DNA of 38,147 nt from a virus (Duplodnaviria; Caudoviricetes), in IMG/VR virus record IMGVR_UViG_3300032225_000852, positions 1-38,147 of that record. One strand, 5' to 3'. Positions within the stretch are counted from its first letter, which is position 1. Each line of letters opens with the position of its first letter. Positions 1-38,147 of the stretch are shown here, piece by piece. Position numbers and translations under genes: made by a program. Below the pieces are notes generated by a model. It worked only from the letters and a program-made list of their open reading frames with translations, did no database searches and had not been told where the DNA came from.

Positions 1-120
1 CTCACAAATATGAGCGCGATAGTCGGTGTCATCGAACTTGTGTGAGTAAACAAGGTACTGACCCTTGTCTTCCCACTCATATTTTTGATGGTGAATGTGG
101 ACTGTGATTTTGATTTTCAT
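1..120 (-). CDS. hypothetical protein, truncated by the window edge (MKIKITVHIHHQKYEWEDKGQYLVYSHKF...)
   Basis: Read by hand: ATG at 120 with a GGAGA RBS upstream, open to position 1; not in the ORF track. Confidence 0.7.
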   Translation of the reverse strand, partial: MKIKITVHIHHQKYEWEDKGQYLVYSHKFDDTDYRAHICE

Positions 121-132
121 GATGTTCTCCAG

Positions 133-315
133 TTATACGGTTTCGAGTTGGAATACACGGGCTTCATTACGCTCGTAAAAGTGGCGCAGGATGCGCTGTT
201 GAAGCATGAGGCGAATCGCTTGCAATTCAGTGACAGGCTGGGTCATGGTCTTCCAGTTGCCGTTCTCTTGGATCTGAACTACAAAGCACTTTGTCCACTT
301 GGTAACTTTTTTCAT
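133..315 (-). CDS. hypothetical protein (60 aa)
   Basis: AAGGAG RBS upstream; co-oriented with neighbours. Confidence 0.75.
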   Translation of the reverse strand: MKKVTKWTKCFVVQIQENGNWKTMTQPVTELQAIRLMLQQRILRHFYERNEARVFQLETV

Positions 316-330
316 GTTGGTCTCCTTATG

Positions 331-344
331 GGCCCCGAAGGGCC
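331..344 (-). other. intergenic GC hairpin with UUCG tetraloop
   Basis: Minus strand GGCCC-UUCG-GGGCC between two genes; no U-tract. Confidence 0.6.
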
Positions 345-351
345 GGTTGAA

Positions 352-732
352 TTAAGCGCAGGCGCTGACTTTGATGATGGCGCTTGACTCGCCACGGAAT
401 TGCTTGTTGAACTCTTCAACAAACTCGTCGTCTGTCATGTTTTTGAACTGCTCTGTTGCGCGCAGTGCAACCATGATGGCGTCTGCATTCAAAGAACCAA
501 CACGGTTCTCAATGGTGACCTTGACGCCGTACTTCTCACCACGGTGAGGGATGATCTTGCCCTTGGCGTCTTTCTCGCACAGGCCATAGGTGTTGGCGAT
601 GTTGTCTTTCAACTCTTTGGTTTTGGCGGTCAAATCTTTGACCTGACGATCCAACACTGCGAGTGTGTCGATGTCGTTGGTGATGCTCTCGATAGTTGCG
701 AGGGCTTGGATGGTTGCTTGAACTTCTGTCAT
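352..732 (-). CDS. hypothetical protein with N-terminal coiled coil (126 aa)
   Basis: Start moved to MTEVQ at 732 because of the AAGGA RBS; the track's longer 5' extension overlaps a promoter motif. Confidence 0.75.
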   Translation of the reverse strand: MTEVQATIQALATIESITNDIDTLAVLDRQVKDLTAKTKELKDNIANTYGLCEKDAKGKIIPHRGEKYGVKVTIENRVGSLNADAIMVALRATEQFKNMTDDEFVEEFNKQFRGESSAIIKVSACA

Positions 733-776
733 GATCATTTCCTTTTGGTTAAACCCGCTAACGTTGCGGTAAAAGA

Positions 777-796
777 ATTCTAACACGAAGTTAGAT
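777..796 (-). promoter_or_regulatory. phage promoter/operator motif, copy 1 (ATCTAActtcgTGTTAGAAT)
   Basis: Extended -10 (TGnTAGAAT) within a TCTAAC..GTTAGA inverted repeat; motif recurs at 3077, 3982 and 8091. Confidence 0.7.
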
Positions 797-862
797 TCTT
801 TTGACAAGACTTTTTTCAAATATTTTTCTAGGTGCTTACCCTAATACGTTTTTGGAAACGAA

Positions 863-1135
863 TTAGTTACTAATCAGATTAGCAAATACGTTGCTTACAG
901 TGACGTTCAGGGCGTCGATCTCTTCCATTTTGGCTATGCGCCAAGCCACTTTCTCCCCGTGCCAGCCCATCTTGGAGCCCTGATGGCATGACTTGCACAG
1001 GGCCACCACGGTGTAGTGCATGCCCTGCTTAATGTGGTGCGCGTCAGACGGGCCTGCGGTGCCACAGATTGAGCAGGGTTGCTCTTTGACCAGCCCCACC
1101 CACCTGCGCTCGGCCTTGTTGTAACTACCATTCAT
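863..1135 (-). CDS. small Zn-binding HNH-like nuclease (Ref / DUF968-like)
   Basis: CSIC...DAHH...LCKSCH...WHG pattern. Confidence 0.65.
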   Translation of the reverse strand: MNGSYNKAERRWVGLVKEQPCSICGTAGPSDAHHIKQGMHYTVVALCKSCHQGSKMGWHGEKVAWRIAKMEEIDALNVTVSNVFANLISN

Positions 1136-1473
1136 GCAACAGCCCGATCAAACGTTCTATTGCTGGCCTCCTGAGAGCGCCACACGTCGATTCTGGCCTG
1201 CGCACTGACCAACCCCCAGCGATACGTCTCCTCGGCCTCTACGGCCGCTTCTAGGCCCTTTAGCACCTCGATGTAGGCTGAGTCTGCATAAGCCTCGATC
1301 TCGGCCACCACGGCCGATTTAGCGCGCCCGTCGGACAGTGCCGACTTCATGAGCATTGCCTTCTGACTCTTGCGGTACTCTTCGAGGTATACCCGGTGTG
1401 CTTTTGCCTCTGCATATTTGCGCCCGTGGGTGTACAGGTAATCCACTGCGTCGTTGATGTCCTTCTGATTCAT
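1132..1473 (-). CDS. hypothetical helical phage protein (113 aa)
   Basis: GGAG RBS; ATGA overlap with the next gene; predicted helical/coiled-coil. Confidence 0.8.
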   Translation of the reverse strand: MNQKDINDAVDYLYTHGRKYAEAKAHRVYLEEYRKSQKAMLMKSALSDGRAKSAVVAEIEAYADSAYIEVLKGLEAAVEAEETYRWGLVSAQARIDVWRSQEASNRTFDRAVA

Positions 1474-1509
1474 TCTGCTTCTCCTGAATTTGTTTTTTGC
1501 GCCAGCCGC

Positions 1510-1959
1510 TCATGATGAGAACTTGGCAATCAATGCGGCGTCGGCCAGTGCTTGACCCTTGCCCTTCTTGTCCAACTCACGCCACTTGGGCCACAGTTGG
1601 ATTGCTCGTGCTCGTGCGGCGTCCTTGTCGGTACCAATCAAGCCTGCGGTCTTTTTCCATGCCTGCGGTGTCACCATGGTGTGCGGTATGCACATCGCGC
1701 CCAGAACACCCATGACAGTGCCGCATGAGTGGCCAAAGTTGAACATCGATGTCACGCCTTGGCCGGGCATTGCATGCACCTGTTCAACGAACACATGGTC
1801 ACTACAGCACGATGCAATGAAGTCGGTCAGAGCCGCCGCATTCACGCGAGTGGCCGTGCCAATCTTGGTGGTGGGCATCGCAGTCCATTCAATGGGTTGG
1901 CCGTCCTCCAACAACACAATTGCGCCTGTCGCGCCCGGATCAATTCCCAGTGTTCTCAT
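1510..1959 (-). CDS. RuvC-like Holliday junction resolvase
   Basis: GIDPGxxG, FVEQV, SMFNFG, PQAWKK and ADAALIA motifs. Confidence 0.9.
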   Translation of the reverse strand: MRTLGIDPGATGAIVLLEDGQPIEWTAMPTTKIGTATRVNAAALTDFIASCCSDHVFVEQVHAMPGQGVTSMFNFGHSCGTVMGVLGAMCIPHTMVTPQAWKKTAGLIGTDKDAARARAIQLWPKWRELDKKGKGQALADAALIAKFSS

Positions 1960-2134
1960 CTTTGGCTTTCGGTGGTAAGTAACGCAAGGTCACGAGAGCG
2001 GCCAGCCAAAACGTGCCACAGATAAATGCAATCGGAACTGCAACCCAAGTTGGTAAAAATTCAAGCGATGCAGAAAATACAAATGGCAATAAAAGAATTG
2101 CCCAAAAGATTCTTTGGCGTGGTGTTTTAATCAT
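1940..2134 (-). CDS. small membrane protein (2 TM)
   Basis: Two hydrophobic stretches; coupled to the upstream gene by ATGA overlap. Confidence 0.6.
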   Translation of the reverse strand: MIKTPRQRIFWAILLLPFVFSASLEFLPTWVAVPIAFICGTFWLAALVTLRYLPPKAKDENTGN

Positions 2135-2364
2135 TCGTCTCTCTCCTGATGTTGGTTGGATTTGTCAATCTGGTAAAGTTCTTCGTCGGTGAATGGTGGG
2201 TTGATAGTGTCTTGCATGATGTAATATCCACCGTCTGTGCGCTCGACCACAGCCACAACACCAATGCGTCCGTCGTCAGTCCAAAACGCTTTGAATGAAT
2301 GCCGGGGAAAGTCAAAGGGTGGAAGGCCAACTGTGGGCTTTTCCAAGTTGAGTGTGATATTCAT
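2131..2364 (-). CDS. hypothetical protein (77 aa)
   Basis: ATGA overlaps on both sides. Confidence 0.7.
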   Translation of the reverse strand: MNITLNLEKPTVGLPPFDFPRHSFKAFWTDDGRIGVVAVVERTDGGYYIMQDTINPPFTDEELYQIDKSNQHQERDE

Positions 2365-2654
2365 TTTTTACCTTTCAGAATGAATTTAGGACAGCGTTGC
2401 AAGATGAAACGCAACTGCATTGTTGGCCTGCCGTTTTTGTCTTTGTACGCAATGCAATGTTTGGCCACGTGGTTCTTGCACTCAAAGCACACACGGCGGT
2501 CGTCACCAATGTCTCTGTCTCGGTCGAACATCTTCTCGGCCAAGTCCCATGCTTGCTCTTCGCACAAGCCCTCTTCAATGAACACCTTGCGCCTGCGCGC
2601 ATGCACAGTGATGGCGATTTCAAGTTCTTCTTCTGTCATGGGTATGAGGTTCAT
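2361..2654 (-). CDS. hypothetical protein with C-terminal Cys cluster (possibly Zn-binding)
   Basis: CFEC...C...RC; ATGA overlaps. Confidence 0.75.
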   Translation of the reverse strand: MNLIPMTEEELEIAITVHARRRKVFIEEGLCEEQAWDLAEKMFDRDRDIGDDRRVCFECKNHVAKHCIAYKDKNGRPTMQLRFILQRCPKFILKGKK

Positions 2655-3040
2655 GCGGCCACCTTGTGCTTGCCAAGGCGCTTCTCGGTCTCTCTATGAG
2701 CCGCAATCATGGTGCGTGCCGGCAGGTTATCCATGACCATCTGGTAGTCCTCCAGAATGCCCTCAAGCATGCGTATCTCAATGTCGTTGAGGTTGTCCTG
2801 CATCAACGCAATCATTGCGTCTTCTAAGGCCTTCTCGTTGTCTTCCAAGTGCCCCATGTCGCGCAGGGTTTCCATAAGGTCTACGGCTGTGGACAAGGCC
2901 GCAATGTCCTGCACGGATGGCTTGGTCTTGCAGTTCTCCAATGCCTTGAGCATTAAGCCCATTTGATACTGGCGCTTTTTGAGCGGCAAAGGCTCAGTGG
3001 GACTTGCCAGTAAAACGTCCCAGTGCGAATACGTAGTCAT
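2651..3040 (-). CDS. hypothetical protein (129 aa)
   Basis: AAGGAG RBS; lies downstream of promoter motif copy 2. Confidence 0.8.
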   Translation of the reverse strand: MTTYSHWDVLLASPTEPLPLKKRQYQMGLMLKALENCKTKPSVQDIAALSTAVDLMETLRDMGHLEDNEKALEDAMIALMQDNLNDIEIRMLEGILEDYQMVMDNLPARTMIAAHRETEKRLGKHKVAA

Positions 3041-3076
3041 CGATTCTCCTTTTATCCCACTTGCTGTGGTCAGGAG

Positions 3077-3096
3077 AGTCTAACATGCAATTAGAT
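3077..3096 (-). promoter_or_regulatory. phage promoter/operator motif, copy 2 (ATCTAAttgcaTGTTAGACT)
   Basis: Matches the repeated motif; intergenic and upstream of the RBS of 2651-3040. Confidence 0.7.
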
Positions 3097-3326
3097 TACT
3101 CTGCAACAATAATTACTGTTGCTGTCTCTCGGTCAATTTGAATTTGGCCATCGGCCACCATGTTCCAATCGTCCGAGCAACACTCTTTGTCACTGCGGCA
3201 TGGAATGGTAAACACAACGTGCTTTGCAAGGTATTCTTTCTTGCCTACAAACACACGCCATGCATGATCGACTGTGCCCCGTCCTTCTTGACCACGGGAC
3301 TTGTTAAAGCGCACACGGATTTTCAT
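3096..3326 (-). CDS. hypothetical protein (76 aa)
   Basis: ATGA-coupled to the oxygenase gene. Confidence 0.7.
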   Translation of the reverse strand: MKIRVRFNKSRGQEGRGTVDHAWRVFVGKKEYLAKHVVFTIPCRSDKECCSDDWNMVADGQIQIDRETATVIIVAE

Positions 3327-3958
3327 AAAATCTCCACAGACTTTTCTTCTTTGGCTTCTTCATTGACGGCCACGCTTAGGTTCATGTGGACGAATCGCAT
3401 AGACTCATTGCCCATGTTTTTAGTGAACGAATGTGGCACCCATGCGTTGATCAAAATCAATGCGCCGGGTTGTGGTGTGAACACAATTTGGTGTGACCCC
3501 AGAGTGATGTTGCTTGCGTCCTTCTCTGGCAGATTGATGATCACTTTGCCGGGCCTTGGATCATGCACAACCAACTTGCAGGCCTTATCGGGTACATCAA
3601 TGAAAAAGAACGCGCTAATCTGGCATCCAGCCCCATGAACGTGGGTCTCCATGGATGACAGGTGGTTGTGCTCTTGCGTCCACATCTCGGTGAAGTACGT
3701 CACCAACTGATCCATGTTGTAGCCCTGCGACGCAAGGATGTTCCATGCTGTCTGCGAAACGTACTGCGAGAAGTCTTGCAACTCTGGCTCATGCGAATAA
3801 CTGCCAGTCATGAGGTTCACGTAGTCAGGATTTTTTTTGCGCTCACGCGAAGCCTCTTCGTATCTCGTAGACACGGTGCGAACCATGTCAATGAATTCAG
3901 GCTTATGCACCACGTACACGGGCGTGGCAAAGTAGTGCATCTCTTCGAGTTGATCCAT
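3323..3958 (-). CDS. putative 2OG-Fe(II) oxygenase (TIGR02466-like)
   Basis: F-x-TP-x-Y start, HVH...distal H (WVPH), DPRP and R-x-x-x-x-N cupin motifs. Confidence 0.8.
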   Translation of the reverse strand: MDQLEEMHYFATPVYVVHKPEFIDMVRTVSTRYEEASRERKKNPDYVNLMTGSYSHEPELQDFSQYVSQTAWNILASQGYNMDQLVTYFTEMWTQEHNHLSSMETHVHGAGCQISAFFFIDVPDKACKLVVHDPRPGKVIINLPEKDASNITLGSHQIVFTPQPGALILINAWVPHSFTKNMGNESMRFVHMNLSVAVNEEAKEEKSVEIL

Positions 3959-3981
3959 TTTTCTCTCCGTTAAATTGCGTC

Positions 3982-4001
3982 AGTCTAACATGAGGTTAGA
4001 T
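3982..4001 (-). promoter_or_regulatory. phage promoter/operator motif, copy 3 (ATCTAAcctcaTGTTAGACT)
   Basis: Perfect TCTAAC-N5-GTTAGA palindrome upstream of the oxygenase RBS. Confidence 0.7.
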
Positions 4002-4003
4002 TT

Positions 4004-4034
4004 AAAAAACAAAAAAATGGGCCCGGCCCGGCCC
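4004..4034 (-). terminator. intrinsic terminator
   Basis: GGGCC-loop-GGCCC followed by a long U-rich tract on the minus strand. Confidence 0.65.
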
Positions 4035-4392
4035 TTATGAATAACTTACTTAACCTTACTCTGTATCCCTTGATACCCAGAGGTGGACAGACTCAGCCCT
4101 CCCAAAAGAGGATGAGCCTTCACAGATACCCGTCGGAGTTACCTGACCCGTCAGTCGTTCAACGCAAGGGCACTCACTTCGCCACCCTTCCCTCTCTCTC
4201 AGCGTCTTTCCCGTAGTAGAGGTGTCCCCAAATCGCTACCGCCAGTGCGCGTCCGATTCAGCGAGAACAAAAACAAAAAAAGCTGTTAAGACAGACCCCG
4301 TTGGAACCGCATCCTCTTGTGAAGGACACATACCCCAGTGGGGTCGGAGTCTGACTTAACAGCTTTACACGCCGGGGTTCCAATCCGACGTT
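4004..4392 (-). ncRNA. candidate structured non-coding RNA (possibly origin-associated)
   Basis: Bounded by a near-consensus promoter and a terminator; no ORF of 60 aa or more; 12-bp perfect stem and an 8-nt loop-loop complement. Confidence 0.5.
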
Positions 4393-4398
4393 TTACCG

Positions 4399-4428
4399 AT
4401 TCTATCAACACGTTTTAATCCATGTCAA
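4399..4428 (-). promoter_or_regulatory. sigma70-type promoter
   Basis: TTGACA (4428-4423), 18-nt spacer, TG-n-TAGAAT (-10 at 4404-4399). Confidence 0.8.
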
Positions 4429-4438
4429 CACAAAAGGT

Positions 4439-4622
4439 TGTTGGGCTCAATTTGGTCTTCAACTAGGTAGGGGAGAAAGCCAGAAAATCCCTACGGAGAC
4501 ATCCTTGAATGCTGGCTTAACACCCAACACGGCTGGGGATTGGTGAGGAATTACCAGAGACGGCGCAAACACTCAACAGAGTGCGGCAACCGCATGAACC
4601 AGTCAATCCCCATGCGTGTTGG
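4439..4622 (-). ncRNA. candidate structured cis-RNA element downstream of the primase
   Basis: 8+9 bp inverted repeat (4524-4542 / 4604-4622) plus a pseudoknot-compatible unit (4439-4529). Confidence 0.4.
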
Positions 4623-4624
4623 CG

Positions 4625-5494
4625 TCAGAAATATACCATTTCTCTTTGACGAACTTCCATCATTTTTGCAACAACAGCAAACAAGCTGTCCTTCATATGC
4701 AGGTCGTTTGCATCGTACCCAAATTGGTCGGCCATCGTCCACGGTAACCCGGTTGCAATCGCTGACTTCTCACCTGTCTTGCTCTCGTCGTTGTCTGCAA
4801 AGATAAACCGCTTGCCCTTAATCTGATCAGCCACTTGAATCATGTTGCTGGCGCTGAAGCAGATCACCACCGATGCCGGGATGCCCACACTGCGCAGGGC
4901 ATGCCGCACCGACAGCCCGGTGGCAAAGCCTTCGACCAGCCACGACTCTTCGTTGTTTCGGTCACCAAGGTACAGCACCGCATTCTTGGCGCGCATGCCG
5001 TGAAGCATTTTCTTTTCGTACTCGCGCTTGTCCATGTCCCAACGGATCGACTGGTATCCCTGTAAACGGTTGGTTGACACGTTGCGCATAGGGATCAGCA
5101 GTTTGTCGTCCAGCACCAGTCCACGGGTCTCTTTGAACCCTTTGATCTCAAGGTAGCCATGGTGGTCGTACTTGGCACTGCGCAAGGTCACGTCGGCTTG
5201 GAATGCGGCGTTCTGGTACTTCTTCTCCTGCTCAGTGGCCGCCGAGGCCCTTTTTGCGGCCCATGCGCGCTTTTCGTCGTCAGTCCAAGGCTTGGCATGC
5301 GGGTCTTCGTACCAGATCACTCTGGCCTCACCTGACCAGTCCATGACCCATCCACGCTGACCATCCCAAAAGTAGGCACCATTGCCTGAGTTTGGGCGCT
5401 CTACAGTCCCACAGCGTTTGATTTTGTCGGACGCATACAGACGCTGAGGATCGATGGCCACACCGTGCGCTCGTGCAAAGTTGATGAAACTCAT
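4625..5494 (-). CDS. TOPRIM-domain DNA primase (P4 alpha/TraC-like)
   Basis: LLIPM, YQSI, VEGFATGLS and FADND TOPRIM motifs; coupled to the helicase. Confidence 0.85.
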   Translation of the reverse strand: MSFINFARAHGVAIDPQRLYASDKIKRCGTVERPNSGNGAYFWDGQRGWVMDWSGEARVIWYEDPHAKPWTDDEKRAWAAKRASAATEQEKKYQNAAFQADVTLRSAKYDHHGYLEIKGFKETRGLVLDDKLLIPMRNVSTNRLQGYQSIRWDMDKREYEKKMLHGMRAKNAVLYLGDRNNEESWLVEGFATGLSVRHALRSVGIPASVVICFSASNMIQVADQIKGKRFIFADNDESKTGEKSAIATGLPWTMADQFGYDANDLHMKDSLFAVVAKMMEVRQREMVYF

Positions 5495-7020
5495 TTACGT
5501 GCCCCCATTCCTTTTTTGAACGCGATGTTCATTTGTTGAATTTTGTTGTACACGTTTTTGGTGATCTCAACTGCTGGGGCTTTTGAGAATGCCCACTGCG
5601 TCTCTTGCCCGGTGATCTGCTTGAACAGGTGCCATGCACGTGCTGATTGTTTCTCAGGCTGGCTGTGGTGCTTGGCATACGCCACCACTTGATGCCACAG
5701 GTGCTCGGCGTTGTCGGCCAACTTCTTTTTGTTCTTGCCTTCACCAATAAAAATTTCCTTCATATGGCCGGGCAGTGCTTCGCTCACTTGCGACGACACC
5801 TTCTCGTACCCGCAAGCCATGCACCGCTTGCTGAATGGCGTGTAGCCACAGCGTGGGCAACCCTTAGGCTCGTAGTCCTCATCCTTGCGGATCGTCTTGT
5901 CCAACTTGTCGCCAGAGTCGAGCGAATCCAAACCGTTGAAATAGATTTCGTTGAAGTCGTCAAAGAAGCGAATGATGTTGCCACTGAAGTCCAGCAGATG
6001 GCAGTCTTGCTTGCCGGTCTCAGGCGAAGAGCGCAGGCCACGGCCCCACATTTGAATCGCGGTGGACAGTGACTTACGCAAAGGGCGCGCATCGCAAATA
6101 CAACCCACGTCAGGCACGTCAAAACCTTTGGCCAAGGCCTCGACACTGATCAGCACCTTAAGGTGGCTATTAGGCTTTCTGTACTCCTTCAGAAGGTCTT
6201 CGCGCTCCTTCTTGGTGGTGTCAGCAGTGAACACAGCGGCCATGACGCCGGCGTTGATGAATTGCTTGCACAACTCTTCGCAGTGCTTGATGGTGGCACC
6301 AAACACAATCGTTTTGCGATTGTCACCGAAGCGTTGCCAGTCGGCCACCACGTCACCCACGATTTTGAGTTCACGCTCTTCAGCCGCCTTGTCTGTCCAC
6401 TCACCACCAGCGGTCTCAGCACCGGTCATGTCGGGCTTTGAGCACGAGAAGATGCGCATGGGCACCAACACACCGTTCTGCGTCAGGTCGTACATCGTGG
6501 TGGCATTGATCAGGTTTGAGAATATCTTGCCCAGCCCCGCAGTAAATGGCGTGGCCGACAAACCAATTACAGCCGCCTTGATGTTCATCGCAAACTCAGT
6601 CCACGCCTTATAGGTGGTGTGGGCCTCGTCCACAACAAGAACGTCCATCTGTGGCCAGAAGTTGCGTTTGCCAATGGTCTGCACAGAGGCAATCTGCAAG
6701 AGTTCATCAGGCCGGCGACGCCAGTGTTTGGCTTGAATGATGCCGTGATTGAACAGACCGTATCGGTCAGCCACTTCAGAGGTCTGATCAATCAGGGTGG
6801 TGCGGTCGCACAGGAACACTGCGCGCTTGCCTTTTTGCATGGCCTCATTGCAGATGCGCAGACCAAGGTAGGTCTTACCAGCCCCAGTGGGGGCCATGAT
6901 GATCTGGTTTTTGTGGCCATCACGAAACCCTTGGCGAAGGGCATTGTGGGCTGTCAGTTGAAATTGGCGGGGTGTTGGGAATCCATCATCACGCTCACTC
7001 GGCGCTAGGGCTTGGTTCAT
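5491..7020 (-). CDS. superfamily II (DEAH) DNA helicase with C-terminal Zn ribbon
   Basis: APTGAGKT, DEAH, SATP, GFD, QMWGRGLR; CPRC...CMAC. Confidence 0.95.
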   Translation of the reverse strand: MNQALAPSERDDGFPTPRQFQLTAHNALRQGFRDGHKNQIIMAPTGAGKTYLGLRICNEAMQKGKRAVFLCDRTTLIDQTSEVADRYGLFNHGIIQAKHWRRRPDELLQIASVQTIGKRNFWPQMDVLVVDEAHTTYKAWTEFAMNIKAAVIGLSATPFTAGLGKIFSNLINATTMYDLTQNGVLVPMRIFSCSKPDMTGAETAGGEWTDKAAEERELKIVGDVVADWQRFGDNRKTIVFGATIKHCEELCKQFINAGVMAAVFTADTTKKEREDLLKEYRKPNSHLKVLISVEALAKGFDVPDVGCICDARPLRKSLSTAIQMWGRGLRSSPETGKQDCHLLDFSGNIIRFFDDFNEIYFNGLDSLDSGDKLDKTIRKDEDYEPKGCPRCGYTPFSKRCMACGYEKVSSQVSEALPGHMKEIFIGEGKNKKKLADNAEHLWHQVVAYAKHHSQPEKQSARAWHLFKQITGQETQWAFSKAPAVEITKNVYNKIQQMNIAFKKGMGARK

Positions 7021-7823
7021 TTTTTGACTTTCGCTTTGTCGATTTGTTTCTGAAGTTCTTTGACCATTTTCACGGCCTGATTGCGCTCATTCATCAAACC
7101 CTTGAAACGCACGTCCAGTTGGGCGTAGGCAAGGTTCAGGCGCTTGATTTCCTCGTGCGCAGTGGCCAATGCATCGTCGGCTTCGAGCATTTTGTACATG
7201 ATGTCCATGTCGGCTTGCAGAGCCAATTCGTTGGCTTTCAACTCATCCTCGTCTGGGCCAACTCCAACATTTAAGTCAGTGTTTTCCCTAACTGTTGGTT
7301 TTTCGCTACTAATCGGATTAGTAGTCTCTTGAGCCGTCAACTCTTGGGCTTTCTTCTTAATATTCTTCTCTTTGGCCTCTTTTTGCTTCTTCTTTTTCTC
7401 AGGGTCACGCACACCCGCAACGAAGGGCTGTGACACCACGCAAATCTTGGCGATCTCGTAGTTGGACTTGTCTTTCAGGTCAGGGTTGGCCAAGGCCTCT
7501 TCGACGACCTTTTTCTTGTCCTCATACGAGCGGGGCAGACCATGGCGCGCATTCACACCGTAGGAGCGGATAACAGCCTCGGCCTGTGTGCCCGGCACGT
7601 ACTTGATGGTCACGTCCTTGATGCCCATCAGCTTGTAAGCGTGGTAACGGTGGAAGCCATCCACTAGCCAGTACGTCACGCCATCAAAGTTGGTGTCGAT
7701 GGGATCGAATTCGTACCCCTCCTTCATCATCTCCACCATGTGATAGACGTGTTGTTGATCGATTACTACACGGCCTTGGGTGCCGCCATCGATCCTAATG
7801 TCATTTAGTTTTACTTGTCTCAT
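7017..7823 (-). CDS. ParB/Srx N-terminal domain protein with HTH and C-terminal coiled coil
   Basis: TQGR, VDGFHRY, N-x-x-HG; SNYEIAKICVVSQPFV HTH. Confidence 0.8.
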   Translation of the reverse strand: MRQVKLNDIRIDGGTQGRVVIDQQHVYHMVEMMKEGYEFDPIDTNFDGVTYWLVDGFHRYHAYKLMGIKDVTIKYVPGTQAEAVIRSYGVNARHGLPRSYEDKKKVVEEALANPDLKDKSNYEIAKICVVSQPFVAGVRDPEKKKKQKEAKEKNIKKKAQELTAQETTNPISSEKPTVRENTDLNVGVGPDEDELKANELALQADMDIMYKMLEADDALATAHEEIKRLNLAYAQLDVRFKGLMNERNQAVKMVKELQKQIDKAKVKK

Positions 7824-7854
7824 TTAAATCTCCTGTTAAAAACCCAACGTCGGG

Positions 7855-8055
7855 TCAGTTAAAAATATCGGGCCGCAGTTCTTTTGCACTCACGAGGCCT
7901 TGTGTGGCCTTCTCAATTTTCTTTGCCAGTTCAGGTGACGGTCTTCGTGCTTTTCTGATCAAAAGTCCAAGCCACGTTTGGGTGATGCCAAGGTGGTCTG
8001 CCATCTCTTTCTTGGAGCCGTAAGGTTCGTCCTTGAAATACTGTTTTAGGTTCAT
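7855..8055 (-). CDS. Cro/YdaS-like HTH transcriptional regulator
   Basis: MADHLGIT...PS..LA..IE.AT.G.V...ELRPD; GGAGG RBS. Confidence 0.9.
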   Translation of the reverse strand: MNLKQYFKDEPYGSKKEMADHLGITQTWLGLLIRKARRPSPELAKKIEKATQGLVSAKELRPDIFN

Positions 8056-8077
8056 GAAACCTCCTTTCTTTTGCGAG

Positions 8078-8110
8078 AGTCTAACACAACATCTAATTCC
8101 GTGTTATAGT
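8078..8110. promoter_or_regulatory. divergent promoter pair
   Basis: Leftward TGTTAGACT (8086-8078); rightward ATCTAAttccgTGTTATAGT (8091-8110). Confidence 0.7.
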
Positions 8111-8170
8111 CTTTCCACGTTCACGATGAACGGGTCATTGTCCTACGGGACGTTTTACTAAGGAAAAATC

Positions 8171-8824
8171 ATGAGTTTTTATGTAGAAGATAAGGGCGGT
8201 AATTTTGAGCGTTGCCCCGCTGGTATGCACCTCGCACGGTGCTATCGAATCGTTGATCTGGGCACTCAGAAGTCTGAGTATATGGGTCAGGTCAAGTACC
8301 TCCACAAGATCATGCTTGGCTGGGAAATCCACGGCATGCATGACGACGGCACACCGCTGAAAATGATGGACGGTCGCCCGTTTGGAATCTTTAAAAACTA
8401 CACGCTATCTTGGTCTGAAAAAGCCAACTTGCGTCTTGACCTTCAGTCATGGCGCGGTAAGCCTTTCACTCAGGAAGAGATGCGCAAATTTGACTTGAAA
8501 AACGTTCTTGGTGCATGGTGCATGCTCAACATCATTGAGCGCCCCGGCAAATCCGATGGCAAGTTGTACACCAACGTGGACGGCGTGACCCCTGTGCCTT
8601 CAATGATCAAACAGAACGGCTTGCCTACAGCAGTCAACCCCAACGAGTTGTTCAAGATCGATGACCCAGACATGGTGATGTTTGACAAGTTTAGCGATCA
8701 CCTCAAGGCCAAGATTGCCGCATCACCTGAGTGGCAGAAATTGCAAGAAAAGGCACCTGCGCCAGCACCTCAGGCCGAGCCTGCAAAGCCAACATTTGAT
8801 GAAGATGATGACATCCCCTTTTGA
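8171..8824 (+). CDS. putative single-stranded DNA-binding / replication protein
   Basis: PAG-x-HLARCY-x-x-VDLG N-terminus; acidic DDDIPF C-terminal tail typical of SSBs; AAGGA RBS. Confidence 0.75.
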   Translation: MSFYVEDKGGNFERCPAGMHLARCYRIVDLGTQKSEYMGQVKYLHKIMLGWEIHGMHDDGTPLKMMDGRPFGIFKNYTLSWSEKANLRLDLQSWRGKPFTQEEMRKFDLKNVLGAWCMLNIIERPGKSDGKLYTNVDGVTPVPSMIKQNGLPTAVNPNELFKIDDPDMVMFDKFSDHLKAKIAASPEWQKLQEKAPAPAPQAEPAKPTFDEDDDIPF

Positions 8825-9177
8825 TCATGGAGCACTTATTGCAACTCATTGCTGAAAATCCGGAGCAGTTCAGCGATGACTTCATTGAGTGGCTCCCTGC
8901 AAACGAGCACATATGGGACGCATTTGTTGCAGAAGCAATGAAGGTACGTGCTCGTGGACGAACACACTACTCCAGCTACACCATTGTCGAGTTTTTGAGA
9001 CATCACTCGATGGTGCAAGAAGTTGGTGGCATGTGGAAGATCAACAACAACCACCGGCCTTACCTGCCACGGTTGTTTGATCTCCGATTCCCGCATATGG
9101 CAGGCATGTTTGAGTATCGGACGTTGACCAAACCAAAGCGCGGTCGATTTGAAGAAGACAACGGTTTTATTTATTAA
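8821..9177 (+). CDS. hypothetical phage protein
   Basis: HYSS..IVE.LRHH...KINNN; overlaps the upstream stop. Confidence 0.75.
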   Translation: MIMEHLLQLIAENPEQFSDDFIEWLPANEHIWDAFVAEAMKVRARGRTHYSSYTIVEFLRHHSMVQEVGGMWKINNNHRPYLPRLFDLRFPHMAGMFEYRTLTKPKRGRFEEDNGFIY

Positions 9178-9188
9178 GGAGGTGTGAG

Positions 9189-9392
9189 ATGTTTATCTCA
9201 AAAGCAGAAAAAGAAGACTTGTTCTACCGCATAGCAGTGCTGGAGCAAACGGTTCTGTCGCTCAAGAATTCATTGGCCTACAAGCCAGAGACCAAGAGCA
9301 CCAAGGGCCGCACATGGAGCCCGGAGCAACGCGCTCAAGCATCTGAGCAAATGAAGAAAATTTGGATGAAAAAAAAGGAACCAAGAAAATGA
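9189..9392 (+). CDS. small protein with NUMOD3-like basic motif
   Basis: AAGGAGG RBS; GRTWSPEQRAQASEQMK. Confidence 0.65.
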   Translation: MFISKAEKEDLFYRIAVLEQTVLSLKNSLAYKPETKSTKGRTWSPEQRAQASEQMKKIWMKKKEPRK

Positions 9393-10177
9393 GCACAATC
9401 ATCGCTAGATCAGCAGAGTCCGTCCACTGGTACAAGCAGGATGGCGGCCCACAGTACACCGTGAAGGCAAAGGACGGCTCAGACCGCCCTACGACCCTCA
9501 GGGACGCACGAAAGATGGATTTGGTACCGTCGGTTACCACCGTCATGAAAATCGCCGCCAAGCCCGGTTTAGAGCAGTGGAAGCTGGAGCAAATGCTCTT
9601 GGCCGCCATGACCTTGCCGCAGTTGGATGGTGAGCCAGAAAAGGCCTACATCGCACGCATCGTGGCCGACTCGAAAGAGACCGGCAAACAAGCCGCTGAG
9701 TTGGGCACCCGCATCCACGAATCGATTGAAGGCTGGATGCAAGGTGTGCGCCCTGTTGAGCACGAAGAGATGGCCAAGGCGTTTGAAGAATCCATCTTCA
9801 ACCACTTCAAGACCCATCCCTTCCAGCCATGGCTTACAGAGCGTTCATTTGCATCGCCTTTGGGTTTTGGTGGCAAGGTTGACTTGTACTGCGTGGCCGA
9901 TGAGCACGCGCCCGTTGGCATCGTGCTTGACGCCAAGTCAAAGGATTTTGGGCCCGACGACAAGATTGACGCCTACGACGAACACCTTATGCAATTGGCG
10001 GCCTACCGCCATGGCTTAGAGGTACCTCATGCACGTTGTGCAAACGTGTTTGTCTCTCGCACCCACCCCGGCCTCGTGAAGGTCGTAGAGTGGCCAGAGG
10101 ACGAACTGGTGAAGGGCTGGGAGATGTTCCAGTCATTACTTCGTTTTTGGAAATTGAAAAACAACTTTGGAGTTTGA
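9389..10177 (+). CDS. PD-(D/E)xK exonuclease (Cas4/RecB-like phage nuclease)
   Basis: PSVTT, GTRIH, GGKVD, LDAKS and QLAAY motifs; start moved to the ATGA overlap at 9389. Confidence 0.85.
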   Translation: MSTIIARSAESVHWYKQDGGPQYTVKAKDGSDRPTTLRDARKMDLVPSVTTVMKIAAKPGLEQWKLEQMLLAAMTLPQLDGEPEKAYIARIVADSKETGKQAAELGTRIHESIEGWMQGVRPVEHEEMAKAFEESIFNHFKTHPFQPWLTERSFASPLGFGGKVDLYCVADEHAPVGIVLDAKSKDFGPDDKIDAYDEHLMQLAAYRHGLEVPHARCANVFVSRTHPGLVKVVEWPEDELVKGWEMFQSLLRFWKLKNNFGV

Positions 10178-10178
10178 A

Positions 10179-10391
10179 ATGGCAGAACGTATTTATGTAG
10201 TCGGTGGCCCCACAGGTATCCACCTTGTTAATTCATCCACCAAGCAAGGTGCAATTGCTTACGTGTCCCACAACGTCTACAAAGCCACTGTAGCCACCCA
10301 AAATGATTTGGTTGAACTGATTGGTAAGGGCGTAAAGGTCGAGCATGCTAAAGCACAAAACATGAACTTAAATTTTGAGGAGCCCAAATGA
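10179..10391 (+). CDS. hypothetical protein
   Basis: GGAG RBS before MAERIY. Confidence 0.75.
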   Translation: MAERIYVVGGPTGIHLVNSSTKQGAIAYVSHNVYKATVATQNDLVELIGKGVKVEHAKAQNMNLNFEEPK

Positions 10392-10630
10392 CCATCAAAA
10401 AAGAAGATATCTTTCAGGCCTTCTTTGGTGCCGGTCTTGAGGGTGACTACAACTTCCTCGAAGACGACCTGATCAAGCTATGCACGGTCTTTGGTGAGTT
10501 ACGCGACAACGAACTCAATGAGCGGGTCTACAAAGCCACTCAGCAAGAGCGCGCCCGTTGCGTGGAGTTTGTGCGCAGTCTTAACCCGGCTGTTGCGCAG
10601 GCACTGGCAGACAAGAAGGGCCCACTGTGA
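10388..10630 (+). CDS. hypothetical protein (80 aa)
   Basis: GAGGAG RBS; ATGA overlap. Confidence 0.75.
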   Translation: MTIKKEDIFQAFFGAGLEGDYNFLEDDLIKLCTVFGELRDNELNERVYKATQQERARCVEFVRSLNPAVAQALADKKGPL

Positions 10631-10696
10631 AATACGTATGGGCGTTTTTTGTTCTTTACGTGATCAGCTTCGCCCTGTACGTGTATCTTGACGTTT

Positions 10697-10735
10697 AAAA
10701 AAAGAGCCCCCTCAGGGGGGTATCCGAGGGGGCTC
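10697..10735 (-). terminator. intrinsic terminator of the late operon at the convergence point
   Basis: 10-bp stem GAGCCCCCTC/GAGGGGGCTC followed by U7 on the minus strand. Confidence 0.85.
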
Positions 10736-10784
10736 AAACATGGGCAACTGCAATGCCCTCACGCCGGGGAGACGGCCAACGTGA

Positions 10785-12146
10785 CTATGGAATCGGGTTG
10801 CCCATGAGGTCAACATTCATGAGCATCCGATCCGTGTCTTCTCTCGTCGCGTTCTTTCGACGTTCATTCAATGCTTTCAATCCTTCGTAGCCTTGGTAGG
10901 CCAACTCAGGTGCCTGCAACACAAGGCCAGCGGCTTGAGTAACGCCAAATGGCAACATGCTCAGGGCACCGCCAGCACCGCTTGCAAACTGCGCCGCATT
11001 ACGTGCAGTTGGCATGTGCAGTCCTTTGTTGTGATAGTCGTACTCTTTGAATGCGTCGTACAACTGTGATCCAGCTAAAGCGCCACCTAAAGCACCTACA
11101 CCCACACGAGCAACTGAGGGCAAAGCACCCTTGACTAATTCGCCTGCTTGAACGGCTTGATCTGCCGCACGAGTAAGCACTGTGGGGTTGTGTGTGTACG
11201 CAGACAAGTCAATTGGTGCCTTGCCGGGCGTTGTGGTGAAGATTTGACGTGGTTGACCAGTCTTTGGATCAATCGATGTTGTTTTTGCCACCCGCTCTGC
11301 CGGTGTGCCTTTGATGCTGGCCAAGGCATCTTGCACCTCAGACATAGTGCGAACGGGGGTGCCACCAGCAATCTTTTCTAATTCTTTCAATGGAACGCGA
11401 AGGTCTGGTGCAATCTGACTGTTGAGATACCGTTGAAGGCTTGCACGGCTTTGAGGCTTGTTCATGTACTCAGTATTGCCAGTCGCCTTGTTGTACAGCG
11501 ATTGAATCAAAGGAAGGGCCCTTTTGCCCGTTTCAATGCTTCCCGCTATCTGAGCCCCAGTTGCGGCTCCAATGCCGCCCATGATCACGTTTTCGGGCGA
11601 TCCTGCGGCTGATGATGCGGGTATGGGCTTACCTTTACCCTCATCTTCGCCGGGTTTAGACGAATCGGCTTCTGCCGTCTCTGTTTTTTCTGATTCAGCC
11701 GCTTTTTCGCCAGTGGACACATTGGGCAGAGCACCGCCGTAATAAGTAGAAACCTTGTCCATGTGGTTGATGGTTTCGTCAGGCAAGTCTTCAATCTTTC
11801 CGCTGGTAAAGTATTTGGTATTTGGGCCAGCGTTGTACCCAGACAGAACTTTGTATGGATCATTTCCAATGTGTTTTTTTGACACCAAATCACTAAGAAT
11901 TTCCATACCACAATCTATGTTCTGATCGAGGTCTTTTGGATTTTTGCATTTATAAAAATCAGCAGTATCTTGCGTGATTTGCATCACACCCATTGCACCT
12001 TTTTTTGACTCAGCCTTAGGATTAAATCCACTTTCAGCCATGACCATAGGAAGCACAAAGTCGGGATTCAATCCCTTCTCTTTTGCTTTCTTTGCAACCT
12101 TCTCTGCTACATCAAGTTGCTCATCAGTCAGTTTGGATAAATCCAT
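10785..12146 (-). CDS. virion-associated lytic transglycosylase (SLT domain), putative ejection protein
   Basis: AESGFNP.A.S..GAMGVMQI and YNAG motifs; Gly/Ala-rich hydrophobic C-terminal helices. Confidence 0.85.
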   Translation of the reverse strand: MDLSKLTDEQLDVAEKVAKKAKEKGLNPDFVLPMVMAESGFNPKAESKKGAMGVMQITQDTADFYKCKNPKDLDQNIDCGMEILSDLVSKKHIGNDPYKVLSGYNAGPNTKYFTSGKIEDLPDETINHMDKVSTYYGGALPNVSTGEKAAESEKTETAEADSSKPGEDEGKGKPIPASSAAGSPENVIMGGIGAATGAQIAGSIETGKRALPLIQSLYNKATGNTEYMNKPQSRASLQRYLNSQIAPDLRVPLKELEKIAGGTPVRTMSEVQDALASIKGTPAERVAKTTSIDPKTGQPRQIFTTTPGKAPIDLSAYTHNPTVLTRAADQAVQAGELVKGALPSVARVGVGALGGALAGSQLYDAFKEYDYHNKGLHMPTARNAAQFASGAGGALSMLPFGVTQAAGLVLQAPELAYQGYEGLKALNERRKNATREDTDRMLMNVDLMGNPIP

Positions 12147-12154
12147 GCTTCACC

Positions 12155-13642
12155 TCAAGGGTTTTGTTTTTTTGCGGCTTCTCGTTTGGCTCTCTCGGCT
12201 TTGATGGCATCAAGGGTCAAATTTGAAGTGCTCTGTGCTGGAGCAGGCTTGTTGGACACTTTGCCAGCCGCAGGGTTGTAAACAGCCTCTGAACGAACAT
12301 CTAATGGATTTGATGTTGCAATTTCACGGTACTTCTTTGCCTGCTCTTTGCGCAAGTCAAGATACTCTTCGTTGTCTTCCAAACGGCCGTAGGGAATCTT
12401 TTTCTCTTTGGCAAATTTGTAGCGTTCTTGCGTGGCCTTTTCGGTGTGCGCCATCAAGTCAACTAAGGTCACCAATGCAGACTGGCTGTTGCCAATGTTT
12501 GGCGTCGAAGTCTGTTGCAATTCCATAAACGCATTAGTCGGGTTGAGTGCCGCGCCACGCAGAGCAACTTGGTTCTCAGCCAACATCTTGACTAGCACTT
12601 GGAACTTGTTCTTGGCCTCTTCGGACATGCCAATCTGGCGTGCGTACACATCGATGTCTTTGAGCGTATCGCCCAACTTGCCATCTGCCGCCGCACGTGC
12701 AAACACTTCCATCGGATTGTTGCCGCCAAATTTGTTGAGCAAAGCACCAATCTGTTCTTGGCCGCTGACCTTTTTGCCGTCCGGTGCCACAGAGTCTGGA
12801 AGACCAACACCCAAAGACAAGTCGCGGATTGAGCCCAACAACTTCAATCGATCTGGAGCGGCATCTGCACGTTGACGCATGATTTCCTCGACGCTCATGC
12901 CTTTCTCGCGCTGTTCGCGTGCATAGTTTGCTGAGGCTTCCATCTTGTCGTAACGTGACATTGATGCCCACTGTGTAGGATCGACTTGAGGAGGGCGCGC
13001 CGCATCCACCGCCTTGATAAATTCTGCCTGCTTGGCTTGCGCAGTTTTGGGGTCTGCGTTTGAACTTATCTGGAATTTTGCAAAGTCGTCCAATTGCAAT
13101 AACGGGTCTTTGCCCATTGCCGCAGTTGCCGCTGTAGTGATTTCCAAGCCCTTCTGTGCGCCCTCGTAATAAGCCTTGGCGGCTTGCGCAATAGGCGTGC
13201 TGTCACCCAGTGATGTAATGCGGCTGTAAGTTGTTGCATCCATTGGAGCAACCTTGCCATCTGGCCCAGTATTCTTGGCCAACCAATCTTGATAGATTTT
13301 GTTTTGCTGTTGCTTTTGAGACAACAACATGTTGGCTTGCTCCATCTGCACTTTCATCTGTGCAATAGGCAATTGCTGTTCACGCTGTTGCTCGACGTTT
13401 TCACCCATGGCTTCTGACGCGCTACCAAGGGACGCAAGGAAGCCACCGAGTTGCGGTTTTGCAAACCCAGCGGCCACTTTCCACCAGTTCGGCTCTTCGT
13501 AGCGTTTTTGCAGTGCCTTGACTTGCTCGTCAAGCGTGTCGCGGTATTTTTGAATTGACTCCTCTGGCATTTCGGCAGGGTTGATGTTGCCGAGACCGCC
13601 AGCAAAGCTGTAGTCCTGTGTTTTGCGTGATGGTTCAGCCAT
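12155..13642 (-). CDS. putative DNA ejection / internal virion protein
   Basis: Helical, Ala/Gln-rich; lies between other ejection-like genes. Confidence 0.65.
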   Translation of the reverse strand: MAEPSRKTQDYSFAGGLGNINPAEMPEESIQKYRDTLDEQVKALQKRYEEPNWWKVAAGFAKPQLGGFLASLGSASEAMGENVEQQREQQLPIAQMKVQMEQANMLLSQKQQQNKIYQDWLAKNTGPDGKVAPMDATTYSRITSLGDSTPIAQAAKAYYEGAQKGLEITTAATAAMGKDPLLQLDDFAKFQISSNADPKTAQAKQAEFIKAVDAARPPQVDPTQWASMSRYDKMEASANYAREQREKGMSVEEIMRQRADAAPDRLKLLGSIRDLSLGVGLPDSVAPDGKKVSGQEQIGALLNKFGGNNPMEVFARAAADGKLGDTLKDIDVYARQIGMSEEAKNKFQVLVKMLAENQVALRGAALNPTNAFMELQQTSTPNIGNSQSALVTLVDLMAHTEKATQERYKFAKEKKIPYGRLEDNEEYLDLRKEQAKKYREIATSNPLDVRSEAVYNPAAGKVSNKPAPAQSTSNLTLDAIKAERAKREAAKKQNP

Positions 13643-13645
13643 GGA

Positions 13646-15748
13646 TTAACCTTTCTTGGATGGCAAAGCGCCACGTGAGTAAGTTGATGCGCAACCTTTA
13701 AAACCACGTGCTTTGGACTTGATCAAGCCGCCTTCGGCCGCGCAAGTACAGCAACAGCAACAGTCACAGCATGAACAGCAATCGCACTTACAACCGCCGC
13801 CACCACCACCGCCCTTAAAGATGTCTTTAAGTCCTGATTTGATACCGGGAAAACACTTTATGAGGGCTTTTCCTGCGCTTCCTATAGCGCCCAAACCAGA
13901 CAGTGGAGACATGTCTAAAGTAGTTTTCGTGCCAGTTGGGATGCTGTAGCCTTGAAGCAGGCTTCCAAGCGATTGCAATTTGGTGAGGGGATAGTTTTGC
14001 TTGTTTTGCTCGATGGTCTGTTGTTGGCCACCAAGGGTTGACAGTGCGTTGATACAAGCCAAGTTCATGTTGGCACCAGTTTGTGCCAAGTTGCCTGCGT
14101 TTACGCCTGCTTGATTCAGCAAGTTGCCTTGGTTTGCCGCCGCTTGCGATGCAGTCTGCGCCGCAGTGAGGTTGGCCTGATTCTGTTGTGCTTGAGCATT
14201 GGCCGCAGTCGATCCCAAGTTGGATGCAATGGTGTTTGCACCCTGTTGCAAGGCACCAAGATTTTGGCCTGCATTGATCTGATTTTGCGCCTGCTGGTTG
14301 GTCAAGTTGCCAGCGGTCGATCCCAAGTTGCCCAACAGGTTTGCTTGTTGCTGAGTCAGGGTTCCCTGCACGTTGCCTGCATTGATCAAATTCTGTTGTT
14401 GCTGGCCAGTCAACGAGCCAGCAGTCTGTCCTAATTGGCCAAGCAACGAGGCTTGTTGTTGCCCCAAAGTTCCAGCAGTGTTTGCGGCATTCAGGATGTT
14501 TTGCTGTTGTTGTGAGGTCAATGTTCCTGCGGTTTGACCTGCTTGGGCAAGCAATGATTGTTGCTGTTGGCCAAGCGTGCCTGCGGTGTTGGCCGCATTG
14601 AGGATGTTTTGTTGCTTTTGGTTCGACAAGGTTCCAGAGGTCTGGCCCAACTGGCCAAGCAAAGAAGCCTGTTGTTGAGCCAAAGTTCCTGCGGTGTTGC
14701 CTGCGTTCGCAATCAAAGCGTTTTGCTTGCCAGCGGCGCACAAAGCCTGTCCATAGCCCTGAGACATCATCTGGGCAATCTGGTTGTTCAAGTCTTGCTG
14801 TGCTTGAGCAGTGATTTGGCCTTGCACCTGAGCGCCGCGCTGTGATCCAAACTGGCCAGAGCCAACGGCCGCCGCCGCCGCTTGAGGCGACAGGTTCTGA
14901 CGGATGTTGCGCTGGGCAATATCAGACATTGATTGCACCGCAGTCTTGAGGTACGGGTTCATGTAAGAAGCCGCTAAATCAGCAGGGCTGTTTTCAACGG
15001 CCTTTTGCAAGTAGGGGTCGGCCGCGCTTAAGCCACCGCTTGTAGCGGCTTGTTTGAGGTACGGGTCTGCCGATGCGTTTGCGTTTACGGCCATGCCTTG
15101 GTCAAGGTAAGGGTTCGCTTGGCAGATGCCGCCCTTTGCCGTGGCTCGGGTCAAATAACTGTTTGCCGCATCTGGGGCGCAAATGGCTGTGCCTTTGTCC
15201 AGCAAAGGTTGTGCGTTGTTGATCCCGCCGCTGGTTGCCGCTTTGGACAAATACGGATTGGCCGCAGTGACCGAATTCATGCCAGTTGCTGTGTCGATGT
15301 TTTCTGACGCAACAGCGGCCGCGCAAGTGTTTCCTGCCCGGCCAAGGTAGCCAGTTGCAGAAGACAAGCCAGAGAGGCCAGCGCCCTTGTTTATCAAGCA
15401 TTGACCAGCCTTGTAGCCAGTCGTACACATGGCCGTCTTGGCGTAGGGGCTGAGTGCATCCAGTGGGCTAGAGCCAGTGCCTGCTTTTAGGTAAGGGGCC
15501 GCCGCGCCCGTGATGTCTTGCTTGGCGGCTTGACCTACCAGACCTTGGCCAGTTGTGATGCCTGCCTGTTGGTTGCCAAAATTGGTTGCAACTTTGCAAA
15601 ACGCTTCAGTTTGTAAAGGCTGGGCCCCTGCAAACTGCGCTTGATCAGAGGCTGTTTTTCCTTGACTCGCAAGGTTACTCAGGTAGTCGGTGTAATAACC
15701 CGGCGCTGTCGTTTGTTTGTTTTGCGAGGATTCCAGTAAGTTTGCCAT
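13646..15748 (-). CDS. putative ejection (pilot) protein with Gln/Ala/Gly repeats and poly-Cys tail
   Basis: YMNPY and GQFGSQR motifs; ~18-aa repeats; GGGGGGGCKCDCCSCCDCCCCCTC near the C-terminus. Confidence 0.7.
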   Translation of the reverse strand: MANLLESSQNKQTTAPGYYTDYLSNLASQGKTASDQAQFAGAQPLQTEAFCKVATNFGNQQAGITTGQGLVGQAAKQDITGAAAPYLKAGTGSSPLDALSPYAKTAMCTTGYKAGQCLINKGAGLSGLSSATGYLGRAGNTCAAAVASENIDTATGMNSVTAANPYLSKAATSGGINNAQPLLDKGTAICAPDAANSYLTRATAKGGICQANPYLDQGMAVNANASADPYLKQAATSGGLSAADPYLQKAVENSPADLAASYMNPYLKTAVQSMSDIAQRNIRQNLSPQAAAAAVGSGQFGSQRGAQVQGQITAQAQQDLNNQIAQMMSQGYGQALCAAGKQNALIANAGNTAGTLAQQQASLLGQLGQTSGTLSNQKQQNILNAANTAGTLGQQQQSLLAQAGQTAGTLTSQQQQNILNAANTAGTLGQQQASLLGQLGQTAGSLTGQQQQNLINAGNVQGTLTQQQANLLGNLGSTAGNLTNQQAQNQINAGQNLGALQQGANTIASNLGSTAANAQAQQNQANLTAAQTASQAAANQGNLLNQAGVNAGNLAQTGANMNLACINALSTLGGQQQTIEQNKQNYPLTKLQSLGSLLQGYSIPTGTKTTLDMSPLSGLGAIGSAGKALIKCFPGIKSGLKDIFKGGGGGGGCKCDCCSCCDCCCCCTCAAEGGLIKSKARGFKGCASTYSRGALPSKKG

Positions 15749-15750
15749 TT

Positions 15751-17958
15751 TTAACCTTTCGTCTGCTTGATGTAGTCAAGGGGAGACTTCGCCTTAGGGG
15801 GTATTTTACTTGTGGGTGCTGATCTTTTGTGTGCGCGCAACTTCTCACGCAGACCATCAAGAATTTTTGCACCCGCCTTGTTGTCGCCACCACCAATGGC
15901 CGACACAAAACCTGCTGGGAACACGTATTCGCCGTCTGCAATTTTGGCTGGTACGGGCTGACCTTTTGCAGTTTCTCTGTGAGGTATTTGGTTGCGAAAT
16001 CCATCAAGAACTTCACGGCCAGCCTTGCTAGAACCGTCACCTAAAGCCGCCACCACGTCAGCGTCCATTACATAATCGCCATCATGAAGCATTGCCGGGA
16101 TGTCGTCAGACTGACCCGTGCCACCGCCGCAAGCGTAGTACCCGGTCATGCCCGTCACAAACTCTGGGTTGTGATTGTCAGGCATTGCATCGTGGTACTT
16201 CTTGGGCAAGCCACCAGCGGCCAAGCCACCCATGTTGCCCATGTTGGAGATGCGTTGTGCCAACTGAGTCAATTGCTTGTGCGCAACAGGCTGGCGCTTG
16301 CTTGATGCAGAGTTAACTAAAAAATCAGGGCCGTCTGCAATAAATTTGGGCATGTACTGTGGGTCTTGGTTGTAGCAGTACGAAAGAGAGCAACTTGCCG
16401 CACAGCTTGATGCTTCATTTTTGCCGCCACTTGCGAAACTGCCACCATGAGCAAGGCCGCCTGTGTTTTCACCAAAAGGCATCAAGTTGATTTGAGGCAC
16501 GCCACCATATCGGTTTTGCATCTCTTTGGCCAACTCTGGGTGCATGCTGGCATATATGTCTTGCAATTTAGATTGGTCAGCTTTAGCCTGAGTAGGCTTG
16601 TCAAAAGCAATTTGATTTTTTAACAATGAATCCCGTGTATCAAGCCACGGAATGGCACCACATCCAAGACTACCAAGCGTTCCAGCAGTTTGCACTGACT
16701 TTACTTTTGGAATTTTGACTTTTGGAATTTTGACTTTTGGAATGGTGACTTTTGGAATGGTGACTTTTGTATCTTTGTCACAGCAATCGCAACAGCAATC
16801 TATGCAACACGGATCTTTCTTGCCAGTAACTGTGACTGTTGGAAGTGTTGTAACTGTTGGCGTATTAGTGCAAGTGATGCAACATGCTTCTTTTTTTCCA
16901 GTAACTGTGACTGTTGGAAGTGTTGTAACTGTTGGCGTATTAGTGCAAGTGATGCAACATGCTTCTTTTTTTCCAGTAACCGTGACCGTTGGAAGTGTTG
17001 TAACTGTTGGCGTATTAGTGCAAGTGATGCAACATGCTTCTTTTTTTCCAGTAACCGTGACCGTTGGAAGTGTTGGATTTGTAATTGTTTCGTTTGTGCA
17101 TGTTGGCAGGCCACCAGTCACATTTGTATTTGGTGTGCAAACTAAGTCTGTGCATTTTTCTAATTTGCCTGTGACATTGACCGTATCCAGAGCGCCTGTG
17201 CCTGCTGTAGCACCGGTGTCTGTTGTTGCGGCCGATCCAGTTGGAGTAAGGCTACGTGTCAAGTTATCAACACTACAGGCGTCTTTGTTTGCATTGCCAG
17301 TAACGGTTACTGTGCAATCTTGATTTTTGCCAACTTGAGTGTTGTTGTTTGTGATTGTTGGCAAACCGCCCAACTGCGTAGTTGATGCACAGCCTTTGGC
17401 ACAGTCGTCTGAAGCCGCGCTGGTGCTTACAGGCAAACCAGTATTTGAACTGTTTGAAAGGCACTTATACAACGAGTTGGCACCACTGTTGACCAAGTTG
17501 TTGGCAATTGAGCCAACAGCACCACACAAAGGGTTTTGTCCTTTAAGAACTGATGCCGCCGCGCCTTTGGCACCTGAGGTCAATATGTCGCTTGCGGTGC
17601 AACTCAAATCAAGAGTGTTTGACAGTTCATTACCAATACCAACGCCAATCTCAGCGCCAACCATGTTCAGGCCAGTGTTGAGCAACGCCTTCTCAAGTGA
17701 GGCACCATTAGCCAAGTTGTAGCCAAAGTTAAATGCAGGCACTAATTCAGGGGCAACAATTGCCACGCCGATTTTGGCTATTGTTCCAAGCGGGTCATCC
17801 AGCGCCGCCTGAATTGTTTTTCCCACTGCTTTGACAACAGGTTGAACAACTTCAGTGACAACCGTTTCTACGATTTTTCCAGCGCCCTCAATGACGGCAC
17901 CGACGGCGTCGCCAACTGCTTCAAAAAAACCACCAACTGCGTCTGCTACTGCTCCCAT
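15751..17958 (-). CDS. Cys/Thr-rich putative internal virion/ejection protein
   Basis: MG start with amphipathic helices; tandem repeats; C-terminal GTGQSDDIPAML.DG.YV module. Confidence 0.7.
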   Translation of the reverse strand: MGAVADAVGGFFEAVGDAVGAVIEGAGKIVETVVTEVVQPVVKAVGKTIQAALDDPLGTIAKIGVAIVAPELVPAFNFGYNLANGASLEKALLNTGLNMVGAEIGVGIGNELSNTLDLSCTASDILTSGAKGAAASVLKGQNPLCGAVGSIANNLVNSGANSLYKCLSNSSNTGLPVSTSAASDDCAKGCASTTQLGGLPTITNNNTQVGKNQDCTVTVTGNANKDACSVDNLTRSLTPTGSAATTDTGATAGTGALDTVNVTGKLEKCTDLVCTPNTNVTGGLPTCTNETITNPTLPTVTVTGKKEACCITCTNTPTVTTLPTVTVTGKKEACCITCTNTPTVTTLPTVTVTGKKEACCITCTNTPTVTTLPTVTVTGKKDPCCIDCCCDCCDKDTKVTIPKVTIPKVKIPKVKIPKVKSVQTAGTLGSLGCGAIPWLDTRDSLLKNQIAFDKPTQAKADQSKLQDIYASMHPELAKEMQNRYGGVPQINLMPFGENTGGLAHGGSFASGGKNEASSCAASCSLSYCYNQDPQYMPKFIADGPDFLVNSASSKRQPVAHKQLTQLAQRISNMGNMGGLAAGGLPKKYHDAMPDNHNPEFVTGMTGYYACGGGTGQSDDIPAMLHDGDYVMDADVVAALGDGSSKAGREVLDGFRNQIPHRETAKGQPVPAKIADGEYVFPAGFVSAIGGGDNKAGAKILDGLREKLRAHKRSAPTSKIPPKAKSPLDYIKQTKG
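16700..16768. repeat. 15-bp coding tandem repeat (~4.5 copies; KV[TK]IP)
   Basis: acttttggaat(ttt/ggt)g units. Confidence 0.9.
16823..17075. repeat. 75-bp coding tandem repeat (~3.4 copies; LPTVTVTGKKEACCITCTNTPTVTT)
   Basis: cgtattagtg recurs at 16861, 16936 and 17011. Confidence 0.95.
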
Positions 17959-17959
17959 A

Positions 17960-18394
17960 TTAGGCTCCCAAATTCAAAGCAACACGAGTTTTTTGGCCAT
18001 CCTTGGCTCGAAACACTTGATAACCCATGCCGGGCATCGGAGGGTTCATCGCAATCAGTTTGAACAAACGATCAAGTGATGGGTCGGTATATTCTGTGAC
18101 CAAAATTTTGAGACCGAGTACGCGCTTGGCCCACACGCAAAACAGTTTGCTGTTATCTACAAAGTTGGGGCCTGTGTCGGCATTGAATGCTTTAAAAAAA
18201 CCTTGGCTATTTTTTCCGGTATGCACTTCAAACAAGGTGTTTCCAAACTGTTTGACCTTGGCGGTAGGTTGGCTCAATTCGTCCAAGATGGCAGGCATCA
18301 TCACCTCAGGAGGGTAAGGCTGTTTGGTGCTTTCCAGAAAAATGCCAATAATTTGGCCTGAATCCAGCTTTTGCTTTTTTGAATCTATTAGCAT
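17960..18394 (-). CDS. hypothetical alpha/beta protein, possibly a GNAT-like acyltransferase
   Basis: The ORF is well supported (1-nt gaps to both neighbours); function is inferred only from size and position. Confidence 0.5.
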   Translation of the reverse strand: MLIDSKKQKLDSGQIIGIFLESTKQPYPPEVMMPAILDELSQPTAKVKQFGNTLFEVHTGKNSQGFFKAFNADTGPNFVDNSKLFCVWAKRVLGLKILVTEYTDPSLDRLFKLIAMNPPMPGMGYQVFRAKDGQKTRVALNLGA

Positions 18395-18395
18395 G

Positions 18396-19511
18396 TCATA
18401 ACTCCGTTGTCATTACTGCGGCTGAATAAACGTTACCCATACCAGCCGCCAATGACAAAATGGCCCCTTTCGGAGCCTCAATGTCGTGCGACAAGAACAC
18501 GTCGTCTTCTTGCGTTCTGTTTGGAATGCTCGGCACAAACCCGTTGGTCATATTGTCGATCAACATGCATGTTTCAAGCAAGCCGCTTACACCCATGGTG
18601 TGCCCAATTACTTGCTTGTACGAGGTGGCCACAAAGTCCGAGAAAGTCGATTCAATCGCCGCTCTCTCAGCCCGGTTGTTGGATTTGGTGCCCGTGCCAT
18701 GGGTTTTGATCACCGAAATGCATGCCGGGGTCAATTCAGCCATCTTCAGCGCGCCCTTTGAGGCCTTCACAAAGCCTTCGCCGTCATCAGTCTGGCCGAT
18801 GGCATTGGCGCAATTCTCTGAGGCCGTGTAGGCCCCTAAAAGACGGCCCTTGGGGGTAATTCCACGGCGCTTAACCGTAGCTTCGTCTTCAAACACCGCC
18901 AAGCAGGCCCCCTGACCCACGTGGAACCCGCCGTTTACGCTGTCGAAGGCCGAGGGTAGGACACCCTCTTTTTCGTCCTTCCAAGCCAGCGAGGCCTGTG
19001 CTTCACCAAAAAAGTTGAGGGTCAAGTTGCAAACTTGGTCTTCTACAGCCAACACGATCACCCGGTTAAAACCATAAAAGCGCATCAGGGTTTGTACGTC
19101 CATGAGCACTTTCATGCTTGAGGCGCAGGCCGTGGAGTCAGTCACGATGTGGTCTGCCGCCCCAAAGACCTGAGCGGTACGGCCGGCATAGACCTGAGTC
19201 AGCGTCAGTGGCAGGAACTTGTATTCGTAGGTCAGGCTGTTGGGCTCTTGCTTGACGGCGTTAATGCCAGCGAAGTGGCCATTGCCACCGGCCAGAATGA
19301 ATGCCGTCTTGGCTTCGGTGTCTTCACGCAAGGTCTTGGCCAACTCCTGATCGATCACCTTGTCGGCAACCCGGTGCGGAGGGTAGAACAGGCCAGTCTT
19401 GACCTTTTCATAGGATTCTGGGAACCAGTTCACCACCTGAGGGAAGCGGATGTCTTCCAAGAGTTTGGTGGTGGTGGATGATGCAAGTCGATAGTCGCTG
19501 AGATAAATCAT
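18396..19511 (-). CDS. beta-ketoacyl-ACP synthase-like protein (FabF/FabB family, divergent)
   Basis: Cys-His-His triad in STACASS, KTHGTGT and YKQVIGHT; PSAFD...GF..GQGA. Confidence 0.9.
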   Translation of the reverse strand: MIYLSDYRLASSTTTKLLEDIRFPQVVNWFPESYEKVKTGLFYPPHRVADKVIDQELAKTLREDTEAKTAFILAGGNGHFAGINAVKQEPNSLTYEYKFLPLTLTQVYAGRTAQVFGAADHIVTDSTACASSMKVLMDVQTLMRFYGFNRVIVLAVEDQVCNLTLNFFGEAQASLAWKDEKEGVLPSAFDSVNGGFHVGQGACLAVFEDEATVKRRGITPKGRLLGAYTASENCANAIGQTDDGEGFVKASKGALKMAELTPACISVIKTHGTGTKSNNRAERAAIESTFSDFVATSYKQVIGHTMGVSGLLETCMLIDNMTNGFVPSIPNRTQEDDVFLSHDIEAPKGAILSLAAGMGNVYSAAVMTTEL

Positions 19512-19789
19512 TTGATCATCTCCTTGGCTTCCTCGATTGACACTGGGTCACGTGTCTTGTGGATTTCCAAGAAGTCAAACAACTGCTGAGGCGTCTCAGG
19601 GTGAAAGTCCTTCACCAGATCATCGTGGATGTCGTAGATGATTGAAAAATACATCACGATCATCAGGCCATCGAGTGAGTCAATCTCTGTCTCAATGAAC
19701 GGCGTGTCCATTTCCGTCATTGGAGCAAGTCCAAAATGCGCAGGACGTGCCTCACGCGCCACCATGTTCAGTAAATCTAAAAAGTTCAT
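19508..19789 (-). CDS. acyl carrier protein-like (93 aa)
   Basis: Acidic and small, with the IDSLD phosphopantetheinylation motif; start moved to MNFLD at the ATGA overlap. Confidence 0.8.
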   Translation of the reverse strand: MNFLDLLNMVAREARPAHFGLAPMTEMDTPFIETEIDSLDGLMIVMYFSIIYDIHDDLVKDFHPETPQQLFDFLEIHKTRDPVSIEEAKEMIK

Positions 19790-20022
19790 TGTGCCCCCAC
19801 ATTCAAAATGCCGACAGCTTGCTCGGCCCAGTCTTCCCACCTGTGAAATGTCCTCGAATCTGGAAGCCCTGATTGTTCAAGACCACCAAACGTTGAGAAC
19901 CCATCAACCCATTCCTGCCAATGCTCTTGCGGTACAACAGCAAGTTGCCGGGTAGCGAATAACTCGACCATCAGTTTGCAGTACTGATCCCAAGTCATCC
20001 CGCGAGGGTCATAGGCAGTCAT
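19786..20022 (-). CDS. hypothetical Trp-rich protein (78 aa)
   Basis: Overlaps both the nozzle stop and the ACP start; DPR..W / W..W pattern. Confidence 0.75.
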   Translation of the reverse strand: MTAYDPRGMTWDQYCKLMVELFATRQLAVVPQEHWQEWVDGFSTFGGLEQSGLPDSRTFHRWEDWAEQAVGILNVGAQ

Positions 20023-22295
20023 TATGGATTACCTGTGCCACGTACATCGCCAGTGTCTATGCTCAATAGCACCCGGCCCATGAAATAGTCTCCATTTTGG
20101 GTGTTGCTCTTGAAACGCATGCGCATCTCACGATATTGCTCACGCATATCAATCTTCAGCGTGTCTGATGCAAACGTGTAAGGTGACGATTCCTGCGTAG
20201 TGTCTTCGGCGTAGCCCTTGCCCAGCACAATGACTTGCATGTCACCGTTCTGCACAAAGTCAGGTTCAATGCGCTCACAACGTGTCCAAACGTTGTCACC
20301 GGGCTGTTCTACAGAACCCACAAGGCCCATGCGTGAGCCAATGATGTTGGTCTCAAAGAACGAGTCAATTGCGTTCACCTGATTGGTGTACACCTCGTTT
20401 GTTCCGGTCTCGTGTTGCCACAGCGTGTACTTGCCGGCCGTGTTCTGAACGTTTCCTGCCCAAATGGGGCGACGGAACACTTCGGTAAATACACCAGCAG
20501 ATCGGCGAGCGCCCAAGGCTTGGCCAGCGTCGTACCAAACTTTCTCGCGCACGTTGTAGATGATGGCGTCATTGCACTCTTCTGAGTCACCAGAAGGGAA
20601 GAACCACCAGATTTCACCCCAACGAGGCACCTTGCTCACCCAGACCTTTTGGCGCTGGACGTAGTTTAGGTTGTCAAAAAAGAAATTGTTGTTCTGTTTG
20701 TTTTCAACCTCTTGCACAACACCGTTGTACATGAGAAAACGATCAGTGCCTACCCAATAGAAAATGCCGTCGTACTCAATCACGCACTGGCTTGAAAGGA
20801 TCGAAGACTGCTGTGTGATCAGGTCATAGCGCCAGTATAGGGTCTGGTTGCCGACGGTGGTAGGTGCATAGGTGACCCGCACCACAGAATCTAAAGTCCA
20901 GAACAGGCCAGCAGGTGACGTTGTACCGCCCCGAACTGGCAGGCCCTTGACCACCTTGGTGGAAGAGATGTTGTTGCGGTTGGAATCGGCCGATGTCCAG
21001 TTGTTGAAGTCACCAGCCGCGCAGTTCTCGATCAATCCGTTGTTGCCGTAGGCGAACAAGTACGGGAACAACATCACAATGCCGCCAGACACAGAAATGT
21101 TGTTGTCAAAAGTCAGAGTCGAGTAAGCGCCAAACGTAAGCCCGGTTGTTGTGCCTGCCGTGGTGGTGATTGCCGCGCCGCCAGATGTAGCAGACAAAGT
21201 GAATGTGCTTGTTGTGTTGGTGGTGATGACGTAATAAGTTCCAGCGGCGATACCCGTGGCGGTTCCAGTCAATGTGCCTGTCACAACAACTGTTTGGCCA
21301 ACTGCAATGTTGGTTGTTGCCGTGCAAGAAAATTGACCAGCAGTTCCAGTAACCGCAACGCCAGCCAGCAAAGCACTTGGTGTTGATGCTGATGCATTTG
21401 CGCTCAATATGGCAGTCCACACTCCAGAAACTTCTTGTGCGCTAACCACCGTGGTGCCTGAGGGGATGCCAGTGCCCGTAACAGACACACCAGCACCAAT
21501 CCCCACGTTGGTGTTTGGAAAAGTTATTGTGGACGATCCTGAGGTCGTTTTTGCTGTGTCCGTAAACACACCAACAGGACTCAATGTTGTTCCGGTAAAC
21601 GGGCCATACATAGGGCGCGTATTCACCGAAGATGAGATGTTGGCCAAGTTCTGTCCGGGGTGAGCAATCAGGTTGTTCTGGCCATTACCGTAGGCGTCAT
21701 AACCGATGTCGAACTGCCATAGCGTATTGGGGTTTGGGGCATAAGTTGTCAGGTTGTCAATATACCCAACAAAGCCTGATCCGGTGCCGCCAATGCTTGC
21801 CGCAGAGATTGTGACTACCGCATTGTGAACATAATTCACACCGCCACTGGTTACCACCACGCTAAACACTAAGTTGCTGGACACCGTCACAGTGACTACG
21901 CATCCAGTTCCAACGGCTGTAGTAATAGAAACACCAGTGTATGTACCGTTGGTGTATCCAGAACCTTGATTGGTAATGCCAATTGTTGATACAGAGCCGA
22001 CTGGCTCTATGGGTGTTGGGCCAAAACCAACGCCGTTGTCGTTGTCAGTCGTCCATTGCTCGATGCCGTTGTTGTATCCAGAGATCACGTAATTGAGCCC
22101 ATTCTCTGCGCTCATGATCATACCGCGACTTATCCCTGTGGCGTTGAGAAACGCTCCGTTGTATCCAGCAATTTTCCGAGGGCGTCCGTATTGGAAGCGA
22201 ACCCACTTCCCATCCACATAACTCACCGACGCAAAGACTGTCCCGTCCCGCTGTATGCCGGGGCCTACTTGAAGGGTGACAACTTTTGCGGTCAT
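20022..22295 (-). CDS. tail nozzle / head-stabilisation protein (P22 gp10 / tubular B-like) with inserted beta modules
   Basis: Size and position; GIQRDGT..WVRF N-terminus; FYW.G...F..YNG and EIWWFFP propeller-like motifs. Confidence 0.7.
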   Translation of the reverse strand: MTAKVVTLQVGPGIQRDGTVFASVSYVDGKWVRFQYGRPRKIAGYNGAFLNATGISRGMIMSAENGLNYVISGYNNGIEQWTTDNDNGVGFGPTPIEPVGSVSTIGITNQGSGYTNGTYTGVSITTAVGTGCVVTVTVSSNLVFSVVVTSGGVNYVHNAVVTISAASIGGTGSGFVGYIDNLTTYAPNPNTLWQFDIGYDAYGNGQNNLIAHPGQNLANISSSVNTRPMYGPFTGTTLSPVGVFTDTAKTTSGSSTITFPNTNVGIGAGVSVTGTGIPSGTTVVSAQEVSGVWTAILSANASASTPSALLAGVAVTGTAGQFSCTATTNIAVGQTVVVTGTLTGTATGIAAGTYYVITTNTTSTFTLSATSGGAAITTTAGTTTGLTFGAYSTLTFDNNISVSGGIVMLFPYLFAYGNNGLIENCAAGDFNNWTSADSNRNNISSTKVVKGLPVRGGTTSPAGLFWTLDSVVRVTYAPTTVGNQTLYWRYDLITQQSSILSSQCVIEYDGIFYWVGTDRFLMYNGVVQEVENKQNNNFFFDNLNYVQRQKVWVSKVPRWGEIWWFFPSGDSEECNDAIIYNVREKVWYDAGQALGARRSAGVFTEVFRRPIWAGNVQNTAGKYTLWQHETGTNEVYTNQVNAIDSFFETNIIGSRMGLVGSVEQPGDNVWTRCERIEPDFVQNGDMQVIVLGKGYAEDTTQESSPYTFASDTLKIDMREQYREMRMRFKSNTQNGDYFMGRVLLSIDTGDVRGTGNP

Positions 22296-23512
22296 TAGAA
22301 CGCTCCACCGACAATCCCTACAGGAATGCGAAATCCAGTTGAAGCCAACGTGCCTGCGTTGACGCCAGCAACAGCAAAGCCCAATTGGTTCGATGCGGCA
22401 AGGTACAGGCCGGTCGTTGGGCTACCAGTAAATGACAGCGAAGGAGCGGCCGCTGAACCGTTACCCAATGTCAATGCATTGATAAATGAGGAGGTTGAGG
22501 TCTGAGCGTTGTAAACGTTTGTGCCATCACAAATTGCAAGGATTGTTTGATTCTGAGGCAAGCTGACTGTTGTAGCACCACCAACACCAGTGGAAAATGT
22601 CAAACTGAATGCGCCAGTCGTGTTGTTCTGAAACGAATACAACTGCACAGTTGGAGGAAGAATGACCGTGCAATTTGATATTAACGTGCCTTGGTATTCT
22701 TGAATAATGCTGGCCGCCTCAGCAGAGGTCAACGTCACAGTTCCACCAGTCACATTCTTGGTCAACTGAGTAAAAAAGAATGTTGCAGACTGGCCGTATG
22801 CATAGCTGTAAAAAGTTGTGCCGTTGGACACAACAACAAACGACTCAGCAATTTGCAATTGCTTGCTAACTACCCCGTCAATTGTGTTTGCTCCACTTGG
22901 AGCAACGTTCAAGATGCCAGTGCCATCATTTTTGATGATGGCGTACCAACTTGCACCAGCAGATGCCGCAGATGGCAAAGTAACTGTGCCAGCACCACCA
23001 GTCCAAACGTACAAAGACGATTGATCTGCTGGAAGCATTTGGTAGTTTGACGAGAACGTTGTGACTGGTGTCACTGTGTTCAGCGTGGTGCTTACCGCAT
23101 TAAGTCCGTAACCTGCCAGTGTGGCCGCATTGGCTGAAGAAGTGCCTGCACCGAACGTTACCGTGCCCCATGTGCCATTGATGGTAGTGTTGTTGGTGAC
23201 GTAAATATATTGAGCGATGCCTGAAGCAATCGACACAATCGTGGTGCCGCTTGTATTCACCACCGTAAAAGAATTGGCTCCGATGTTGCGAATCAATGCA
23301 CTCTGGCCAGTAGACACAGAAGTGGCTGGAGGCATGTACAACTTCAAACCTGCGTTTGAGGCAGTGACTTCAATAATGTTTGCAACAACACTGTCCGTGT
23401 TGCCATTGATTGGCCACTGAAGGATTGTGTCGGTTGTAATGGTCAGTGCTTCGTAGCCCACTTGCGATGGGCTGATCGTCTGACCTGTGTATGGGTTTAT
23501 ATAACTTGTCAT
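22295..23512 (-). CDS. virion structural protein, fibre-like/tail-associated
   Basis: Thr/Gly/Ser-rich; TLP.A repeats; GSAAAPSLSF...TGLY; ends in GGAF. Confidence 0.7.
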   Translation of the reverse strand: MTSYINPYTGQTISPSQVGYEALTITTDTILQWPINGNTDSVVANIIEVTASNAGLKLYMPPATSVSTGQSALIRNIGANSFTVVNTSGTTIVSIASGIAQYIYVTNNTTINGTWGTVTFGAGTSSANAATLAGYGLNAVSTTLNTVTPVTTFSSNYQMLPADQSSLYVWTGGAGTVTLPSAASAGASWYAIIKNDGTGILNVAPSGANTIDGVVSKQLQIAESFVVVSNGTTFYSYAYGQSATFFFTQLTKNVTGGTVTLTSAEAASIIQEYQGTLISNCTVILPPTVQLYSFQNNTTGAFSLTFSTGVGGATTVSLPQNQTILAICDGTNVYNAQTSTSSFINALTLGNGSAAAPSLSFTGSPTTGLYLAASNQLGFAVAGVNAGTLASTGFRIPVGIVGGAF

Positions 23513-23514
23513 TT

Positions 23515-24153
23515 TTAGGAATCCACGGCAACGGCTTGACGATCACCAACTCGCGCCACATCCTCAGATTTGAGTGATTGGAGTGATTCGGTGTACTTCT
23601 GTTGGAAGATCACACGCTGGTCATTTTTCAAGAACTGCATGGCTTGCAACAGGGTTCCAAACAGCATAGCGTTCGGGGCGTTTTGAGTCAGCCAGTTTGT
23701 TTGGTTGGTAGAACTCAATGGTGCAATGCGCTCGTAGTAGAGAACCTCGAAGGCATAAGCCAAATTAGGTGTTGGGGCAATGTACCAGTGCTCCCAGTCG
23801 GTGTCGGCATAGTACAAAGGCACATCGGTTTGATCGGCATCCGGCCAGTAGTTTTTGAGGTATTCGTACTTGCGCAGATAGACGGGTTGTTTCTTACCTG
23901 CCACGGTCACGCTCATCGATACCGTCTTACGCCAACGTGCTGGTTTTTGCAAAATAGCATTGCTTGCGGTCATGGTTGACTCAACAATTTGCAATTGGCC
24001 AAGGGTTTTGATTTCTTGTGCAATCTCAAACTCAGCCAGCGAAATAAATGTGGGAATCGCGTTGACAACAGCGGTGTCATTTCGCTCCAAGTATTGAAGT
24101 ACTGTGGAGGTCAAACTGTCATACGTCATCACCCATGATGGGATTAGTGTCAT
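23515..24153 (-). CDS. head-tail adaptor (tubular protein A-like)
   Basis: TYDSL..IPTFISLAE; P.YYA; APTP; NWL..NAP..LFG.L. Confidence 0.7.
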   Translation of the reverse strand: MTLIPSWVMTYDSLTSTVLQYLERNDTAVVNAIPTFISLAEFEIAQEIKTLGQLQIVESTMTASNAILQKPARWRKTVSMSVTVAGKKQPVYLRKYEYLKNYWPDADQTDVPLYYADTDWEHWYIAPTPNLAYAFEVLYYERIAPLSSTNQTNWLTQNAPNAMLFGTLLQAMQFLKNDQRVIFQQKYTESLQSLKSEDVARVGDRQAVAVDS

Positions 24154-24165
24154 CGCGTCGTCCCT

Positions 24166-24507
24166 TTATCCTACGTTGCGCTCAAAATGAGGGCAATCTA
24201 CGAGTGATTTGAAGTTGCCGCCCCAACGGTTTTTGGGGTGCAAGGACTCCCAGTATGCGCCCAATGGAGCAAGCGTCTCCTTGTCCCAAATTATCGCGCC
24301 ACCCTTGAAGAAGTTCAAGTCGATTGCACAACGTTTGAGGTGAATTGAATTTAAGGTCTTAGAGCGCCCTGTTTTGACGTAAATGGCCTGTTGTTCTGGG
24401 GTGCGTGCTAATTCTCCTCCAGTGACCATAAAGCCCTGCTCTGTGGCGTATTTGATGAGGGAGCAGGCATCCAGCAGGAAGTCGGCTTGTTCTTTGCTGA
24501 GGCTCAT
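24166..24507 (-). CDS. endolysin, peptidase M15 family
   Basis: R..EQQ, S.H....A.D, WGGNF, DCPHFE; start moved to MSLSK (ATGA overlap). Confidence 0.9.
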   Translation of the reverse strand: MSLSKEQADFLLDACSLIKYATEQGFMVTGGELARTPEQQAIYVKTGRSKTLNSIHLKRCAIDLNFFKGGAIIWDKETLAPLGAYWESLHPKNRWGGNFKSLVDCPHFERNVG

Positions 24508-25028
24508 TCTTTGCCTCCTTTGCGCATTTCCATGACCTTCTCGACCGTGCGGCCACCAAAATAAGCCGTCATCACAATGAGGCCCCACTGGCCCAGCAAA
24601 GTTATGTAGGTCTCGCTGATCTTGTAGCCAGCCCCGTCAAGCAGGGCAAACAGCAAGTAGGCGGTGAGGATGTAGACCAGCGTGCCCGGACGCACATTCT
24701 TTGACAACCAAGAGTCGGAAGACATATCAGCCTTCCAACGGTCAGTGACGTTGTTGTCTTGGCTGGCTTGGGCCGCAAGCAAGGCTTTGAGTTCTTCCTG
24801 CTCAAGACGGGCTTTTTCAATGCCCAATTCAAGCAGGCGCTCTTCGTGGTCAAACTGCAACTGGCGCAATTTGCTAACCTCTTCAGGGCTTGGGTTATCG
24901 CTGATCTTCACGCCAAGCGTGTTTTCTACGACTTCTTTGCCCTTTGCTTGAAGCGCAGATGACAAAAGGCCCAGACCATTCTGGGCCAATGTGCCGAGCA
25001 GTGATGCAACGATTGGAATCATGGTCAC
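24504..25028 (-). CDS. holin (GTA 3TM-like)
   Basis: SDSWLSKNVRP, TM segments, YFGGR; adjacent to the endolysin. Confidence 0.8.
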   Translation of the reverse strand: MTMIPIVASLLGTLAQNGLGLLSSALQAKGKEVVENTLGVKISDNPSPEEVSKLRQLQFDHEERLLELGIEKARLEQEELKALLAAQASQDNNVTDRWKADMSSDSWLSKNVRPGTLVYILTAYLLFALLDGAGYKISETYITLLGQWGLIVMTAYFGGRTVEKVMEMRKGGKE

Positions 25029-25480
25029 CCTTTCAATTCAAAACTTAGATTTGCATGACGGGGATATTGCACAACGCGCTCCCCTTCAGGGCATTTGTAT
25101 TTGATGGTCGCCAGCAAAGTTGCTTTACCGCTGGCAATCTTTTCTTTTCTCACCATTGTGAGTTCGTATGTGAACGTGTCAATCTCTGGGCCTGCTGGGC
25201 CACTGAACTTGCTTGCGGTGGTGGTCGCCTCATGCACCATACCAGCCGCATCACGAATGCTTGGGGTAAAACTTTCAACAGAACAGTCGTCCCGTTTTTT
25301 TATTCTTGCAACCGTGACAGTGATTGGCTTGTCAGCCTCTGCCACAATTTTAAAATTCTCTGGAGACCATTCAATGATGGCTCGGTCAAAAAAGCCAAAC
25401 TTGTCAGCAAGTGTGTAACTGCCACCTAGTGCGGCAACACTTGCGGCAATTGCTCCAATGGCTTTAGTGAGGTCAATCAT
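25025..25480 (-). CDS. N-terminally membrane-anchored protein in the lysis cassette
   Basis: Hydrophobic N-terminus, beta-rich domain with two Cys. Confidence 0.7.
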   Translation of the reverse strand: MIDLTKAIGAIAASVAALGGSYTLADKFGFFDRAIIEWSPENFKIVAEADKPITVTVARIKKRDDCSVESFTPSIRDAAGMVHEATTTASKFSGPAGPEIDTFTYELTMVRKEKIASGKATLLATIKYKCPEGERVVQYPRHANLSFELKG

Positions 25481-25695
25481 TAAAGCCCAACTATCTTTCT
25501 GACAAAGTCGGCGGCAACGCCGGGGCCAAGCAACACGGCAAGAATGACTACATAAAGCAGGTACTCAATCCTGTTCATGCGCTTGGAACCGTCGTCAAAA
25601 CGGGCTTGAATACTCTCGTATCGTTGAGCGCAAATTGCCTCGTGAACACTTAAACGCTTGTCGGTTTCAGTGGCAAGTTCGTGAATCTGTTCCAT
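25480..25695 (-). CDS. small coiled-coil + TM protein (XhlA/holin-like)
   Basis: HEAICAQRY motif, coiled coil, C-terminal TM helix. Confidence 0.7.
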   Translation of the reverse strand: MEQIHELATETDKRLSVHEAICAQRYESIQARFDDGSKRMNRIEYLLYVVILAVLLGPGVAADFVRKIVGL

Positions 25696-25717
25696 TGGTC
25701 AATTTCCGCTCAAAATT

Positions 25718-25879
25718 TTATTCAGCCGCTGGTTCTTCTGCCGCAACAGGTTGCGCGCCTTGCTTGGCGGCTTCTTGTTGGACAGCTTGAATCAAGCCTG
25801 CAACTTCAGCAAAAGGGCGAGTGCCCAAGTACTGCAAAATGCCATTGATTAAATTTGTGCTCAGTTTGATTTCATCCAT
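25718..25879 (-). CDS. small protein (53 aa; MDEIKLSTNLINGILQYLGTRPFAEVAGLIQAVQQEA...)
   Basis: Translated by hand; GGAG upstream; fills the gap; below the ORF track cut-off. Confidence 0.8.
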   Translation of the reverse strand: MDEIKLSTNLINGILQYLGTRPFAEVAGLIQAVQQEAAKQGAQPVAAEEPAAE

Positions 25880-25934
25880 TTTTCATCTCCATGAAATTTG
25901 CCACCAGAGTAGGGTGGTGGCGTCCCTTTTTCTA

Positions 25935-26267
25935 TTATGCCGAAGCCCAAGGCAAAGGTGTATTTTGAGGTGACACAGGTGGGGTCAAAATTGAATTAAT
26001 TTGCCCTTGCACGCAGGCTTCATAGTTGGCAACCCCTTGCTCACCTAGATTGTCTTGCACCCAACCAATTACAGTTGCTTGGGTCAATTGGTTATAGGGA
26101 ATAAAAGTGCTTGACTGATTGCTGTCAAACATGGTACTTCCTTCAACCGATGCAGTGGTCGTGCCATCCACGCCAGTCAAAGTCCACAGCACGTTGACCA
26201 CATAGTTGGGGTCAGGTTGCTGTACGGTGTACATATTGTTGATTGTCCATGTGAAGGTGGTCATCAT
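25935..26267 (-). CDS. tail-fibre-associated protein (paralog 1)
   Basis: V.W.LTG...FIPY..LT...V.GW...PLPW. Confidence 0.75.
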   Translation of the reverse strand: MMTTFTWTINNMYTVQQPDPNYVVNVLWTLTGVDGTTTASVEGSTMFDSNQSSTFIPYNQLTQATVIGWVQDNLGEQGVANYEACVQGQINSILTPPVSPQNTPLPWASA

Positions 26268-26590
26268 TTGCTCCAAGGTAAAGGTTTGCTTGTGGGTTGT
26301 TGCACATCAAAGGCATTGAGTTGCTGGCTCAGAGAAAGTTTAAATGACTCCATGACAGGTTCGGCGTTAATCCAGCCCAGCACAGTATCGTTATTCAAAC
26401 TGCCAAAAGCCACAAAGCCGTCTGACACTTTATTTACCGCAGGGTCAAACAAAAACAACGGCCCTTCCATAGAAACAGAGTTTCCATTCCGCGTTGCAGT
26501 TAGTTTCCAATGAACCCGCTCAACAATGTCACTTACGCCTTGGGCGCTGATAACATCAAGTTTTGTCACTTCAAGTGTGTAATCAGTCAT
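26264..26590 (-). CDS. tail-fibre-associated protein (paralog 2)
   Basis: VHWKLTA...FVAF..L....V.GW...PLPW. Confidence 0.75.
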   Translation of the reverse strand: MTDYTLEVTKLDVISAQGVSDIVERVHWKLTATRNGNSVSMEGPLFLFDPAVNKVSDGFVAFGSLNNDTVLGWINAEPVMESFKLSLSQQLNAFDVQQPTSKPLPWSK

Positions 26591-26598
26591 GTCAATCC

Positions 26599-29595
26599 TT
26601 AATTAAAATTTTCTGGCGTTCTGCTCAAAACAATTGTCGCGTTGCCGTCCAATTGCCATTCCTCAACGGTTGCGTAGTATTGGCAATAGTTGCCGCTACG
26701 ACTTGCAGAAAACTGCAATGTTGCAGTGCTACCAACAACGCTCCACGCAATTGTCATGCTTGTTAAGCCGCCATTCCAAGCCACTGACGTATAGTTGTCC
26801 TGCGCAAAAGCAGAAACATAATTACCCGTTAGCGAATTGCAATCAATGTAGGCATAAGCGACCATCGTGTTGCCATAGTTGTTCACAGCAGAAACGGCAC
26901 GAACAGTAACTTTAAATCCAGCCCTGTTGTTACCTCCATACTGAGTCACGGTTGCCAATGTAGCGTTTACAGGGTTGGCTGTACCACCGTTTATGCTCTT
27001 TCCAGTTATGCACTGGTGACGATAAGTTGAGGCGTACATCTCAAGTTGGCCTCTTTGAGCGCCAGCACCGTTGAGATAAGTCACGTTTGCACCACCATCA
27101 GACAAAATCACGTTTGTGTCTTCTGTCCTAACGTCATAAACACCAGTTCCGCTATACCCGCCAATGATGGTGTTGTATGAGCCAGTCGTCATCTCACGGG
27201 CGTTAGACAAACTGGATGTCCTCTGACCGACATAGCAGTTGTATGAGCCAGTGCTGTTGTAGCCAGAGCGCCATCCAACGTGCAAGTTTGAACTGCCTGT
27301 GCTAAGTTGTCCAGCATTAGTTCCAAGGTATGTGTTCTGTGAACCTGAAGCAATGCTGAACCCTGCTTGGTAGCCCAAAACTGTATTGTCATTACCAGTC
27401 ACTGGCGTGCCGTTACCAAAAGCACTTGAACCAACCGCAGTATTGTTTGTACCAGTTGAAAGGTATTGAAGTGCATTTGCTCCAAAAGCCGTGTTGTTGG
27501 CTCCAGAAGCAGAACCATTGATGCCGTTCAATGCATACCAACCGACTGCCGTATTGAAAGTTCCAGTGGCGTATTGCTGGCTGAAAGCGCCAACAGAAGT
27601 TGAGTAGGTTCCGCTGACGTTGACGGATTGTGATGCGTTGCCAATCGCAACGTTGTAGTCACCCGTGTATGTACTGAGGCTGGTTGCGCCAAGACCAATA
27701 ATGTAAGTTCCAGACTGGTTTACATAACCAGCGCGATAGCCAAGCAGGATGTTGCCACCACCAGTTGTCAATGCTTCACCAGCAGATGTTCCGAGCAGTA
27801 AGTTGTTGCCGCCAGAAGATAAGCGATACCCAGCGGAGTCACCAATTGAAACGTTCTGACCACCTGAGACAAGATTGACATAACCGCCAGCGCGGTTACC
27901 AACGGCAATGTTGTTGCCGCCACCTTGAATGTTGAAGCCAGCCTGATAGCCGATACCCACGTTGCCGCTTGCAGTCACAGACTGAAGTGCGTTTGTACCA
28001 ACGGCGGTGTTGTTTGCCCCGCTTACGTTATAGAACAAGGAGTCACCACCAACAACCACGTTACCGGCACCGCCTTGGGTTGCATAGCCAGCACGATGAC
28101 CAAGGAATACTTGGTAATTTCCGCTGGTGTTGGTGTAACCAGCGCGGTAACCCAGTGCAACGTTAGAGTCAGCAGTGTTTGCAACTAAAGCCTCGTTACC
28201 AACAGCAACGCAATTGGCTGAAGTTGTACCCGTTTGAAGCGCGGCAGAACCGATGGCAACGTTGCTACTGCCAGACTGGTTGTAGAAGAACGCATCAATA
28301 CCGATGGCAACGTTACCAGTACCTGTTAACTGCCTGTTGGCGGTACGGTAGCCTAAGAACACACCAGTGCCAGAAGTCAAACCTGCGGCGGCTTGGTAGC
28401 CCACTGCTACGGTGCTGTTGTATGTAGATGCCCCACTACTACCAACACCCGCGCCAGCGCCAAAAATAACGTTGTTACTGCCGAGGTTGTAAAAACCTGC
28501 TTGGTATCCACCATACAAGTTGTTTGAGCCAGTGACTTGGCTGTAACCCGCCTGATATCCAAGCGCAGAATTGTTCCCTGCATTATTCAAAGTACCAAGC
28601 GCCGATGTACCAATGGCAGTGTTTGCATCGCCAACAGTCAGAGAGCCAAGAGCCGAAGGACGTACTCCCTCCTCACCGCCGCCAACCGCAACGTTGTATG
28701 AAGCGGCGGCAATAACACGGAGAGTATTGTTGCCCACAGCAACGTTGTTTTGTCCTGTTGCGCCATTGGCGGAAAAACCCATTGCGTAAAGACCAATAGC
28801 GGTATTGGCAGTGCCAGTAGAAAAATTGCGACCTGCAAAATAACCCACCATTGTGTTGTTGTCGTTAGTGGCGTAGTAGCCTGCTTGGTATCCGACAGCA
28901 ACGCTGTTATCTACCGCAGTTCCTGTGTACAAGGCTTCACGACCAATCGCCACGTTCTGCGTACCAGTCAAGTTGTTGTACATGGGGCGGTAATCACCAA
29001 TCGCCGTATTGTTTCCACCAGTTGATGTGTTTGCAAGGGCTTGGTAGCCCATACCGAGGTTGGGGCCTGCCGTTGCAAGGTTCAAAGCCTGATAGCCAAC
29101 TGCTGTCAGCCACTGACCAGACGAGTTTGTTGCAAGAGCGCCGTTGCCCAATACAGTGTTTTCAGACACCGCGCCAGCACCACGACCAACACGAACACCG
29201 TAAACAGTCAAGTCAGCACCCGCATACAGCAAGTTGGCAGAGTCAGTCAACTCACCAGAAGTCGTGGCGTAAGGAACGCGACCAGATGTCAAAGCGGAAT
29301 CAAGGAAACCAGCGACAGTCAATTTGGTTCCGTTGAATGTCATGTTGGCAGAACCAGCCAACACACCAGAACTGTTGTACTGCACCTGAGTGTTGGAGCC
29401 GCCTGCGGGACTACCGCTAGAACTTGCCAGCAACGTCACCACGCCAGAACTGTTCTTGTAGTACAGCTTGCCGTCGGCATAATTGAGTGCCAATTCAGCG
29501 CCCGATGCACTGCTTGTCATGTTTGCCGCCAAGGGCACGTTTGAAGCAGTGCCGCTTGCGTAGATCAGGATCGGGGTGTATCCACTTTGTGCCAT
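26599..29595 (-). CDS. tail fibre / receptor-binding protein with YadA-head-like beta-roll repeats
   Basis: N-terminal ELALNYADGKLYYK; dozens of N-x-A-[VI]-G-Y-x-A repeats. Confidence 0.85.
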   Translation of the reverse strand: MAQSGYTPILIYASGTASNVPLAANMTSSASGAELALNYADGKLYYKNSSGVVTLLASSSGSPAGGSNTQVQYNSSGVLAGSANMTFNGTKLTVAGFLDSALTSGRVPYATTSGELTDSANLLYAGADLTVYGVRVGRGAGAVSENTVLGNGALATNSSGQWLTAVGYQALNLATAGPNLGMGYQALANTSTGGNNTAIGDYRPMYNNLTGTQNVAIGREALYTGTAVDNSVAVGYQAGYYATNDNNTMVGYFAGRNFSTGTANTAIGLYAMGFSANGATGQNNVAVGNNTLRVIAAASYNVAVGGGEEGVRPSALGSLTVGDANTAIGTSALGTLNNAGNNSALGYQAGYSQVTGSNNLYGGYQAGFYNLGSNNVIFGAGAGVGSSGASTYNSTVAVGYQAAAGLTSGTGVFLGYRTANRQLTGTGNVAIGIDAFFYNQSGSSNVAIGSAALQTGTTSANCVAVGNEALVANTADSNVALGYRAGYTNTSGNYQVFLGHRAGYATQGGAGNVVVGGDSLFYNVSGANNTAVGTNALQSVTASGNVGIGYQAGFNIQGGGNNIAVGNRAGGYVNLVSGGQNVSIGDSAGYRLSSGGNNLLLGTSAGEALTTGGGNILLGYRAGYVNQSGTYIIGLGATSLSTYTGDYNVAIGNASQSVNVSGTYSTSVGAFSQQYATGTFNTAVGWYALNGINGSASGANNTAFGANALQYLSTGTNNTAVGSSAFGNGTPVTGNDNTVLGYQAGFSIASGSQNTYLGTNAGQLSTGSSNLHVGWRSGYNSTGSYNCYVGQRTSSLSNAREMTTGSYNTIIGGYSGTGVYDVRTEDTNVILSDGGANVTYLNGAGAQRGQLEMYASTYRHQCITGKSINGGTANPVNATLATVTQYGGNNRAGFKVTVRAVSAVNNYGNTMVAYAYIDCNSLTGNYVSAFAQDNYTSVAWNGGLTSMTIAWSVVGSTATLQFSASRSGNYCQYYATVEEWQLDGNATIVLSRTPENFN

Positions 29596-29604
29596 GTTTT
29601 TTCC

Positions 29605-31872
29605 TTAGAAAGCGCCGCCAGCAATACCACCTGTGATGGTGCCATTTGCGGCGTTTGCGGTTATCGACGAGTTTACCAATTGTGGGAGATTTCCGGAAGT
29701 CGCAGTTACAAAAGTCAAGTAGTTTGTCGCACCGCTTGATGCGGCCGTAATTGCGGTGTTCGTTGCATTTGTCGCCGTTCCAGCGGTCGCCGCATTTAAG
29801 TTTGCAACTTGCGTTGTGCTTGCCACGGTAAACGGCGCAGTGCCAGTTGCAACGGTCGATGTGATGACACCAGACGCTGAGATAGTGGTAAATGCGCCTG
29901 TTGTTGGCGTTGTCGCACCCACAGTACCATTGATGTTAATTGAGGCAGTTCCAGTCAGGTTGGTGACTGTGCCACTGCTTGGTGTACCCAAGGCACCACC
30001 GTTGACCACAAAAGCGCCAGCGGTGCCCACAGCAACGCCAAGAGCAGTCGCCACACCAGTACCCAGACCAGTGATTGAACCAACCGCTGGAGTGATTGTT
30101 GTGTTTCCAGCTAAGGTCAGTTGACCTTGTGCATTAACAGTAAACGTACCAACTTGCGTTGCGGAGCCATACGAGGTGGCAGTTACGGCAGTATTTGTGA
30201 TGCTGAACGTTGTCCCTGTCAGCGTCAAACCAGTGCCAGCGGAGTAAGTTCCAACACCAGCAAATTGAACCCAAGTAATAGCGGTAACGCCTATTGTTCC
30301 ACCTGCATTGGAAGTACATACCCAACCTGTATCAGCCCAAGTGGTTCCTTGTTCAATAAAAGTAAACGCTCCGGGAACTTCTGCCCATGTGTCCATGTCT
30401 GTTGCGCGAGTCCAAGCACTTGCCGCTACAACGTAAATTCCATTATCAGCAGAAGCGGTTTGATTTTTAACCAAACACCTATCACCCGCAATCAACGCAA
30501 CACCATCAACAGTTTGCGTTCCAGACAACGTGATATTTACCGTTGTTGCCGCTACGCAAGATGCCTTGGGGTCTAATCCTTGAGCCACAGAATCTACATA
30601 CTGTTTAGTCGCTAATTGCAATGCAGACACAGGATCTTGAGTTACAGCAACAGAGGTCAATCCACCCAAGGTAAGGCTTGATGCGCCTAAAGCAATTGCG
30701 GTAGTGCCAACAGTTACGGAAGAGTTGGTCAGACTTGCGTTGGCAATGTTGGTCAGCGTGTTGCTTGAACCGCTGATTGTTTTGTTGGTCAAAGTCTGGG
30801 TACCACTTAATGTGGCCACAGTTGAGTCAATTGCAATCGTTACAGCGGCAGAACCGTTGTAGCTGGTGCCAGTCAAACCAGTACCTATGGTCAAAGCATT
30901 TGGGCTGGCCGCAGTAATTGTTCCAGACGCGCCCAAGGCCACAGTTACACCGTTGTAGGTTACCGAACTGTTGGCCAAGCCAGCATTTGGTATTGTGGTG
31001 GATGCAGTCATCAAGCCCGTGCCGTTGCCGTACACGTAGCCTGTCAATGTTGATGCGCCAGTGCCGCCACTTGAAACATTTAAGATGCCAGACAATGTCA
31101 CAGCACCAGTGGTATCTGTGCTTGGGCTAAAACCTGTTGAGCCTGCGCTAAAAGATGTCACGCCGCCAGTCAAAGAAAATTGATTCCAGCCTGTGTTGGT
31201 AAAACCTTCAAATTGTTGAAGGCTGGTGTTGTATCGGAATGCGCCAAAACTGCCAGTCCTCTGACCGCCCGTTCCATTGGGTACCGTGATACTTCCCGTG
31301 CCGGGAATGATGGGGTTGCTGGCAATTGAAATGACCGGGTTGGCCGCTCCATCACCATTGGCAATACTAATCTGATTAGTAGTACCTTGTAGTGTAATTT
31401 TGGCCGGCACACCACTTTGCAGGGCCAGCAGACCTGTACCAGTTTGGGACACCAGTTGTTGCAAAAAAGTGCCCAAAGCAATTGTAGGGTTGCCAGAGAC
31501 GCCGTCGGCGTTGGTGACACCCAAGCCTGCACCAACCGCAATTGAGCGCGCTGTGACCGTATTTGACCCCGTCTTGACCTGTATTCCGGTGCCGCTGGAA
31601 TTTAAAGACAACGCCGCACCAATCAAATTGACCTGAAGCGTGCCTTGGGCACCGTTATCGGTCAGCGAAAGGCCTCCATTGGTTGATATGTAGCGCGATT
31701 GAGTCAAACCAGCCGTTTGGCCAACAGTCAGAAACGGGTAATTCAAAGCACCAGCACCAGCAATTGCGCTCGTGGTGGTCTGAACCGTCTGACCGTTTTG
31801 GACGATGGGTACTGATTCAGCGCCAGTTAAAGCCGCCGCCTGTGGTAATTGTGTAATTGTTACTTGTGCCAT
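29605..31872 (-). CDS. tail fibre-like structural protein
   Basis: Start moved to MAQVTITQLP; FRYNT...FEG, GGTGA, TQTLTNKTI, ATKQYVD, GDRCLVKNQT...NGIY motifs. Confidence 0.8.
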   Translation of the reverse strand: MAQVTITQLPQAAALTGAESVPIVQNGQTVQTTTSAIAGAGALNYPFLTVGQTAGLTQSRYISTNGGLSLTDNGAQGTLQVNLIGAALSLNSSGTGIQVKTGSNTVTARSIAVGAGLGVTNADGVSGNPTIALGTFLQQLVSQTGTGLLALQSGVPAKITLQGTTNQISIANGDGAANPVISIASNPIIPGTGSITVPNGTGGQRTGSFGAFRYNTSLQQFEGFTNTGWNQFSLTGGVTSFSAGSTGFSPSTDTTGAVTLSGILNVSSGGTGASTLTGYVYGNGTGLMTASTTIPNAGLANSSVTYNGVTVALGASGTITAASPNALTIGTGLTGTSYNGSAAVTIAIDSTVATLSGTQTLTNKTISGSSNTLTNIANASLTNSSVTVGTTAIALGASSLTLGGLTSVAVTQDPVSALQLATKQYVDSVAQGLDPKASCVAATTVNITLSGTQTVDGVALIAGDRCLVKNQTASADNGIYVVAASAWTRATDMDTWAEVPGAFTFIEQGTTWADTGWVCTSNAGGTIGVTAITWVQFAGVGTYSAGTGLTLTGTTFSITNTAVTATSYGSATQVGTFTVNAQGQLTLAGNTTITPAVGSITGLGTGVATALGVAVGTAGAFVVNGGALGTPSSGTVTNLTGTASININGTVGATTPTTGAFTTISASGVITSTVATGTAPFTVASTTQVANLNAATAGTATNATNTAITAASSGATNYLTFVTATSGNLPQLVNSSITANAANGTITGGIAGGAF

Positions 31873-31873
31873 A

Positions 31874-32242
31874 TCAGTTACTCGGTGTGATGGTGTCAGT
31901 GTTGCCGTTTTGTAGCGGTATGGTGGTGCCATTTTCAGTGCTGATATACACCTCGGTCGGGTTGCCACCGGGAATATTTGTGCCTGTTGGTGTCAACACC
32001 AGACCATCATCGCTTGTCGCAACGCTAACATCGGGTCGAGGAAATTGCAAAGCGATACGCTCTGTCTTGCGTGCCGGCAAACGGTATGGGTCTTTTTGAT
32101 CCGCGCAACCTTGTTGACACACCTTTAGACCCGGAAAGTTTGGGTCTGGCATTGCTTCTATGATTGCGCGCTTCATGCGACAACGGTCGCAAATGAAGAT
32201 TGCGATTATTGCATTGCCTTCGGTGTTTAAAAAACGAGGCAT
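31874..32242 (-). CDS. hypothetical protein with Zn-finger-like CDRC...C...C motif
   Basis: CDRC, GLKVC, DPY and PRPD motifs. Confidence 0.75.
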   Translation of the reverse strand: MPRFLNTEGNAIIAIFICDRCRMKRAIIEAMPDPNFPGLKVCQQGCADQKDPYRLPARKTERIALQFPRPDVSVATSDDGLVLTPTGTNIPGGNPTEVYISTENGTTIPLQNGNTDTITPSN

Positions 32243-32245
32243 GCG

Positions 32246-33304
32246 TTACCTCGTGTACACGGAAATATTTGGAGCGTAGTAGATCGGCGATCTGTCGCGG
32301 TTTTCGTTCTCAGCCATGGTGAAGTACTTGTCGGCTTGGCCTTCAAGGTACTGGATGCGCATCAAATCAACGCCGGGCAGGATCAGGCTCATCTGGTGAG
32401 CCAGCATCAACTGGATCGCCTGATAAAAATATTGAGGGATTTCCAATTCGTCGTACAAGTCACCCACGTCCATCACTTGGCGTGAGTACCAAATTGTCAT
32501 TTGCACAAACGGATCGGACGGGGCTGGCCACAGCACAATTGTTGACTGTGGCAATGTGCGGTTGAACCAATACTGATATGGCTGGTTGGCCGTAAAGTTC
32601 TTGTTGGGCAGGTTGGTGTAGTCGTCACGGTTCAAACGAGCCATGGTGACTTCGGTCGAATTGTTGCCAACAAAGAACTCACGCACGGCCAGAGTGTTGC
32701 CACCTGTCTCGCGCATCCGGTAGTACTGCACATTGGCACCCGGATCGATGTCGTACCACAACCACTCGTTGTCCACCCATGTCTCGACGCCCGTGTCTTC
32801 TAACAATTTCCATGTTGATCCGTCGGTCGAATACTCCAACAAAATGTGGAATGAACCACTCGTGCCCGGCAAGATGCCAATTGAGCCGGCATAGATTGGA
32901 TTGTTGGTGCCGTAGTTGATCGAGATGTTGCCGTTGATGGCAGTCTGCACATCAATTGTGTTGATGTTGCCATCGGTTGCGTTGGCGGCTATGCCAGACG
33001 ATGCAGAGACAGCACCAGAGGGTCGGTTTAACGTGCGATACAGCGCGTTTAATACATCGTTGCCACCTAAGGGTAGCAAATACTCATATTGGTCTGCCTT
33101 GAGGCCATAGACCTTCTTGCTGATGCACCAGTAATTGATACCTTGGTTGATCAGGTTCGACAGAATGAAAAACAAGGCTTGTTTGGAGCCTTGGACTTGC
33201 TCAACAGTTAATTCTTCGGCGAGTTTGCCCGACATCCGGGCCCCTTGGTCGATGAATTTCTGTACTGAGACTACTGTCTGTCCAACGGTTCCGCTGTAAG
33301 CCAT
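32246..33304 (-). CDS. putative head-tail connector with inserted discoidin-like domain
   Basis: N.GINYW, R.DY.NLPNK, LWPAP; central LEYSTDGSTW...YYR module. Confidence 0.65.
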   Translation of the reverse strand: MAYSGTVGQTVVSVQKFIDQGARMSGKLAEELTVEQVQGSKQALFFILSNLINQGINYWCISKKVYGLKADQYEYLLPLGGNDVLNALYRTLNRPSGAVSASSGIAANATDGNINTIDVQTAINGNISINYGTNNPIYAGSIGILPGTSGSFHILLEYSTDGSTWKLLEDTGVETWVDNEWLWYDIDPGANVQYYRMRETGGNTLAVREFFVGNNSTEVTMARLNRDDYTNLPNKNFTANQPYQYWFNRTLPQSTIVLWPAPSDPFVQMTIWYSRQVMDVGDLYDELEIPQYFYQAIQLMLAHQMSLILPGVDLMRIQYLEGQADKYFTMAENENRDRSPIYYAPNISVYTR

Positions 33305-33312
33305 TGTTTACC

Positions 33313-33780
33313 TCACCAGCAATTTTTGTTTTTTGAACTTTTTTCGTGCGTCGATATCTTGCAATCTTTCAGATTGATCTTGCCGCCTTTTGCGTAAGAG
33401 TTATCTGACTTGGCCATCCTGATTCTTGAACCCAAATTCCCCAACTCGTAAGACACATCACGAGCACGACGTTCATCAGGGGTCATGTTTTGATCTCGAT
33501 CAGCGTATTGGTAGTTTTTGCCTTTTTCGTAAATGGAGGACAACTCAGCATGGCGCTTTTCAAGATTTGGAAGATCAGCCTTGTCTTTTGCACGGCTTTC
33601 TGCACGGGCTTTTTCGTTGCGTGCTTTTACGTCAGCCATGGACTTTTGCTTGAATGCTTCACGTTCAGCTTTGGCCTGCTCAGGAGTTAACCTTGGCGTC
33701 TTGCCGCTGAAGACATCCTCCATTTTTTTGAGGGCCTCTTGAATTGCTTTTTTTGTCGCCGGACTTGATTCGAGCATCAT
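33313..33780 (-). CDS. basic helical protein with YAKGG motif (putative internal head protein)
   Basis: Start moved to MMLESS (AAGGA RBS). Confidence 0.7.
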   Translation of the reverse strand: MMLESSPATKKAIQEALKKMEDVFSGKTPRLTPEQAKAEREAFKQKSMADVKARNEKARAESRAKDKADLPNLEKRHAELSSIYEKGKNYQYADRDQNMTPDERRARDVSYELGNLGSRIRMAKSDNSYAKGGKINLKDCKISTHEKSSKNKNCW

Positions 33781-33791
33781 AATTTTTTCCT

Positions 33792-34310
33792 TTACCAGCC
33801 GGGGCAGTTCCACCGCTTGAGCGATGCTTTGGCGCGTGGTGCGTCCCCTTTTGAGTGTTCTACGACACCAGACATGCGCGCACAAAAAGAATCTTTTCGA
33901 GCACCACCTTGGGGCTGGGGAGCCTTCAGATTTGATCCGGTTTCACGGTTGTATTTTGCCCGACCTTTGGCGGTTAAGCCAGCGCCTTTTGACTCAGGAA
34001 GTTTTTCTCCACGGCCAACGGCCAAAGACACACCGCCCTTTTTCATCTTGGCAGTTTTTGCTGACTGCTTGAATGCTTCTGCCGTTGGAGCACCCTTGGT
34101 GCCCGGCTTACGCATCTTCTCGCCAGAACCATGAGCGATACGCTCTTGTTTGGCGTGAATGTTCTCGTACAAGCCACCCTTTTTGAATGACTTACCTTCG
34201 TCGGCTTTGACAAACTCCTTGCCGACTTTTTGAGGCACGCCACCAAAACCGCCCTTAGTGTGGGCGGCGGCTTCCATCAAACGATGTTGGGCTGGTGATT
34301 TGCTTGGCAT
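33792..34310 (-). CDS. basic multi-module head-region protein
   Basis: MPSKSPAQHRLM / GLYENIHAK / GLTAKGRAKYN...SFCARM modules separated by KKGG. Confidence 0.8.
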   Translation of the reverse strand: MPSKSPAQHRLMEAAAHTKGGFGGVPQKVGKEFVKADEGKSFKKGGLYENIHAKQERIAHGSGEKMRKPGTKGAPTAEAFKQSAKTAKMKKGGVSLAVGRGEKLPESKGAGLTAKGRAKYNRETGSNLKAPQPQGGARKDSFCARMSGVVEHSKGDAPRAKASLKRWNCPGW

Positions 34311-34312
34311 GA

Positions 34313-34717
34313 TCAGGCGTAGGACTTGACCATCTCAAGCACAACGGTGTATGTATCGCCGGCGGTTGCATCAGATGTGCTAAATACGATGTTGCCGTTT
34401 TTGCCTGCGCCAGAATTGTTTGTGATGCCACCAGCACTTGAAAAATCATTTTGGTAGTTGGTGTTGACGGCCGCCAAGAAAAACGGAACGTCAGTTGTTG
34501 CATCCCAGTACATACGCACTTCCATGCCGTGGCAGACAGAAGTGATTTTGTTGACAACAACACCGGTGCAGGCCTTGCCAGATGCGCTGGACGTAAGGTT
34601 GGCCACGTTCACTTTGGTGACTGCTGTTTCACCAGTGCCATCACTGATGTTTGTAAATTTCATGATCGCCAAACGCTCACCATCAAATAGCGTTTGACTT
34701 GTGACTGCATCAGCCAT
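34313..34717 (-). CDS. putative virion structural protein (beta-rich)
   Basis: GGAG RBS; start at MADAVTSQ; located in the head gene cluster. Confidence 0.75.
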   Translation of the reverse strand: MADAVTSQTLFDGERLAIMKFTNISDGTGETAVTKVNVANLTSSASGKACTGVVVNKITSVCHGMEVRMYWDATTDVPFFLAAVNTNYQNDFSSAGGITNNSGAGKNGNIVFSTSDATAGDTYTVVLEMVKSYA

Positions 34718-34731
34718 ATTTTTCTCCAATT

Positions 34732-34755
34732 AAAAAGCAGGGGCCGAAGCCCCCA
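34732..34755 (-). terminator. intrinsic terminator
   Basis: GGGGC-UUCG-GCCCC followed by UGCUUUUU. Confidence 0.75.
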
Positions 34756-34762
34756 CTTAGAT

Positions 34763-36355
34763 TTAGCACATCATGCCACCGCGCTTTTTGCCGGGCGACA
34801 CAGTCACTGATTTCTCAGTCTTTGTGACGCTACCAGCAGGTGGAGAAATGAGGTTCTTGGCCTTGCCATACAACTCTTTCACCATACTCAACGGATTCAT
34901 AGCTTCTTCAAGTTCGCGGCTGGCTTTGTCGCTGACGGCTTTTGGGTCTTTCACAATGTACTTGTCATTGGAAGAACCGCCGTCATTAAACTTTTTTGCC
35001 ATACCGCCCATCTTGTAACGGTTCAATTGACCTTGAGCGGTGTCATGAGCGTCGCTCACGTCATCGGTGTGGTAATCAGCTTCGGAATAGTGTTTGCCTT
35101 CCGGGCTAAAAAATTTCACACGATGCTCACCATAATCACGGTCTTTGTAAACCTTAGCTACATGGCCTTTTGGGCCAGTGTGGGTTTTTACAAGGCGAAG
35201 GTTTGGCTTCTCTGGATTCTTTTCCAACCTTTTAGCAAGGTCGGTGTAGTAATCCACTTTGCCACCCTTCGCAAAGGTGCCAGATTGCAAGCTGTTGGCT
35301 ACGGGACGGCTGACAAAGTGACGAGGCATCTTCTCAGCCTTGCCATCACTTACGACATTACCCCCCGTAGCAAAAGCTTTTTTTGAGGCACGCCCTCCCA
35401 TCTTGAAACCACCGCCATTGCCGTTCTTCACACCACCAGTGGTAGTGTTCTTGACGCCGGGCTTGGCTGAGTTTGCAGGACGGTTTTCCCAATCACCACC
35501 TTCAATGGCATTGCCCAAACCGGGAACCTTGCCGCCGCCCTTAAAGCCGCCAGCATTACCCATCTTGACGCCGCCAGTGGTGCCACCAGTTTTGCCCTTG
35601 CCTGCTGTCACCATCTTGGTGTTCTCGTAGGCCTTCTCGTTGCCCATAATGGAGCCGCCCATGGCATAACCACCCATGGCTTTACCGCCCATGTTGTAGC
35701 CGCCGGGCTTGCCCATTTTTACTTCACCAGTGCCACGGGCGCTGTCTTTGTGAGACGTGTCCATCTTGGTTTTTGCAAACTTCTTAGCACCGGTTTCAAT
35801 AGTGGTACGTGTCTCATCTTTGTCAATTGCACCGCCAGAGGCTTTGCCGTGTGCCTTAGAGGCAGACATGGACTCGTGGTGCTTCAACTCTTTCTCAAGG
35901 TCTGCACAGCACTTAGCGTCCATGGAGCCGCCCTTCTTCATGCCAGACAAGGCACGTTGAACCATTGCGGCACGTTTCATACGCTGGTTTGGAGACATAC
36001 CGGCCAGAGCCTGACGACCCATTGCTTGCATAGGTGCAGGAGCCACAGGCATAGCGCCGGGCACTGCACCGGGCATGCCCATAGGCATACCACCACCCAT
36101 TTGCTTTTTGACGACTTTGCCGCCCTTAGCATATTGGTTGGGGTTCATTGCACGACGACGTTCAGCCATTGACGGCTTTTTAGGCGCAACACCGTTTTCA
36201 GCGTCTTCAAACACTTTTGGGTTGTTGCTTGCCATAGACCGAAAAGATTCGGCTTGACCAGCGGCTTTGGTCATAACTTTGCCGCCTTTTTTGAGTTTCA
36301 GAATAACTGAAGGCTCGTCGGTCATCATTTTGACCATTGGTTTAAATTGACCCAT
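34763..36355 (-). CDS. Gly/Lys/Met-rich low-complexity protein with repeated [FYML]xxGG motifs
   Basis: AAGGAG RBS; roughly a dozen such motifs. Confidence 0.8.
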   Translation of the reverse strand: MGQFKPMVKMMTDEPSVILKLKKGGKVMTKAAGQAESFRSMASNNPKVFEDAENGVAPKKPSMAERRRAMNPNQYAKGGKVVKKQMGGGMPMGMPGAVPGAMPVAPAPMQAMGRQALAGMSPNQRMKRAAMVQRALSGMKKGGSMDAKCCADLEKELKHHESMSASKAHGKASGGAIDKDETRTTIETGAKKFAKTKMDTSHKDSARGTGEVKMGKPGGYNMGGKAMGGYAMGGSIMGNEKAYENTKMVTAGKGKTGGTTGGVKMGNAGGFKGGGKVPGLGNAIEGGDWENRPANSAKPGVKNTTTGGVKNGNGGGFKMGGRASKKAFATGGNVVSDGKAEKMPRHFVSRPVANSLQSGTFAKGGKVDYYTDLAKRLEKNPEKPNLRLVKTHTGPKGHVAKVYKDRDYGEHRVKFFSPEGKHYSEADYHTDDVSDAHDTAQGQLNRYKMGGMAKKFNDGGSSNDKYIVKDPKAVSDKASRELEEAMNPLSMVKELYGKAKNLISPPAGSVTKTEKSVTVSPGKKRGGMMC

Positions 36356-36367
36356 GTTGCTCTCCTT

Positions 36368-37624
36368 TTAGGAAACGAGGTTTTGGTTTACACCAAGAGC
36401 ACCGATGCGAGTTGCATTGGGGCCAACGGCAATACCGGGCAACAAAATTCCCATCACTGTACGGTTGATACCGTCTGATGCTGTGCCCGGTACATAAGTA
36501 CCACGAACATCACCTGTTGTGGTGGTTGCTGTTGCAGTGTCTGCGGCTACAAAGGTTCCAGTATCCTGGGCTAATGTGCTGTTGGTTTTCACGCTTGCAA
36601 TATATGCTACGTTAAACACTCGCACAGGCAATCCAAGAATGTCTGTTGTACCTACTGTTAATGCCGTACCTGTTGCACCACTTGTTGTAATAGAAGTAAT
36701 TTGGAAAAATGCTTTTTTACCATTTACTGCTGTACTAACTGCGGCGCTAGAAGTAATTGCCTCACTCATAGGTTGACCATAATAGTCATAACCACTCACA
36801 GTAATTGTCTGTGGTGCGGCACCCAAAGTGTAAGTCAAACCAGTTGGTGTACCTGCTGTTGTAACAACTGCACCACCTGCGGTTGTTGTCAAAGTTGCAC
36901 TTGTTGCTGTAACTGCGCTCAGGATATAGGTTGTTGGGTTGCTGTAACCTGTAATCGTACCTGTACCACCTAAAGTGCCAGAAATAGTCATGCGTTGACC
37001 AGTGAACACGCTTGCGTTAGAGGTAAAAGTAATTTGACCCCCAGTTCCAGCAATAATAACACTTGCCAATACAGAACCTGTTGCAGTACCTGTAGTTACT
37101 TTAACTGCGCGTGGCAAATCAACTTGTAATGCTGTTGTGCCGTCATTACGGATAACAGATTTAACTGATGTACCTGCTGTCAAAGTCAAAGAACCTGATG
37201 CTACGGGTGTTTGTGAGGCGGCAATGTTATTTGCTACCAATGCTTGGGGAATTACATCCCAAACATAAATACGGCCCAAAGGACCAATACCCAAATCCAT
37301 AGGAGCTGGATCGTCAAATGCAATATTGCCATGCAATGTCAAAGCAGTTGTATTTGCAATGTTAATTGCTTGATTGAGCGTATAAGTACCTGTGCCACCA
37401 TTACCAGTGCCAAAGGCAGTGATATAGGTTCCATCAGTTACGCTTGTACCATCAACAAACATACCAACAACAATTGGAGCACCTTGATTTAGGGCAGTAA
37501 TTGTTAAGGTTGAAGAGGATACACCACCTGTACCACCAGTGGCAGTAGCAGTGTAGGGGCGAATCCCTGTACCCATGTAAGTTTGGGCAGGGCCTAGAAA
37601 GAGGTCATCTGAAAATTGAGGCAT
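36368..37624 (-). CDS. putative capsid decoration protein
   Basis: Directly after the capsid gene; PRAV..T, V.GYDYYGQ.M.E and GKKAF motifs; Thr/Gly-rich inserts. Confidence 0.7.
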   Translation of the reverse strand: MPQFSDDLFLGPAQTYMGTGIRPYTATATGGTGGVSSSTLTITALNQGAPIVVGMFVDGTSVTDGTYITAFGTGNGGTGTYTLNQAINIANTTALTLHGNIAFDDPAPMDLGIGPLGRIYVWDVIPQALVANNIAASQTPVASGSLTLTAGTSVKSVIRNDGTTALQVDLPRAVKVTTGTATGSVLASVIIAGTGGQITFTSNASVFTGQRMTISGTLGGTGTITGYSNPTTYILSAVTATSATLTTTAGGAVVTTAGTPTGLTYTLGAAPQTITVSGYDYYGQPMSEAITSSAAVSTAVNGKKAFFQITSITTSGATGTALTVGTTDILGLPVRVFNVAYIASVKTNSTLAQDTGTFVAADTATATTTTGDVRGTYVPGTASDGINRTVMGILLPGIAVGPNATRIGALGVNQNLVS

Positions 37625-37656
37625 TTGATCTTCTCCTTGAAAAGCATGATCAGTTT

Positions 37657-37687
37657 AAAAAAAAGGGCTGGCTTTTACACCAGCCCC
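37657..37687 (-). terminator. intrinsic terminator after the major capsid gene
   Basis: GGGCTGG/CCAGCCC stem followed by U8. Confidence 0.85.
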
Positions 37688-37694
37688 TGTCACT

Positions 37695-38147
37695 TTAGAC
37701 GCCGGGTGTGCCGTAAGCACAACGTGGGTCTGTAAAGCTGATGTCATAACGCTCGGTAGCCTTGTAACGCATTGTGTCGGTCTCGAAGTCACCTTCCATG
37801 GTCTTCTCCAAACGACGACGCATCAACAGCTTGAAGCCTTCAGGTGCATCGGTTTGAACCCAGAACGCGCTAGGATTGGTCAAACGAGACAGAACAGCGG
37901 CACCTTCGTCCAGCAAACCAATAGATTTAACTGGGTTGATGTCGTTGTTTGCGTTGCCTGTGCGGAGCACAGACTTCAACAGAACTTCAGCTTGGAAGAT
38001 GTTGCCGGGAGCCACGATCAATTGACGTGGAACCAAACGAATCTTCTTGCCGTTGTTGTCAACTGCTTGACGAATTTGGATCAACATTTGTTCCAAAGAA
38101 GTCTGTGACAAGTTGGCGGCAGTAGCCAATTGGTTGCTGAAAGTGCC
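37695..38147 (-). CDS. major capsid protein, C-terminal part (5' end outside the window)
   Basis: P..L.V.P, NDINP, GDFET...YKATERY and DPR..YG.PG; frame open to the window edge; followed by a terminator. Confidence 0.85.
   Translation of the reverse strand, partial: GTFSNQLATAANLSQTSLEQMLIQIRQAVDNNGKKIRLVPRQLIVAPGNIFQAEVLLKSVLRTGNANNDINPVKSIGLLDEGAAVLSRLTNPSAFWVQTDAPEGFKLLMRRRLEKTMEGDFETDTMRYKATERYDISFTDPRCAYGTPGV

Follow-up and report, generated by a model that had tools for sequence, protein, structure and literature searches.

A candidate protein-lipidation cassette of acyl carrier protein, ketosynthase and GNAT-fold protein beside the ejection genes of an uncultured short-tailed phage

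Directly upstream of its first putative ejection protein (EJ1), an uncultured short-tailed phage carries genes for a putative acyl carrier protein (ACP), a ketosynthase (KS), and a GNAT-fold protein. The window, that is, the whole stretch of DNA analyzed, covers 38,147 nt of a 69%-complete virus record. According to the preferred reading, to which we give about an even chance from sequence comparison and structure models, a private acyl-ACP feeds the GNAT-fold protein, which would acylate the N-terminal amine of EJ1. Computation supports the folds, the integrity of the catalytic residues, and purifying selection, and shows that the genes are linked and vary together. The earlier note on this DNA had suggested that the cassette attaches an acyl chain to ejection proteins through N-terminal Gly, Cys, or Lys. 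The non-random position of the genes, the non-fab KS, and the GNAT fold favor that overall idea, as do the protein acyltransferases next to the closest bacterial ACP-KS pairs and an EJ1 N-terminus that varies with the cassette, while its Gly/Cys specificity and the HlyC identity of the transferase were not supported. All cassette and neighboring structural genes lie on the minus strand, where the earlier note had placed them:

20022-22295, minus strand: nozzle / tail tubular protein B-like gene (phrog_3287, E 6e-29), context
19786-20022, minus strand: conserved small protein of 78 aa after the nozzle, context, outside the cassette
19508-19789, minus strand: putative ACP, 93 aa from ATG, with D37-S38-L39-D40 (Ser38 codon 19678-19676)
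18396-19511, minus strand: FabF/FabB-fold KS, 371 aa, with Cys129 (19127-19125), His271 (18701-18699), Lys299, and His304
17960-18394, minus strand: GNAT-fold protein, 144 aa, candidate acyltransferase, at the position of podoviral IVP-A (T7 gp13, P22 gp14)
15751-17958, minus strand: EJ1, first putative ejection protein, 735 aa, candidate substrate
13646-15748, minus strand: EJ2, second putative ejection protein, 700 aa, Gln/Ala-rich
10785-13642, minus strand: third (495 aa) and fourth (453 aa) putative ejection proteins, context

The order nozzle, 78-aa ORF, ACP, KS, 144-aa, 735-aa, and 700-aa protein was confirmed, as were the tight junctions: a 1-nt overlap (TAATG) for nozzle/78-aa, ATGA for both 78-aa/ACP and ACP/KS, 1-nt gaps for KS/144-aa and 144-aa/EJ1, and a 2-nt gap, taken from coordinates, for EJ1/EJ2. 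The ORF listing also contains an alternative ACP frame of 110 aa from GTG that overlaps the 78-aa ORF; the 93-aa ATG start is used here. Regarding the surrounding genes, the nozzle of a relative matches the 'phage stabilization protein' of MW202545 at 49%, the 453-aa fourth putative ejection protein has an SLT transglycosylase domain (PF01464, E 4e-18), and a phrog_342 (internal virion protein) match falls in the 10785-13642 pair. The 78-aa ORF, previously counted with the cassette, is excluded from it because cassette-less relatives retain this gene. As had been claimed, reductase, dehydratase, malonyl transferase, and PPTase have no family match among the 31 larger window ORFs scanned, and a search of five related genomes of 90-100% completeness gave no PPTase (PF01648) in any of them.

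The ACP of this phage alone has no Pfam match. PP-binding is matched by 5 of the 33 ACP family members (E up to 0.1), the family profile retrieves PDB ACPs with a best E of 4e-4, and D37, S38, and D40 are invariant (33/33). Since helix II of this ACP-like sequence begins with the DSL serine, the protein can be classed by sequence as an acyl carrier protein. Helix II is acid-poor, having only 1-2 acidic residues in 96 of 105 sequences. Sequence comparison indicates that ACP, KS, and the 144-aa protein are under purifying selection, with dN/dS values of 0.006-0.23 for ACP and 0.03-0.09 for KS (8 pairs in each case).

As for the KS, its model (pLDDT 89.7) has a Foldseek TM of about 0.8 to FabF, with 16-21% identity to FabF/FabB in structural alignments, and all 28 aligned sequences share Cys129, His271, Lys299, and His304. 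The modeled thiolase fold, the Cys-His-His triad, and the conserved Lys place it among the KAS I/II-type ketosynthases, and it would perform decarboxylative condensation. The suggestion that KS and ACP are not ordinary host fab genes is upheld. The KS scores 111 bits against TIGR03150 (FabF equivalog, cut-off 493.75), which leaves it far outside that family, and its identity to annotated cellular KS does not exceed 29%. With these values, and with two samples of 401 genomes each giving no KS match at E 1e-36 beyond one already known, a recent capture of host fabF is rejected. The fold and triad are common to FabF/FabB, which work with AcpP; however, the phage KS has Met at the gate position (Phe in FabF) and a C-terminal AAGMGN loop where FabF has SFGFGG, and the phage ACP lacks the acidic patch on helix II. 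The KS is found in a phage operon or an HlyC locus, not in a fab operon.

The 144-aa protein had been taken for a putative acyltransferase of HlyC type, of which the first half is borne out by its model (pLDDT 95.5). The GNAT fold is clear: all 50 matches listed in the fold search are GNAT-fold acyl- or acetyltransferases by title, the best having Z 11.3, rmsd 2.9, and 123 aligned residues (Foldseek E 4e-5). Matches with Z 11.3-10.7 and 118-126 aligned residues include the N-terminal acetylases RimI and Ard1, although a fold match cannot tell acetyl-CoA from acyl-ACP use. The HlyC assignment is not supported by sequence, since none of the 42 GNAT family members matches PF02794 (HlyC / TAAT) at E up to 1 and the 144-aa profile scores nothing against three HlyC-like proteins; the fold lists contain no HlyC entry either, though a likeness to HlyC may still exist. 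Sequence searches of Pfam, PHROGs, NCBIfam, and PDB with the 144-aa protein were all empty. Residues S5, L10, E39, G51, N52, T53, N71, and D73 are invariant in the family. The CoA pyrophosphate-binding loop of GNAT enzymes is Q/R-x-x-G-x-G/A; the family consensus after strand 4 is NADTAxNFVENS, without this motif, which fits an ACP-using or a non-enzymatic GNAT.

IVP-A is a small GNAT-fold gene that follows the gene for tail tubular protein B and precedes the first ejection gene (PMC4819975, PMC6775973). The phage GNAT takes the same position as podoviral IVP-A (T7 gp13, P22 gp14 / DUF2824, PF11039), being directly upstream of EJ1 in all operons read. The likeness is at the level of features and fold only: weaker fold matches include DUF2824 and 'internal virion protein A' (TM 0.5-0.56), the nearest named Atlas cluster is DUF2824 at 0.93 (156/256 features shared), and PF11090/PF11039 has no match in the 42 family members. 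What sets the phage GNAT apart is the private ACP and KS that precede or co-occur with it, which the available parts of PMC4819975 and PMC6775973 do not describe for IVP-A, nor do they give its substrate. An acetyltransferase-like gene is, however, standard at this position in podoviruses without ACP or KS, according to the available text of PMC4819975, so GNAT adjacency alone means little.

Loci were drawn from best-80 lists of related phages, and KS sequences were clustered at 95% identity (n=111). Wherever the sequence extends far enough (234 of 234 loci), ACP immediately precedes KS. GNAT adjoins KS in 92 of the 111 clusters, 16 are in a replication region, and the remaining bacterial cases, 2 clusters, are solitary pairs. 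The cassette is not at random positions, as proposed, yet the pair is not always in the ejection operon. Because the loci come from lists of related phages, most of this synteny is shared ancestry, and few events can be counted as independent, namely three losses, one or two relocations, and a small number of complete absences. Cultured Caulobacter phage GB2A is without ACP, KS, GNAT, and the cassette-type EJ1 N-terminus.

On a tree built from the nozzles of 134 representatives, ACP-KS is never present in a structural operon that lacks GNAT, whereas GNAT without ACP-KS arises three times independently. In L232/L235, where KS is absent from 94-100% complete genomes, the GNAT branch is 1.04 vs 0.09-0.20 in sisters, the nozzle branch is not longer, and EJ1 starts with MGWVKF/MGLFSW; a scan for relatives of the divergent KS-less GNAT found only that GNAT. 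The other two losses, L117 (GNAT branch 0.13 vs 0.05-0.06) and L098 (0.47 vs 0.35-0.52), retain the acidic EJ1 start with little or no GNAT acceleration, so ACP-KS is dispensable. After relocation of ACP-KS to the replication region, both contigs that reach tail genes keep GNAT and an EJ1 of the same type. GNAT was not found in 11 of 13 replication-context contigs, which is uninformative because these are fragments only 8-47% complete. In the bacterial assemblies L156 and L157, both incomplete genomes, the phage-type ACP-KS pair occurs by itself and GNAT was not found, suggesting that the pair can serve a purpose unrelated to EJ1.

An alternative view is that ACP-KS is an auxiliary lipid module altering host fatty acids, phospholipid, or lipid A during infection, its late-operon place being historical and the GNAT an ordinary IVP-A acetylase or assembly chaperone. 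The replication-region clusters (two relatives there have a FabZ-like dehydratase gene after KS), the solitary bacterial pairs, and the three lineages that lost the pair and kept GNAT all agree with it, and viral fabF, possibly of another KS family, is counted among the lipid AMGs in papers on lake viromes. We nevertheless consider it unlikely: the low identity to cellular KS and the loss of most helix II acids are unlike a captured housekeeping copy, no operon combines ACP-KS with a missing GNAT, and the bacterial sister loci are protein-acylation loci.

In these bacterial relatives the KS is 43-49% identical to that of the phages. The nearest adjoin HlyC-family acyltransferases, with RTX-like proteins at two of three loci: large protein, HlyC, ACP, KS, and HlyC in L339/L340; RTX-repeat protein, HlyC-like, ACP, and KS in L358; HlyC-like, ACP, and KS in L341.

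EJ1 consists of a conserved N-terminal motif with an acidic amphipathic helix, a hydrophobic stretch, a Cys-rich variable linker, and a conserved C-terminal domain; its position and weak PHROG hits suggest a role in ejection. The start M-[G/S/A]-[A/G/V/S]-[V/I/L/A] occurs in 88 of 91 cassette-bearing vs 2 of 32 cassette-less representatives, although proteins in general often have a small residue at position 2; EJ2, for instance, starts with Met-Ala in 40 of 51. Residues 2-21 have a median charge of −4 in cassette-bearing phages (positive in 4/91), whereas among cassette-less proteins the corresponding helix could be located in 19, of which 16 have a positive charge there. The Met-Gly start and the Cys-richness of the 735-aa protein, pointed out earlier, are real in this phage but are not family features. 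Residue 2 is Gly in 44, Ser in 41, Ala in 5, Pro in 1, and Lys in 1 of 92 proteins, and the closest relative (98% KS identity) starts with Met-Ser, which speaks against the proposed N-terminal Gly specificity and leads us to reject NMT-like lipidation of an invariant Gly2. Cys makes up 31 of 735 residues in EJ1 and 22 of 700 in EJ2 of this phage; 74 of 87 EJ1 proteins (51,076 residues) have none, and 12 of 87 lineages gained 5-75. Cys as a general acceptor, and with it S-acylation of a conserved Cys of the IacP-SipB type, is therefore discarded. Nor does a changed genetic code account for the Cys, whose numbers are ordinary in the nozzle, KS, adaptor, and EJ3 proteins encoded by the same genomes. 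The 700-aa EJ2 was not borne out as a substrate; its Cys enrichment is limited to this subclade.

The same acyl supply might serve another acceptor in EJ1, EJ2, or another virion protein: an internal Lys, by analogy with HlyC and CdiC, or a Cys, by analogy with IacP and SipB. In line with this, the bacterial sister loci use HlyC-family lysyl acyltransferases (PMC8510554, available part), the Lys-rich EJ1 C-terminus is kept across the family, and Cys was gained in the lineages mentioned above, with L098 EJ1 starting Met-Cys. We regard it as rather improbable, however, given that most EJ1 proteins lack Cys, and that cassette-less phages retain the C-terminal domain as well, so that it is the N-terminus that varies with the cassette.

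Known systems resemble the phage set in part. In HlyC/CdiC (PF02794), acyl-ACP-dependent protein acylation promotes membrane engagement, according to the available text of PMC8510554. Genes of this family adjoin the nearest bacterial relatives of the phage pair, but these systems use the housekeeping ACP and modify an internal Lys, and the phage GNAT is not HlyC by sequence. In Salmonella, the dedicated ACP IacP acylates the pore-forming translocon protein SipB, which aids membrane insertion and is not essential (PMC5279801). As in the phage, a dedicated ACP sits within an injection-machine locus; the acceptor, however, is a single conserved Cys, and the system as described in the available part of PMC5279801 includes neither KS nor HlyC, whereas the phage has KS and GNAT and an EJ1 without a conserved Cys.

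Rhizobial NodF is an ACP and NodE a KS. NodF-NodE-NodA, a private ACP, KS, and N-acyltransferase dependent on host fatty-acid enzymes, is like the phage set at the superfamily level, its acceptor being a chitin oligosaccharide. When nodE is absent the product is still acylated and the special chains are lost (PMC5080398), which is comparable to the persistence of GNAT-only phage lineages. One sentence in the available text of PMC5080398 swaps the NodF and NodE roles.

We also consider it improbable that the product is acyl-ACP or a small acylated molecule (a structural or regulatory head-assembly cofactor, or a GNAT-made N-acyl molecule) with no lasting protein modification: fold matches do include the small-molecule acyltransferases SpeG, NcdE, TofI, and SbzI (with carrier protein), and IVP-A is required for morphogenesis and not retained in the virion (PMC4819975, available part), but the conserved free EJ1 N-terminus tracking GNAT type is left unexplained and no substrate-making genes are nearby.

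Under N-terminal acylation of EJ1, a host PPTase would load phosphopantetheine on ACP Ser38, none being phage-encoded. KS would then charge the phage ACP with an acyl chain from the host, either elongating the chain or passing it on. As with NodE/NodF, malonyl transferase and reductase would presumably be supplied by the host; two relatives bring a FabZ-like dehydratase of their own. Once the initiator Met is cleaved off, GNAT would attach the chain to the exposed Gly/Ser/Ala amine of EJ1, probably during head assembly. At ejection, the acyl chain would help the acidic amphipathic helix of EJ1 to engage the membrane, a job that a cationic helix would do in many cassette-less relatives. The predicted outcome is a lipid anchor on EJ1 for the host envelope.

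No description of a phage ACP-KS-GNAT system was found in the literature searched (mostly open-access, without supplements; AMG tables may list the genes). A broader proposal, whose chances we put slightly short of even, combines a host-orthogonal, self-encoded acyl chain on the ejection machinery, an undescribed ACP-KS family for protein acylation that hundreds of freshwater podoviruses share with bacterial RTX/HlyC loci, and IVP-A (T7 gp13, P22 gp14) as N-terminal acyltransferases for the first ejected pore-forming protein. If true, this would be a phage-encoded lipidation pathway for a virion protein, undescribed in the literature searched, and would account for the entry into the outer membrane of a virion protein that is acidic and free of lipid. 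The function of IVP-A, an old question, would become directly testable, and a class of freshwater viral 'fabF' genes would be morphogenesis genes rather than metabolic helpers. In bacteria as well, the ACP-KS family may adapt acyl chains for attachment to proteins.

The minus strand of the window, whose virus record is 69% complete, carries a podovirus-like structural operon in the order adaptor (PF24175), tail protein, nozzle-like protein, 78-aa ORF, acyl carrier protein (ACP), ketosynthase (KS), 144-aa ORF, and four large proteins, with overlaps or 1-3 nt gaps at the gene junctions. According to their position and the SLT/internal-virion match (an SLT transglycosylase domain lies in the last of the four), the large proteins are probably ejection proteins. 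The genes discussed below are:

19508..19789, minus strand, ACP
18396..19511, minus strand, KS
17960..18394, minus strand, 144-aa protein
15751..17958, minus strand, EJ1, first putative ejection protein (735 aa)
13646..15748, minus strand, EJ2, second putative ejection protein (700 aa)

The variable linker of EJ1 (16650-17150) contains tandem peptide repeats (CCITCTNTPTVTTLPTVTVTGKKEA x3 and PKVKI runs), with related repeats in contig L009. The nozzle-family protein of contigs L020 and L021, at ~1,700 aa, is over double its normal size. The early region of the window encodes a 2OG-Fe(II) oxygenase (PF13759, 3323-3958), for which a link to an acyl-chain or protein hydroxylase role is possible.

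The KS has a predicted model with pLDDT 89.7 that FabF structures match at TM ~0.8 and 16-21% identity, and its Cys129, His271, Lys299, and His304 are invariant across 28 sequences. It scores far under the FabF cut-off, has GMGN at the position of FabF's GFGG, and finds its closest annotated phage or plasmid record in the uncultured phage genome MW202545 (74%), all other matches listed being at most 29%. DSxD is invariant in the ACP family, the profile of which retrieves PDB ACPs. Of 105 sequences, 96 have 1-2 acids among the 14 residues past the motif, versus 3-4 in two housekeeping ACPs, which suggests a private carrier. As for the 144-aa protein, sequence searches gave no family match, while its model (pLDDT 95.5) has a GNAT fold, and weaker viral matches include DUF2824 and an "internal virion protein A". 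By sequence and profile comparison, the 144-aa protein does not belong to HlyC. According to the accessible text of Hardies et al. (PMC4819975), an acetyltransferase-family gene occupies the same position in T7, P22, epsilon15, and others. Close pairs indicate purifying selection on all three genes (dN/dS of 0.006-0.23 for ACP, 0.03-0.09 for KS, and 0.02-0.16 for GNAT).

Relatives of KS are encoded on at least 542 viral stretches, and relatives of GNAT on 475. The loci described next are the best 80 of each scan and thus no random sample. The 239 loci collapse into 111 KS clusters, 1 of them cut. Of these clusters, 92 adjoin GNAT, 16 lie behind a helicase in a replication region, and 2 come from bacterial assemblies; ACP lies upstream of KS in all 234 testable loci. 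Among the best 80 metagenome loci, the respective contexts are GNAT (64), helicase (10), and other (6). All replication-context loci read have a conserved 100-aa ORF behind KS (L177 5098-5409 and equivalents), with a possible helix-turn-helix-like C-terminus and no Pfam match. In two replication-region loci a FabZ-like dehydratase (PF07977) directly follows the pair on its 3' side, which favours real chain building by the KS:

8127-8558 of L282, FabZ-like dehydratase, E 6e-30
4168-4632 of L283, FabZ-like dehydratase, E 2e-29

Scanning the genomes of 185,579 prokaryote species returned 4 loci, namely two phage-type operons and two lone ACP-KS pairs amid bacterial genes:

441-1843 of L156, phage-type ACP-KS pair
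7720-9128 of L157, phage-type ACP-KS pair

Bacterial assemblies with relatives carry proteobacterial record titles, and the two lone pairs are nested within the phage KS tree. In L157 the GC3 of the pair (0.8) equals that of the flanking genes, suggesting long residence in the bacterial genome.

The operon also occurs in the cultured Caulobacter phage GB2A, where ACP, KS, and GNAT are missing, and a scan anchored on the nozzle of this phage picks relatives irrespective of the cassette. Among 134 representatives in the nozzle tree, 98 have ACP-KS in the operon, 3 independent lineages GNAT only, 1 a relocated pair, and 32 none; two were relabelled by hand, as a long small-gene insert had put GNAT beyond the distance limit. 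All 98 operons with ACP-KS have GNAT wherever the contig reaches that far, and some of the 32 have a different, RimL-like GNAT. An ACP-KS pair acting as an independent lipid-remodelling module is rather unlikely; in the accessible text of lake virome papers, viral fabF is named solely as a lipid AMG. No KS occurs elsewhere in the ten near-complete genomes, L232 and L235 included, whose operon lacks the pair. In L232 and L235, GNAT scores 76-83 bits versus 156-169 in sister lineages, and its branch is ~5x longer or more, with the nozzle branch not lengthened. Other ACP-KS losers (L116/L117 and L098) show little or no GNAT change. In two contigs, a deletion took ACP and most of KS:

1688-1789 of L116, decayed 34-codon KS remnant
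5886-5987 of L117, decayed 34-codon KS remnant

In the relocated lineage G007, KS, GNAT, and nozzle each group with the same sister phages, and therefore the pair moved inside the lineage and was retained; a second contig, G807, has the same arrangement. Tree distances of KS and GNAT correlate at 0.50 versus 0.27 (KS) and 0.24 (GNAT) against nozzle, which linkage alone could explain.

EJ1 starts with M-[GSA]-[AGVS]-[VILA] in 88 of 91 cassette-bearing versus 2 of 32 cassette-less representatives, and residues 2-21 are acidic in the former (median -4). Among cassette-less EJ1 proteins an equivalent helix is placeable in 19 of 32, behind a TGxxE[FY] motif, and cationic in 16 of these 19, the remaining 13 being not comparable. 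In the cassette-less relatives L195, L208, L212, L214, and L218-L269, an EJ1 N-terminal extension ends with this motif right before the cationic amphipathic helix, and cleavage at the motif may release the helix. Some phages have a RimL-like GNAT upstream of such an EJ1, and others with similar EJ1 lack it. The Gly and Cys acceptors named in the earlier note fare poorly: residue 2 is Gly in 44, Ser in 41, Ala in 5, Pro in 1, and Lys in 1 (n=92), contrary to N-terminal Gly specificity, and 74 of 87 EJ1 proteins (51,076 residues) contain no Cys. Cys is abundant (5-75) in 12 of the 87, all from the window's subclade. The rival reading in which the acyl chain goes to an acceptor residue other than the EJ1 alpha-amine is unlikely. 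In the Cys-loaded subclade (window 13646-17958, L002, L005, L008, L009, L012, L015, L019, L031, L096, L101, and L179), Cys reaches up to 11% of EJ1/EJ2 with metallothionein-like CCxCC runs, and in EJ2 it mostly sits at positions of Asp, Gln, or Asn elsewhere, as judged from pair counts that are not independent of one another. This gain of Cys is real, confined to EJ1 and EJ2, and younger than the cassette; periplasmic disulfide cross-linking and metal binding are our guesses at its role.

A profile search yields ~30 full-length KS-family clusters at about 210-620 bits versus about 100 bits for FabF. The metagenome scan used nine of these distant clusters, and context was read for a minority, with the following gene orders:

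154-7616 of L339/L340, 1,600-1,700-aa protein, HlyC (E 3e-6), ACP, KS, HlyC (E 4e-19)
13-4810 of L358, RTX nonapeptide-match protein, HlyC-like (E 9e-4, below cut-off), ACP, KS, contig end
539-2332 of L341, HlyC-like (E 2e-3, below cut-off), ACP, KS

The large protein of L339/L340 has glycine-rich repeats and no Pfam match. KSs of these loci are 43-49% identical to the window's KS and branch beside the phage clade (joint clade support 1.0, midpoint root), and the phage ACP profile hits their ACPs at E 2e-27 and 1e-14. The ACP-KS family thus has a neighbour of the protein-acyltransferase type in two settings that are unrelated, the phage GNAT operons and the bacterial HlyC loci. A cofactor or small molecule as the product of the cassette is quite improbable.

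The freely accessible main texts searched describe neither an ACP-KS-GNAT system in phages nor a locus combining a large RTX-like protein, HlyC-family genes, and a dedicated ACP-KS; in the main text of the review PMC8954989, as far as available, "acyl" occurs nowhere. Judging from the accessible parts of the respective papers, the cassette is like NodF-NodE-NodA in logic (PMC5080398), HlyC/CdiC in chemistry (PMC8510554), and IacP-SipB in purpose (PMC5279801), but a member of none. We infer, with the chances about evenly balanced, that KS, helped by the host, would make a private acyl-ACP, from which GNAT would move the acyl chain onto the EJ1 alpha-amine. The cassette itself is real and conserved, and is no ordinary metabolic gene pair.
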